A stretch of 64,000 bases of DNA from an uncultured Clostridia bacterium (GCA_964548075.1 CAZJQQ010000005.1:64252-128251), one strand, 5' to 3'. Shown: positions 1 through 64,000, counted from the stretch's first letter. The notes: generated from the sequence alone by a model not told the origin. Program-made: numbers and translations.

Positions 1-1000
1 CGTCGTTGCTAGCTGGGGCCGGGACTGAAGAACCTGAGGAGCCGCGCGCCTCTGAACGACGCGCAAAGGCGAGCCCCGACCGCGCAATCACCCGCGCGAC
101 GTCGTCGAACCTTTCCGGATGTCGCGGCGCCAACAGCAGCCGCGCATCTTCGAGTCCAGTATGTCTGCGCACTTCGCGGAGCGACGCGAGTAGCATCTCT
201 TCTTCACCCGGCGCAGTGCTGCCGGCGACAATCAGATGAGGCGATAGTGATAACGCGAACTGATGATCGATGTCACAAGAGGGGATGCGAGTTGGGTATT
301 GGGGGTTGGAAGCATTTTGCGTTTCTTCCCTAACCCCCGTCCCCCGACCCCCATCCCCCGGCTGATCGTACTTGAGGTTCCCGCAAACGCGTACGCGATC
401 TGCAGGCGCTCCGAGTTGGCGAGCCCGCTCAGCATCCTCCTCCGATTGCATTACCATCAATGAGAAGTCCTCGATTGCGCGTCTGAACGGGCGGCCCAAA
501 AGCTGATATCGACGGAATGAACGTGGCGAGATTCGACCATTAGCTAGAACCGTCACTACCCCGCGCTTCCGGCACTCGCGGAGGAAGTTGGGCCACAGCT
601 CGGTCTCGAGGATTATCACGACCGACGGGTTGACCCAACCCAGCGCGCGGCGCACAGAGAACTTCCAATCGAACGGAAAATAGAGCGCGGCGTCGAACAG
701 GTGTGACTGAGATCGTGCGACCTGCTGGCCGGTGAGCGTCGTCGTTGAGACAACTATTCGAGCGATGGGCAAGTCGCTCTTGAGTCGCGTTATCAACGGC
801 CTTGCCGCCAGAAACTCACCAACCGAGACGGCGTGCACCCAGATTGTCTGGCGGGCGTCGCCTCGCAGCGATGCCGGCAGCCGACCCATCCGCTCCTTGA
901 AGCTGCCGAAATACTTGCCGCGACGCGCGGCTTGATAAACGAAGTAAGGCAGCAGGGCGAGAAACAACAGCGAGAGGACGAAGCTATAAAGGAGGTACAT
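1..1000 (-). CDS. waaA: 3-deoxy-D-manno-octulosonic acid (Kdo) transferase, 3' partial (C-terminus beyond window start)
   Basis: Manual minus-strand translation from ATG at 998-1000 gives a continuous ORF to the window edge: MYLLYSFVLSLLFLALLPYFVYQAARRGKYFGSFKERMGRLPASLRGDARQTIWVHAVSVGEF... The N-terminal TM helix plus the W-x-H-x-x-S-x-G-E motif, and later the NLKYD and AGSTAPGEEE motifs, are typical of KdtA/WaaA. It is absent from the ORF track, presumably because there is no in-window stop. Confidence 0.7.
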   Translation of the reverse strand, partial: MYLLYSFVLSLLFLALLPYFVYQAARRGKYFGSFKERMGRLPASLRGDARQTIWVHAVSVGEFLAARPLITRLKSDLPIARIVVSTTTLTGQQVARSQSHLFDAALYFPFDWKFSVRRALGWVNPSVVIILETELWPNFLRECRKRGVVTVLANGRISPRSFRRYQLLGRPFRRAIEDFSLMVMQSEEDAERARQLGAPADRVRVCGNLKYDQPGDGGRGTGVREETQNASNPQYPTRIPSCDIDHQFALSLSPHLIVAGSTAPGEEEMLLASLREVRRHTGLEDARLLLAPRHPERFDDVARVIARSGLAFARRSEARGSSGSSVPAPASND

Positions 1001-1003
1001 TCA

Positions 1004-1561
1004 CTATTTCACGCGTTCGAGGTAAACGCCCTTCGCGGGATCAACCCGTATGCGGTCGCCTTCCTTGACGAACGGCGGCACCTGCACGGTCACACCGGTC
1101 TCGAGCTTCGCAGGCTTCGGGCTGTTGGAAGCCGTAGCGCCTTTCAACTCGGGCGAAGTCTCAACCACGGTCAGCTCGACTGCGGGCGGCAGCTCGACAC
1201 CGATGGGCGCGCCTTCGAAGAACTGTACCTGAATCTTAGTGCCCTGGGTCAAATAGTTGGTCGCTTCGCCAAGCGATTCGGCGTCCAACGCGATCTGGTC
1301 GTAGGTCTCGGTGTTCATGAAATGATGCATGTCGCCGTCGGAGTACAGGTACTCCATCTGGTGATCTTCAAGCGAGGCGCGCTCTATGTTTTCAGTCGAG
1401 CTGAATCGAACTTCAGTAGACGAGCCGTTCTTAAGGCTTCGCAGCTTTGCTTGAACGAAAGCCCGAAGATTACCGGGCGTCCGGTGCTGGAAATCGAGCA
1501 CGCGAAACGGTGCGCCGTTGTAAATAATTATCATCCCGCGTCGGATATCATTTGCGTTCAT
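1004..1561 (-). CDS. efp: elongation factor P
   Basis: ORF 1004..1657; the internal start [30 protein letters not shown]...[27 protein letters not shown] is a canonical EF-P sequence of about 185 aa. Confidence 0.9.
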
Positions 1562-1744
1562 CTTAGTTTGATTCCCTTCGAGTGTCAGTATGTCACGATC
1601 ATGGCCCTCAGGCCAACTTTGTAAAATACAGCAATGAAATCGTTTGGTGCAAGGCAAGGATTAGCACAAAGGAAGGAAGCCACGAAGTCCCAAAAAGGTG
1701 CCGCGTGCCTTTTGTCCTCGAGGTATCTTCGTGAGTGGCCGGTT

Positions 1745-2113
1745 CTAGATCGCGAACTCGGCTTCCATCGCGAGTTGGGCCTTGCGCAGTTCGAATCGGG
1801 CGCGCCCGACGTTGCCGCCTCGGTTGAGCGCGAGTAGCAGAAAGTATTCAGGAGTGATCGGACGGAGCAGGAAGCTCATCGTGTCGGTTGCGAAGACCAT
1901 CTCACGCATCTCGCCGAGTTCACTATCGGAAGCCGTACGCATGCTGCGCCTGACCAGCGTGGTGAACTCGGTCGCAACCGTTTCGATATCGAGTGCACTG
2001 TCCAGATCGTGGACGTGGCGCTCGATTGGTATTCCGTCGATACCCAGGATGACAACGGCGGCGCATCCTTCGATTCGATTAGCAATGCCGGTGAGTGTGT
2101 CCGTGAAACCCAT
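1745..2113 (-). CDS. roadblock/LC7 domain protein (MglB-like)
   Basis: ORF 1745..2185, with the probable start at the internal M (MGFTDTLTGIANRIEGCAAVVILGIDGIPIE...). It has a roadblock/LC7-like fold signature and lies directly downstream of pilQ. Confidence 0.5.
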   Translation of the reverse strand: MGFTDTLTGIANRIEGCAAVVILGIDGIPIERHVHDLDSALDIETVATEFTTLVRRSMRTASDSELGEMREMVFATDTMSFLLRPITPEYFLLLALNRGGNVGRARFELRKAQLAMEAEFAI

Positions 2114-2117
2114 ATAG

Positions 2118-2186
2118 ATTGCCGATTGCCGATTGCCGATTGCGAAAAACAGATCATTCTGCAATCCGCAATCGGCAATCGCCAAT
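2118..2186. repeat. hairpin formed by (ATTGCCG) heptamer tandem repeats in the pilQ-roadblock intergenic space
   Basis: attgccg x3 plus attgcg at 2118-2144 pairs with cgcaatcggcaatcgccaat at 2167-2186 (about 20-bp stem, 1 mismatch, 22-nt loop). It fills the gap between the pilQ stop (2189) and the roadblock gene start (2113). Confidence 0.6.
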
Positions 2187-2188
2187 TC

Positions 2189-5167
2189 TTAGTGTCCCGC
2201 TTTGCCGCTTGCCGCTGGAATCGCTACTGGCGCTGGCGGCTTGGGATCTTGCTTCTTGTCCTGAACGGCGGGTGCGGGTGTAGCAGCGGCCCGTTGCGGC
2301 GCGTTCGGGTTAGGCATACCTTCTACCGAACTGCGCTGCGGGGCTCTCGGTCCAAGCGTGCCGTCGTTCCTGACAATGCGCGGTGTAAGGAAGAACAGAA
2401 TCTCATCCGAATCGCGGCGCGTGCTTCGTTTCTTGAACAGTTCACCGAGCAGCGGGATGCTCGACAAACCCACTGTCCGATTAATCGAGTGTGACTCGGT
2501 GTCGATGTTGATCCCGCCCATAACCGTCGTCCCGCCGTCGGCAACGAGCACCGTCGATTCAGCCGATTGAGTATTGATACCCGGCGTGCCGTTGTTGAAC
2601 TGTCCTGCCAACGAGAAGTTGACCGTGTTGTTCTCGGCGACGACGTGCATCAGCACCTGTCCGTTCTCTTCGATTATCTGCGGCGTGATCTCGAGCCTCA
2701 GCGCAGCAGTCACGAACGTCGTGGTGATCGTGTTGTTCGAGACGGTCTGCACGGGTATCTGCACGCCGTTGATTATCTCGGCTGTCTTGTTGTCCGTAGT
2801 TGTGACGCGCGGGCTGGCGATGGTTCGAATCTGGCCTTTGGTTTCGGACGCCGATATCGCCATCGAGAGAAGCCCGGTTCCAATCACGCCAGTGGTCAAA
2901 CTCAATACGGTGTTTGCAACTCCCGCTCGAAGCGCGGTGTCAGCAAACGGACCGATAAGGTTCGGTCCCAGCCCCTTTTGCGCTCCCGAATCAGACCCAC
3001 TCCCAGAGCCGCTGCCGGAGCCGCCTCCAGATGAACCTCCGGAGCTGCCACTGCCACCGGGTTGGAGACCTCCGCCAACGACTTGGACTGGCGTTGTTTC
3101 AAACAGGCCGCCGCGACCATTCTTGGCGAAGGCCGTGCCCGCAAGCTCGGTGCCCACGTCGCGAAGGAAGTTTCGGTTCGCGATGACTATTCGGGCTTCG
3201 ATTTCGACCTGAGGCTCGGGACGGTCGAGCTTGGCGATCATGTCCTCAATCACCTGTGTGTACTCAGGCAGGTCGGTGACGATCAAGCTGTTGGTGCGGA
3301 TGTCGACCTCAGTCCGCCCACGCTTGCTCAACCGGCTTTCGACTATCGAACGCAGCGAGCCCTGGCCTGAAGCGCCACCGCCCGCGCCGCTACTCGACCC
3401 GCCGCCCGAGCTTCCGCCGCCCGAGGCGCCGCGCCCCATCGAATTGAGCTGTCCTGAAGCGCGAGCATACTTAAGGTGGATGATCTTGGTAACAAGCGGA
3501 ATCTGGTTGCTCTGTGCCTCTCTTATCGCTAGCTGCTGATCTTCCTCTTCTTTCACTGCGGTCAGCGTGGCTATTCTGATCATGCGACCGTTGCTTTCGC
3601 ACACGGCGCCCAGGCGGTTGGCGCGCAGAACCGATTCCATCACTTGATTCCAGGGTATGTCGGTCACTCGGATATCGACCGGGACAGCGGCGACCGATTT
3701 ATCGATGATAAAGTTGACGCCATATTGTTGCGAGATGAACCGCAGCATGTCGCGGATGTCGACGCCGGCACGCAGGTCGAAGCTTATCATTCCTCCAACA
3801 TAGCCCGAGTCGCAAAACGCGATCTCACTCCGCCTGGGCATCTGCCCGGCAGGGTTCGATTGAGACCGCTGGACATCCGTCGCGCTACGAACGACCGAAG
3901 GCTGCGCCGGCTGGGCCCCGGGCTTACCGGCACTGGGCTGTGACGTTGGCTGGGAAGGCAACGGCAGCGCCCTGTTCGGTTGAGGTGTTACTCGCGGCGG
4001 CGCGCTCTGTCCGTTTGCTTGAGCAAGCAGATTAGCGGTCGCGACTGCGTCCTTGGCAGACTGATCAGCGGGTTTTTTGTTGTCGGTCTTGTTCTCAATG
4101 CGATCGCCGGCAACTCTCACTTCGGGCTTAGCCTGAGGCGTTGCAGCGTCTTTCACCGGGTTAGGGTTCTGCTGCGCTTTCACTTCAACCTTCGGTGCGC
4201 TTTCCTCACGCGAACTGCCGGTGTCTCCTATGGTGATGACGAGCGCTTCGCCTTCGCGAACCACGCGGTATGAGACTTTCGATTTGGTGTCGAGCACTAT
4301 GCGAACTACATTCGGGCTTGGCTGACCTACACGGAAGCGCTCGACCAAACCCGCGCCTACAACGGTAGTCTTGTTGCCGAACGCCGAGCGGACGCCGGTG
4401 ATATCCACGACTATGCGCCACGGGTTTGGCAGCACGAAGTCCTTATACTGCGCCGCGCCGTCGGCATCGACCACGATTCGAACTGCACCGCCGGCTGGTT
4501 CCGAGCGAACCCCACGGATAAGTGTGGCTGGTTTCAAGTCGCTTGGCCTAGGCTTGACTCTCTCGGGCGCGGGCTCCGGGCTTGCTGGCGTTGAACTCTT
4601 CGCAACTGGAGCCGAGTACATCACCACGCCTGGTGCCGCGACGTGCGAATCGCTCTTTGTCTGGCTCGCATGTTTTGCGTCCTTGGCTTCCGTAGGTGCG
4701 TCCTTCTCAATCCTGGCCTTGGCCGGCGTAGGCTTGACGTCTGGGGTTACTTCGAGCACAAGGGTGTTGCCATTAACCGTCGAGCGGTCTCGAGCATCTG
4801 CTCGAACGGTGACTTCGATTCTGGCCACCGCGCGTCCCGCGGTGCCGGCGCCAACGCGCGACTGTCGAACCATGATTGATTCTACGAGCGCGCTCTTGAC
4901 GCTATACGCAGGCGCAAGCCTGGAAGCCTCGCCGCCCGGCAGATCGATGACGATCAGCCGGTCCGTCGGTCTAAACACCGTGTAGAGGGGTGGCGCGCTC
5001 GACTCTATCAGGATGCGCGTGAGCGATCCCTCAGTCTCGTGTTTGAGCGACACCAAAGCGAACGCCTCGGCGCGTGCGCCTGCGTTCAATCCTGCAAACA
5101 CGCTTACATTGCTCACAAGCGCGAGCAGCATCAGTGATACGACAAGCCTCCTAGCGATCATAGCCAT
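2189..5167 (-). CDS. pilQ: type IV pilus secretin PilQ
   Basis: C-terminal secretin domain (…GGINIDTESHSINRTVGLSSIPLLGELFKKRSTRRDSDEILFFLTPRIV), AMIN-like N-terminal region, and signal peptide MAMIARRLVVSLMLLALVSNVSVFA (start chosen at the internal M). It has long Gly/Ser-rich linkers and a Pro/Ala-rich C-terminal tail. Confidence 0.85.
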   Translation of the reverse strand: MAMIARRLVVSLMLLALVSNVSVFAGLNAGARAEAFALVSLKHETEGSLTRILIESSAPPLYTVFRPTDRLIVIDLPGGEASRLAPAYSVKSALVESIMVRQSRVGAGTAGRAVARIEVTVRADARDRSTVNGNTLVLEVTPDVKPTPAKARIEKDAPTEAKDAKHASQTKSDSHVAAPGVVMYSAPVAKSSTPASPEPAPERVKPRPSDLKPATLIRGVRSEPAGGAVRIVVDADGAAQYKDFVLPNPWRIVVDITGVRSAFGNKTTVVGAGLVERFRVGQPSPNVVRIVLDTKSKVSYRVVREGEALVITIGDTGSSREESAPKVEVKAQQNPNPVKDAATPQAKPEVRVAGDRIENKTDNKKPADQSAKDAVATANLLAQANGQSAPPRVTPQPNRALPLPSQPTSQPSAGKPGAQPAQPSVVRSATDVQRSQSNPAGQMPRRSEIAFCDSGYVGGMISFDLRAGVDIRDMLRFISQQYGVNFIIDKSVAAVPVDIRVTDIPWNQVMESVLRANRLGAVCESNGRMIRIATLTAVKEEEDQQLAIREAQSNQIPLVTKIIHLKYARASGQLNSMGRGASGGGSSGGGSSSGAGGGASGQGSLRSIVESRLSKRGRTEVDIRTNSLIVTDLPEYTQVIEDMIAKLDRPEPQVEIEARIVIANRNFLRDVGTELAGTAFAKNGRGGLFETTPVQVVGGGLQPGGSGSSGGSSGGGSGSGSGSGSDSGAQKGLGPNLIGPFADTALRAGVANTVLSLTTGVIGTGLLSMAISASETKGQIRTIASPRVTTTDNKTAEIINGVQIPVQTVSNNTITTTFVTAALRLEITPQIIEENGQVLMHVVAENNTVNFSLAGQFNNGTPGINTQSAESTVLVADGGTTVMGGINIDTESHSINRTVGLSSIPLLGELFKKRSTRRDSDEILFFLTPRIVRNDGTLGPRAPQRSSVEGMPNPNAPQRAAATPAPAVQDKKQDPKPPAPVAIPAASGKAGH

Positions 5168-5356
5168 TGTCTCCCCTCTCATTATCGAAGCTGAAACGGA
5201 CGGGACCTCGACGTTTGTTGTTTGATTCCGACATCCGCTCCACTGCGTTGAATGCATCTTTTCACTCGAATTTTGGACGTGCAGCTCAGCGCCGATTTAT
5301 CGGCCCATGAAACGCTGCAGTGATTATAGTGCGATCCTTTGCTAACACAAGACGAC

Positions 5357-5986
5357 TCACTTCTTCTCCGCGGGCGCCTTTGTCACCATGCGCTCCTGCT
5401 GGGACCGCTGTCCGTTGACTTCCTGATAGGACACCTCGCGAAACATCACCCTCGCGGCCCCCGGATCAGAGGCGTCGCCGCCTATGCGGAGCACCTCGCC
5501 GTTGAAGCAGCGCGCGCCGTTTCGCACGAAGAACATTGTGCCGGTCGGTTGAGCTCGCACGAACGCCCCGGGCCCGCGATCGTCGCGGAACACACCGGTG
5601 ATATCAAGCTCGGCCACCAGATATTGCGAGACCGGATCTGGCTCGGCCCCATCGCGCGCCCGCGCCTGTTCGACCTTCTGTCTGAACTCCGCGCGGCGCA
5701 TGTCTAAAGACGGGAACCCGAGGGCGCGGGTCTGCTGCTGTTTTCCGCGTGGCGTCTTCGGCTTGACAGTTCTCTTAAACGGATCGCGGCCGGATGATCT
5801 GTACGGCCGGATCGAGTCGGCCGTCGGACCGAGATATTCCTTACCCGTACTGACCTGCTGAGGCTGCGGCGCGGCATCCGCTTTGTCCGCTTTTTGTGCG
5901 GGCTTATCCTGCGCTGAAACCATGATCGCCAGAGCCAGGACAAACAGGATCGGTAATGTCATTGTCTTGATCGTTTTTGCTTTCAT
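5357..5986 (-). CDS. pilP: type IV pilus assembly protein PilP
   Basis: Signal/lipoprotein-like N-terminus (MKAKTIKTMTLPILFVLALAIMVSAQ) and a position between pilO and pilQ; C-terminal PilP-like beta domain. Confidence 0.6.
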   Translation of the reverse strand: MKAKTIKTMTLPILFVLALAIMVSAQDKPAQKADKADAAPQPQQVSTGKEYLGPTADSIRPYRSSGRDPFKRTVKPKTPRGKQQQTRALGFPSLDMRRAEFRQKVEQARARDGAEPDPVSQYLVAELDITGVFRDDRGPGAFVRAQPTGTMFFVRNGARCFNGEVLRIGGDASDPGAARVMFREVSYQEVNGQRSQQERMVTKAPAEKK

Positions 5987-5999
5987 AGCATCCACTCCG

Positions 6000-6683
6000 C
6001 TATTTCTTACCCGCTGGAGCGGCCGGCGTAGACGGCGGCGGCGCGGCGGGTTTCTTCATGGTCAGCTTCTCGAGGTTTTCAGGCGCGATGTAATAGGCGG
6101 TCACCACAAACGAGCCGTTTATCGATCGGCCCACCTCCTGGCCGCCCGCCTCCGCTTGCTTGACCTCGACGTCGGTTACGCTCACGATGCGCGAATAGAA
6201 TCCCAACCGGGAAAAGAACTGTCCGAGCGAGTCGTACGACCCGGTCACTTCGATCTGAATCGGCTGGGCGGTGTAGAAGTCAGCGGACGCCGCTTTCATG
6301 TGCACGAACCGCTTCAACTCGAGCTTCTGCTCTCGCAGAAAGTCTTTGATGTTGTCGTAGACGCGCGATATCTCGACCTGATCGGGAAGCAGGTCGCGAA
6401 GCCGGTCAATCTCCTCGCGCTTGTCCTTTAGCGTCTGCTCGACGGCCGGAAGGTTCTGAAGAATGATGCTGCCCTGCGCGTTCTTAGCCTTGAGCTGCTC
6501 AACCTTATCCTTGATCTTATCGGTCTCTGCGCGCTTGTCACTGTAAAGCAGAACATGGACGCCAACAAACAGCAGCCCGGTAAGCAGCAGGAGCACTAGC
6601 ATCTGCAAATACCACGCCATCCGGGTGAAGAAATTGCCGCCCTCTTCGGCGCCCCTCACTACAGTAGTCATCGTCGCTGCCAT
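6000..6683 (-). CDS. pilO: type IV pilus assembly protein PilO
   Basis: Single N-terminal TM, coiled coil, then a ferredoxin-like periplasmic domain; operon position between pilN and pilP. Confidence 0.7.
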   Translation of the reverse strand: MAATMTTVVRGAEEGGNFFTRMAWYLQMLVLLLLTGLLFVGVHVLLYSDKRAETDKIKDKVEQLKAKNAQGSIILQNLPAVEQTLKDKREEIDRLRDLLPDQVEISRVYDNIKDFLREQKLELKRFVHMKAASADFYTAQPIQIEVTGSYDSLGQFFSRLGFYSRIVSVTDVEVKQAEAGGQEVGRSINGSFVVTAYYIAPENLEKLTMKKPAAPPPSTPAAPAGKK

Positions 6684-6695
6684 AACTCGTCTCCT

Positions 6696-7418
6696 TCACT
6701 TGCCCTGTGGCGCTGACGCCGGCTTCTCGCCTTCGGCGCGAGGCTTGTTGTAGTCGCAGTCGATCGTGAACTGGAACACGCGGGCCACATCCGGGGTCTC
6801 GCCCTTCTTATCCGCGTCCTTCGCCGCATCCTTCTTGTCCGTGTCGTTCTTATCGCCTTCTTTCTTCTCGGCCCTGTCGGCCACGTCGTCGAGCTTCACT
6901 TCTTTGCCTTCGATCGAAAGCATCAGATTGCTGAACAGACCGTTTGAGAACTCGAGCTGGCGGGAGAAGTCCGCGATCACTTGCTGGTTGAGCGAGCTGC
7001 CGATGATCTGAAGGTGAGAACCCTTCTGCACGATCGCATCGAGGCGGAAGTCAGCCTGGCCACCGGGCATTCGCTCGTTGATGGCGGAGAGCATGGCGAC
7101 GGGACCTTTCTGCTCGGCTCGAAGCTGCTTGATGACCTTGATGCGTTCGTCGACCTGTTTCAACTCGGCTTCCAACTCGTCCTTGCGCTTGATGTCGGCT
7201 TCAAGCTTCTTGGCTTCTGCTTCTTCGCGCGTGAGCTCGGCCTGCGCGGCCGCGTGCGCGTTGTTGGTCCAAAGGTGATCGACGCCGATGGCGATCAGAA
7301 ACACCACCAGCGCGCTTGCGAGCATGAAGAGCTGCTGTCCACGGCGCGCGGCGACTTTTGTCTTCTGCACCGCAACGCGATGCTCGGCGGTCCCTCCAAG
7401 TAGATTGACTCTGATCAT
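6696..7418 (-). CDS. pilN: type IV pilus assembly protein PilN
   Basis: MIRVNLLG... fimbrial assembly N-terminus, one TM and a coiled coil; overlaps pilM by 4 nt. Carries a Lys/Asp-rich low-complexity insertion near the C-terminus. Confidence 0.7.
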   Translation of the reverse strand: MIRVNLLGGTAEHRVAVQKTKVAARRGQQLFMLASALVVFLIAIGVDHLWTNNAHAAAQAELTREEAEAKKLEADIKRKDELEAELKQVDERIKVIKQLRAEQKGPVAMLSAINERMPGGQADFRLDAIVQKGSHLQIIGSSLNQQVIADFSRQLEFSNGLFSNLMLSIEGKEVKLDDVADRAEKKEGDKNDTDKKDAAKDADKKGETPDVARVFQFTIDCDYNKPRAEGEKPASAPQGK

Positions 7419-8479
7419 TGCGCCACCTCCGCCACTCGGACCGCAAGCCCTACGGCCACGGCCATATTCGGTGAGAGTTCTCTCAGGTACTCGTCGTCGA
7501 ATTTCTTACCGTCGACCTTAATCGAGCGGAATGAGTCGAACCGCTCGACCGGCATCTGGAACTTGTCTGCCAGATACTCGGTCAATTGATAGACCTTCGA
7601 CGAGCCGCCGGCTATCAACATCCGGTCAATCGCCGGCGAGTCAACCGCCGTCGCGCGGAAGAAGTCCAGCGTGCGCTGGATCTCGAGCGCGAGCATTTCA
7701 GACACGCTCTGGATCGCAGGCTGTATCTGCTCCATCGAGACCTGCTGGTCCGGTGTCGCGCCCCGCTTGAGCGCTTCAGCCTGCTCGAATGTGAGATTCA
7801 GTTCCTTTTGAAGAAGATCGGTGTACTGGTTTCCGCCCGCCGAGATGTCGCGCGTGAAGATCGAAGTCGTGCCCCGCACGATGTTAATCGTCATTACCGA
7901 GGCGCCGATGTCCAATAACGCGACCGTCTGATTAAAGGTGGGATTGTAGTTAACCTCGTAAGCGTTCTGGAGCGCGAAGGCGTCCACGTCGACAATCACC
8001 GCCTGCTTGCCGGTCTGCGAGATCACCTGGGTGAACTGTGCGATCTTGTCGCGCTTGCAAGCGACCAGAAGGACGTCCATGTTCTGTCCCGACGCGTCGT
8101 GACCTATGATTTCGTGGTAGAGGTTGACGTCGTTGATGTCAAACGGAATGTACTGCTCGGCCTCCCAATGAATTTGCTCGTCGAGCTCCTCTTCCGGCAT
8201 CGATGGAAGCAATATCTTTTTGACAATGACTGCGTGGCCCGAGAGCGACGTGGCGACCTGATCGGTCTTTATGTTTTGCTCGTTCCAGATTCGACTGATC
8301 GAGTCGCTTACATGATTGAGGTCGATTATGTGTCCGTCAACGATCGTGTCGGATTGAAGGTTCTGATGCGCGATGTGGACCAGCTCGAACCCGCTGCGGG
8401 TGAGCTTTAGCTCGACGGCCTTTAGCGCGCTGGAACCGATGTCGAGTCCAACGACGCTCTTCTTCTTTTTGCCTAGCAT
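7415..8479 (-). CDS. pilM: type IV pilus assembly ATPase-like protein PilM
   Basis: MLGKKKKSVVGLDIGSSALKAVEL... an actin-like (FtsA/MreB fold) PilM signature; first gene of the pilMNOPQ operon. Confidence 0.85.
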   Translation of the reverse strand: MLGKKKKSVVGLDIGSSALKAVELKLTRSGFELVHIAHQNLQSDTIVDGHIIDLNHVSDSISRIWNEQNIKTDQVATSLSGHAVIVKKILLPSMPEEELDEQIHWEAEQYIPFDINDVNLYHEIIGHDASGQNMDVLLVACKRDKIAQFTQVISQTGKQAVIVDVDAFALQNAYEVNYNPTFNQTVALLDIGASVMTINIVRGTTSIFTRDISAGGNQYTDLLQKELNLTFEQAEALKRGATPDQQVSMEQIQPAIQSVSEMLALEIQRTLDFFRATAVDSPAIDRMLIAGGSSKVYQLTEYLADKFQMPVERFDSFRSIKVDGKKFDDEYLRELSPNMAVAVGLAVRVAEVAQ

Positions 8480-9188
8480 GTGTGTCCCCCGGGGAAGGTG
8501 CTCGACTTGTTCGCGACTTCGAACCGGAGATTGAAGCAGCAGAGCGAATCAACCAGCCGTCGAAGATCACATCGAAGGGGCAGCGTAGATTTGGGGACGA
8601 GGAGAAACTTGCGAGACTTTCGAGGGGCGGGGTGCCGAGGGGTCAAACGATCCCGAAGCCGGGATCAAGTCTCTACAATCTCTCAAATATCAGATGGTGC
8701 TTTGCGACGCGCCATTTCTAACACTCACCCATAACCAAGTCAATAATAATTTTCGTCGAGTGTTTTTTCGCAACTTGAAATCACCCGTTCGGGCGGTAAC
8801 GCACTGAGAATGAGTTCTCAGACGCGCTCGCGGATGTTCTCTTCGGCGTCTTCCCGCTTACACCATTCAGCGCTGACGATAATATATCTCACACTGAGGT
8901 GCGCCCGCGGCTGCGGCCCGTCGAGGATTGTTCTTTTGCGTTATCGCACGGTCAAACGGCTAACTATCGGCTCGTTGACTCACCGCATGGCATCACTTAG
9001 AATGAATGTTGGTTTCGCCGCCCGTTGTGAAGGCTGAATGTGAGTACGCGCCCATCCAAACTTTGATGCCGCGCCACGAGCCTGTTGCCCGAAGGCACGC
9101 TAGCCAAAAGACGGCGAGCCTCTGGTCAGCAGGCTATATGATTTTTGGAAGGAACCATGGAAACGGCGCAGGACAGAGCTGAAAAAGT

Positions 9189-12050
<2,862 letters not shown>

Positions 12051-12290
12051 AGGGGCGGGCGAGCCTCCAACTCGCCCCGCTTCTCCTTCCTCACCCCCCA
12101 TCATGCAAGGAAAGAAACGATTGAACACTCCCCAAGCCTGTAGTAGTCTGCCCTTGGCCTACCCAACCATCTGCCCTTGCGTGTAGAGCTCCTGGTAAGC
12201 TGACAGAGAGAAACCATCGCTAACCAAATTGTAGAAGCGATCAGATCGGGCACTGCTCCGGAGGCGATAAAGTCTGCGGCCGCCAAGGGC

Positions 12291-13394
12291 ATGCTTCCGC
12301 TATCGAACGAGGAACTGCTCGAGTCGCTAGTGGTGCTAAACGCTGACCCAAACCAGGCCGTGCGGGCAGCGGCAACGGCAACGCTCGGGACGCTCAAGCC
12401 CGAAGTCTTCTCTCATCTGGCAGCTAACGCCGGAACAGACGCGGACGTGCTGGGGTTTCTTTGCCTGTGGCCCCGCACACCGCGGGAACTGGCCGAAGCC
12501 ATAATCTTTAATCCTTCTACACCCGATGGTGCGCTCGCCCAGCTCGCCGCGCGCAGTCCTGATTCAAAAATCATCGAGGCGATATCGCTCAAGCAGCAAA
12601 GCCTCATCCGATGCCCCGAGATCATCGACGCCATCCTGTCAAACTCCGCGCGCAGCTCTGAGGCGGAACGCCGCGCACACGAGGTGCGGGAAGAGTTCTT
12701 TGAAAAACAATTCGGCGTGCGCATGATCGCCGATGAGCAGCGCGTGCAGGCCGACGCCGTGCGCGCGGCACAGATTGCGGCCGACACCGTGTCGATCACC
12801 GGCATCGAAGACTTGATACGTCTTGGCCTGATCGAGGAAGGAATAGATGACGGGCTGGTCACCGAGTATGAAGAACAACACGGTCCCTTCGCCGCATCGG
12901 CCCCGGGTCCGGATGAACAACTCGACATACAACGCATAGTCGGTGAACTCCTCGCCGAAGAGGAAACGTTTGCAGTTGACCGGATTCCGGTCTTCCAGCG
13001 GGTCGCTTTGATGAGCGTGAAGGACCGTGTGATGCTCGCGATAAAAGGGACGCGCGAGGCTCGAATGATATTGATCCGCGATCCCAACCGGTTAGTAGCC
13101 GCCGCGGTGTTGCGCAACCCCCGGCTGACGGATACGGAGGCCGAAAGCATCGCTTCGGTCAAGACAGTACCGGAAGACGTGCTGCGGCAGATTGGTCAAA
13201 ACCGCGCGTGGACCCGCTCGTATGCTGTTATCCACAACCTGGTGCGAAACTCGCGGACTCCAATCGGTACCAGCCTGGCCTTTATCAATCGCATTCAAAC
13301 GCGTGACCTCCGCGCGCTTTCTCAGAACAAAAACATTCCCGATGTGATCCGGCAGACCTCATACCGCTTGTACTTGAAGCGAAGTGGCAGGTGA
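12291..13394 (+). CDS. LRV/HEAT-like repeat protein, function unknown
   Basis: Repeated motifs of the form NP(R/S)xxD...(V/L)RAA (DPNQAVRAAATATLG, NPSTPDGALAQLAARSPD, DPNRLVAAAVLRNPRLTD) resemble leucine-rich repeat variant / HEAT repeats. Confidence 0.4.
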   Translation: MLPLSNEELLESLVVLNADPNQAVRAAATATLGTLKPEVFSHLAANAGTDADVLGFLCLWPRTPRELAEAIIFNPSTPDGALAQLAARSPDSKIIEAISLKQQSLIRCPEIIDAILSNSARSSEAERRAHEVREEFFEKQFGVRMIADEQRVQADAVRAAQIAADTVSITGIEDLIRLGLIEEGIDDGLVTEYEEQHGPFAASAPGPDEQLDIQRIVGELLAEEETFAVDRIPVFQRVALMSVKDRVMLAIKGTREARMILIRDPNRLVAAAVLRNPRLTDTEAESIASVKTVPEDVLRQIGQNRAWTRSYAVIHNLVRNSRTPIGTSLAFINRIQTRDLRALSQNKNIPDVIRQTSYRLYLKRSGR

Positions 13395-13409
13395 ATTCCA
13401 GAACACCTT

Positions 13410-13886
13410 CTAGAATCGTGAGACGAGAAAGAAGCCACCGCCGATCGCAACAGCATCCTCCAAAAGGGCCACCACCATATCCGGGACCTTAAGAGCCTTG
13501 ACCAGACGCGTCCGCAACTCGTAGCCGGCGAAGCCGCCCGCCACTCCACCCACGCCGCCAACCACTCCTCCCAGCACCGCGGATTGATTTGCGGCCGCGC
13601 AGAGCGCGGCGCCCGACAGCCCACCGAGTGCGAACCGAGCGACGAGACCCAGGAGCTCAGTTCGCCTCGGCGTCTTCGGGAGCTTGTCTACGATGATCTC
13701 GACAACCGCGCCAGCAGTCAGAATGTATACGGCCGCCGTCGAGGCCAAAAAGGCCAGTTGTGAATGTTGAAGGTCGAGCCATTTCCAGTGCGCGGCCCAA
13801 CTGACCACGGCTGGCGCTGTCATAGAACGCAGGCCGGCTACTACGCCGATGGCAAACGCGAGGACGAGAACTGTGGTTGTGTTCAT
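13410..13886 (-). CDS. small integral membrane protein (DUF4126-like)
   Basis: 158 aa, four hydrophobic segments, Gly-rich GGVVGGVGGVAGGFAG segment. Confidence 0.4.
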   Translation of the reverse strand: MNTTTVLVLAFAIGVVAGLRSMTAPAVVSWAAHWKWLDLQHSQLAFLASTAAVYILTAGAVVEIIVDKLPKTPRRTELLGLVARFALGGLSGAALCAAANQSAVLGGVVGGVGGVAGGFAGYELRTRLVKALKVPDMVVALLEDAVAIGGGFFLVSRF

Positions 13887-13960
13887 ACTCTCTCCGGTGT
13901 ACCAAACTTTTCTTTAGCCAGTGACTTGTACCGGGCGTTTCGCTAGCAATCAATTCGGTA

Positions 13961-14075
13961 AGGAATCCGTGCAGATCCGTCGAATCCGTTTCGTCCGCGG
14001 TCTATGCGTTCGGAAGACTCGTTGTCCTAAAGCATAGATCACGGATGACACTGATCCGACTGATTTGTGCGGATT
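13961..14075. repeat. ~110-nt intergenic palindromic element, copy A (second copy at 47857-47965)
   Basis: ggaatccgtgcagatccgtcgaatccgt...ggtctatgcg...gcatagatcacggatgacactgatccgactgatttgtgcggattcc aligns at about 80% identity with 47857-47965. It contains three atccgt direct repeats, an internal ggtctatgc/gcatagacc inverted repeat, and terminal inverted repeats ggaatccg/cggattcc. Confidence 0.6.
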
Positions 14076-14101
14076 CCACACCTTCACTAATCGAATGTCT
14101 G

Positions 14102-15067
14102 TTATACGCCGCTAGCTTCATTCAGAAGCTCGATTGATGACGGATCTAACTCGAGTCTTGTCGCTTCGACCAAATCGTGGAGTTGCTCCAGGTTCGTGGC
14201 GCTCGCTATAGGCGCGGTGATGCTAGGGCGCGCGATCAGCCACGCGAGGGCAACCCTCGCAGGAGTTGAATTGAGTTGACTTGCTGTTTGATCCAGCGCT
14301 TTGAGGATCCGAAACCCGCGCTCATTCAGATACTGTTTGGTTCTGCGGCCACGGGGGCTTTTTGATAGATCGTCTTCCGACCGGTACTTTCCAGTGAGAA
14401 ACCCGCAGGCTAGCGAGAAGTACGTAATCACCCCTAGTCCTTTTTCCATGCAGAGGGGTTCAAGGTTCGTCTCATAGTCCGCACGATCATAGAGATTGTA
14501 TAACGGCTGCAGGCTCTGGTAGCTCGGGTAGCCCCCTTGTTCGCTGACAAGCAACGCCTGCGAGAGCCGCTCCGCGCTGTAGTTTGAAGCGCCAATCGCC
14601 CGAACCTTCCCTTGCTCAATCAATCGCGAGTAGGTCTCAGCAGTCTCGTCCAGCGCCGCCTCCGCATCATCCTTGTGCGACTGGTACAAATCGATGTAGT
14701 CGGTCTGTAAACGTGTCAGTGAATCCTCGACTGAACGAAGGATATGATCTCGCGAGAGTCCCTTCTTATCCGAAGCCATTTCCATTCCGACCTTAGTGGC
14801 AATCACTACCCCTTGACGCTTCCCACTTCGCTTCAGCCACTTGCCAATGATCGTCTCGGATTCGCCGCCGGCGTGGCCGGGAACCCATACCGAATACACA
14901 TCGGCCGTATCGACAAGGCTGAATCCGGACGCCACAAACGCATCAAGCAACGTGAATGACGTCGCCTCATCCGCAGTCCATCCAAAGACGTTTCCTCCAA
15001 GAGCCAGCGGAGCGATCTCCAGCCCGGCGTTTCCTAGCCTACGTTTCTTCATATCTGTCTTCGCCAT
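14102..15067 (-). CDS. aldo/keto reductase
   Basis: AKR family signature LGNAGLEIAPLALGGNVFGW...DTADVY...; 321 aa. Confidence 0.85.
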   Translation of the reverse strand: MAKTDMKKRRLGNAGLEIAPLALGGNVFGWTADEATSFTLLDAFVASGFSLVDTADVYSVWVPGHAGGESETIIGKWLKRSGKRQGVVIATKVGMEMASDKKGLSRDHILRSVEDSLTRLQTDYIDLYQSHKDDAEAALDETAETYSRLIEQGKVRAIGASNYSAERLSQALLVSEQGGYPSYQSLQPLYNLYDRADYETNLEPLCMEKGLGVITYFSLACGFLTGKYRSEDDLSKSPRGRRTKQYLNERGFRILKALDQTASQLNSTPARVALAWLIARPSITAPIASATNLEQLHDLVEATRLELDPSSIELLNEASGV

Positions 15068-15082
15068 TCCACCGCGGCCCGG

Positions 15083-17380
15083 CTATGGCAACGGTTCCAA
15101 ACGCGCGGGCACATGCTTGTGCCAGGGCGTGCCAGCCAAAAAATCCCGGTCTTCGGTGGAAGTCAGCTCGTTGACCGAAGTGCCTACACGCACCGTGACC
15201 CCATCCCCGGTATCGTAGTCGAGCCCAAGGCCATTGGGCAGGGAGATGTGTCCTTGCCGCATCATCTCCGAAACCTCGACCGTTACCTCGGCCTTGCCGC
15301 GCCGCGTATGAAGTTGAGCCCGATCACCGTCTCCCAGACTCAACGCCTCGGCATCGCGGCGGCTGATCCGAAGCGCTCCGTCCTTCCCCTTCTTGCGCCA
15401 GCCGGGATTTCGGATGATCGTGTTGGTGGTTTCCGAACGGCGTTCACCGGCGGAAAGGACAAGCGGGAAATCCGGATCCGCGCGCAGTGGCTCGGCGGTG
15501 AGTTTCGGCAGCTCTGCAAGCAGTTCAGGAATCACCAGGTTGATCTTACCGCCGGTGTGCCGAACGCGCTTCCAACTGTCTTCGTACTCATCAGACGAAA
15601 ACACGACGCCGGACGGGCTGTCGAGAATCGCCTCAAACAACTTCTCGCCTGCAGTGAATGAATCTCCAGTGAAGCCCGCTCGCGCCGCTGATTCCGCATT
15701 CGCCTGCACAAACAGATGACAGGCTCCCCACAGAATCGCCGCCGAAGCGGCACCGTTCGGTAAGGTCGGTCCCAACGTGCGATAAAGCACAACGGGTGCA
15801 AGCTTCGCGATCATCGGGTTGGCTGCCATCGCCATGAAGAACGCCTTTGCGAATGCGCCGCGGCCCTTTTCGGCGGCTGCCTTAAGCGGCGCCAAATCAT
15901 CCGGAGTCAGCGCGCCTAAAGCTTCGACGAGCCGCGCGTGAATTTCCGGCTCGGGCAACGTGTCGCCGAGAGGCTCGAGGATCGGATGGCGCAAATGGAA
16001 GTAGTTGTTCGGAAACTCGAGGTTGAAGTAAGTGGCTTCGTACTTCTCGTATTGCGTCGGCGCAGGCAGAATGTAATGAGCCAGCCGGGCCGTCTCGGTC
16101 ATCGCAATATCAATCACAACCAGCAACTCAAGCGAGCTTAGAGCCTCGCGCATCTTCTGGCTGTCGGCCAGAGAGTGAACCGGATTGCCGCTCTCAACGA
16201 GCATCGCGCGATAGCGTTTGGGATGATCAGTCAGGATTTCTTCGGGGATCACGTTGCACGGGATCAGCCCGGTGATGATTCGCGCGCCCACGACCGGGCT
16301 TCGTTTTTCGATCTTCTCACCAGCCCCCTTGTCGACTACGCTGCCTTTGCTTGAAGCATTCAATCCAATGAGCGGCGACATCGCGTAGTTCGTTCCCTTC
16401 CGGCCAAAGTTGCCGGTGAGAATCCAGATCAGCCGGTTGAGATAGCTGCCGAGCGTCGAGTGCACGGACATCTGCATGCCGAGGTCTTCGATGACTGAAA
16501 CGCTCTTCGCTCCGGCGATGCGCCTCGCGGTCTCGCGCAACTGAGTCTCGGGCACGCCGCAAACTTGCGCGTATTCGGCAACTGGAATCGCTGCGAACGC
16601 AGGCTCGATTGTTTCAAGACCGTTTGCATGCTCGGCCAGCCACTCCCGCGCGATCAGGTTCTCCTGGACCAGAATCGCAACCAGCGAGGCGAGGCACCAC
16701 GCGTCGGTGCCAGGTTTGATCGCCAGATGATAGTCAGCCATCTCCGCCGTCTCGCTGCGCCGCGGATCGATCACCACAATCGAGCGGCCGGGGTCTTTGG
16801 CAATCTGCCGCAAAGTAGCGCGAGCGCGAGCGAAGCCGTGCGACTGCCAGGGGTTCTTGCCGATGAACACAGCCACTTCGCAATGCTCGAAGTCGCCGTG
16901 TACGCCGGTTCCCAGCATCCTGCCATTCACCCAGAACTCGCCGGTCTTTTCCTGCGCGAGCGCGTTTGAGCGAAACTTCGAGCCGAGCGCCTTCAGCGTG
17001 CTGTCGGAATAAGTGCCGCCGAGATGATTTCCCTGGCCGCCGCCGCCGTAGTACAGAATCGTCTCGCCGCCATACTGAGATTTGATATCGAGGAACCGCT
17101 CTGCGATCTCAGTGATCGCCGTGTCCCAGTCGATCGCTTCGAACGAACCGTCGGCCCGCCGCCGCAACGGCGAGGTCAATCGGTCGGCCGCGTTTTGGTA
17201 GGAGTCCAGGCGTTGAGGCTTTTCGCAGGTGTAACCCTGCGAGGCAGGATGTGCCTTGTCGCCGCGGATGCGTTCAATGTGACGCCCATCAGCGCCCCCC
17301 ACTTGCATTTCGATTCCGCAGTTCAGACTGCAGAGGATACAGGCCGTCTGGTGCCATCCATCATTGCGCGCTTGTGTCAT
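15083..17380 (-). CDS. molybdopterin-dependent oxidoreductase (formate dehydrogenase / BisC-like catalytic subunit)
   Basis: N-terminal 4Fe-4S cysteine cluster CILCSLNCGIEMQV and molybdopterin oxidoreductase domains; 765 aa. Confidence 0.8.
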   Translation of the reverse strand: MTQARNDGWHQTACILCSLNCGIEMQVGGADGRHIERIRGDKAHPASQGYTCEKPQRLDSYQNAADRLTSPLRRRADGSFEAIDWDTAITEIAERFLDIKSQYGGETILYYGGGGQGNHLGGTYSDSTLKALGSKFRSNALAQEKTGEFWVNGRMLGTGVHGDFEHCEVAVFIGKNPWQSHGFARARATLRQIAKDPGRSIVVIDPRRSETAEMADYHLAIKPGTDAWCLASLVAILVQENLIAREWLAEHANGLETIEPAFAAIPVAEYAQVCGVPETQLRETARRIAGAKSVSVIEDLGMQMSVHSTLGSYLNRLIWILTGNFGRKGTNYAMSPLIGLNASSKGSVVDKGAGEKIEKRSPVVGARIITGLIPCNVIPEEILTDHPKRYRAMLVESGNPVHSLADSQKMREALSSLELLVVIDIAMTETARLAHYILPAPTQYEKYEATYFNLEFPNNYFHLRHPILEPLGDTLPEPEIHARLVEALGALTPDDLAPLKAAAEKGRGAFAKAFFMAMAANPMIAKLAPVVLYRTLGPTLPNGAASAAILWGACHLFVQANAESAARAGFTGDSFTAGEKLFEAILDSPSGVVFSSDEYEDSWKRVRHTGGKINLVIPELLAELPKLTAEPLRADPDFPLVLSAGERRSETTNTIIRNPGWRKKGKDGALRISRRDAEALSLGDGDRAQLHTRRGKAEVTVEVSEMMRQGHISLPNGLGLDYDTGDGVTVRVGTSVNELTSTEDRDFLAGTPWHKHVPARLEPLP

Positions 17381-17403
17381 CGTCGCACTCCAGGGAAGAA
17401 GGG

Positions 17404-17532
17404 TTCGTAGTTCGGCCTTTAGGCGGAAGTTTGTAGTTCAGAGTTCAAGCTTCAGCTTGCTTTCAGGGCTTAGCTGATCGAATCACGCAAGCTGACGCTT
17501 GAACTCTGAACCCCGGAAGGCCGAACTACGAT
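17404..17532. repeat. compound palindrome (15-bp outer stem plus 25-bp inner stem) in the leader of the molybdoenzyme gene
   Basis: tcgtagttcggcctt (17405-17419) pairs with aaggccgaactacga (17517-17531). gttcagagttcaagcttcagcttgc (17436-17460) pairs with gcaagctgacgcttgaactctgaac (17487-17511) with 1 mismatch. Confidence 0.6.
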
Positions 17533-18062
17533 TGTTCTTGTGACAATCCGCGCGTGACCCACCCGTGATGCTGACGCGCGTGATCGCCGTTGACTGCCAT
17601 CACCCCGCCGATCGTGCCGTCGGCCCACGGCGCGCCCGGCAATCGCTCTACCAATTGTTCATCGGATAGTTCAGCCAACAGGGCGAGTGTCTCGCCTCGG
17701 ATCTTCTGCCCGAGCGCGACAACTTCGCTGAAGCTCTTGTTGCTATGCTTTTGAACCCACGCTTCGTTCATCGCATGCACGCGAGTCATCACCTCTTCGC
17801 GTGAAGGCGTGCTGCCATCCGGGTTCTTCATGATCCCGATCGGATTCGGATCACCGGCGATGTGCCGCCGGATGATGCCGTTGAACGCCGCTTCGATGCC
17901 CGAAAGATGAGCAAGGTGATCCTTGGCGCTCCACGATGCTTCAGGGTCGTGCTTGCTGGTGGTGATGCTGCGAGCCAGATCGTCAGCCGGCATCGCCGCC
18001 CAGGTTTCCAACGTCCACGCTCGTTCCTGGTTGAGTTTGATCTCGATTTCTGTGCGATTCAT
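17526..18062 (-). CDS. DinB/ClbS-like four-helix-bundle protein
   Basis: 178 aa with a DinB_2/DfsB-like pattern (…DHLAHLSGIEAAF…HARQHHGWV). Confidence 0.4.
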   Translation of the reverse strand: MNRTEIEIKLNQERAWTLETWAAMPADDLARSITTSKHDPEASWSAKDHLAHLSGIEAAFNGIIRRHIAGDPNPIGIMKNPDGSTPSREEVMTRVHAMNEAWVQKHSNKSFSEVVALGQKIRGETLALLAELSDEQLVERLPGAPWADGTIGGVMAVNGDHARQHHGWVTRGLSQEQS

Positions 18063-18670
18063 TCTATTGACTCCAGTCTCTTAGTTGACGTCTCGTCCTC
18101 GCAGATCGTCATTGCCGCCAGGCGGCAGGACTTCAGGATCTGATCCGACAGCTTCTCGTTCTTCACAGCACGCGACAGCATCAATCCGCCCACGCACTGG
18201 GATACGATTGCCAGCGCGCGCTCACGCGCCGCCGCCGAGCTTTCTGGCAAAAGGCCTTCAATCTCATTCACGAATCGCAGAAACTGCCGCTCGTAGCTTT
18301 CACGAGTCGCATCGCTCTTTCGCGCGACGTCCGATGTAAGCGCCGGCAGCGGACACCCGTCGGCCACCGTATCGCGATGCGTGCGGCTCAGATAACCCTT
18401 GATCAAAGCGCCTAGCACATCGGCCGCGCCGAGAGCTGTGCTCTTCGTCGCGCGTAACGCTTTACCGGGATCGAGCGCTGTAGCCATCGCTTCGGCGAAC
18501 AACGTTTCCTTGGAAGAGAAGTGCGAATAGAACCCTCCGGCCGTCAGACCGGCTTCATTCATGATGGCGTCGACCCCGACTCCATCGTAGCCGGATTCCC
18601 GGAACAGCTTCGCCGCCGCCGTCAGGATTCTCCCACGAGTCTCGGCCTTTTGGTCTTTCGGGTAACGCAC
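18059..18670 (-). CDS. TetR family transcriptional regulator
   Basis: N-terminal HTH RILTAAAKLFRESGYDGVGVDAIMNEAGLTAGGFYSHFSSKETLF. Confidence 0.85.
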   Translation of the reverse strand: MRYPKDQKAETRGRILTAAAKLFRESGYDGVGVDAIMNEAGLTAGGFYSHFSSKETLFAEAMATALDPGKALRATKSTALGAADVLGALIKGYLSRTHRDTVADGCPLPALTSDVARKSDATRESYERQFLRFVNEIEGLLPESSAAARERALAIVSQCVGGLMLSRAVKNEKLSDQILKSCRLAAMTICEDETSTKRLESIE

Positions 18671-18776
18671 GGGCTTGATAGTATGACGACCGTCATACTA
18701 TAGTCAAGGCGGTTTGATGAGTATGAGTGCCAGCCCGCTGTCTAGTTCTCCATGGCTGCGCTAGAATAGGAATCCG

Positions 18777-19448
18777 TTGGTGACGGTTATGAAACTGGTG
18801 ATGGTGGGCGGACACGCGAGGAACGTCGGCAAGACGTCGGTCGTCGCAGGCATCATCCGTGGGCTACGCGAGTTCAACTGGACTGCCGCAAAAATCACTC
18901 AGTTCGGTCACGGCGTTTGTTCCGTGAATGGTCAAGCTTGCGGCTGCGAGGTGAGCGAGCACCAATTCTCAATCACCGAAGAACGCCATCAGGACACCGG
19001 CGCCGACACGGCCCGGTTTCTTGCGGCAGGCGCCCGCCGGTCGTTGTGGGTTCGCACCAAACAAGGCGAGCTGGCGGCTGCGCTACCGGCGTTCACGGCG
19101 AAGATCGAGGCTGACGAGTTCGTCATCGTCGAGAGCAACAGCTTGCGCCGTTTCATTAAGCCGGCGCTCTATATCCAGGTGCTCGACCCCGCGAATCCGG
19201 ACTTCAAAGTCTCAGCGCGGCAGTTCTTCGATCTGAGCGACGCCTACATACTGGTGCGGAAGATTGGCCAGGCCCATCCGATTCCGGCTGACAATCCGTT
19301 GCTGGCCCGCGAGATCGAGAAGAACAAGCCGTGCTTCACGGTGAACGAAGAAGATCATTTTATCAGTCAGGAGGTCGTCGAGTTTGTCAGATCAAAGCTC
19401 GCAGTTGGAGCCGGCGATGTTGCGAGACGCGTACAACCGGCCAATTAA
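18777..19448 (+). CDS. P-loop NTPase, MobB-like (molybdopterin-guanine dinucleotide biosynthesis adapter)
   Basis: Walker A VMVGGHARNVGKTSVV and a MobB-like DTARFLAAGA segment; lies immediately upstream of and overlapping moaA. Confidence 0.45.
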   Translation: MVTVMKLVMVGGHARNVGKTSVVAGIIRGLREFNWTAAKITQFGHGVCSVNGQACGCEVSEHQFSITEERHQDTGADTARFLAAGARRSLWVRTKQGELAAALPAFTAKIEADEFVIVESNSLRRFIKPALYIQVLDPANPDFKVSARQFFDLSDAYILVRKIGQAHPIPADNPLLAREIEKNKPCFTVNEEDHFISQEVVEFVRSKLAVGAGDVARRVQPAN

Positions 19449-20430
19449 GGACCTGAGGATTTCGGTCACCGACAGGTGCAACTATCGCTGCACATACTGC
19501 ATGCCTCTGGAGGAGTATGTGTGGATCGATCGGAGCGAGATCCTCAGCTTCGAAGAGATCGCCCGCCTGGCGCATCTGTTCGCCGGGCTTGGGGTCGAGA
19601 AGATTCGAATCACCGGCGGCGAGCCTCTGGTGCGCAAAGACCTGCACCGGCTCGTCGGGATGCTGTCTGGCATCGAGGGCGTGCACGACCTCTGCCTCAC
19701 AACAAACGCTTCCCTGTTGGCCGAACAGATCGACGAGCTCGTGGCAGCCGGACTCAAGCGCGTCAACGTGAGCGTCGACACGCTTGTTCCCGAAAAGTTC
19801 AAGCAGATAACCAAGCGCGGTGATCTGGACAGAGTCCTCGAAGGGCTCTTCGCCGCAAAAGCGCTCGGGCTTCACCCGATCAAGATCAACGCCGTGATCG
19901 AGCGAGGCTTGAACGACGACGACATCATCCCGCTGGTCGAGTTCGCCCGCCAGCACGGCTTCTCGATGCGGTTCATCGAGTACATGGACGTGGGCAACGC
20001 GAACAATTGGATCTCAGAGAAGATAGTCTCGAAGAAAGAGATTCTTGAAAGAATTAACGCTCGTTATCCGCTGAGAGAAGTCGGGCGAGACAACGGCACC
20101 GCCCCGGCAGTTGATTACGAATTCACGGACGGCATCGGCGATGTTGGAGTAATCGCATCAGTGACGGAACCCTTCTGCGGAACCTGCACCCGCGCCCGCC
20201 TGACGGCGGATGGAAAACTGGTGACCTGTCTGTTCTCAAATCACGGCCACGACTTGAAGTCGCTGATCCGGACCGGCGCCACCGACGAACAACTCGTTGA
20301 GGTGATAAGTTCGGTCTGGAGCAAGCGGACCGACCGCTACTCCGACGAACGCTTCGCCGCGATGAATTCCCCCGAGGGCTATCAGCCAAAGGCTCATCAC
20401 AAGATCGAGATGATAACGTTAGGAGGATAG
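19417..20430 (+). CDS. moaA: GTP 3',8-cyclase MoaA (radical SAM)
   Basis: CNYRCTYCMP radical-SAM motif, C-terminal MoaA cysteine cluster CGTCTRARLTADGKLVTC, and GG C-terminus; start chosen at MLRDAYNRPIKDLRISVTD. Confidence 0.9.
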   Translation: MLRDAYNRPIKDLRISVTDRCNYRCTYCMPLEEYVWIDRSEILSFEEIARLAHLFAGLGVEKIRITGGEPLVRKDLHRLVGMLSGIEGVHDLCLTTNASLLAEQIDELVAAGLKRVNVSVDTLVPEKFKQITKRGDLDRVLEGLFAAKALGLHPIKINAVIERGLNDDDIIPLVEFARQHGFSMRFIEYMDVGNANNWISEKIVSKKEILERINARYPLREVGRDNGTAPAVDYEFTDGIGDVGVIASVTEPFCGTCTRARLTADGKLVTCLFSNHGHDLKSLIRTGATDEQLVEVISSVWSKRTDRYSDERFAAMNSPEGYQPKAHHKIEMITLGG

Positions 20431-20512
20431 CGAAAGTAATCGCGGTTTGCGATCGCGCGGATATCGGGACGGACACTCAGACGCATCGCTTGAATTGCCC
20501 AGTCCGCTTTGA

Positions 20513-21337
20513 TTACCGCCGGGGGGGCGTTGAGATCACTCGAAAATGGTATTTGCCGGCCTCTTCGAATTGCCCGCCCTGGTCTAACCCGCTGAGCTTG
20601 ATTTGGTAATCGCCCCTGACAAGTAGCCTGGCGCGGAAACTCAAGCCGACCACCCGTTCATTTGCCAGTGATTCGGGTTTCAGCTCATCCGCCGAGAAGA
20701 CTTCGCGCCCTTCATCCGTTTGAACGACTGCCCGGTAGCTCTGATACTCGTCTCGCGACAATTCAAGGTGTAGCCGCACAGTGGATATGTCGGTTGCAAT
20801 TGTTACCCTCTTGATTTCGCCGCTATCCCTCTCCAGGCCGGGCCTCAAAGTAATCGCAAGCGTAGGCCCTTCCGGCAATTGATCGCGCAGCCATACATTC
20901 CTGACGATCAGCCATGAGGCGCCGAAGAAGACAATTACTAATGCTGCCGCAAGGGAAAGGCCAAGCAGCGGCTTTTGAGCGTGGAGCGAAGCGGGTATGA
21001 AGCGCTTCCAGACGAGAGGTCGCTGGCCGTTGACTGTTGCGGGCTTTACGTCTGCGAGCGGCGCACCGTTGACGTATCTGTGTAGGGCTTCGGCAAAGCT
21101 CAGCCGCTGTCTTCGCTCCGAAACCGCCAGAAAATGTTGATTGAATCTCTCTCGCTCAGGAGCGGACAAGTTGCCGTGAACATAGCTGTCTATTAACTCG
21201 TCCTCTGCAGCTGACAATTCCTCAAGGTACTCGTCATCAATCAGCAGTTGCTTTTCCAGGCGCTCCTGTTCCTCCGGCTCAAGCCACCCCAGCAGGTACC
21301 GCCTCAAACGGTCTTCAGTATCATGGCCATATTCCAT
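20513..21337 (-). CDS. single-pass membrane protein with anti-sigma-factor-like topology
   Basis: 274 aa: an about 110-aa cytoplasmic helical acidic N-domain (LRRYLLGWLEPEEQERLEKQLLIDDEYLEEL...), one TM (LLGLSLAAALVIVFFGASWLIV), and an about 135-aa extracytoplasmic domain. Lies downstream of the ECF-peptidase-CHAT genes. Confidence 0.35.
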   Translation of the reverse strand: MEYGHDTEDRLRRYLLGWLEPEEQERLEKQLLIDDEYLEELSAAEDELIDSYVHGNLSAPERERFNQHFLAVSERRQRLSFAEALHRYVNGAPLADVKPATVNGQRPLVWKRFIPASLHAQKPLLGLSLAAALVIVFFGASWLIVRNVWLRDQLPEGPTLAITLRPGLERDSGEIKRVTIATDISTVRLHLELSRDEYQSYRAVVQTDEGREVFSADELKPESLANERVVGLSFRARLLVRGDYQIKLSGLDQGGQFEEAGKYHFRVISTPPRR

Positions 21338-21553
21338 TAGAAGGACTCTTCCCCACTCGCCTTTGCATCCCTATACATGTATTGCATAGTCTTCAGTTCT
21401 ATTTCAGGCAGTCGATATTGGTCAAGGCAATCTCGCGCGGATCGTATGCAGTCAGAGCCGTTCTATTCCCTCTACCTCCGGCATTTTAATGCCTGAAGCT
21501 GTCAGAGTCTCTTAAGCTAAGTTCCAGGTCTCAGCGCTCCGCAGTTTGCCGGG

Positions 21554-24500
21554 TTAAGCCGCGCGTTGCTTCTTGATCAGGACCCGTCTTGCTGCAAAAA
21601 GACTGACTATCAATATGGCGGTGAATGCCGCGGCCAGTATTGCCAGATAATACTCGCCTCTTTGCGGGCTTTGGCCGGCGTCGATTTCTCCCTTGTACTC
21701 ACCCTGCAAAACAAAAGGCGCCCAGAAATAGGGCGATTGCCACCGCTTCTGTCCCCACATGGTTATCTGCGCCTGGCGGAGCGCTTCTGCTGGAGACTTC
21801 TTCTCAGCAAGCATTTCCTGGTAGAAATGTTTTATCAACTCGGCCGTGGCCTCGTCATCAACCTTCCACAGGCTGGCCATTACGCGCGCCGCGCCTGCAT
21901 ACATGAATCCGCGAGTAAGCCCTATCAGACCTTCGCCTTTGATCGGCTTGCCTAGAGCTGAGTTACAAGCACTGAGCACGACCAAATCGGCCGGAAGATC
22001 TAAGTTGTATATGTCGTTCAGCCGCAGGAACCCATCTTGTGGCTGGCCATCCTTGTCGAATAGGGATAGCACCAGACCGGATAGCTCCGGGGTGTCATTG
22101 TCAAGAATTCCATGGGTAGCGAAATGAATGATGCGGTACCGGCTCAATTCGGGGCCGGTAGCAAGGCCCTTATTGGCCTCGAAGCCGATCGCCTTCAGGC
22201 TCAGCTTGCCGGGCGTTACAGCCATGATCGCGTTCGCCTCATCCCGTGAAGCAAACAAGCGCGGAATGCCTCGGCCGTCGCCCGCAACGCCAACATCGCG
22301 CAAGGCCCGGTGTGCGTCCGCACGGTTCTGCTCATCGGAGTCCTTAGCAATCGTCTCCTTTGCCGCACTCAGGCGCGAATCATCCCTTTCAAAGACCGGA
22401 TCAGCAAACACGGCCAACATGTTTGAAGCAGGCTGACGGCTTTCAATCTTGTTGCGCAATGTCGCCAGCGTCGAGGCAGATGGTTGGTAAGTAACCTGAT
22501 GATCGACCATCAGGGGAACCCGACTATCGTCCGTCGATTGGGGATCCGGCAGGGCGCCGAAAGGTATGTATTGCAACGCGCCGTCAGCGACGACTATCAA
22601 CTGCTTATTTTCGAGTTGCGCGGCGGCCGGGCCAAGTAAAATTTTGCTCAGCGAGGATGCGCTTTGCCAGTACTTCGTCTCAGATTCGTTGAGTCGCGTC
22701 TGGCGTTGTTCAAAGGACTCCCCCTCCACGAACCGGGGGGTAGTTAGCCTGTCCCGCACCTGATTGGCTAAAGCTTCTACCTCCGCGCGGCGTGGGAGCT
22801 CATAACTGGCAATCTCCGATTTAGTCACCGCCCAAAGATAGCTTCTCTCTTCACCCAGTGAATACTCCAGAAGGAGCGCGTTGTCATCCAGGGCTTGCTG
22901 TTGAATTTCTTGCAAGCTCAAGGTGTGTAGTTGCGTCAGCGCGGCATATTGCGGGCTCTTTGATTTGATCTGCCTTTCTACCTCATCGCAGTTTGTCGTG
23001 ATCTCCTGAATCTCTCTAGCCAGAGCTGCCGCGTCTTCTTTATTGTATTGACCGGAGAGCAAACGCATCTGACGTTCGGTTTTACCCTGGAGCGTTCGTT
23101 GGAGCGAGCGCTTGCGTTGCAGCAGCGCCGGATCTACTCCTTGAGAAATGTCAGCGTGAGCTTCCTCCAACATATCCAGCAGCGCTCTTGCCCTCGCTCG
23201 CTCGCTTGTGTCAAGAGCGAGGATATCGAATCCATGGCTTGGGCTGTCTTTGTGCAGTCTCATTAACAAATCGATATACAGTTCGTAATACTGGTGCGCG
23301 GTGGCGAAGTATGTGACCCGCAGATCCCGGCTGGCGACTTTCGTGCGCAGAGATTCTGCAATCGTGACAGCCTCCTCGATCCGCGCGCGTGCTTCTTTGA
23401 GATCGCCCAGGTCGCGCTGGACGCGCGCGATGTTGTAAAGCGTTGAGGACTCACCCGACGGATCAGCCGCTACACGGTTAAGCGGTAGCGCCCGTCTATA
23501 GTAATCGAGCGCCCTTTTCTTTTCGCCCGAACCTTCATAGAGCTTGCCCATGTAGTTGAGTGTGTAAGCCTCATAGCGCTGATCCTGTCCGGCGCGCCCG
23601 AGGTTTAGCGATTGCTTGTAGCAGGCAAGTGCTTCGGCATTGTCGCCTAGGGAGGCATAAATCAGCCCCATGTCGCGAAGGGTCTTTGCCTCTTGGCGCG
23701 GCATTCTAAGGGTGCGGAACAAAGAAAGGGCTGATTGACAATGGTTGAGCGCTACCTGACTCTCTCCTAGTGAATAGTGTGTTTCGCCAATGACCCTCTC
23801 CGCCTCTGCTTCTCCCCATCGGTCATTGGTCTCTTTGAAGAGGCTTATTGCCTGATCATAGTATTTGATCGCCGTGCGCTTCTCACCGACACCATCATAG
23901 ATAGAGCCGAGCCCGCCAAGCACAGTCGCTTTCAGTTTACGAGCATCGATCGATTGCAGAATCTCTAACGCCTTAAGGAACAGATCGAGTGCCTGCTGCT
24001 TCTCGCCTAATTTGGTTTGTAGATTTCCAAGAGCCCTAAGTGCAATAGCCTCGCCATGACGATCATGTGCATCACGGCTCATAGCTAGCGCCCGCTCATA
24101 CGAATCGAGTGCTTTAGCAACGTCGCTTAACTCTATGTACGTATAGCCAAAGCTGACCAGCACCCTGATCTCTCCCTGGCGATCATTCGACTTCTGATAA
24201 AGCTGCATCGCTTCTCGCAAATACCAAAGCGCTTTCTGTAAGTCGCCGAACCCGTAGTAGGCCTCGCCGATGGTATGGAGCGCCGGCGCTTCTCCCGCAA
24301 CGTTGTTCGTGAACCGACTTAATTTCAAAGCGAGGGTGGCAGCTCTTAGGGCCTTCTGGCTATCCCCGAAATCGAAATGAAGATACCCGATGTCATTAAG
24401 AACATCTACCTCTCCACGCCTGTCATTCAGTTTTTGGCTGAGTGAAAGAGCTTGGTTGTAAAAGGTGAGGGCTTTCTGATACTCATCTAACGACTGATAG

Positions 24501-25207
24501 ACTCGTCCTAGACCTCTGAGCATGTAAGCTTCTGCGTGGCGGTCTCTCGCAGCCCGGAAGTAGCCTTGTGCCTTTTCATACATCTGGATGGCTTTATAGT
24601 TTGATTCCGTTCTCCATTCGGCCCTCAATCGCTCACCTTCTGCAAAGGCATTTTCACCAAGAATGGTTTCCCGGTCTCGTGTACTCGCCCGCCTGAGGGC
24701 TTCGAGCGTAACTCGGTAGTGTCCTTTAATTGTCCCCTCTTTCCGCGCGCTCACCTCTAACCGATACTCCCCAGAGACATCAGCAATGACGGATACAGGT
24801 ATCAGTCCGCCCGGATAGCAATTGAATTCAACGTGTTTCTGACGGCTCGGATAATAGAGGGCCACGCTGGCCTCTATTCCCCAGCATTCAATGACCGCAC
24901 GCCCGTACTGGCCTGAGGTCAAAGTGATTTGATAAGAGTGAGTCTGACTCGGCGAGATTTCCCGCTCGATAACCTTGTGCAGCCCGATAAAGGGAGCGTT
25001 GCTCGCTGCATCTACCAACCGACTTGACCCTGCCTTCGAAGGGGCAATCCCTCGCGGCACGACTACCCCGAGGCCAGCAGGAGACACAGCCGATATCCGA
25101 CCGAGCACCAATAGAGCCAGGGCGAACAAAGAAAGGTGTCGAGACAGACCCCTAGTAAGCAAGGGCCCCGTCATCATGAAGCCCCAAGATCTAAAGCGTT
25201 TTTTCAC
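21554..25207 (-). CDS. TPR-repeat CHAT-domain (caspase-like clan CD) protease, membrane anchored
   Basis: 1217 aa with a signal peptide, a PPC-like beta-sandwich, about 12 TPR units, a coiled coil, and a CHAT domain (His in RIIHFATHG, Cys in VVLSACNSALG). C-terminal TM YLAILAAAFTAILIVSLFAARRVLIKK. GTG start overlaps the upstream ORF by 4 nt. Confidence 0.85.
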   Translation of the reverse strand: MKKRFRSWGFMMTGPLLTRGLSRHLSLFALALLVLGRISAVSPAGLGVVVPRGIAPSKAGSSRLVDAASNAPFIGLHKVIEREISPSQTHSYQITLTSGQYGRAVIECWGIEASVALYYPSRQKHVEFNCYPGGLIPVSVIADVSGEYRLEVSARKEGTIKGHYRVTLEALRRASTRDRETILGENAFAEGERLRAEWRTESNYKAIQMYEKAQGYFRAARDRHAEAYMLRGLGRVYQSLDEYQKALTFYNQALSLSQKLNDRRGEVDVLNDIGYLHFDFGDSQKALRAATLALKLSRFTNNVAGEAPALHTIGEAYYGFGDLQKALWYLREAMQLYQKSNDRQGEIRVLVSFGYTYIELSDVAKALDSYERALAMSRDAHDRHGEAIALRALGNLQTKLGEKQQALDLFLKALEILQSIDARKLKATVLGGLGSIYDGVGEKRTAIKYYDQAISLFKETNDRWGEAEAERVIGETHYSLGESQVALNHCQSALSLFRTLRMPRQEAKTLRDMGLIYASLGDNAEALACYKQSLNLGRAGQDQRYEAYTLNYMGKLYEGSGEKKRALDYYRRALPLNRVAADPSGESSTLYNIARVQRDLGDLKEARARIEEAVTIAESLRTKVASRDLRVTYFATAHQYYELYIDLLMRLHKDSPSHGFDILALDTSERARARALLDMLEEAHADISQGVDPALLQRKRSLQRTLQGKTERQMRLLSGQYNKEDAAALAREIQEITTNCDEVERQIKSKSPQYAALTQLHTLSLQEIQQQALDDNALLLEYSLGEERSYLWAVTKSEIASYELPRRAEVEALANQVRDRLTTPRFVEGESFEQRQTRLNESETKYWQSASSLSKILLGPAAAQLENKQLIVVADGALQYIPFGALPDPQSTDDSRVPLMVDHQVTYQPSASTLATLRNKIESRQPASNMLAVFADPVFERDDSRLSAAKETIAKDSDEQNRADAHRALRDVGVAGDGRGIPRLFASRDEANAIMAVTPGKLSLKAIGFEANKGLATGPELSRYRIIHFATHGILDNDTPELSGLVLSLFDKDGQPQDGFLRLNDIYNLDLPADLVVLSACNSALGKPIKGEGLIGLTRGFMYAGAARVMASLWKVDDEATAELIKHFYQEMLAEKKSPAEALRQAQITMWGQKRWQSPYFWAPFVLQGEYKGEIDAGQSPQRGEYYLAILAAAFTAILIVSLFAARRVLIKKQRAA

Positions 25208-25386
25208 AACACGCGCTTTGTAGGGCGGCCCTTAACGCCACGGCAATATTGAGCGAGCACCGTCACGTCTTCGGTCGAGCCAACCCGTTTCATCTCTTTG
25301 AGGTCGGTAAAGCCGTTGTAGTCGAGACCGGCATCGCCGACCATGTATACCATCACCGTCCAAGATCTCTTGTCCACGGGATTCAA
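25204..25386 (-). CDS. 60-aa ORF homologous to the N-terminus of the adjacent C11 peptidase (duplicated fragment; possible gene remnant or small regulator)
   Basis: RSWTVMVYMVGDAGLDYNGFTDLKEMKRVGSTEDVTVLAQY aligns with ADWTVMVYLAGDNNLTDECTYSLTEMKKADSGNRVNIFAQF of the upstream gene. It lacks the catalytic His/Cys and overlaps both neighbours by 4 nt. Confidence 0.4.
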   Translation of the reverse strand: MNPVDKRSWTVMVYMVGDAGLDYNGFTDLKEMKRVGSTEDVTVLAQYCRGVKGRPTKRVL

Positions 25387-26936
25387 GCCTTCCTCGCCGG
25401 AGCTGCCTTCAAGAACAATTTCTCCAACCCTCTAATTACATCTTCCTTCCTCTTTATACAATCATCTGGGAACGCCACGATTGGCGGGTTCCTCATGCTC
25501 TGGACAGGGTTCCCCCCCCTGTCATCAACCTTCCTATCATCAACCTTCCTAAATGTTCTTGCGCCGTTCGGGGTGTTGGTCCCATCTGACGCTCTAAATG
25601 ATCCTTTGCCGGGTGACCTTCCAGCTAAGAGTGCGGTGGCTGCAGCGTTGATAGCGCTAAGACGCTTGGATCCTACCGCGTCAACGGTGCGATCTTGTTT
25701 CCCATTTTCAGATTGCCTGCGCGGCAGACGCGGTTCTCGGCGCGTTTCTTTCGTATAGATCTCAAGGAACTTCGCCCACCCTGAGTCTTTAGCAAAATTG
25801 AGGTTCCCGTAACCTGGAGTGACCTCGGCCCACGGAAAATAGATCGAGACGCCATGGGAATACTGAAAAGCCGGACCGCTGTAGCATGACTTTAGAACGA
25901 AATGCGACTCAATAAACTCCATAACCTTACGGCACGCGTAAGGAACGCCCCCGGCGTCGTAGCGTTCTTGCAAACAGTCACAGAAATCGTAGAGATCAAC
26001 GAACATTTCGCCGTTATACGATTGAGCTTCCCAGTGCGCCAGCACGATAGCATCCTTGAACCTGTCCTTTGTCTTAGCGTCGGTTAGTTCTGCGCTAAGC
26101 GCCCCGGCTAGGTTCTTGACGCGGTTCTTCAGTTTCCTAGCGTCGCGCAGGTTCATCGCCGATGAGTCCGCTGACAAACCGCCCAATGAGTAGTCCGAAT
26201 AAAAATTAACGAACTCTTCGACGATAGCAGTCGCCAACCTCGACTGTACGCTCTGTCCCCGTGCGAGACTCTGAACCTGCGGGGTTGCCTTGGAGAGTTC
26301 GCCTAATCTGTCAAAAATCTGGCGGTAAGGCCAGCCAGCGGCGGGACTGTAACTTTCGCAGCCCACGAGGATCTGGACGTAGTCCCCAAGTTCGTAACAT
26401 ATCTCAGCCATGCTCATCAGGCATACGTCCATTCCGACAATGTCGATCACCAACCCATTCCCGTCTTTGCCATTGTGGTCTTTGTGCACTCTCTCAAAAA
26501 CCTCCTTCAATTTAAGAATCGTGAGAGAGCCGCCCGAACTCTCATCTTTCAACAAGAAGTTCCTTTCGATTCCGCCACCGTGTCCCGCTAGAACTACCAT
26601 ATAGTGATCCGCCGGACATTCGCCGATGCAGAACTTGATAAAGTTAATTAGCGTCTCCGGATCGCCCGTGTCGGTATCAGGGGACGAACCGATGATGTCC
26701 ACCGCCAAGCTTCCGGATTCACCATCTTTCGCGATCTTGTAGCGCTGAGTTGGGATAAGGGGGTCCTTAGGATCGAACTGCGCAAAGATGTTGACGCGAT
26801 TGCCAGAGTCAGCCTTCTTCATTTCAGTAAGGGAATAGGTGCATTCATCTGTAAGGTTGTTGTCCCCGGCAAGGTAAACCATTACCGTCCAATCAGCGTT
26901 CGCTGTTGATGCAGTTGAATTCCGAATCTTTGCCAT
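25383..26936 (-). CDS. clostripain-like cysteine peptidase (family C11, clan CD), cytoplasmic
   Basis: WTVMVYLAGDNNL N-terminal strand, catalytic His in VVLAGHGGG and Cys in GMDVCLMS (His-Gly / D-x-C-L-M dyad). No signal peptide; basic, disordered C-terminal tail containing a KVDDRKVDDR tandem repeat. Confidence 0.75.
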   Translation of the reverse strand: MAKIRNSTASTANADWTVMVYLAGDNNLTDECTYSLTEMKKADSGNRVNIFAQFDPKDPLIPTQRYKIAKDGESGSLAVDIIGSSPDTDTGDPETLINFIKFCIGECPADHYMVVLAGHGGGIERNFLLKDESSGGSLTILKLKEVFERVHKDHNGKDGNGLVIDIVGMDVCLMSMAEICYELGDYVQILVGCESYSPAAGWPYRQIFDRLGELSKATPQVQSLARGQSVQSRLATAIVEEFVNFYSDYSLGGLSADSSAMNLRDARKLKNRVKNLAGALSAELTDAKTKDRFKDAIVLAHWEAQSYNGEMFVDLYDFCDCLQERYDAGGVPYACRKVMEFIESHFVLKSCYSGPAFQYSHGVSIYFPWAEVTPGYGNLNFAKDSGWAKFLEIYTKETRREPRLPRRQSENGKQDRTVDAVGSKRLSAINAAATALLAGRSPGKGSFRASDGTNTPNGARTFRKVDDRKVDDRGGNPVQSMRNPPIVAFPDDCIKRKEDVIRGLEKLFLKAAPARKA

Positions 26937-27051
26937 CTTAAGTTCTCCTATCCCTTAGCCAATATCCGCGTGATCCCATCGTGCGAGTACATCTACCCGA
27001 TCCCATATCTATACTTCTCTCAACTGACATGGGAGTTCTCTACAATACGTT

Positions 27052-27609
27052 TCACCCAACAGGTGCCTGATTCAGGCAGCTCTCAACGCACAATTGCAAG
27101 CTCGCTCTTATTCGGTGCATACGTATCCTCAACGCATTCGGCGCTATCCCGAGCCGATCAGCAAGCTCCCTTCTGTGATCTATCTTCACTCGTTTCTCTT
27201 CCTGGTAATACTCCAAAACCAACTGCCGATTCTCAGCCGGGAGCCTGTCCATGCATACCTCCAGGCATTCGTACTCTCGTTCCTTCTGTTGAGGGGTGTC
27301 AGGCGCTGGCGTGGGGAGCGGCGGAGGACCCTTCTTCACGTGCTCGAGGTGAACGTTACGCGCCACGCCGTAAAAATAAAGCGCCGGATCGCCGATGTAT
27401 GAATCCGCCAGCTCTTGCATCTTCCTGATGACCCGGTTGATCGTCTCATCTGCGAGCTCTTCGCTTACAGAGCACCCGCGGCAGGCGAAGATCCTTATGA
27501 GCCTTCGGCGAATATCTTCGTACTTCTTTCCGGCTAGCTCGCGGTCAGGGTCGAGCCACCTGAGAAAATTGTCGAAGGCATCCTGAGTAATGTCCCACGG
27601 TCTCTTCAT
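27052..27609 (-). CDS. ECF-type RNA polymerase sigma factor (sigma-70 regions 2 and 4)
   Basis: Internal start MKRPWDITQDAFDNFLRWL...; region 2 (ADETINRVIRKMQEL...YFYGVARNVHLEH) and region 4 HTH (RQLVLEYYQEEKRVKIDHRRELADRLGIAPNALRIRMHRIR). The N-terminal 139 codons of the track ORF lie in the divergent intergenic region and look non-coding. Confidence 0.75.
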   Translation of the reverse strand: MKRPWDITQDAFDNFLRWLDPDRELAGKKYEDIRRRLIRIFACRGCSVSEELADETINRVIRKMQELADSYIGDPALYFYGVARNVHLEHVKKGPPPLPTPAPDTPQQKEREYECLEVCMDRLPAENRQLVLEYYQEEKRVKIDHRRELADRLGIAPNALRIRMHRIRASLQLCVESCLNQAPVG

Positions 27610-27961
27610 CGAATTGCCAGCCGTTCGAGTTTTTGCTTGGTAAACCGCCTGAATGTGGCAGGGAGTTTGGTCCTGCCTAAGCCCAGCGACTTTCGCCGAG
27701 AGGTCACTCAACACAACCTGGTCGCGGCTGAATGTATCACGACCCACCGGCCACGGCAAAACCTTTTTTGTAGCATATACCCTAGCCCTGAGCTTCGCCC
27801 GAGGAGGGAGAATGTGCAATCCGGTTTGCCACGGTGTATGGCGCTTTACCGACAATCTGCGCAACAGGAATCTGACCGACCAAAGCGAAAGCGCCAGTTT
27901 CCCATCTCGCTTGCTTGGGGTACTCTTCTTGAAACCAACCAAACTCAAGGGGGACCGTTCA

Positions 27962-29134
27962 GTGGCGAAGACTATTGGCATCTTGACTGGAGGCGGCGAT
28001 GTCCCGGGCTTGAATCCCTGTATCAAAGCCGTCGTCTACCGCGCGATCGATGAGGGCTACGAAGTGCTCGGCATTCGCCGCGGTTGGGGCGGCTTGCTGC
28101 ACTTTAACCCTTTGGAGCCCGAGAGCTTCTCGAAGCATTTCATGCCCCTGGACAAGCAAGCGGTTCGCACCATCGATCGCACCGGCGGAACGATCTTGCA
28201 TACCAGCCGCACTAATCCTTCAAGAGTGAAGCTAAAGGACGAGCCCGACTTCCTGCGAGACCCCGCGCACCCCAAGGCCGAAGAAGCAGACCCGCGACCC
28301 CGGGACTTCACACCTCACGTGCTGAAAAACCTCGAAGACCTCGGCATCGAGATACTCGTCCCGATCGGCGGCGACGACACACTCAGCTACGGCGAGCGTC
28401 TCCATCGCGAAGGAGTCGAAGTCATCGCCATACCGAAGACAATGGACAACGACGTGTTCGGCACCGACTATTGCGTCGGCTTCAGCACGGCGGTCACTCG
28501 AAGCGTGCAGTTCATTCATCAGCTTCGAACCAGCAGCGGCTCGCACGAGCGCATCGCAGTCGTCGAGTTGTTCGGACGCAACAGCGGCGAAACCAGCTTG
28601 ATCAGCTCTTACCTGGCGGGAGTCGATCGCGCGCTGATTTCTGAAGTGCCGTTCGATCCTGAACGGCTGGCAGAGCTGGTGATGCAGGATAAGCGAACCA
28701 ACCCGAGCAACTACGCGATGGTGACCATCAGCGAAGGCGCGCACATGGTAGGCGGCAAAGTGATCGAGTACGGCGAGGCTGATGCCTACGGCCATCGCAA
28801 GCTCGGCGGCATCGGCTTGATAGTAGGCGAAGCGCTCAAGAAGCTTACTGGCGAAGACATCGTTTATCAGCAGATCGCTTATTTGATGCGCTCGGGAGCG
28901 CCGGACGCGGTCGATCTGATGGTGTCGGTGAACTACGCGCACATGGCGATGGACCTGATCCTCGAAGGCGTGAGCGGGCGCATGTGTGCGTTGCGAGAAG
29001 GAACCTACACGCACGTTCCTATCAGCACGATCACCAGCGGCTTGAAGCGAGTCGACGTTGACGAGCTCTATGACGCCGAACAGTATCTGCCCAAGGTTCG
29101 AAGGGTGCTGGGCAAGCCGATGTTCCTGTACTGA
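27962..29134 (+). CDS. pfp: pyrophosphate-dependent 6-phosphofructokinase
   Basis: GTG start after RBS aagggggac; motifs [24 protein letters not shown] (Asp in the GGDG position) and PKTMDNDV (Lys) favour PPi-dependence. Confidence 0.8.
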
Positions 29135-29239
29135 CAAAAGGGATAAGTGATATTCTGCGCCCTTGTTGGATTGAGCAGTCCATTCTCGAAATTCAAAAAC
29201 GAACACTGATTCCCAGAGTGATTCCCAGAGGCTGAGAAC

Positions 29240-30943
29240 ATGACCCTTACAGCTATCGACTGGATCATCATGCTCGTCTACTTCGTGTTCGTGCTCGGCA
29301 TAGGCTTCGCGCTGAAGCGCTATATGAAAACGAGCACCGACTTCTTCCTCTCGGGGCGGTCGATTCCCGCGTGGATCACCGGGCTCGCCTTCATCTCGGC
29401 CAATCTCGGCGCGCAAGAAGTCATCGGCATGGGAGCGTCCGGCGCGAAGTACGGAATCGCCACAAGCCACTTCTACTGGGTCGGGGCGATTCCGGCGATG
29501 GTGTTCGTCGGCGTTTTCATGATGCCGTTCTACTACGGCTCGCGCGCGCGGTCGGTGCCTGAGTACCTGAAGCTCCGCTTCGACGAGAAGACTCGCGGGT
29601 TGAACGCGGTTTCGTTTGCGGCGATGACGATCTTCTCGTCAGGCATCTCGATGTATGCGATGGGGCTGCTCCTTCAAACGCTGTTGGGCTGGAATTTCAC
29701 CTTCAGCGTGTTGATGTCCGCGGTGATCGTGCTCCTTTACATCTTCCTCGGCGGTCTCACATCGGCGATTTACAACGAGGTGCTTCAGTTCTTTCTGATC
29801 GTGCTTGGATTTCTGCCGTTGGTTTTTCTTGGACTCAAGGACGCAGGCGGATGGACGGGTCTGCAATCAAGGCTAGGAGTCGTCGCGACCGAGCACGGCT
29901 TCGCATCCGGCGCGTGGAGCCACTCGTGGAAATTCATGGACAATCCGTCGTCCAACCCGATGGGCGTCGAATGGTTCGGGATGGCGATGGGTTTGGGGTT
30001 TGTGCTGTCGTTTGGTTATTGGTGCACGGACTTCCTGGTCGTACAACGGGCCATGGCGGCCAATTCCATGTCAGCGGCTCGCCGGACGCCACTGATCGCG
30101 GCGATACCAAAGATGTTCTTTCCATTCCTGGTGATCCTGCCGGGAATGATCGCCATTGCGCTGACCTATCAAACGGGTGAAAGCGGTTTCGCGCTGCCCA
30201 AGAAACCCGACGGCGCATTCAACTACGATATGGCGATACCGATGATGCTGGCGCATTACTTTCCTTCGGGCATGCTTGGCGTCGGGCTCACCGCCTTGAT
30301 GGCGAGTTTCATGTCGGGGATGGCCGGCAACGTCACTGCGTTCAACACTGTGTGGACGTATGACATCTATCAGTCCTACATCAAGCGGGGCGCGAGCGAT
30401 CAGCACTATCTGTGGATGGGAAGAATGGCGACCGTGTTCGGCATCGCGGTCTCGGTGGCGGCGGCGTACGTGGCGACGCGCTTCAACAACATTATGGATA
30501 TGCTTCAGTTGGTGTTCGCCTTCGTCAACGCGCCGCTATTCGCGACGTTCTTGCTTGGCATGTTCTGGAAGCGGGCTACCGGGCACGGAGCGTTCCTTGG
30601 TTTGTTATCCGGCACTCTGGCCGCGTCCATTCATCATGGGTTGACGTTGCCGCTGCACGCGGTTGCCGGGGTAAAGGGCGGCTGGTTCGGAGCAAGGCAT
30701 ATCTACCCTAGCGAGATGGCGCAGAACTTTTGGACGGCGATCTTCGCGTGGAGCGCTTGCTTCGTCGTCACTATTCTCGTGAGCCTGATGACCAGAGCGC
30801 GCGACGAAAAAGAGTTGGCGGGGCTGGTTTACTCGCTGACCGAACGGCCGAAGGAAGGTCATCTGGCCTGGTATCAGCGGCCGGCCGTGTTGGGCGTAAT
30901 CGTGTTATTGATGACCTTGGTGCTGAACATCATTTTCTGGTAA
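29240..30943 (+). CDS. sodium:solute symporter family transporter (SGLT-like sugar transporter)
   Basis: 567 aa with about 13-14 TM segments and SSS family motifs; immediately upstream of galK. Confidence 0.85.
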   Translation: MTLTAIDWIIMLVYFVFVLGIGFALKRYMKTSTDFFLSGRSIPAWITGLAFISANLGAQEVIGMGASGAKYGIATSHFYWVGAIPAMVFVGVFMMPFYYGSRARSVPEYLKLRFDEKTRGLNAVSFAAMTIFSSGISMYAMGLLLQTLLGWNFTFSVLMSAVIVLLYIFLGGLTSAIYNEVLQFFLIVLGFLPLVFLGLKDAGGWTGLQSRLGVVATEHGFASGAWSHSWKFMDNPSSNPMGVEWFGMAMGLGFVLSFGYWCTDFLVVQRAMAANSMSAARRTPLIAAIPKMFFPFLVILPGMIAIALTYQTGESGFALPKKPDGAFNYDMAIPMMLAHYFPSGMLGVGLTALMASFMSGMAGNVTAFNTVWTYDIYQSYIKRGASDQHYLWMGRMATVFGIAVSVAAAYVATRFNNIMDMLQLVFAFVNAPLFATFLLGMFWKRATGHGAFLGLLSGTLAASIHHGLTLPLHAVAGVKGGWFGARHIYPSEMAQNFWTAIFAWSACFVVTILVSLMTRARDEKELAGLVYSLTERPKEGHLAWYQRPAVLGVIVLLMTLVLNIIFW

Positions 30944-30958
30944 GCGGGGAGGAGTGAG

Positions 30959-31201
30959 ATGGGACTGGACATTCGATTGCCGATCGGCTTGATGTTCACG
31001 CTGTTTGGCTTGTTGCTGGTTGTGTATGGGTTTGTTAGCGACAAAGCGATCTATCAACGCTCGCTTGGAATGAATGTCAATCTCTGGTGGGGCGTCGTGT
31101 TGTTGATCTTTGGGGTTGTGATGCTGGCGCTCGGACGCCGCGCGGCCGCGACTCCCAACCGCGATGAGTCTGAACACGAAAGCGGTAAGACCGAACACTG
31201 A
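30959..31201 (+). CDS. small two-TM membrane protein (possible transporter accessory subunit)
   Basis: 80 aa, two hydrophobic helices, positioned between the SSS transporter and galK. Confidence 0.4.
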   Translation: MGLDIRLPIGLMFTLFGLLLVVYGFVSDKAIYQRSLGMNVNLWWGVVLLIFGVVMLALGRRAAATPNRDESEHESGKTEH

Positions 31202-31205
31202 ACCG

Positions 31206-32335
<1,130 letters not shown>

Positions 32336-32336
<1 letters not shown>

Positions 32337-32845
32337 TGACCTCGAAGAACGACTCTGAAAAGCAGGTGGAAACGAGTAACCCAACAAGCAGACTATTTGG
32401 ACTGAGGTTGTTGATACTGGTATACGCTGCGTTTGATCTCGTCCGGACCTTCGTCAAAGTACAAGTGTCCGCCCGAGAAGCTTTCGACGAGGGAGTGCTT
32501 CTCTCGTGGACTCCTATGTACATACACAGGTGGGCAGATTCTCTACTCTTGTTATTGGCTACTGTTGGACTATGGCTAACCAGGCCATGGGGTTATCTCT
32601 TGTCATTCGTGGCAGGGGGCTGGCTGCTTCTTCGGGGGTTCGATAAATGGAGGCTAGTATCCGATGCTTCGTTTCCTGAAATCCCGAGGTGGTCCTGGAC
32701 GAGTTTGAGAGCATGGTGGGTATACCACAATGGAGAGTGGGATCTCCCGCGGCTTGTCTTAGGCGCGATAATTACGGTAAGTGGAGCGATTCTACTGCTT
32801 CGTCGGACGGGCCGCAAAGGTACGTCGGAGGGGAAAGCCGCTTGA
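32336..32845 (+). CDS. hypothetical membrane protein
   Basis: 169 aa with several hydrophobic segments; slightly lower GC than its surroundings. Confidence 0.35.
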
Positions 32846-32951
32846 GAGCGCATTCACACGTGCGGCCGTGTTTCGATCAAGTGGGACCTGCCAGCGTGAA
32901 CGGGATGGTCCGACACCATTCTATTTCTCTTGGATTGGTACGGAGGTTCTG

Positions 32952-33908
32952 ATGAGAAGAACGTCAATGCTGCTCTTGGTTTTGTCCGCTTTGTTGTCGG
33001 TTCAGGCGAGCACCGGTATGAGGCTGCCCAATACCGCGCCGCTCGCGGAACGATTAGGATTCAAATCAACCGACAAGATTCTGATCATCAATGTCGACGA
33101 CGTCGGCAACAGCCACGCCGCGAACGCAGCCGTGATCGACGCGATGGAGAACGGGCTTGCCACGTCCTCTACCATCATCGTTCCGGGTCCGTGGTTCCCT
33201 GAGATCGCCGCTTATGCCAAGGCGCATCCGACCTCCGACTTCGGCGTTCATCTCGCGCACACGAGCGAATGGAAGACGCTCAAGTGGGGCCCGGTTGCAA
33301 ACAAGAGCGACGTGCCTGGACTGGTCGATCCGCAAGGCTATCTGTGGCCCGACATAATGAGCGTCTACAAGAACTCGACACCTGAGCAGGCCTACGTCGA
33401 GGCTCGCGCGCAGATCAAGAAGGCGCTCGACGCGGGCATTGACGTGACGCACGTGGATTCGCACATGGGCACGCTTCAATACAACGAGGCGTACTTTCAG
33501 GTTTATCGGCGGCTCGCGAGAGAATTCAATCTACCGTTGAGGATGGGCTCTCAAGAGCTGCTCGCGGCGCAGGGAGGCGGCCAGCAGCGCGGGCAGTTGG
33601 ACGCAGATGGAGTCGTCTATCCGGATTATTTGATTCACGGCGATCGCAAACCGGGCGAGCCGATCCGCGACTACTGGAAGCGCTCGATCAGCTCTTTGAA
33701 GCCGGGGGTGACCGAGCTATACATTCACGCGTCGGTCGCTGGTGATGAGATCAAGCACATCACTAACTCGTGGGAAGATCGAGCTGCCGAATACGAGTTG
33801 TTCACAAAGGACCCGGAGGTTCGCCGCATACTCGAGGCGCAAGGCGTGAAGCGAATCGGCTATCGTGCGCTGCGCGACTTGCAGCGGAAGGCGCGCACAA
33901 ACAAGTAG
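32952..33908 (+). CDS. secreted ChbG/YdjC-family carbohydrate deacetylase
   Basis: Signal peptide MRRTSMLLLVLSALLSVQA followed by the ILIINVDDVGNSHAANAAVIDAMENGLATSSTIIVPGPW YdjC-like motif. Confidence 0.65.
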   Translation: MRRTSMLLLVLSALLSVQASTGMRLPNTAPLAERLGFKSTDKILIINVDDVGNSHAANAAVIDAMENGLATSSTIIVPGPWFPEIAAYAKAHPTSDFGVHLAHTSEWKTLKWGPVANKSDVPGLVDPQGYLWPDIMSVYKNSTPEQAYVEARAQIKKALDAGIDVTHVDSHMGTLQYNEAYFQVYRRLAREFNLPLRMGSQELLAAQGGGQQRGQLDADGVVYPDYLIHGDRKPGEPIRDYWKRSISSLKPGVTELYIHASVAGDEIKHITNSWEDRAAEYELFTKDPEVRRILEAQGVKRIGYRALRDLQRKARTNK

Positions 33909-33965
33909 TTGACCGCTCCACGGAGTGGGCCAGTCAGCCAATACAATTGATAGACGAGGAGAATC

Positions 33966-35837
33966 ATGATGAGCCCGAAGAAGTCGTTGGCGCTTATGAG
34001 TACCGCCGGTCTGCTGTGCCTTGCGTTGATCACCGTTCCGCCGCCGCTGCAAGCTCAACAAACCTTCGACCTCAAAGCCGCCTACACGAAGTCCGAACAC
34101 ATGATTGCGATGCGCGACGGCGTGAAGCTCTTTACCGCCGTCTACTCGCCCAAGGATGGCTCGCAGAAGTATCCGATACTTCTTTGCCGCACGCCCTATA
34201 GCTGCGCGCCGTACGGACCCGACAAATACAAAGAGACCATCGGTCCATCGCCGCTGTTCGCCAAAGAAGGCTACATCGTCGTCTATCAGGATGTGCGAGG
34301 CGCCTGGATGTCCGAGGGGATCTACGTGAATATGCGGCCGCAGAACGACAAGAAGGGACCGAAAGACATCGACGAAAGCAGCGACACCTATGACACAATC
34401 GACTGGCTGGTGAAAAACGTTCCGAACAACAACGGGCGAGTCGGTATGTGGGGAATCTCATATCCGGGTTTCTATGCCGCGGTCGGAACGATTGACGCGC
34501 ACCCGGCGTTGAAAGCCGCGTCGCCACAAGCTCCGATCGCCGACTGGTTCATCGGTGACGACTTCCATCACAACGGCGCGCTCTTTTTGCCGCACGCATT
34601 CAACTTCTTCTCGAGCTTCGGCAGACCACGGCCCAAACCGACGGCGTTCGCGGATGATTCACGATTCAATCACGGGACAACAGACGGCTATAAGTTTTTC
34701 CTCGAGATGGGTCCGCTCGCGAACGGCGACAAGAAGTACTTTCATGGAAACATTGCCTACTGGAATGAGATGATGGAGCACCCGAACTACGACTCGTGGT
34801 GGCAGGCTCGCAACACGCTGCCGCATCTGAAGAACATCAAGCCTGCGGTGATGACCGTGGGCGGATGGTTCGACGCCGAAGACCTGTTCGGCGCGCTTAA
34901 CACCTACAAGTCAGTCGAGAAGCAAAGCCCCGGCGCTTACAACATCCTTGTGATGGGTCCGTGGTTTCACGGCGGATGGGCGCGAGGCGACGGCGAGGGA
35001 CTCGGCGACGTTCGCTTCGGCGCAAAGACGTCAGTCTTTTATCGTGAGAACATCGAGTTGCCGTTTTTCAATTACTATCTAAAAGACAAGGGTGCGCTGA
35101 AACTCCCGGAAGCTTACGTGTTCGAAACGGGATCGAACAAGTGGAAGACCTATGATCAGTGGCCCCCGGCCAACGCGCGCACTCAGAACTTGTACTTCAA
35201 TGCAAACGGTAAGCTGTCGTTCACCGAGCCTTCTGATTCCAACTCGTTCGATGAGTACGTAAGCGACCCGGCCAGGCCCGTGCCTTTCATCAACAACATC
35301 GCGATCGGGATGACTCGCGAGTATATGGTCGACGATCAGCGCTTCGCGGCGAGGCGGCCGGACGTGCTCGTTTATCAGACCGATGTGTTGACTGAAGACA
35401 TAACCGTAGCGGGTCCGCTCACCGCGAGTCTGCTTGTTTCTACAAGCGGGACCGATTCCGATTTCGTTGTGAAGCTGATCGACGTTTATCCCGACAACGC
35501 ACCGGACAATCAGCCTAATCTCGGCATGAAGATGGGCGGCTACCAGATGCTGATCCGCGGCGAACCTATGCGAGCCAAATTCAGGAACAGCTTCGAGAAA
35601 CCGGAAGCGATGACGCCTAACAAGGCCGAGAGGATCGGATACGCGATGCCCGATGTGAATCACACCTTCATGAAAGGCCACCGCGTCATGGTGCAGATTC
35701 AAAGCAGTTGGTTCCCGCTCGTGGACCGCAATCCGCAAAAGTTCGTCAACATCTACACCGCCAAAGAGTCAGACTTTCAGAAAGCGACGCAGCGAGTCTA
35801 TCGCTCATCTCGCGTTGTCTTGAATGTTGTGAAGTAG
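33966..35837 (+). CDS. CocE/NonD family hydrolase (S15 X-Pro dipeptidyl-peptidase-like), secreted
   Basis: Signal peptide; MRDGVKLFTAVYSPK...YPILLCRTPY...GRVGMWGISYPGFY (Ser nucleophile); C-terminal beta-sandwich. Confidence 0.75.
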   Translation: MMSPKKSLALMSTAGLLCLALITVPPPLQAQQTFDLKAAYTKSEHMIAMRDGVKLFTAVYSPKDGSQKYPILLCRTPYSCAPYGPDKYKETIGPSPLFAKEGYIVVYQDVRGAWMSEGIYVNMRPQNDKKGPKDIDESSDTYDTIDWLVKNVPNNNGRVGMWGISYPGFYAAVGTIDAHPALKAASPQAPIADWFIGDDFHHNGALFLPHAFNFFSSFGRPRPKPTAFADDSRFNHGTTDGYKFFLEMGPLANGDKKYFHGNIAYWNEMMEHPNYDSWWQARNTLPHLKNIKPAVMTVGGWFDAEDLFGALNTYKSVEKQSPGAYNILVMGPWFHGGWARGDGEGLGDVRFGAKTSVFYRENIELPFFNYYLKDKGALKLPEAYVFETGSNKWKTYDQWPPANARTQNLYFNANGKLSFTEPSDSNSFDEYVSDPARPVPFINNIAIGMTREYMVDDQRFAARRPDVLVYQTDVLTEDITVAGPLTASLLVSTSGTDSDFVVKLIDVYPDNAPDNQPNLGMKMGGYQMLIRGEPMRAKFRNSFEKPEAMTPNKAERIGYAMPDVNHTFMKGHRVMVQIQSSWFPLVDRNPQKFVNIYTAKESDFQKATQRVYRSSRVVLNVVK

Positions 35838-35840
35838 AGA

Positions 35841-37796
35841 ATGACAATGACTGAAAAGATTGTGGCGCCTTACGGCTCGTGGAAGTCGCCGATCACTTCG
35901 GATCTCATAGTTGCCGGAACGATCGGGCTCGGCGAGATCGCGCTTGATGGCGAAGACACGTACTGGATCGAGAGCCGTCCTTCGGAAGGCGGGCGAAGCG
36001 TCATAGTGCGTCGAACCCCCGATGGAGCTATCGCAGACGTCACTCCACAAGGATTCAATGCTCGCACCACGGTACACGAGTACGGAGGTGGAGCCTATTT
36101 CGTCGGCGCCGGCACGGTGTACTTTTCCAACTTCGCCGATCAGCGGCTCTATCGCCACGTTCCGGGTGAAGCGCCGCAGCCAATCACTTCAATAGAGAAG
36201 ATGCGCTACGCCGACGGCGTGATCGATCACCGCCGCAATCTTGTTTACTGCGTTCGTGAGGATCACACCGAAGGGGGACGCGACGCGATCAACTCTCTAG
36301 TGAAAATTAACCTCGGCGGCGATGCCTCGGGCGAAGTCATCGCTTCAGGCAACGACTTCTATTCCTCGCCGCGGCTGAGCCCGGATGGAAGTCGTTTGGC
36401 ATGGCTCACCTGGAATCATCCGAACATGCCGTGGGATGGGACCGAGTTATGGGTCGGTGAAGTGGGCGAAGCCGGACGAATCTCTGGAGCCAAAATCATA
36501 GCCGGCGGAAAGGCCGAGTCGATCATTCAGCCCGAGTGGTCGCCCGGCGGTGTTCTCCATTTTGTTTCTGACCGAACCGGCTGGTGGAACCTCTATCGTC
36601 TGAGCGATGGCGGCATCGAGTCGCTGTGCGAGAAGCAAAGCGAGTTCGCCGGGCCTCAGTGGGTCTTCAGAATGTCGACCTACGCGTTCGAATCGGAACA
36701 CCGCATCATTTGTACATACTGCGATCGAGGCAACTGGCAACTGGCGAGTCTCGACACTGCGACTCGCAACCTGGAGCCGATTGAGGTTCCATACACAGAG
36801 ATAACCAGCTTGCGAACCGCGCCCGGCCGCGCGGTGTTCAGCGGCGGCTCTCCGACCGAGTCAACGTCGATCGTATGCGTCGATCTCGGAACGCGCGAGA
36901 TCAAAGTGCTTCGGAAGTCGAGTTCGGTTGGGGTTGACGAAGGCTATCTATCAATCCCGCGCCAGGTCCAGTTTCCCACCGAGCATGGTTTGAACGCGCA
37001 CGCCTTTTTCTATCCGCCGGCGAATCGCGATTATGAAGCTCCAGAGGATGAACGCCCGCCATTGATCGCGATCAGTCACGGCGGACCGACTTCCGCGAGC
37101 ACCACGACCCTTAAGCTAAACATCCAGTATTGGACGAGCCGAGGGTTCGGCGTGTTGGACGTGAATTACGGCGGGAGCGCCGGCTACGGCACCGAGTATC
37201 GGCGCCGTCTCAACGGTCAATGGGGAGTCGTCGACGTCGATGATTGCGCGAACGGCGCGCACTATTTGGTCGAGCGAGGCGAGGCTGACGGCGACCGGTT
37301 GATCATTCGCGGCGGAAGCGCCGGCGGTTACACGACGCTTGCGGCGCTCACGTTTCGCGAGGTGTTCAAAGCAGGCGCGAGCTACTACGGCATCAGCGAC
37401 CTCGAGCTTCTTGAACAGGACTGTCATAAGTTCGAATCGCGTTATAATGACAGCCTGGTCGGGCCGTATCCGGGGCGAAAGGACCTGTACTGGGAGCGCT
37501 CGCCGATTCATTTCACGGATCGATTGTCCTGCCCCATCATTTTGTTTCAAGGGCTCGAAGACAAAGTCGTCCCGCCCAATCAAGCTGAGATGATGTACGA
37601 AGCGGCGCTCAAGAAGGGCTTGCCGGTCGCGTACGTGGCGTTCGAAGGCGAACAGCACGGCTTCAGGAAAGCGGAAAACATTAAGCGCTCGCTCGATGCG
37701 GAGCTGTATTTCTATTCGAAGGTGTTCGGGTTTGAATTGGCGGAGCCGGTCGAGCCAGTGGATATTGCTAACCTAAGGACAATGTCTCATCTATGA
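35841..37796 (+). CDS. S9 family peptidase (prolyl oligopeptidase/acylaminoacyl-peptidase-like)
   Basis: N-terminal beta-propeller, C-terminal alpha/beta hydrolase with [10 protein letters not shown] (Ser) and an Asp/His triad. Confidence 0.8.
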
Positions 37797-38950
37797 AAAC
37801 TTTCAAACGCATCGAAACGAAACTAATTCACGCGGGCGAGCCTGAGCCGCGGGTGATGGGCGCGGTGAGTCTCCCGATTTTTCAAACCGCTATGTTTGAA
37901 TACGGCGGCGAGGAGAGCTACCACGACATCCGCTACATCCGCTTGAACAACAGCCCTAATCATCTGGCGCTTCATCAGAAGCTGGCGGCGCTCGAGAACG
38001 CCGAAGCCGCGCTGGTGGCCGCGAGCGGTATGGCCGCGATCACGACGACTCTGTTGACCGTCTTAACGGCCGGAGATCATCTGCTCGCTCAGGACTGCTT
38101 GTACGGCGGCACTCATGACTTTCTGACAAAAGACTTCGCGGGCTTCGGGCTCGAGTTCGATTTCATCGACGGCGACGATCCCGATTCCTGGAAGAGCAAG
38201 CTGAGGCCGAACACGAAAGCGATCTATGTCGAAGCGATGTCCAACCCGACGCTTCAAGTGAGCGATCTCAAAGCAGCCGCCGCGTTCGCGCAAGAACACG
38301 GGCTGGTCTCGATCATCGACAACACTTTCGCGAGCCCGATCAACTTCAGACCGGCCGAGTGGGGCTTCGACGTTTCGCTTCACAGTTGCACGAAGTACTT
38401 GAACGGGCATTCGGACATCGTTGGCGGGGCGTGCATTGGAAGAGCCGATCTGATCGAGAAGATCACGCATAAGCTCAACCACCTTGGCGGATCGATGGAC
38501 CCGCACGCGGCGTTTCTTCTTCATCGCGGGATGAAGACGCTCGCGTTGAGGGTGAGATGTCAAAACGAAAGCGCGATGAAGATCGCGAGATTTTTGGAAG
38601 CCCACGCTGCAATTGAAAAAGTGAACTATCCCGGCCTCGAGAGCCATCCGCGTCATCGGCGTGCTCGCGATTTGTTCGACGGCTTTAGCGGGATGTTGAG
38701 TTTCGAGATAAAGGGCGACGTCGACGCGGCCGAGAAATTCATGCACAAAGCGAAATTGCCGATCATCGCTCCGAGTCTCGGCGGAGTGGAATCGCTGATG
38801 ACTCGGCCGTCAACGACTTCGCATTCCGGTATGTCACGCGAGGACCGAGCGCGGATGGGCATCACAGACAGTTTGATTCGCGTGTCGGTCGGGATCGAAG
38901 CGACCGAAGACCTCATCGAGGACTTCGATCAAGCGCTGAGAGGCGCTTAA
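37793..38950 (+). CDS. Cys/Met-metabolism PLP-dependent enzyme (methionine gamma-lyase / cystathionine gamma-synthase family)
   Basis: PLP-lysine motif [11 protein letters not shown]; family-typical N-terminus [29 protein letters not shown]. Confidence 0.8.
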
Positions 38951-38959
38951 ATAACTGAC

Positions 38960-39319
38960 GTGAAAGGAGTCGGGAGTATTAAACACCAAAGGAGTAGGAT
39001 CTATGCGATCCTCTCGATTGCCTGCCCGGTTGTAACCGTCGCAAGCGTTTACGTCCTTCAGACCAGCGCGCACTCCAGTTTTTGGGAATCAGTGAAGCAG
39101 TCGGACGATGGAGTTCAACACGTTGCCGGCGCCCTTATGTTTTTGGCAGAACTTGGCGATCTCTTGCTGTACACCGCGCTAGCGTGCGTAGTAGGCCTGT
39201 TGCTCGCCCTGAGAAGCATTCGGTTGCGGCAGAAGTTGACGACTTTGGGCTACTTTTCTTTGAGCCTTAACGGCGCGCCGCTTTTGATCGGCGCCTTCCT
39301 TTGGATAACGGCGCGATAA
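38960..39319 (+). CDS. hypothetical small membrane protein
   Basis: 119 aa, three or four hydrophobic helices. Confidence 0.3.
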   Translation: MKGVGSIKHQRSRIYAILSIACPVVTVASVYVLQTSAHSSFWESVKQSDDGVQHVAGALMFLAELGDLLLYTALACVVGLLLALRSIRLRQKLTTLGYFSLSLNGAPLLIGAFLWITAR

Positions 39320-39336
39320 AAGGCTGGTGATTCCGA

Positions 39337-40191
39337 ATGTCTTCGAGTAGCAAGCAGCTCAGTGGAAAGATATGCATTGTCACCGGCGCGAACACGGGCA
39401 TCGGTAAGGAAACCGCGCTCGGTCTCGCGAAGCTCGGAGCGACGGTGGTGATTGTGTGCCGAGACCGTGAGCGCGGCGAAGCAGCCCAACGCGAGATCAA
39501 ACAGAAGAGCCGCAATGATCGCGTGGAGCTGATGATCTGTGACTTCGCGTCGCAGAATTCGATTCGCCAATTCGCAGAAGAGTTCAAGCAGCGGCACGAC
39601 CGGCTCGACGTGCTCGTGAACAACGCAGGAGTCGTGTTGCGCGAGCGCTCGATGACCGAAGACTCACTCGAAAGCACCTTCGCGATCAACCACATTGGCT
39701 ATTTCCTTCTCACCAATCTACTGCTGGACTTGCTGAAGAAAAGCGCGCCTTCGCGAATCGTGAACGTCGCTTCCACGGCTCACAAGTACGGCAAGCTTGA
39801 CGTCAATGCGTGGCCGACTGGAAGAGAGTTCAGCGCGTTTGGCGCGTACGCGAATTCAAAACTCGCCAACGTGTTGTTCACCTACGAACTCGCGCGACGG
39901 CTGGAAGGAACGGGCGTCACTGCAAACTGTTTGCATCCTGGCGGAGTCGGAACTAACCTCTTTCGCGGGCTGCCGAAGTTTCTGCAAGCCTTGATCAAAC
40001 TGGTGACGATAACCCCTGAGCGCGGTGCTCGCACGTCAATCTACCTGGCGAGTTCCCCTGAGGTGGAAGGCGTCACCGGAAAGTATTTCGCGAGACGCCG
40101 GCAACAGAAATCGTCCGACGCGTCTCATAATGAAGAAGCTCGGCTACGGCTATGGGCGGTAAGCGCTGAACTCACGGGCCTGAATGCTTGA
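39337..40191 (+). CDS. SDR family oxidoreductase
   Basis: TGANTGIG Rossmann motif, NNAG, and a catalytic YxxxK-like region; 284 aa. Confidence 0.85.
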   Translation: MSSSSKQLSGKICIVTGANTGIGKETALGLAKLGATVVIVCRDRERGEAAQREIKQKSRNDRVELMICDFASQNSIRQFAEEFKQRHDRLDVLVNNAGVVLRERSMTEDSLESTFAINHIGYFLLTNLLLDLLKKSAPSRIVNVASTAHKYGKLDVNAWPTGREFSAFGAYANSKLANVLFTYELARRLEGTGVTANCLHPGGVGTNLFRGLPKFLQALIKLVTITPERGARTSIYLASSPEVEGVTGKYFARRRQQKSSDASHNEEARLRLWAVSAELTGLNA

Positions 40192-40265
40192 GAGGCACTT
40201 GACGCGCGGCAGCCGGGAAGAGCTTAGCGGCGTCGCGCCTTTGCGTTAGATCGAGAGATCACCAA

Positions 40266-42398
40266 ATGAAAAAACATCTTCTGCTCGTCATCATCCTGCT
40301 CCTGGTTCCCTTCTCTGCGCGCGCGCAAAAGCGCGCGTTCACCATCGAAGATCTCTACCGGGTCAAATCAATCTCTGACGTTCACGTCTCACCCGACGGG
40401 CGCTCGGTGATCTACGCCGTGACCACCTCCGACCTGCCGCGCGCGAAACGCGTCGCTCACATCTGGATGATGGGCATCGATGGCGGCAACCCGCGCCAAC
40501 TCACGAGCGGCGAGAAGGGAGAAAGCTCGCCGGTGTTCTCGCCCGACGGCAAATGGATTTCTTACATCAGCTCGAAGGATGGCGGCCCGCAGCTTTACCT
40601 GATGCCGACGGGTGGCGGCGAAGCGAAGAAGCTCACCAACATCTCGACAGGGGTGTCCGATCCGCTCTGGTCTCCCGACGGGAAATGGATCGCGTTCTCG
40701 TCTGACGTTTATCCCGAATGCGGCGGCGATGACGCCTGCAACCAGAAGATCGCCGACACCTGGGAAAAGGGGCCGCTCAAGGCGCACTCGGCCGATTCCC
40801 TTCTCTATCGCCATTGGACCCAGTGGAAAGACGGGACTCGAACGCACATCTTCCTGGCCAGCGCGGCAACCGGCGAAGCGAAGGACATCACACCCGGCGA
40901 TTATGATTCGCCCGGGTTCCAACTTGGCGGGCCTCTGCAATATGCCTTCTCGCCGGATGGAAATGAGTTTGTCTTCGTGTCTAATCACGACAAGGAGTCG
41001 GCCTCTTCGACCAACAATGATCTGTGGCTGATCTCGTTCGCCGACCCGAAAGCACAGCCTCGCAACATCACGGCTTCGAATCCCGCTTACGACGGCAGCC
41101 CGAAGTATTCACCCGATGGCAAGTACATTGCCTATCGAATGCAGAAGCAGCCCGGCTACGAGTCTGATCTGTTTCGGCTCGCGATCTATGATCGAGCGAG
41201 CGGCGCGCCAACCGTGCTGACCGAATCATTCCGCAACTGGGTGGATGAATTCCAATGGTCCGACGATTCGAAGTCGATCTACTTTGCGGCGCCGGTCGAA
41301 GGTCAAACGCCACTCTATCGCGTGGAGCTCGCGTCGAAAGCGATTACCCAGGTGCTTGCCGACAAGATGATCCTTGGCTGGGAGCTCGCGCGCAAGCGGT
41401 TGGTCTACACGCGCAGCTCGGTGGGGGAACCGGTCGAGCTCTTCAGCACGGACATCAGCAGTGGAAAGGCAACGCCGGCGGCGCGCCTCACTCATATCAA
41501 CGACGCCGTCGCCGCTGAAGTAGACATCCGCTCCGCTGAAACCATGTGGGTCGAGGGCGCAGACGGCGCGAAGGTCCAGGTGTTCATCGTCAAGCCCCAC
41601 GACTTCGATCCGAACAAGAAGTATCCGCTGATACTCAACGTTCACGGCGGGCCGCAGTCGCAATGGTCCGACGCGTTCCGAGGAGACTGGCAAGTCTACC
41701 CGGGCGCGGGTTACGTCGTTGCGTTCTCTAATCCGCACGGCTCGATCGGCCACGGGCAGGAGTTCACCGCCGCCATCTCGCGCGACTGGGCAGGCAAGGT
41801 CTATGAAGACCTGATGAAGATCACCGACGCGGTCGAAAAGCTGCCATATGTCGATCGCAACCGAATGGGGGCGATGGGCTGGTCGTACGGCGGATACATG
41901 ATGATGTGGTTCGAAGGTCACACAGAACGCTTCAAAGCTATCGCTTCCATGATGGGACTCTACGACTTGCGCTCGTTTTATGGAGGAACCGAAGAGCTAT
42001 GGTTTCCCGAATGGGACCTGAAGGGTCAGCCGTGGAACTCCCAGCTTTATGAAAAGTTGTCGCCATCGAATTCGGTTAAGAATTTCAAGACGCCCGCGCT
42101 GGTCATCAGCGGCGAGCGCGACTACCGCGTCCCGTACACGCAATCGCTTCAGTTCTTCACCGCGCTTCAGAAGATGAACGTGCCGTCGAAGCTGATCATC
42201 TATTCGAACGCCGGTCACTGGCCGAGCTGGTACGAGATGGCGCTGTACTACACGGCGCACCTCGAATGGTTTCACAAACACCTTGGCGGCGGCGCGCCTC
42301 CCTGGAGCACCGAGCAGTTTTTGCGGAACTCGGTGTTCGATCGCGAGAACGGCAAGCGGCTGGCAGGCGAGCCGGGCGCAGCGTCGACAAATAGATGA
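40266..42398 (+). CDS. secreted S9 family peptidase with TolB-like beta-propeller
   Basis: Signal peptide; repeated SPDG(K/R)W(I) propeller blades; GWSYGGYMMMW Ser nucleophile. Confidence 0.8.
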   Translation: MKKHLLLVIILLLVPFSARAQKRAFTIEDLYRVKSISDVHVSPDGRSVIYAVTTSDLPRAKRVAHIWMMGIDGGNPRQLTSGEKGESSPVFSPDGKWISYISSKDGGPQLYLMPTGGGEAKKLTNISTGVSDPLWSPDGKWIAFSSDVYPECGGDDACNQKIADTWEKGPLKAHSADSLLYRHWTQWKDGTRTHIFLASAATGEAKDITPGDYDSPGFQLGGPLQYAFSPDGNEFVFVSNHDKESASSTNNDLWLISFADPKAQPRNITASNPAYDGSPKYSPDGKYIAYRMQKQPGYESDLFRLAIYDRASGAPTVLTESFRNWVDEFQWSDDSKSIYFAAPVEGQTPLYRVELASKAITQVLADKMILGWELARKRLVYTRSSVGEPVELFSTDISSGKATPAARLTHINDAVAAEVDIRSAETMWVEGADGAKVQVFIVKPHDFDPNKKYPLILNVHGGPQSQWSDAFRGDWQVYPGAGYVVAFSNPHGSIGHGQEFTAAISRDWAGKVYEDLMKITDAVEKLPYVDRNRMGAMGWSYGGYMMMWFEGHTERFKAIASMMGLYDLRSFYGGTEELWFPEWDLKGQPWNSQLYEKLSPSNSVKNFKTPALVISGERDYRVPYTQSLQFFTALQKMNVPSKLIIYSNAGHWPSWYEMALYYTAHLEWFHKHLGGGAPPWSTEQFLRNSVFDRENGKRLAGEPGAASTNR

Positions 42399-42772
42399 GC
42401 AACGAAAAGATAAGCCAGTTCGCCGGCCAGAAGTATTTGAACATGGAGACCTATCGCAAGAACGGCGCTGCGGTCGCAACGCCGGTGTGGTTCGCCGAAG
42501 CCGCGGGCGTGTTGTACATCTACTCGCTTGCGAACGCAGGGAAGGTGAAACGCATCCGCAACAACCCGCAAGTGCGCGTGATGCCGTGCGACGTGCGCGG
42601 GAAACCTAAGGGCGAATGGGTTGAAGGGCGTGCCCAAATACTCGACGCCGCCGGAGCCGAGCGCGCGCACAGGCTTCTCGATAAGAAGTACGGGTGGATG
42701 AAGAAGCTTGGAGGTCTTTACAGCAAGCTCATGAAACGAGAACGCGCAGCGATTGTGATTGAACTCGATTAG
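42395..42772 (+). CDS. PPOX-class (pyridoxamine 5'-phosphate oxidase-like) F420/FMN-binding protein
   Basis: 125 aa split-barrel family pattern (TYRKNGAAVATPVWF...GKVKRIRNNPQVRV). Confidence 0.55.
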   Translation: MSNEKISQFAGQKYLNMETYRKNGAAVATPVWFAEAAGVLYIYSLANAGKVKRIRNNPQVRVMPCDVRGKPKGEWVEGRAQILDAAGAERAHRLLDKKYGWMKKLGGLYSKLMKRERAAIVIELD

Positions 42773-42774
42773 TT

Positions 42775-42888
42775 ATGGATTTCGAAATATATTGGCGTCC
42801 GGCTCCGATCTGGCTAAACCTGTTGGTCGGGTTTTCTGTCGCCGTTCTTCTTTTGGCTTACTGGTGGCGACGTCGCAACCGAAAATAA
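42775..42888 (+). CDS. candidate 37-aa single-TM small protein
   Basis: ATG 3 nt after the PPOX stop: MDFEIYWRPAPIWLNLLVGFSVAVLLLAYWWRRRNRK. Too short for the ORF track; speculative. Confidence 0.2.
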   Translation: MDFEIYWRPAPIWLNLLVGFSVAVLLLAYWWRRRNRK

Positions 42889-43059
42889 TTGACGACGAAA
42901 ACTCAAACTAGGACTCTACCGGCCGAAGAATTCTGTTGAGTCAAAGAGCAAATCTGCATATACTTGCCGCCATACTGATCGGGTCGGCTTCAATGAATCT
43001 GGAAAGGAACATCTCTCCTGTGCCCTTTGTCTCTTCCAAACTGAAGGAGCTTTTTCCGT

Positions 43060-43539
43060 ATGTCTGCCTTCTGTGACCGATGCAACGAACACACAAATCA
43101 GATACTTAAGATCGCTAATCTCCCGGAGGTGGCTGCCGTTGCGCACCTTGGGTATCGGCAAGTGTGCCCTCCGTGTTATGACGATCTGGTGGCGGAGTCC
43201 ATTGAAGTCAAGGGGCAGGATGAGGACCGCCGGGCTGAAACGCGCGTGAAGGTTTCGCTGACGGCGCGCGTCGAGGGGAACACTTCTCACCTTGATGCTT
43301 TCTTGGAGGAGATGAACGTCGTAGAAATCAGTCCGTCCGGGCTCAGGCTGCAAACCGTTCGCGAGATTGAACCGGGCGCGCTGCTCAAGGTGTCCGTCCC
43401 GTCATATGACTTCGAGGCCGCCGCGCTGGTCGAGTGGGTGTTGCCGGAAGAAGGTCAGCGGATCGTTGGCTTGAAGCTGGTGGAACCCGGCGAGGGATGG
43501 GAAAAGCTCTGGCAAGATCACGCCCCTCAAGAAGCGTGA
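43060..43539 (+). CDS. PilZ-domain protein with N-terminal zinc-ribbon
   Basis: CDRC...CPPC zinc ribbon, then PilZ motifs RRAETR and DISPSGLRL (RxxxR / DxSxxG). Confidence 0.6.
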   Translation: MSAFCDRCNEHTNQILKIANLPEVAAVAHLGYRQVCPPCYDDLVAESIEVKGQDEDRRAETRVKVSLTARVEGNTSHLDAFLEEMNVVEISPSGLRLQTVREIEPGALLKVSVPSYDFEAAALVEWVLPEEGQRIVGLKLVEPGEGWEKLWQDHAPQEA

Positions 43540-43680
43540 TGCCCAGTCCGTGCGGGCGCGCCTCGGTGCGCGCCCCTCGATCATATTCAGACACTCCCTG
43601 TCAAAACCGAGGGACAATTCACTCCCACATCGCTAACCGTCGTTGATTTGGGGTCAAGGGTCAACTAACCTACTACCGCA

Positions 43681-45015
43681 ATGACAGCACACGATACAAA
43701 GGCCTTCCTTCGTTGCATCGAAGCAAACTGCGCAGACCGCTATGCCATCGACGAACGCCGATACACCTGCCGCCGGTGTGGCGGTCTGCTCGATGTTCAA
43801 TATGCCTTCAATCTGACAAACGCGGCGGGCGAGATGAAAGCTATCTTCGAAGGCCGCCGTACCGCTAACATCGCACTCGAACGCAGCGGCGTCTGGAGAT
43901 TCCGCGAGCTGCTGCCGTTCTGCAACGACCTTTCGCAAGTGGTCACGCTCGCTGAAGGCAACACTCCGATCTATGAAGCGCGGCAGTCAGCCGAATACGC
44001 TGGACTCGATCAACTTCGGTTCAAGCATCAAGGCATGAACCCTACCGGCTCATTCAAAGACAACGGCATGACTACTGGCGTCACGCAGGCGGTCGCGCTC
44101 GGCGCGCAAGCGGTGGCATGCGCATCGACCGGCAACACGTCTGCTTCGATGGCGGCTTACGCGGCGCGAGCCGGGATGCGCGCGTTTGTTTTCATACCTG
44201 CCGATCAGATCGCTTACGGCAAGCTCTCGCAGTCGCTCGAGTATGGAGCGAAGGTCGTCGAGATCGAAGGCAACTTCGACGACGCCATGCGCCTCGTCCG
44301 AGAGCTGGCTGACGAGACCGATCTTTACCTTTTGAATTCAATCAATCCGTTTCGACTCGAAGGACAGAAGGCGATCATCATCGAGATGATGGAGCAATGC
44401 GCGTGGCAAGCTCCCGACTGGATCGTTCTGCCCGGAGGCAACCTCGGCAACACATCGGCGTTCGGCAAAGCGCTTCACGAGATGAAGAAGCTCGGATTCA
44501 TCGATCGAATGCCGCGGCTGGCAGTCATCCAGGCCGAAGGCGCCGCGCCGTTTTATGACTTGTTCACTTCAACCGACAAGTCTGCCCTCCGTCCCGTTGC
44601 GCTCCCTTCGACGCTCGCAACGGCGATTCGCATCGGCAACCCCGTCTCGTGGAAGAAGGCTCTTCGCTCGCTCAATTGCACCGACGGAATCGTCGAAAGA
44701 GTCACAGAACGGGAGATCGCTGACGCGAAGGCAATCATCGGGCGAGATGGAATAGGCTGTGAGCCCGCGTCTGCCGCAACCCTCGCGGGGACCAAGCGGC
44801 TGGTCACGTCAGGTGTTGTTGAGTCATCTGCAAATGTGATCGCGGTGCTTACAGGGAGCTTACTAAAAGATCCGAGCTATACGATCTGCTATCACACTGA
44901 CAATCTCGCGATTGAGGAAGGCGGAGCGCGTACGGAGATCAAAGGACAATTCGCGAACCGGCCGATTCGCGCCCTCGCGAACAAGGACGCGATCAAACGC
45001 GCGCTCGCGCTTTGA
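43681..45015 (+). CDS. thrC: threonine synthase
   Basis: PLP-lysine region PTGSFKDNG, N-terminal Cys ribbon, length 444 aa. Confidence 0.9.
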   Translation: MTAHDTKAFLRCIEANCADRYAIDERRYTCRRCGGLLDVQYAFNLTNAAGEMKAIFEGRRTANIALERSGVWRFRELLPFCNDLSQVVTLAEGNTPIYEARQSAEYAGLDQLRFKHQGMNPTGSFKDNGMTTGVTQAVALGAQAVACASTGNTSASMAAYAARAGMRAFVFIPADQIAYGKLSQSLEYGAKVVEIEGNFDDAMRLVRELADETDLYLLNSINPFRLEGQKAIIIEMMEQCAWQAPDWIVLPGGNLGNTSAFGKALHEMKKLGFIDRMPRLAVIQAEGAAPFYDLFTSTDKSALRPVALPSTLATAIRIGNPVSWKKALRSLNCTDGIVERVTEREIADAKAIIGRDGIGCEPASAATLAGTKRLVTSGVVESSANVIAVLTGSLLKDPSYTICYHTDNLAIEEGGARTEIKGQFANRPIRALANKDAIKRALAL

Positions 45016-45044
45016 TGTGGCTCGTGGTACTCACGCCGGTTTGT

Positions 45045-45824
45045 TCATCCCTTCCGGAACCTCACCGGGGTCAGCATCGAGACCTGCTTGCGATAGTTCT
45101 GATATTGTTCGCCGTAGGCGTGTATCAGATCACGCTCCTCGAACTGAATCGCGACGATGATGTATGCGGTGGTCATCACGGCAAAGAACAAATGTCCGAT
45201 CGACATCCGAGGCGTGGCCCAAAAGGCGATGATGAATCCCAGGTAAATTGGGTGACGTACTGCCTTATACAATGCTGGAGTCCTGAAGGGGAGTGGCGGG
45301 CACTCCGTTCCCTTCAGATAGCAAACAACCTGTTTCAGACCGAAAAGGTTGAAGTGATCTACCAGGAATGTTGAGATCAAAACGGTCAACCAGCCCAGCC
45401 AGAAAAGGCCTTCCAGCACAAGCCGGCCGGTTGAGTTCTGCAAGTCCCATGCAACACGCGCCGTGCCGATCGGGCGCCATTGCCAGAACAAGAGCAACAG
45501 AGTCAGGCTTGCGATCAACACATACGTGCTGCGTTCAAGCAGCGGCGCAACGACCCGGGTCCACCTTCGCTTGAACCACTCGCGCGCCATCACGCTGTGC
45601 TGAATGGCGAACAGGCTGAGTAACAACGCGTCGATGATCAACCTCAGCGCGAGCGACTCGCCGTGTCCCATTGGGGTAAGGTCAATCGACCGCGGCACAA
45701 TCAACGGCTTCCCCGCGCCATAGAGGTTTCCCCCTCCAACGAACCCGATGGCGTAAAGGAAAGTGCCGAAGAAGACGAAGTAACACACCACTCCGTAGAC
45801 GAAACCCAGGAATCGAGTGACCAT
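45045..45824 (-). CDS. isoprenylcysteine carboxyl methyltransferase (ICMT/MddA-like) family membrane methyltransferase
   Basis: Multi-TM protein with RHPIYLGFIIAFWATP and a C-terminal E..L...YGEQY motif typical of the ICMT/PEMT/MddA family. Confidence 0.55.
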   Translation of the reverse strand: MVTRFLGFVYGVVCYFVFFGTFLYAIGFVGGGNLYGAGKPLIVPRSIDLTPMGHGESLALRLIIDALLLSLFAIQHSVMAREWFKRRWTRVVAPLLERSTYVLIASLTLLLLFWQWRPIGTARVAWDLQNSTGRLVLEGLFWLGWLTVLISTFLVDHFNLFGLKQVVCYLKGTECPPLPFRTPALYKAVRHPIYLGFIIAFWATPRMSIGHLFFAVMTTAYIIVAIQFEERDLIHAYGEQYQNYRKQVSMLTPVRFRKG

Positions 45825-45981
45825 CAGTTCCCTCCTTCCCCGTATTAGTGTCCATCAATTGCGAGCTTCAAATTGGCGCGATTATATACCTCAGTGAATG
45901 CTTGTCAATTCCAGACCGCGTGCATTCGCACACAGCTCTTCGCTTGAGCCGCAGTAGAAGCTGGTTGCTGCGGCTTGTTGG

Positions 45982-47850
45982 CTAGGGCGCCAGGACCGGA
46001 ATCGCTACGTGCGAGGCGAAACGCTTCGATCGAAACACACGTTGCGTAGCGGGTTGGTAGTCCGACTCCTTCGCCCTGAAGATGTTCTCAACAAATTTCT
46101 GCGGATTGCGGTCGATCACCGGAAACCACGTGCTCTGCACCTGGACCATTATCTTGTGGCCCTTCAGAAATCGGTGCGTGTTGCCGTGCAAGTCGACAAC
46201 GTACTCGTTCACCTGACCGGGCGTGATCGCTTCGGGCTTGTCGAAGTTCTTGCGGAACCGTCCTCGCAACACGTCGTTGGCGATCATCAACTGATAGCCG
46301 CCCATTTTCGGGTCCTTCGGGTATTGCTCGGGATAGACATCAATCAGCTTCGCTATCCAATCGCTGTCCGAGCCGGAAGTCGAAGCCCATAGATGAGCCG
46401 TGATGTCGCCGCTGACGACGAGGTCTTCAGTAAGCGGCTCGGTCTCCCAACTCAACACATCGGGCCGCATGTGAGCGAAGCGCTGGTCCTCCAACAGCCA
46501 CGTATGCCATCCCGAGCCGCCAGGAAAATAAGTCGGCTCGATCGGACGAGGCCGGTAAGGAACCGGCCGCGCGGGATCGGAAACGTAGCTATCGAGTTCG
46601 CGCTCGCCATCACTCGCCGGCGCTTCGAAGCCGAGCCTCCCGCCGCTGTGAAAGTATAGATTGCGCTCCTTAGCCTGGCGAGGCGGCCACTGATCGTAAG
46701 ACATCCATTTGTTCGAGCCAGTCTCGAACGTCAAAGCCTCGGGTTGCTCGAGCCTGCCTTTATCTTTCAAGTAATGGGCGAAGAACGGAGCTTGAATCTT
46801 TTCGCGAAAGTACTGGCCGGTCGCGCTCTCGAAATCAACCCGGCCGAGCTTCCTGCCTTCGCCACCGCCCCAGCCTCCGTGGTTCCACGGTCCAGCGACA
46901 AGGTAATTCAGATGGCGGGGGTCGTTCTTCTCGAGAGTCTTATAGATTCGAAGCGGTCCGTAGAAGTCTTCCTGGTCCCACCAGCCCGCGACGTTCAACG
47001 TCGGGACTTTCACCTCGCCGGTTTGTCGCGGGAACGCCTGACGCCGCCAGAACTCGTCATAGTTCGGATGCTCGACAAAATCGTTCCAGGTCGGAATCTT
47101 TCCGTGGAGGTATTTCTCGTTGACGTTCGAAAGCGCGCCGAGTTTCAAGTACCACTCGTAGGTGTCGTAGAGATCGAACTTGAATTGGTCGCTGACCTTT
47201 GACGTCTCCATCATCGCCGCGTATTCGAATCCGTAGCTCAACCGGAACGCACCGTTGTGATGAAAGTCATCGCCGAGATACATATCGGCCGGCGAGGCTT
47301 GAGGCGAGGCGGCCTTTAACGCGGGATGAGGGTCAAGCATCGCCATAACCGTCAGCCAGCCGTCATAAGAAACGCCCAGCATTCCAACTCGCCCGTTGTT
47401 GTTCGGCACGTTCTTGAGCAACCAGTCGATCGTGTCGTAAGCGTCGGTGCTCTCGTCGATTGATTTCTGGTCGCGCTTATCGCGAAGCGCGCGCTGCATA
47501 ACGAACTGGCCTTCTGATTTGAAACGTCCGCGATCATCCTGGAAAACGAAGATGTAGCCTTCGGCAGCCAGATCCTTGAAGTAGTTGTTAAACGCGCCGG
47601 CCGCTCTGCCGTCTATGCCGTAGGGAGTTCGAAGCATGATGAACGGCAGCGGCTCGCTCGAACCTTTGGGCGCGTAGATCAACGTGTGCAGGCGGACCCC
47701 ATCGCGCGTGGGAATCATCGTCTCGGTCTTCTCAAACCGACTGAGGATCTCAGAACCGGTCTGCGCGCGAGTTGCCTCCAGTAGGACGCATAGCGCGACC
47801 GACACGAGTAGTAAGAAAGGAGCCTTGTTACGCATGTATGATTGACTCAT
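45982..47850 (-). CDS. CocE/NonD family hydrolase (paralog of 33966-35837)
   Basis: Signal peptide; about 45% identical to the other CocE/NonD protein (…MLRTPYG…GRVGMLGVSYDGW…). Confidence 0.75.
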   Translation of the reverse strand: MSQSYMRNKAPFLLLVSVALCVLLEATRAQTGSEILSRFEKTETMIPTRDGVRLHTLIYAPKGSSEPLPFIMLRTPYGIDGRAAGAFNNYFKDLAAEGYIFVFQDDRGRFKSEGQFVMQRALRDKRDQKSIDESTDAYDTIDWLLKNVPNNNGRVGMLGVSYDGWLTVMAMLDPHPALKAASPQASPADMYLGDDFHHNGAFRLSYGFEYAAMMETSKVSDQFKFDLYDTYEWYLKLGALSNVNEKYLHGKIPTWNDFVEHPNYDEFWRRQAFPRQTGEVKVPTLNVAGWWDQEDFYGPLRIYKTLEKNDPRHLNYLVAGPWNHGGWGGGEGRKLGRVDFESATGQYFREKIQAPFFAHYLKDKGRLEQPEALTFETGSNKWMSYDQWPPRQAKERNLYFHSGGRLGFEAPASDGERELDSYVSDPARPVPYRPRPIEPTYFPGGSGWHTWLLEDQRFAHMRPDVLSWETEPLTEDLVVSGDITAHLWASTSGSDSDWIAKLIDVYPEQYPKDPKMGGYQLMIANDVLRGRFRKNFDKPEAITPGQVNEYVVDLHGNTHRFLKGHKIMVQVQSTWFPVIDRNPQKFVENIFRAKESDYQPATQRVFRSKRFASHVAIPVLAP

Positions 47851-47856
47851 GCCGCC

Positions 47857-47965
47857 TCGATCCGTGGCAATCCGTCAAATCCGTGTCATCGGTGGTCTAT
47901 CGGTTCGTATTGAGTCGCATAGACCATCACGGATGACACTGATTCGGCGGATTTGCGCGGATACG
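47857..47965. repeat. ~110-nt intergenic palindromic element, copy B (copy A at 13961-14075)
   Basis: tcgatccgtggcaatccgtcaaatccgt...ggtctatcg...gcatagaccatcacggatgacactgattcggcggatttgcgcggatacg. Same architecture and orientation context (between two minus-strand genes) as copy A. Confidence 0.6.
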
Positions 47966-47998
47966 CTCCATCAGTAATAACGCCGATGTCCCCGCTAG

Positions 47999-49023
<1,025 letters not shown>

Positions 49024-49024
<1 letters not shown>

Positions 49025-50271
49025 TATGCCTCCTCCATCGCGGGCCGGCCGTCAGCCGCAACGTCAGTCGTTGATTTTGAATCCTTGAACGTCAAGACAA
49101 ACAACAAAGCAACGAGCGCGGCGAACCCAGCGGGGATGTACCAGATCATTCGCCAATCCTTCACCCCATTCACCGTGAACAGCTCGACAATGTTGCCGCT
49201 AAGCGCCGACCCAATGCCAAGACCCACACCGTATGTGATCAACGCGATGAGCCCCTGCGCGCTTGCTCTAGTCTCCTTCGGCGATTTTCTGTCGGTATAG
49301 ATTTGGCCCGTCACGAAGAAGAAGTCGTAGCAGATGCCGTGCAGGAGAATGCCCGCATAGAGCATCCACGCTCCGCTTCCGAGGTTGCCGTTTGCAAAGA
49401 GCGCGTACCGAACCACCCACGCAAGCATCCCGATCAGCAAAGTCTTTTTCACACCTAACCGCACGAGAAACCACGGCATCAATACCATGAACGCAACTTC
49501 GGACATCTGACCCATTGTCTGTTTTCCGGCAGCGCCTTCCATATGAAGATCGTTGAGAAAAGGGTTCGCGAAGCTGTAGTAGAATGCCAGCGGTATCGAG
49601 ATCAATAGTGAGCAAACCACGAAGATCAAAAATGATCGCTCTCTCATCAATCGCAGAGCTTTCACACCGACGACCTCGCCGAACGTGACTTGCTTGCCGA
49701 CATTCTGCGGCGGCGTGTTGGGCAGGGTGAACGAATACAACCCCAGCAACACCGAAGCTATGCCGGCCATCTTCATCGGCAGCTCGCTCTTTTCAACGTC
49801 CGCGAGAAAATGGAACTGAATCAAGGTGATCGTCAGCCCCGCTACGATCCAACCGATGGTTCCCCAAACACGGACTCGTGGGAACTCTCTATCAGGACTC
49901 TTCATTTGATGAAACGACACTGCGTTGACCAGCGCGAGCGTCGGCATGTACGTCAGGTTGTAGAGCAGCAACAGCAGAATGAGAGGTCCCGTAGCCGTGC
50001 TGTTGGCGGCGAAGTGCATGATCACACCACCCAGCAAATACAAAACGCCCATGACCTTCTGCGACGCAAAATAGCGGTCCGCTATCATCCCAACGAAGAA
50101 CGGCGAGATGATCGCCGCAATGTTGTTCATCAGATATGCGTTTCCGATTTGCCTGCCGCTGAATCCGATGTTGCCCAGGTGCGTTCCAAGTGTCACAAAC
50201 CACGCGCCCCAGACAAAGAACTGCAGGAACATCATCAGACTGAGTCGAGCGTAGGTCTTCGCATCCATCAA
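49024..50271 (-). CDS. MFS transporter, nucleoside:H+ symporter (NHS) family-like
   Basis: 12 TM segments; N-terminal [26 protein letters not shown] typical of NupG/XapB-like permeases. Confidence 0.7.
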
Positions 50272-50300
50272 GCGTTCTCCTCAGTGCAAAGATTCCCAAA

Positions 50301-50351
50301 CACAAAGGCACAAAGCCACGAAGGTTCGCTTTGTGGCTTTGTGCCTTTGTG
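50301..50351. terminator. 19-bp perfect stem hairpin followed by T-rich tracts on both strands (intrinsic terminator after the DUF1080 gene)
   Basis: cacaaaggcacaaagccac (50301-50319) pairs with gtggctttgtgcctttgtg (50333-50351), loop 13 nt. TTTATTT follows on the plus strand and TTTGGGAATCTTT on the minus strand. Confidence 0.55.
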
Positions 50352-50352
50352 T

Positions 50353-50970
50353 TTATTTGATCTCTTTCACTCGCACGCTTCTGAACGACACCCGCGAAGT
50401 CGGATCGTGGTTCTGCAAACCAATGTAGCCCTCGATGCCGCGTGTGCCGTCAAACTCGTTCACCTTCTCGCCGTTCAGCACCACGGTGTAGTGCTGGCCC
50501 ACGATGGTGATCTGATACTTGTTCCACTCGCCGGCCGGCTTTGACGCAAGCCTTGTCGCTGCAAACTGGTCGTAAGCAGATCCAGTCTGAAACTTCAGCC
50601 CGTTCTTGTCGCAGTCATCAATCTGGATCTCGTAGCCCTTGGTGACCGCGTGCCACGGGTCATCGCTCTTCTCAGGAAAGCGAACAAAGATGCCCGAGTT
50701 ATTGCACTTGTTGTTCACCTTCCATTCGACCTCGAGCGTGTAATCCCGAAACGATCGCGTCTCGTAGAAGAGCAGTCCCATCCCGGCCTGAGTCACGAGT
50801 GCTCCGTCTTCGACCGCGAAACTTCCCTTTCCGATATGCTTCCACCCCGTCTGGTCTTTGCCGTTGAACAGCTCGATCCATTTGCCCGAGGGCTTTGTCT
50901 GCGGCATCGCAAACGCAGCAAGCGCTAAACTCAAGGCCAGCCCTGTTACTAACAATGTTTGTCTTCTCAA
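50353..50970 (-). CDS. DUF1080 (3-keto-disaccharide hydrolase-like) secreted protein
   Basis: Conserved DUF1080 core (WIELFNGKDQTGWKHIG...GYIGLQNHD). Proposed TTG start after RBS gggagg gives a Tat-like signal LRRQTLLVTGLALSLALAAFA. Upstream track codons lie in an AT-rich repeat region and are unlikely to be coding. Confidence 0.65.
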   Translation of the reverse strand: MRRQTLLVTGLALSLALAAFAMPQTKPSGKWIELFNGKDQTGWKHIGKGSFAVEDGALVTQAGMGLLFYETRSFRDYTLEVEWKVNNKCNNSGIFVRFPEKSDDPWHAVTKGYEIQIDDCDKNGLKFQTGSAYDQFAATRLASKPAGEWNKYQITIVGQHYTVVLNGEKVNEFDGTRGIEGYIGLQNHDPTSRVSFRSVRVKEIK

Positions 50971-51037
50971 CGTCGTCCTCCCGGCAATCCAAAATCGACA
51001 ATCACACAAATCGCAAATCGCAAATGTAAATCCAAAA

Positions 51038-52726
51038 TCACAGATTTCCCTTCTTGTGCTCTTCAACGATGTACTCACATGCTCGAACCGTCAGCGCCAT
51101 CATCGTCAGCGTAGGATTCTGACAACCGATCGACACGAAACACGCCCCGTCGGTCACGAACAGGTTCTTCACATCCCAGCTCTGATTGAACCGGTTCAAC
51201 ACCGACGTCTTCCGGTCGGCGCCCATGCGCGCGGTGCCGACTTCGTGAATGCACAAGCCCGGCGGCGCCAGGGTTTCACTCGCACGTGCCACCTCGAACC
51301 CCGCTTCGAGAACCATCTCCTTTATGCTTTCGAGCGCGTCGGCCGCCATTGCGCGTTCGTTGTCGCCGTGCGAGCAGTCGATGTGCGCCGCCGGAATTCC
51401 CCACTTGTCTTTGACGTTCTTGTTGATCGTCACGCGATTCTCTTTTCGCGCGAGCATCTCGCCCCACATCCCGATCGAAAACGGCGCGGCGTCCTTGACC
51501 TCGCGCACCATCTTCTTGAACTCGGAGCCGAAACCGGGAATCTGTTTCAAATTGGTCGGCAGCATCCCGCGTTGAGAGCTGCCTTGCATGCCGTACCCGC
51601 GAATGAATTTCGGATGCCGCTCGTTGACGTTTCGGAATTTCGGAATGTATATGCCGTTCGCACGTCCGTCGTCGTAGTTGTAAGGATACTTCGAAACCGC
51701 CGGCACGAGCCCGCTGACTCCGATCTGGAAGATATGATCCATCAGGTATTGACCCAGGACGCCCGACGAGTTTCCGAGCCCCGCTGGGTGCTGCCGCGTA
51801 GCGCTGTTCAGCAGCAAACGAGTCGATTCAATCGTCGAAGCGCAGAGCACGACGACTTTGCCGAAAACCTCGAACGCCTTCTTTGTCACCTGATCGATGC
51901 AGGCGATGCCTGTTGCTTTGCCGGTCTTGGCATCGACAATGACGTGACTCGCCACGGCGTTTGTACGCATTGTGAGCCTGCCGGTCTTGGCCGCGGCGGG
52001 AAGCGTCGAACCGGGACTGCTGAAATAAGAATAGGTCGAGCACCCCCGATCGCAATGCCCGCAGTAGTGACACGCCGCTCGGCCGTTGTGTCTTTGGGTC
52101 AGGATTGCTGTGCGGCCGATGGTGACTTTGCGATCTTTCCAGCGACGTTCGACTGCTCTCTTCAAGAGCTGCTCACCGCAGGTCATCTTCATCGCGGGAA
52201 GAAACTTTCCATCGGGAAGATTGGGAACGTTCTCGTAGGCGCCGCTGATGCCAACGAATTCTTCGACCTTGTCGTAGTAGGGCGCGAGTTCGGCGTAGGA
52301 AATCGGCCAGTCGACGTCGTAGCCGTCGCGGCTCGCGGCTTTGAATTCGTAATCCGACAAGCGATAGCTCTGGCGGCCCCAGGTGATCGTGCGCCCGCCT
52401 ACCTGCCGCCCACGAATCCAATCGAACGGCTTTCGATCAGCCGTGGTGTAAGGGTTATCGACATCGTCGACGAAGAACTGGTTTCCGTAGGCGTTACACG
52501 CGTAGCACTTTGATTGGACTTTTTGGCGCGCGCGGCTGGCGGCGGTGTATCGATCTCTGGCTTCGTAGGGAAACAGATGTTCTGTGAAATCCTTCTCCGG
52601 ATCGAGATTGCGCCCGGCTTCGAGCACGATCACGCGCATGCCTTTTTCGGTGAGCTCTTTCGCAGCCCACCCGCCAGTCGCGCCCGAGCCGACAACTATC
52701 GCGTCGTAGATTTCTTGTTTTGCCAT
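51038..52726 (-). CDS. GMC family FAD-dependent oxidoreductase
   Basis: [19 protein letters not shown]ossmann motif and a GMC C-terminal region (HEVGTARMG); 562 aa. Confidence 0.85.
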
Positions 52727-52761
52727 TCGGCGTCTCGCTATTCACGCTGACCGCAATACGA

Positions 52762-53025
52762 CTACCTGCGATAGACTTCGCTTCGATGCGCCACCTTAAC
52801 GATCGTTATGGCTACACCCTTGGCGTCGACTTCATAGATGACTCGGTAAGAACCCTCTCGAATCCGGTAAGTGTGTTCGGAGCCCTCCAGCTTGCGCGTG
52901 CCGACCGGATGTGGGTCGACTGCAAGAGCGTCAACCGCGGCAATGATTCGGGGAATCATGTCTTTAGGAAGATTCCTGAGTTCTTTGGCCGCAGAGCGCT
53001 TCCACTCGATCTCAAATGAGGCCAT
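52762..53025 (-). CDS. type II toxin, RelE/ParE family
   Basis: 87 aa: MASFEIEWKRSAAKELRNLPKDMIPRIIAAVDALAVDPHPVGTRKLEGSEHTYRIREGSYRVIYEVD, a typical plasmid-stabilisation toxin fold signature. Confidence 0.75.
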   Translation of the reverse strand: MASFEIEWKRSAAKELRNLPKDMIPRIIAAVDALAVDPHPVGTRKLEGSEHTYRIREGSYRVIYEVDAKGVAITIVKVAHRSEVYRR

Positions 53026-53212
53026 CCCGTTTCAACTCGGCAACCAGATCCCTGTGGGAGACAGTCGGTTCGTCACGCCGTTCGGCCGCAGACGCGAGGT
53101 CCTCAATGTCCTCGATCAGCTCTTGGAATCGATCGATCGGCAGTATGACCGCAGTCTTCTCCCCGGCTTCGTTTGTTACGTACTGCAGCTCAAGGTGCTT
53201 TATGTCCAACAT
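53012..53212 (-). CDS. type II antitoxin (Phd/YefM-like)
   Basis: Start chosen at MLDIKHLELQYVTNEAGEKTAVILPIDRFQELIEDIEDL; overlaps the toxin start by 14 nt. Confidence 0.6.
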   Translation of the reverse strand: MLDIKHLELQYVTNEAGEKTAVILPIDRFQELIEDIEDLASAAERRDEPTVSHRDLVAELKRDGLI

Positions 53213-53256
53213 GCTACTGCTCCAATACCATCTCCGCGCCGTGGTTGGGCGACGCT

Positions 53257-53976
53257 TCAATTCTTACCACTGGCCGCCAGCACCTGAAGCTGGATCAACA
53301 TCAGCCAAGTGCTGAGCCAGTTCATGAAGCCGGGCGTAGCCACGAGAACTCCGTGGTCGTCTCGGAAGGCGATACCGGCGATGCATGACGAAAATGATCC
53401 GTGAGAGAGCGCGTTCCTAATGCGTCTCACGTAGTCGGAGTTTAGTAGTTTCCGAATCTGTCCACAACATGGATTGCCATCTCGGGCACCTTCCCCAATA
53501 AGGTCGGTGAGTGTCCCTTCGCGCATATAAACTAGGGCCACATAAAGTCGAAGGACGAGAGACCCTTGGACTGTCATCCTGACTTTTACTGGGAGAGGTA
53601 GATCGAGTTGTTTGTCGAAAGGTGTTTTCGGAATCCCACCGTCACGACGATCGAGCGAGCTGGCGAGCGCAAACCAGAACACGCCACTTGATAGTTCCTC
53701 GAACTGCCGATCAGAAGTCAATGAGAAAGCAGAGATCTCACGCAGCAACTCCTCGCCAGTGAGGCGATTCGCGAGGTCATCAAGAATCCTACGACAAGCC
53801 TGAAATTGTCGTCGCAGTAGCGGATCGCTGAGCGCAGTGCTGAGAAGATTGGATTCTTGCGAAGAAACGGAATCGTCCCCAATTAATGCACTGACGTTAA
53901 GTCCAGCAGGAGGCCCTTCGTCGGTCATGCCATTTGCTGCATAGAAGTCGCGGAGAAGATTCCCAATATCATCCAT
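53257..53976 (-). CDS. hypothetical protein with HEPN-like R-N-x-x-x-H-G motif (possible Abi-like RNase)
   Basis: C-terminal VRRIRNALSHGSF matches the Rx4-6H HEPN motif flanked by N and G. Local GC about 52%, lower than the neighbours; adjacent to the RelE/antitoxin pair. Confidence 0.3.
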   Translation of the reverse strand: MDDIGNLLRDFYAANGMTDEGPPAGLNVSALIGDDSVSSQESNLLSTALSDPLLRRQFQACRRILDDLANRLTGEELLREISAFSLTSDRQFEELSSGVFWFALASSLDRRDGGIPKTPFDKQLDLPLPVKVRMTVQGSLVLRLYVALVYMREGTLTDLIGEGARDGNPCCGQIRKLLNSDYVRRIRNALSHGSFSSCIAGIAFRDDHGVLVATPGFMNWLSTWLMLIQLQVLAASGKN

Positions 53977-54007
53977 GGCGATTCCCACGTGTGTCGCCCA
54001 ACATACG

Positions 54008-54874
54008 CTAGCCAAGACCGAGCTTCAAAACTCCCCTCAGTGTTTCCTCGGCGTCTTTTGACGGCTTGAACTCCAACCCTACGAAGCCCTGATAACCAGT
54101 CGCAGCGATCGCGCGAAACACGTTCGCGTAATTCATCTCGCCTGTTCCAGGCTCGTGACGCCCCGGCACGTCGGCGACGTGAAAGTGAGCGATCTTCGAG
54201 ATGTTCTTGGTGATGTCCGCGATCACGTTCCCTTCCATGATCTGGTGATGATAGATGTCAAATAGCATCTTCACCGCCGGGCTGCCGACCTCATCGAGTA
54301 TCTCGAAACCTTCCTTCGCCGTCTCCAAGTAATAGCCCGCATGATCGACCTTGGTGTTAAGCGGTTCGAGCACGAGCGGGATCTGCGCGAATTCAGCCAG
54401 CGGCGCGACAGCCTTTAGCGCCGCTACGTAACCCGCGTGCTGCTCCGCTCGAGAAAGCTGCTTGTCCTCATTGCCGGTCGTTACGATCAGCGTTTTCGCG
54501 CCCAGACGTTTGGCCGCCGCGAGCGAGGCTTGAATATTCGACATAAAAGTCTTGCGAGCCTCGTCGGTGAACAACGGCTTCCAGCCCGAGCCCATGATCG
54601 TAGCTATCTCGAGCCCAAGCTCGTTCTTCTTGCGAATGATCGCGTCCACGTCTTTGTTCCGCCACTCCCAAAACTCGAAGGCGGGATAGCCGAGCCGCTT
54701 TACTCGCTCCATCCGTTCGAGGAATGGAAGATCGGTCATGATCATGTCGATGCAGACCGAGAGCCTTACGGGGCTCGACTTGGTCTGTGGAAATGATCGG
54801 GCGATCATTGGCGCCGCCGCGAATAACGCCGACGCGCCTGCTGCCTGCTTGAGAAAATGCCTACGATTGAGCAT
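54008..54874 (-). CDS. Tat-exported sugar phosphate isomerase/epimerase (xylose isomerase-like TIM barrel)
   Basis: Tat signal MLNRRHFLKQAAGASALFAAAP; TIM-barrel family metal-site pattern (…FEFWEW…, HFHVADV). Confidence 0.8.
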   Translation of the reverse strand: MLNRRHFLKQAAGASALFAAAPMIARSFPQTKSSPVRLSVCIDMIMTDLPFLERMERVKRLGYPAFEFWEWRNKDVDAIIRKKNELGLEIATIMGSGWKPLFTDEARKTFMSNIQASLAAAKRLGAKTLIVTTGNEDKQLSRAEQHAGYVAALKAVAPLAEFAQIPLVLEPLNTKVDHAGYYLETAKEGFEILDEVGSPAVKMLFDIYHHQIMEGNVIADITKNISKIAHFHVADVPGRHEPGTGEMNYANVFRAIAATGYQGFVGLEFKPSKDAEETLRGVLKLGLG

Positions 54875-54886
54875 ACCAACAACTCC

Positions 54887-55771
54887 TTACGATAGAGTGC
54901 GCTTCAGATACTCAAAGGCCGTTCGCGTTCCCTCGATTGGGTTTGCCGATTCCGGCTCGTATTCAATGTTTGCAGCGTACTTGAATTTGATCTGCTTTAG
55001 CAGCTTCATTGTCTCGGCTATCGGCGTCGCCGCTTCGCCGAATCTTCGCTGTGTGTGATCCGCGTCTTTGTCTCTGTCCTTGATGTGAAGACTCACAATG
55101 CGTTTGTGATGCTCGCGAATGTACGACACCGGATCAAACCCCGCCGCATAAAAGTGCCCGACATCAAGATTGATGCTCAGATACTCGGACGCGCCCTTCA
55201 ACGCGCTCGCGAAATCATCCGGCGTTTCAAACTCCTGACTCCTGTTCCCCTTGAATCCTGCGTAGCCAAACCAGTGATTGTGCAGCCCGAGTTTGATTCT
55301 GTATTTCTGGCACCACTGATCGAGCTTTGGCACGATCGGTTTCTTCACCGACGCGGTCATCACGTTGGTTCCGAGCAGCAGCGCGCCGTTGAATCCGCGA
55401 TCCAGATAATCGTCCTTTGAGTCGACGGGAAAGTTCACGCAATAAGCGCCGACACGAATCCCGGCGTCGTCGAACTTCTTCTTGATCACCTTGAAATCGG
55501 CCTCAGAGGCCTTTCCTGGGTTCAGGTGTCCGTCCCACAGCTCGATGTTGCTCAAGCCGATGGCGACCATCGCTTCAATCATCTTATCGACGCTGAAAGC
55601 GCGGAACGTGTAGCTCTGCACTCCGACTTGAATGCCGCCGAATATCGAAGGTTTTACTTTGTCGCTTGGTGATCTGAACCCAAACCCGGTGACTGCTCCG
55701 GCCAATCCCAAACCGAATTGTCTTCGTGTGATTTGTTCCACAGTGGTCCCCTTTCTATTCCAGTGCTTCAT
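54887..55771 (-). CDS. Tat-exported sugar phosphate isomerase/epimerase (xylose isomerase-like TIM barrel)
   Basis: Internal start MKHWNRKGTTVEQITRRQFGLGLAGAVTGFGF (Tat motif), then the TIM-barrel family pattern (…NIELWDGH…, LGLHNHW…). Confidence 0.75.
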   Translation of the reverse strand: MKHWNRKGTTVEQITRRQFGLGLAGAVTGFGFRSPSDKVKPSIFGGIQVGVQSYTFRAFSVDKMIEAMVAIGLSNIELWDGHLNPGKASEADFKVIKKKFDDAGIRVGAYCVNFPVDSKDDYLDRGFNGALLLGTNVMTASVKKPIVPKLDQWCQKYRIKLGLHNHWFGYAGFKGNRSQEFETPDDFASALKGASEYLSINLDVGHFYAAGFDPVSYIREHHKRIVSLHIKDRDKDADHTQRRFGEAATPIAETMKLLKQIKFKYAANIEYEPESANPIEGTRTAFEYLKRTLS

Positions 55772-55847
55772 AAAGCGGGCGCGAATGCGTGGCATCATAG
55801 TGGAAGACTCTGCAAAGCGCAAAGGCCAGAAAAGCAAGGGCAGAAGA

Positions 55848-55923
55848 GCATGGAGTTCAGGCTTTAGCCTGGTCTTGGCTCGGCCAATCAGAACGAACAC
55901 AGGCTAAAGCCTGAACTCCATGC
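55848..55923. promoter_or_regulatory. 23-bp perfect inverted repeat in divergent promoter region (candidate operator or palindromic element)
   Basis: catggagttcaggctttagcctg (55849-55871) pairs with caggctaaagcctgaactccatg (55900-55922), 28-nt spacer. Located between the divergently transcribed isomerase (start 55771) and GMC oxidoreductase (start 56023). Confidence 0.5.
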
Positions 55924-56022
55924 ATCTTCTATCTCGGCGCTTTGCCCTTTGCTCTCTTCTGCTTCTCTGTGATAGCTTCTCGCGCGTCAACCATCTAGTA
56001 CACGCTCACGCCGGAGGCCGCA

Positions 56023-57732
56023 GTGGCACAGCAGAAGACCTACGACGCAATAATCATCGGCTCGGGCGCCACCGGCGGGATGGCCGCAAAAGAACTCACC
56101 GAGCGCGGCATGCAAGTGCTCGTGCTCGAAGCCGGCCCGCCCGTGAATCCCGCACGCGACCTCAGCTCCCACCGCTGGCCTTTCCAGTCCATGTATCGCG
56201 GCTTTGGCGCGCCCGGTTGGAAAGACCAGGATCAATGGATGCAAGCGACCGCCGGCGAGTTTAGCCGCCAGTTCTACGTCAAAGACACCGAGCATCCTTA
56301 CACCACCGATCCGGGCAAACCCTTCCTCTGGGTGCGGGCGCGAATCGTCGGCGGGAAGACGCTTCACTGGGGACGCATGTCCTATCGGCACTCGGACCTT
56401 GATTTCAAAGCCGCCAGCAACGACGGCTTCGGCGACGACTGGCCAATTAGCTACCAGGAACTTGCCCCGTACTACGACAAAGCCGAAGAGTTCATAGGCG
56501 TGAGCGGAAACCGCGACGGCTTGCCGCACCTGCCCGACGGAAACTTCATGCCGCCCATGAAGCTCAACTGCGGCGAGCACCTCCTGCGCAAAGGCGCGGA
56601 GAAAGTTGGACGGCGCGGAATCCCAATGCGGCTGGCGATGCTCACCGGACAGCCCAAGGCCCATATGAAAGGGCGCCTGAAGTGTCACTACTGCGGCAAC
56701 TGCGGCGACGGCTGTGATGTTGGAGCGATGTTCAACTCGCTCAGTTCGACGCTGCCGGTGGCTGAAGCGACCGGCCGGATGACGCTCCGGCCCAATTCGA
56801 TTGTCCGGCACATAATCGTCGACACAAATACGAGCAAGGCCAAAGGCGTCGCCTTTGTAGATCGAGTCACTCATCAGGAGTATGAGGCAGTTGGCAAAAT
56901 AATCGTGCTCGGCGCGTCGACTCTCGAATCGACTCGCATTTTGCTCAACTCGAAGTCGCGGCAGCATCCGAATGGACTTGGCAATTCCTCGGGCAAGCTG
57001 GGTCATTACTTGATGGACCACTTCGGCGGAATCGGCGCGAGCGGCTACTTCAACGTGCTCGCCAGCCGCGATCCGGTGAATGAAGACGGCAAGACTTCCG
57101 GCTTGCTGATACCCCGGTTCCGCAACGTGAGCAAAGAAACAAAGCAGCAGCGTTTTGTTCGCGGCTACGGGTTCGAGTGTGGTTCGGGCGCGCGCATGTT
57201 TCCCGCGTTCGTCAAGAACCCGGCGGTGACGCCCGGCTTCGGCTCGGAATTCAAACAGCGAGTGCGGCGCTACTACACGACTCCGGTGAGCCTGACGACT
57301 CGCGCAGAGATGCTCGCGCGGATTGAGAACTACGCGGAGATCGACCCGGCTGGCGTCGTCGACGCGTGGGGCATACCGGTGTTGAAGATCCACATCCAGT
57401 ACTCGGACAACGAGCGCGAGATGGCTCGCGACGCCGCGCAAACCAGCGAAGAGATACTTCGCGCAGCGGGCGCAGAGGTTGTCTCGACTGGAGGCCGTAT
57501 GACCGCGCCGGGGCGGATCATTCACGAGCTGGGCACTGCGCGCATGGGCAATGACCCGAAGACGTCGGTGCTGAACAAGTTCAATCAGAGTTGGGACGTG
57601 AAGAACTTGTTTGTAATTGACGGCGCATGCTTCGTTACGAGCGCGAACCAGAACCCGACGCTTACGATGCTGGCGCTGACGATGCGCGCGTGTGATCGAC
57701 TCGCGGATGAGTACAAGAGAGGGAATCTTTAA
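56023..57732 (+). CDS. GMC family FAD-dependent oxidoreductase (paralog of 51038-52726)
   Basis: YDAIIIGSGATGGMAAKEL and a GMC C-terminal region (HELGTARMG); 569 aa. Confidence 0.85.
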   Translation: MAQQKTYDAIIIGSGATGGMAAKELTERGMQVLVLEAGPPVNPARDLSSHRWPFQSMYRGFGAPGWKDQDQWMQATAGEFSRQFYVKDTEHPYTTDPGKPFLWVRARIVGGKTLHWGRMSYRHSDLDFKAASNDGFGDDWPISYQELAPYYDKAEEFIGVSGNRDGLPHLPDGNFMPPMKLNCGEHLLRKGAEKVGRRGIPMRLAMLTGQPKAHMKGRLKCHYCGNCGDGCDVGAMFNSLSSTLPVAEATGRMTLRPNSIVRHIIVDTNTSKAKGVAFVDRVTHQEYEAVGKIIVLGASTLESTRILLNSKSRQHPNGLGNSSGKLGHYLMDHFGGIGASGYFNVLASRDPVNEDGKTSGLLIPRFRNVSKETKQQRFVRGYGFECGSGARMFPAFVKNPAVTPGFGSEFKQRVRRYYTTPVSLTTRAEMLARIENYAEIDPAGVVDAWGIPVLKIHIQYSDNEREMARDAAQTSEEILRAAGAEVVSTGGRMTAPGRIIHELGTARMGNDPKTSVLNKFNQSWDVKNLFVIDGACFVTSANQNPTLTMLALTMRACDRLADEYKRGNL

Positions 57733-57740
57733 ACTTTTTT

Positions 57741-57832
57741 GGACTGCGGCGGGAAGGTACTCCGCGACGCCGCTTTTTCTCTGCGAATCGGAAACAAAAG
57801 CGGCGTCGCGGAGTACCTTGCCGCCGCAGTCC
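57741..57832. repeat. 36-bp-stem palindrome 8 nt after the GMC stop (REP/MITE-like or protein-binding site)
   Basis: ggactgcggcgggaaggtactccgcgacgccgctttt pairs with aaaagcggcgtcgcggagtaccttgccgccgcagtcc (1 mismatch), loop about 18 nt. It generates identical N-termini in two artefactual track ORFs (MDCGGKVLRDAAF). Confidence 0.55.
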
Positions 57833-57850
57833 AAATCCGCCGCAGCCTAA

Positions 57851-58477
57851 ATGAAGGTCGAGGGAGCGATGTTCGGACGAGCACAGAAACGAGCGAAGCT
57901 GGGAGCCGTTGCGAAACCCGCTAAGTTGCATTCGATCGCGGCGAAGATGCGCGAGCGCAGTTTCGCCGGCCGCTTCGATGTCGCCGGTGTCAGCTACAGT
58001 TTCACTTACTCTCCTGCGAAGGCGGCAGTGGAGGGTGTCAAACTCCAGCTAACCGGAAACTTGACCGTAATTGACGGACGCCCCAACGCTCGCGTTCCTC
58101 CGCGCGATCTTCGCAACGTTCGAGCCACGCTGGTTGCAACTCAAGGCGGGATTGGAACTGCGCCGCCGCGCAAGAAGCTACCAGCTGACATTACCACGCC
58201 TCGCGCCGATTTGCCTGTTGTCGAAAGCACCGGCTCGCTTTCGTTTTGCGGCGTGCTCTACTTTAAATTCGCGCCGTTGGAAGGCCGGGCTTTGGGCGTG
58301 CCTGCGGATATGAGGCAGTTACAATTGAACGTGCGGTTAGCGCCAGTCAACGAAGTTGAGCGGGGACTTCAGGGCGCGTTCAGTTCAATAGTCGACGCTC
58401 TTTACGGGAAACAGGTTGATGGGTCTTCGGCTGAGGCGGCGGTCAGCGAGCTTAACAAACTACTCGGCGGTAATTGA
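57851..58477 (+). CDS. hypothetical protein
   Basis: 208-aa ORF with no recognisable motif; an alternative start MFGRAQ lies at 57869. Confidence 0.3.
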   Translation: MKVEGAMFGRAQKRAKLGAVAKPAKLHSIAAKMRERSFAGRFDVAGVSYSFTYSPAKAAVEGVKLQLTGNLTVIDGRPNARVPPRDLRNVRATLVATQGGIGTAPPRKKLPADITTPRADLPVVESTGSLSFCGVLYFKFAPLEGRALGVPADMRQLQLNVRLAPVNEVERGLQGAFSSIVDALYGKQVDGSSAEAAVSELNKLLGGN

Positions 58478-58613
58478 TCCGCGCTCGAATCCTGGGGGCT
58501 CTGAAATCCTTCGAGACAAGCGTTGTCTTGCGAGGCAAAAAAAACGGATGCTAGAATGCTTGCGGTCCAAGAAACGCGTTTGGGCCTGAAGCAAAGCATG
58601 TTGAGTCAGATCT

Positions 58614-58655
58614 GGCGGCGTAGCTCAGGTGGTTAGAGCGTGGGATTCATAACCC
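58614..58655 (+). pseudogene. tRNA-Met(CAT) 5' half (acceptor 5' strand, D-arm, anticodon stem 5' strand and loop); truncated tRNA gene
   Basis: ggcggcg ta gctc aggtggtta gagc g tggga ttCATaa then ccctac. There is no complementary 3' anticodon stem, T-arm or 3' acceptor strand downstream. Confidence 0.55.
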
Positions 58656-59144
58656 TACTCAATGCTCGTCCTTCCTTTTCTATCTAAGTCTAAAACGTTC
58701 TATCTACTGCGATTTGTAGCCAGCCGGATTGCAATCAATTTCGATGGACTACCACCCTTTTCTACAAAGTCCTGCCACATATATGCCACAATGTGGCAAG
58801 GTGTAGGTGAGCGAAATCGTGTCGCTCAATACAAGTCCCGAGTTGTTTTCATAAGCGCCGCGAAGATGAATTGTTCCGAACAGGTCCTTAGCTTGGTGAT
58901 CCTTAGGTTGTTGTGTGAAGGAAGGCAAGCTCGACGAGGCCAAGAAATGCCGAAGTCGTCGATCAGGTTAGGTGATCACAGGCTGCCGGAGAACTGTTGA
59001 AACGGTCGTTCAGGTCCTCGGCGCGAGCGTAGTACCATCCTGACCGTGCGAGACTGGCGCTGTGCGAACGGTGCTCCTCCGTGATTGGGTCCGATGTGAG
59101 CATCAGGCGACAAGCAATACCTACCCGAGGCCTGTCCCTCGCGA

Positions 59145-62100
59145 TCATGTCAGTTTGTAATGCACGATGAGATAGAGGTCCTCCACTTCAGGTGGGTTCT
59201 TAGTGAGCCTTCCGTAAGCCGGTGACGGGCCTGCTGACGGTGGGAGGCTTGGCGTCGGATTCTGTTTTAGTTTCACAGTCATTGGCTTGGCGATATCCAG
59301 ATCTACCAGGTTGGTGCCAGCAGTGGTCGTGTCAGACACGTCTATCGTTGCGATTTTCAGTTTGTCGTAAGAATCCTTAGTCAGCATGTTGATGTCTGAA
59401 GATGTGATGGCGACCTCAGGGTTAGTATTACGTCTCACGTAGGAAATCATCGTCTGGTAAGCCCCCGGCTGCGTACACCTCGCAAGGACTTCGATCTTCA
59501 TCACGACGACATTCCAGTCTTGCGCGAAGAACGGAAACCGCTCCTTCCCCAGGGTGAAGGACAGGATTTGTTCAGCGCCTTCGGCGGTGGGGTGCAAGAA
59601 CCTGTACCACTCGGTCGAGAACTCGTGCTTCATGCTAAACATCTGCATCAATGGCGATTCAGTCAGTGCGGCGGTGTTCCTCAGGAACTCCTTCGTGTCG
59701 GTCGTAGCTTTGTCCTTGAAGGGGCCGCCGTTTTCTCTTGCCGTGTAGTCGAGATGCAGAATTACGTCGGAGATAGTCGCATAGTCGAATTGCCGCAGCT
59801 CTTTTTCCGTCGACAGCTCGATTTGCCACTCGCTGATTGCGCCCGCCCGTTCGAACGGCAAATAGCGCTCGTCGCGGAAATTGAATTCAAACATACCGGA
59901 GTCGTTCTGGGCCGTGCTGGTGGCGATGGCGGTTACCGGCGTGTGATTCGTGCGGAAACGGACATCGTCAATCGGCAGTCCCTGATCGCTTTCGTGCTCG
60001 TAGTTGCCTGCGCCGTTCATCGTCGTGTTGATGCGAACTGAATTATTCAACAACCGCAATGAACAGCTCACGGAGGAGTAAGGCCCAACGACACAGGGGA
60101 TGGAGAGTCGCACTGCCTTGATACGCCTGAAGTAATGGCCGCGGAAGTCGAGATCGAACAACTCTTCGGGCAGAGACACGTGGCAGGTGCCGGTCTCGCG
60201 CAACTCGATAAGCGCAAGAGGATTGAGCCTTGCGAGTGAAACGCTCTTGGCCAGTTCAAGCTCGCGGCGATTTTCTTCGAGGTAGGATTTCTCTAACTGC
60301 CGTAGCGCCAATTGCAGCTTGTCGCCGGAAATCAAACCCTGTGTCGAGTTATCCCAATAGCCGTACTGGATGAAGCTCGCCGTTTCCGTTCCCATTTCGT
60401 ACTGGTAGGCCTTCTCCACTTTCTTGGCCATGTCGTAAGCGAGGTTGTAGCTCTGCTTGTACACAGCGAAGAGCTGTTCCTTCATCCACTGGTACAACTC
60501 CTGGTTCGTGAACTTGTCCTTGAGGAACAGCTCCACTTCTTTCGCGTTTTTGATCTGTTGCTTGTGGTTCTCCAACTCCTTTTGCGTCACCTGGACTCTA
60601 ATGTCTGCCGAGGTGATTTGCTTATCGAGTTGAATAATCTCTCTCGCCGCCAGATTGGCCTGCAGTGTCCAGTCCTGCTCACGGCGGATGTAGCCGGCCA
60701 TTTTCGCAGCCAGAACAGCTTGATGAGAGCTGAATCCTCCGATGAATTCGAATACCTTTCCCGCAGAACTCAGCGCATTGCCTAGTTGAGTGCCCCCCCA
60801 GAGCAAGCCTGCTCCAAGACCAATGGGTTTGAAATCTGGGGTTATCGTGGGAAAGAGATGCGCCAGCCCCGACAGCTGCTCCATTGCCTGGGCAGCTATC
60901 TGCCAATCACGAGCAGTATTGATGCTATCTATTTCGTCTTTTTCCCTTCGAATCAGCTTCACACCATTCTCGTCGCTATTGACCAACGACACATCCACAT
61001 CCGCTCTTATAGTCGCGATAGTTGTGTCGGCCGGCAGTTGGCCGTCAGCGGTCAACGTGGCGCTTATCGTCGGCACGGCGGGAACGGTGACGGAAACGTT
61101 GCCGAGCAGGTCCTTTAGGTAATGTTGCAAACGGAAAGATGCGGTCTCTCTCACCTTCAGCAGATTCTCCTTACCCGCCTTCGCCTCAAGCACCTGGCGT
61201 TCCTTGATGGCAGTCATCAGCTCGAGCATCTGCGTTTCGTGCGAGGCACGCAAACGGCCGAGCTCCTCGCCGTCCTTTTTCTCGAGCGCCGATAGCAGCG
61301 CGTTCCCCAGCGCTTTCACGTCTGAACAAAACTCGTTGGCCTTCTGAATGAGAAACGAGAACCGGTAGATCGGCGCTGGGCTGCTGAGGTCGGCGAGGAT
61401 GCTGCCGAGGCTCAAGCCCTGCGAGGCGGCCAGAATGAGCGCGGCCGGATCGATGGGCGGCGCAAAGAGCGCCAGCTTGCGCTCGACGCCGTCGAGGTTT
61501 TGGCAATGGCGGATCTTGAATAACCGGTCCGCCACCGTATCCCAATACTCGAGCAACTTTTCGTTAGGAGGAATGCAGAAGTACAACGCCGATCCAACGC
61601 CAAGCAAATTTGTGCCGGTAGAAGAATCGCTGACGCTCGCTTCGCTGCTGTAGGGAAAAAGATTTTCAAGCTGGACCAGAGCGTTCGAGAAATCGTCCCA
61701 CTTGTCTTTGAGGCTCTCGTACGACTCGGCTTTGATCTCCCCGCGCTTCGGGACAAACTCGGGACGCGGTCCCAAAATGTGGTTGGCAATCACGTAAATC
61801 TGAAGCGCTTCGTTCACGCTTTCCATCGTGTCTTGCCGGAACAAGGAATCGCCCCAGGCCACCAGGTTCTCTACATACTTCATGACCACGTGTTTCATGT
61901 AGGCCAGCGGGCGGTTGGCGGCGACCAGGTGCGGGTCAAACGGATTTTTTCGCCACTCGGCAATGACGGGGTCTTCGGTATTCGTACTGGGTGACAAGCT
62001 CCGGAACCAGTCCTCGAGGTTTCGCGCGGGCGTCGTTTTGAACGGAAGCACTTTCCAGTAGCGGGAGGTTTCCGATTCCCCGGCGCCTGGCATTGCATCG

Positions 62101-64000: not shown

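Follow-up and report, generated by a model that had tools for sequence, protein, structure and literature searches.

The 5′ half of a tRNA-Met(CAT) gene as the probable left end of a genomic island inserted at the anticodon stem-loop in Blastocatellia

INTRODUCTION

A tRNA gene that keeps its promoter and its first half and then stops at the anticodon stem-loop raises the question of whether the rest was deleted, or whether the gene was cut at that place by an inserted element. Such a half gene stands at positions 58614-58655 (+) of the stretch of DNA analysed here, 64,000 nt long and called the window below. Tyrosine integrases of the lambda type bind a core site together with repeated sites in the arms of attP, and group I introns lie in the anticodon loop of cyanobacterial tRNA-Leu and tRNA-fMet and of the tRNA-Ile(CAU) of Azoarcus. 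Among 3919 islands with a tDNA fragment in Islander, 3760 carry a 3′ and 159 (∼4%) a 5′ fragment (PMC4383910), which agrees with a preliminary description of the window in which retention of the 5′ part was called the less common outcome; 2083 islands have an anticodon-centred attP (PMC4383910; Hudson, Lau & Williams 2015). The Islander rule for a 5′ fragment places it upstream of the full tDNA, in the same orientation and on the same replicon, at a distance of 2-200 kb (PMC4383910). An attachment-site class at the anticodon loop is credited to Williams 2002 in the summaries of PMC4383910 and bioRxiv 10.1101/2020.11.02.365908, and islands at the 5′ end of arg2 in Klebsiella pneumoniae were exceptional among the islands studied there (bioRxiv 10.1101/2020.11.02.365908).

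RESULTS

The segment is an exact 5′ half of a tRNA-Met(CAT) gene

The 42 bases of the segment (GGCGGCGTAGCTCAGGTGGTTAGAGCGTGGGATTCATAACCC) are identical, 42 of 42 and starting at +1, to linear positions 1-42 of the intact tRNA-Met(CAT) gene of Blastocatellia (Acidobacteriota), for which the gene from 16 genomes served as reference. The match runs from the acceptor 5′ strand through the D arm, the 5′ strand of the anticodon stem and the loop into the first 3 bases of the stem 3′ strand, and every part recognised in the preliminary description (acceptor 5′ strand, D-arm, stem 5′ strand and 7-nt loop) lies inside it. In 100 shuffles of the window the 42-mer found no match with up to three mismatches allowed; with the exact match, this supports the earlier view of a genuine tRNA-Met(CAT) 5′ fragment that ends at the anticodon stem-loop. 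The window holds no second copy of the 42-mer and no 3′ half or other piece of the same tRNA, and no T-loop motif GGTTCRANYC occurs within 50 kb of the fragment, in line with the T-loop and 3′ half having been described as missing. ARAGORN detected no complete tRNA, intron-containing or otherwise, anywhere in the 64-kb window, the Rfam tRNA model scored 16.9 bits on the fragment against a threshold of 29, and Rfam gave no family at threshold in the window, group I introns included; permissive thresholds brought up no intron or other structured RNA either. A match to an unrelated structured RNA was likewise found neither with Rfam nor in a consensus fold.

The bases after the loop had been thought unable to pair with TGGGA. 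This does not hold, as CCCTA pairs with TGGGA at four of five positions (T-A, G-T, G-C, G-C), and the A-C mismatch of the stem is also present in the intact tRNA, whose stem 3′ strand is CCCCA. The fragment thus contains a nearly whole anticodon stem-loop and is broken off directly behind it.

When 185,579 species genomes were scanned for the exact pattern, the 39-nt 5′ half turned up at 20 places, nearly all of them in Blastocatellia. Sixteen are intact tRNA-Met(CAT) genes of 75-77 nt, three (loci L004, L005 and L016) are fragments and not genes, and no genome among the 16 with this tRNA has more than one intact copy that matches the pattern. Loss of this apparently single-copy tRNA without restoration would probably be costly. 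The D arm, the variable loop (AGGTC) and the T arm (GGTTCAAGTCC) are closer to E. coli isoleucine tRNAs than to elongator tRNA-Met, a resemblance that applies to the fragment and to all intact copies (e.g. L039 10806-10882). The gene may code for a lysidine-modified tRNA-Ile2(CAU), in which case it would be essential as well as single-copy.

Table 1. Positions of the features discussed in the text (window coordinates unless a contig is named)
Feature	Position	Strand	Basis or remark
GMC oxidoreductase, host backbone left of the junction	56023-57732	+	collinear in L039 and L037
p208, 208-aa protein, host backbone	57851-58477	+	collinear in L039 and L037; no Pfam match
Predicted tRNA-Met promoter, orphaned: TTGCGA, 18-nt spacer, TG-extended TAGAAT	58528..58557	+	sigma-70-like prediction
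Displaced host 5′ tDNA, tRNA-Met(CAT) linear positions 1-39 through the loop	58614..58652	+	exact match
Anticodon-stem 5′ strand TGGGA	58641-58645	+	match to intact gene
Anticodon loop TTCATAA	58646-58652	+	match to intact gene
Putative attachment-site core: TGGGA, TTCATAA, CCCTA	58641..58657	+	seven-junction comparison
Conserved element arm ('module'), ∼139 bp	58653..58791	+	homologous after the fragment in six other loci
Direct repeats TTCTATCTA, two exact copies, 20 nt apart	58678-58686, 58698-58706	+	repeat search
Third, degenerate copy CTTTTCTAC	58757-58765	+	repeat search
Direct repeats TGCCACA, two copies, 11 nt apart	58773-58779, 58784-58790	+	very end of the arm
Inverted copy TGTGGCA	58792-58798	+	window only
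First island gene: C-terminal 1608 aa of a 3451-aa TcA-like toxin subunit	59145..64000	−	ORF; runs off the window end
Fragment and intact tRNA-Met, JBGQGO010000003.1	872 and 34804	same strand	distance 33.9 kb
Fragment and intact tRNA-Met, CAVXWP010000013.1	152488 and 160063	same strand	distance 7.6 kb

The same host locus carries an intact gene in relatives

Left of the fragment the window holds host backbone (56023..58477), which is collinear and 80-90% identical at the nucleotide level in L039 and L037 and also syntenic in L011, L021 and L005; a Pfam search with p208 gave no match. On the 87-kb contig L039, where p208 is 78% identical, collinearity with the window runs over 48000-58655 at 80-90% nucleotide identity. 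Behind p208 this contig has the promoter of the window (TTGCGA ... TGCTAGAAT), which an intact tRNA-Met gene follows, and similarity to the window breaks off precisely at 58655, at tRNA position 42. Relatives with intact tDNA at the unoccupied site are therefore at hand in L039/L040 and in L021, a more distant relative with the same arrangement, and the ∼139-bp sequence that follows the fragment in the window is absent downstream of the tRNA in L039 and L021. On the 3′ side of its tRNA, L039 has a stretch of ∼6.65 kb with malate synthase, isocitrate lyase and other genes; a short motif that resembles a canonical integrase end stands before this stretch.

The predicted promoter of Table 1 is the only sigma-70-like site in 58300-59300, and the same prediction is found before the intact tRNA in L039/L040 and L021 and before the fragment in L005; it is the putative native promoter of the tRNA-Met gene. 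As the locus now stands, it faces the island interior, toward the 3′ end of the convergent toxin gene (59145, minus strand), and no terminator-like site is predicted before 59182. The orphaned promoter could give rise to read-through or antisense RNA.

A third allele is seen in L037/L038, in which promoter, tRNA, fragment and arm are all absent, similarity to the window ends at 58511, and RHS/YD-shell (TcB/TcC-like) toxin genes directly abut p208 (L037 10534-20382). Further upstream, two small overlapping ORFs in the window (52762-53260, minus strand) resemble a ParE/RelE-type toxin and its antitoxin; the syntenic genes of L037 match Pfam ParE_toxin and RelB-like families, and L039 has none at that position.

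One breakpoint and one arm recur in seven loci

In seven independent loci the same breakpoint in the tRNA is followed by the same ∼139-bp arm, and the cargo is unrelated each time. The arm is 76-91% identical in the six other loci (L004, L005, L016, L022/23, L024 and L025/31), and the sequences on either side of it are unrelated. In this sample, which is biased toward perfect copies as several loci were found by exact-match patterns (3 of the 7 junctions with a pattern that requires a perfect 5′ half), the junctions do not differ at any position as far as the last base of the loop, and the differences between elements begin immediately beyond it (CCCTA, CCCCA, TCCCG, ACCGC). Because the identity runs through the loop and the variation sets in from the next base, the crossover would lie within the 7-nt loop TTCATAA. 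The junctions thus have the form of the anticodon-loop class of attachment sites, in which shared sequence ends at the loop and the element keeps an imperfect copy of the stem 3′ strand. A breakpoint and an arm that recur in seven loci are the signature of a site-specific event. Between the two origins that had been proposed for the fragment, deletion after integration or an unusual site-specific event, the latter is upheld by this recurrence and the deletion is not.

Comparison of the window with L005 showed that the fragment is identical at 41 of 41 positions and the adjacent upstream intergenic region at 78%; the perfect match would agree with a displacement, recent or independent, from a gene that is under selection. 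Some junctions (L004, L016, L024 and L025/L031) have an integrase remnant before the 5′ half and the module. These remnant-bearing junctions would be the expected leftovers of successive insertions into the rebuilt tRNA, after which the older integrase copies would decay.

Conservation of the arm comes in short blocks separated by variable spacers, and it ends at the TGCCACA repeats. The two exact copies of TTCTATCTA are the TTCATCTA-type repeats of the arm; in an alignment of eight sequences the columns of this repeat are invariant and the spacer between the repeats is variable. An 18-mer of the arm, TGCCACAAATATGCCACA, is found again in many of the integrase genes, inside the coding sequence at the 3′ end and 67-84 nt upstream of the intact tRNA. 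The repeats are candidate protein-binding sites, and the block conservation, with one weak hairpin that lacks covariation, leads us to read the module as protein-binding DNA and not as RNA. Since the heptamer repeats of integrase end and arm end do not always match (L026, L035), a role as arm-type binding sites stays putative. On these features 58653..58791 would be the integrase-distal arm of attP and would mark the left end of the island.

Metagenome contigs were scanned with a strict module pattern, which missed the copy in L026; the scan returned four more contigs, and in all of them the module is joined to the same tRNA 5′ half. The arm pattern had no match in IMG/VR viral contigs, and a phage origin of the arm was dropped on this ground. 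The idea that the arm is exclusive to the 5′ half was refuted by L026, where it is joined to the 3′ half. A 112-aa ORF (58662-59000) was rejected as a gene, as its ATG is absent in L016 and L022 and substitutions are clustered in blocks and do not fall on every third base. We also considered a sigma-54 promoter in TGCCACAAATATGCCACA and dropped it, since the same 18-mer lies inside the C-terminal coding region of integrases. Its reverse complement (TGGCAT-N5-TGGCA; window 58773-58790) has the spacing of a sigma-54 -24/-12 element and is also found in the integrase 3′ ends of L015, L017, L028, L029 and L036, and a sigma-54-type (NtrC-like) activator gene adjoins the motif in L017 and L004. The spacing is probably a coincidence, because the motif lies within coding sequence.

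In relatives the far end carries a rebuilt tRNA and an integrase gene or remnant

The island of the window was followed to the end of L001, and the geometry of the far end comes from relatives. A search of the window and of the adjoining 4.5 kb of L001, with ∼10 kb of visible island, found no integrase homologue. An intact tRNA-Met gene lies downstream of the fragment and on the same strand in two of the two contigs that are long enough to show the far end (Table 1), and on both a tyrosine integrase gene or remnant ends just before this tRNA. The left flank of the JBGQGO contig is the p208 locus, as in the window, and the sequence directly after its intact tRNA is 88.6% identical to L039 17540-18458, beside NiFe-hydrogenase genes. 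Hence the 33.9-kb insert has chromosome on both sides, and its limits coincide with the fragment on the left and the rebuilt tRNA on the right. L005 has the host locus of the window, an 88%-identical arm and a restored tRNA. A direct repeat of the 3′ half had been predicted at the far boundary; the repeat found there is the 5′ half, inside the intact rebuilt tRNA-Met gene downstream on the same strand. Recombination within the 5′ half can yield no other order than this one, fragment and then tRNA, and the Islander rule for 5′ fragments asks for the same order. The empty site in L039, the recurrent junction, and the integrase and tRNA at the far end all bear out the earlier attribution to tRNA-targeted integration, and the segment 58614-58655 is most probably the host's original tRNA-Met 5′ half, displaced by an island that inserted from the 5′ side.

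In L004 (JBBPIH010000005.1, fragment at ∼134,462, minus strand) 134 kb of sequence downstream of the fragment yielded no intact tRNA that begins with the exact 39-nt 5′ half, and the sole match to the intact pattern in that genome lies in a different contig (L015). The missing partner could be due to a variant 5′ half, to rearrangement or to an error in binning; the exact-match scan would miss variant 5′ halves such as those in L027, L030 and L036.

Integrases of the 5′ side and their canonical counterparts

The conserved sequence upstream of the intact tRNAs was at one point taken for a non-coding attP arm, a reading that was rejected as it consists of the 3′ end of a tyrosine integrase gene, running in the direction of the tRNA, and a spacer; the integrase stop codon lies 17-47 nt before tRNA +1. 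C-terminal integrase remnants stand there in L002, L004, L008, L009, L010, L017, L018 and L025 (the last matching Pfam PF00589), and called integrase genes have the same arrangement in L029 (263 aa) and L030; it is also seen in the 7.9-Mb genome L036. None of the 5′-side integrases seen was demonstrably intact and full-length: all are remnants, are truncated at a contig end or have the N-terminal part in a different frame, and this family may be largely fossil. An N-terminal segment (..WYYRF.IRGVRYGRAIPEARTK..) without Pfam match is present in L007, L009 and L029. Many integrases are called as ORFs of 263-265 aa that start from the same internal MRE(I/L) motif (L009, L026, L027, L029, L035), with the N-terminal ∼100 aa that hold this segment missing or in another frame (e.g. 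L029 645-842 vs 973-1764); repeated decay, sequencing error or a conserved frameshift could account for the split.

[quoted passage not shown] L026 and L035 have the order integrase, spacer, reverse-complemented tRNA 3′ half, TTATGAA, TCCC and module, suggestive of an attP or of a junction within a tandem array. The module of L026 is ∼92% identical to that of L016, the similarity continues for ∼450 bp beyond it, and both have the pairing arm TCCCG beside the loop. The spacer after the integrase stop (TAAGTnnTnGATAGnAnnGG) is homologous in both arrangements. With shared arms, the two arrangements thus differ only in the tRNA-derived piece between them, a direct 5′ half in one and a reversed 3′ half in the other; in effect the stem-loop core is turned round with respect to the arms. 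Within the 5′-side group the catalytic domains of the integrases share 68-80% identity; their identity to the canonical L026/27/28 group is 57-68%, and to a third lineage, which lies downstream of the tRNA in L006, L007, L009 and L013, it is 38-47%.

Two integrase genes pointing at the tRNA-Met that lies between them are seen in L009, L029 and L036 (10001-11847), one of the 5′-side lineage and one of the canonical 3′-side lineage. In L034 (8817-9775) a 306-aa integrase of the same family, with the same TGCCACAAATCTGCCACA motif and a TAGATAG spacer, ends inside a tRNA-Thr(CGT) gene that runs in the same direction, and hence the 5′-side form has also changed its tRNA target.

Cargo differs between loci

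The toxin gene that begins the island of the window continues to ∼12806 in L001, a contig 99.96% identical to the window. The full protein has the Pfam domains VRP1, PA14, ABC_toxin_N, Neuraminidase and TcA_TcB_BD, and its homologues are named Tc toxin subunit A, the best database relatives being 66% identical. Baseplate/contractile-injection-like genes are the cargo in L005; a regulator, a secreted protein and IS elements make up that of L016. In L004 the cargo consists of unidentified ORFs, with no integrase among them. On the 3′ side of the tRNA-Met in L030 (787-10752) stands a BREX defence system (BrxE, BrxA, BrxB, BrxC and a PglX-like protein), with only a short reverse-complemented integrase-end motif between tRNA-Met and BREX.

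DISCUSSION

We consider it probable, and well ahead of an even chance, that the fragment is the attL of an island integrated at the tRNA-Met anticodon stem-loop by a tyrosine integrase, the attP of the element carrying the tRNA 5′ half. In such an element, unlike most of its kind, the 5′ half would follow directly on the 3′ end of the integrase gene. By analogy with lambda integrase and with the sublocation classes of Williams, the integrase would bind the near-symmetric arms of the anticodon stem and exchange strands within TTCATAA. Integration would then restore a whole tRNA gene at the right end, where integrase, short spacer, element 5′ half and host 3′ half would follow one another, and the promoter and 5′ half of the host would be left stranded at the left end, joined to the integrase-distal arm. 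Everything to the right of ∼58652 would be island, beginning with the TcA-like toxin gene, and the integrase and rebuilt tRNA of this island would be expected beyond the window end.

Other origins have to be weighed against this one. An element of the canonical kind could have recombined in antiparallel, or such an element, once integrated, could have inverted between its two ends; in both cases the host 5′ half would come to adjoin the same arm, the tRNA would be destroyed and 3′ halves would be left head to head at the other junction. Of the 7 bases of the loop, 4 agree with its reverse complement (TTATGAA), the stem arms on its two sides come close to symmetry, the similarity of L016 (5′ half) and L026 (3′ half) described above, in arm, ∼450 bp and TCCCG, shows that the two configurations recently exchanged parts, and the far junction of the window lies beyond the visible sequence. 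Yet both contigs in which the far junction is seen show integrase remnant, spacer and intact tRNA, a palindrome of 3′ halves is seen in no locus, the loss of a tRNA that is apparently single-copy per genome would be costly, and L005, at the same host locus and with its similar arm, has the tRNA restored. We therefore hold this origin to be unlikely. Another possible origin is canonical 3′-side integration, or an unrelated rearrangement, followed by chance deletion of the tRNA 3′ half, and deletions do occur at this locus, as L037/L038 have lost promoter, tRNA and arm. However, random deletion would not repeat one breakpoint and one 139-bp sequence in seven loci with differing flanks, and the arm can be recognised as an attP arm beside the integrase gene of L026; a deletion is thus very improbable.

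Equally slight is the chance that promoter, tRNA half and the 139 nt together form a functional RNA gene, an intron-interrupted tRNA or one half of a split tRNA. The native promoter is kept, the 41-nt fragment is fully conserved between the window and L005 next to far less conserved upstream sequence, and one small hairpin of the arm is kept in most copies. Against this, Rfam matched nothing, group I introns included, and the 3′ exon that an intron or split tRNA calls for is not in the window. The consensus fold of eight arm copies has 11 pairs, an unfavourable covariation term (+0.41) and one compensatory change, and conservation in short repeated blocks with variable spacers is typical of protein-binding DNA. 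In L026 the same arm stands with the opposite tRNA half and in opposite orientation, which fits a DNA site and not one RNA, and the perfect 5′ half is explained by its recent displacement from a gene under selection.

An attL left by 5′-side integration has close parallels. The 5′-fragment islands of Islander share with it an end fragment of the cognate tDNA, here exact over positions 1-42 from +1, its place upstream of the full tDNA in direct orientation (here in relatives), a tyrosine integrase inside the island (here in relatives), a crossover at the anticodon loop (here putative) and tandem arrays. They differ in that the hosts here are uncultured Blastocatellia with an undescribed integrase lineage whose 3′ end lies against the 5′ end of the tRNA, and that in the window itself the fragment end is the visible part of the island. 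Hence the 5′-side insertion type is already known, as a minority type, and no new mechanism is involved. The Klebsiella arg2 islands likewise lie upstream of their tRNA gene and have the recombination site in its 5′ half, but that site is formed by acceptor 5′ strand, D-stem and D-loop and not by the anticodon loop, and phylum and tRNA are others. A phage said to integrate at a 5′ end was discarded as a parallel, its target being the protein gene rimO. Closest to the 5′-side elements are the canonical ones of L026, L027, L028 and L035, with related integrases (57-68%), a homologous spacer, the same kind of integrase-distal arm and the same tRNA-Met stem-loop core; these, however, carry a reverse-complemented 3′ half between the arms, lie on the other side of the tRNA and displace a 3′ fragment.

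As in lambda-type systems, the attP would span ∼250-300 bp with conserved arms around a short core and repeated short arm motifs, and an HTH_17 excisionase-like gene adjoins the integrase gene; the differences are that binding to the repeats is putative here, that the N-terminal region belongs to no Pfam family and that the heptamers do not always agree. With tRNA genes that harbour a group I intron the locus has in common an interruption at the anticodon loop of a tRNA gene with a CAT anticodon, whereas here there is neither an intron RNA signature nor a 3′ exon, and in relatives 7.6-34 kb, with coding genes on both strands, separate the fragment from the nearest intact 3′ half.

A wider reading, that one integrase family with one pair of arms uses the near-palindromic tRNA-Met stem-loop in both orientations and so gives rise to 3′-side islands and to their mirror-image 5′-side islands, is offered tentatively, as a possibility that falls a little short of even odds. 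A turn of the core, along with the tRNA half that the element carries, may convert one configuration into the other and back, as suggested by L016 and L026, which share so much of arm and adjoining sequence and differ in the tRNA half that they hold. Should this reading be right, it would show in a natural case how a tRNA-targeting element can change its side of insertion. What goes beyond the textbook is the finding of mirror-image attP architectures in one integrase family at one tRNA gene.

The displaced half gives an exact left boundary of the island (∼58652/58653), with a Tc-type toxin as first gene, and displacement explains why half a tRNA stands behind a good promoter. Such 5′ fragments should be scored neither as pseudogenes of unknown origin nor as tRNA genes, and island finders that expect only 3′ fragments will miss the islands that they mark. 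For the Blastocatellia, the tRNA-Met gene is a two-sided hotspot that takes up toxin, contractile-injection, BREX and metabolic cargo and is served by at least three integrase lineages, and the mirror-image pair of attP sites is a compact natural system for how the target orientation of an integrase is set.
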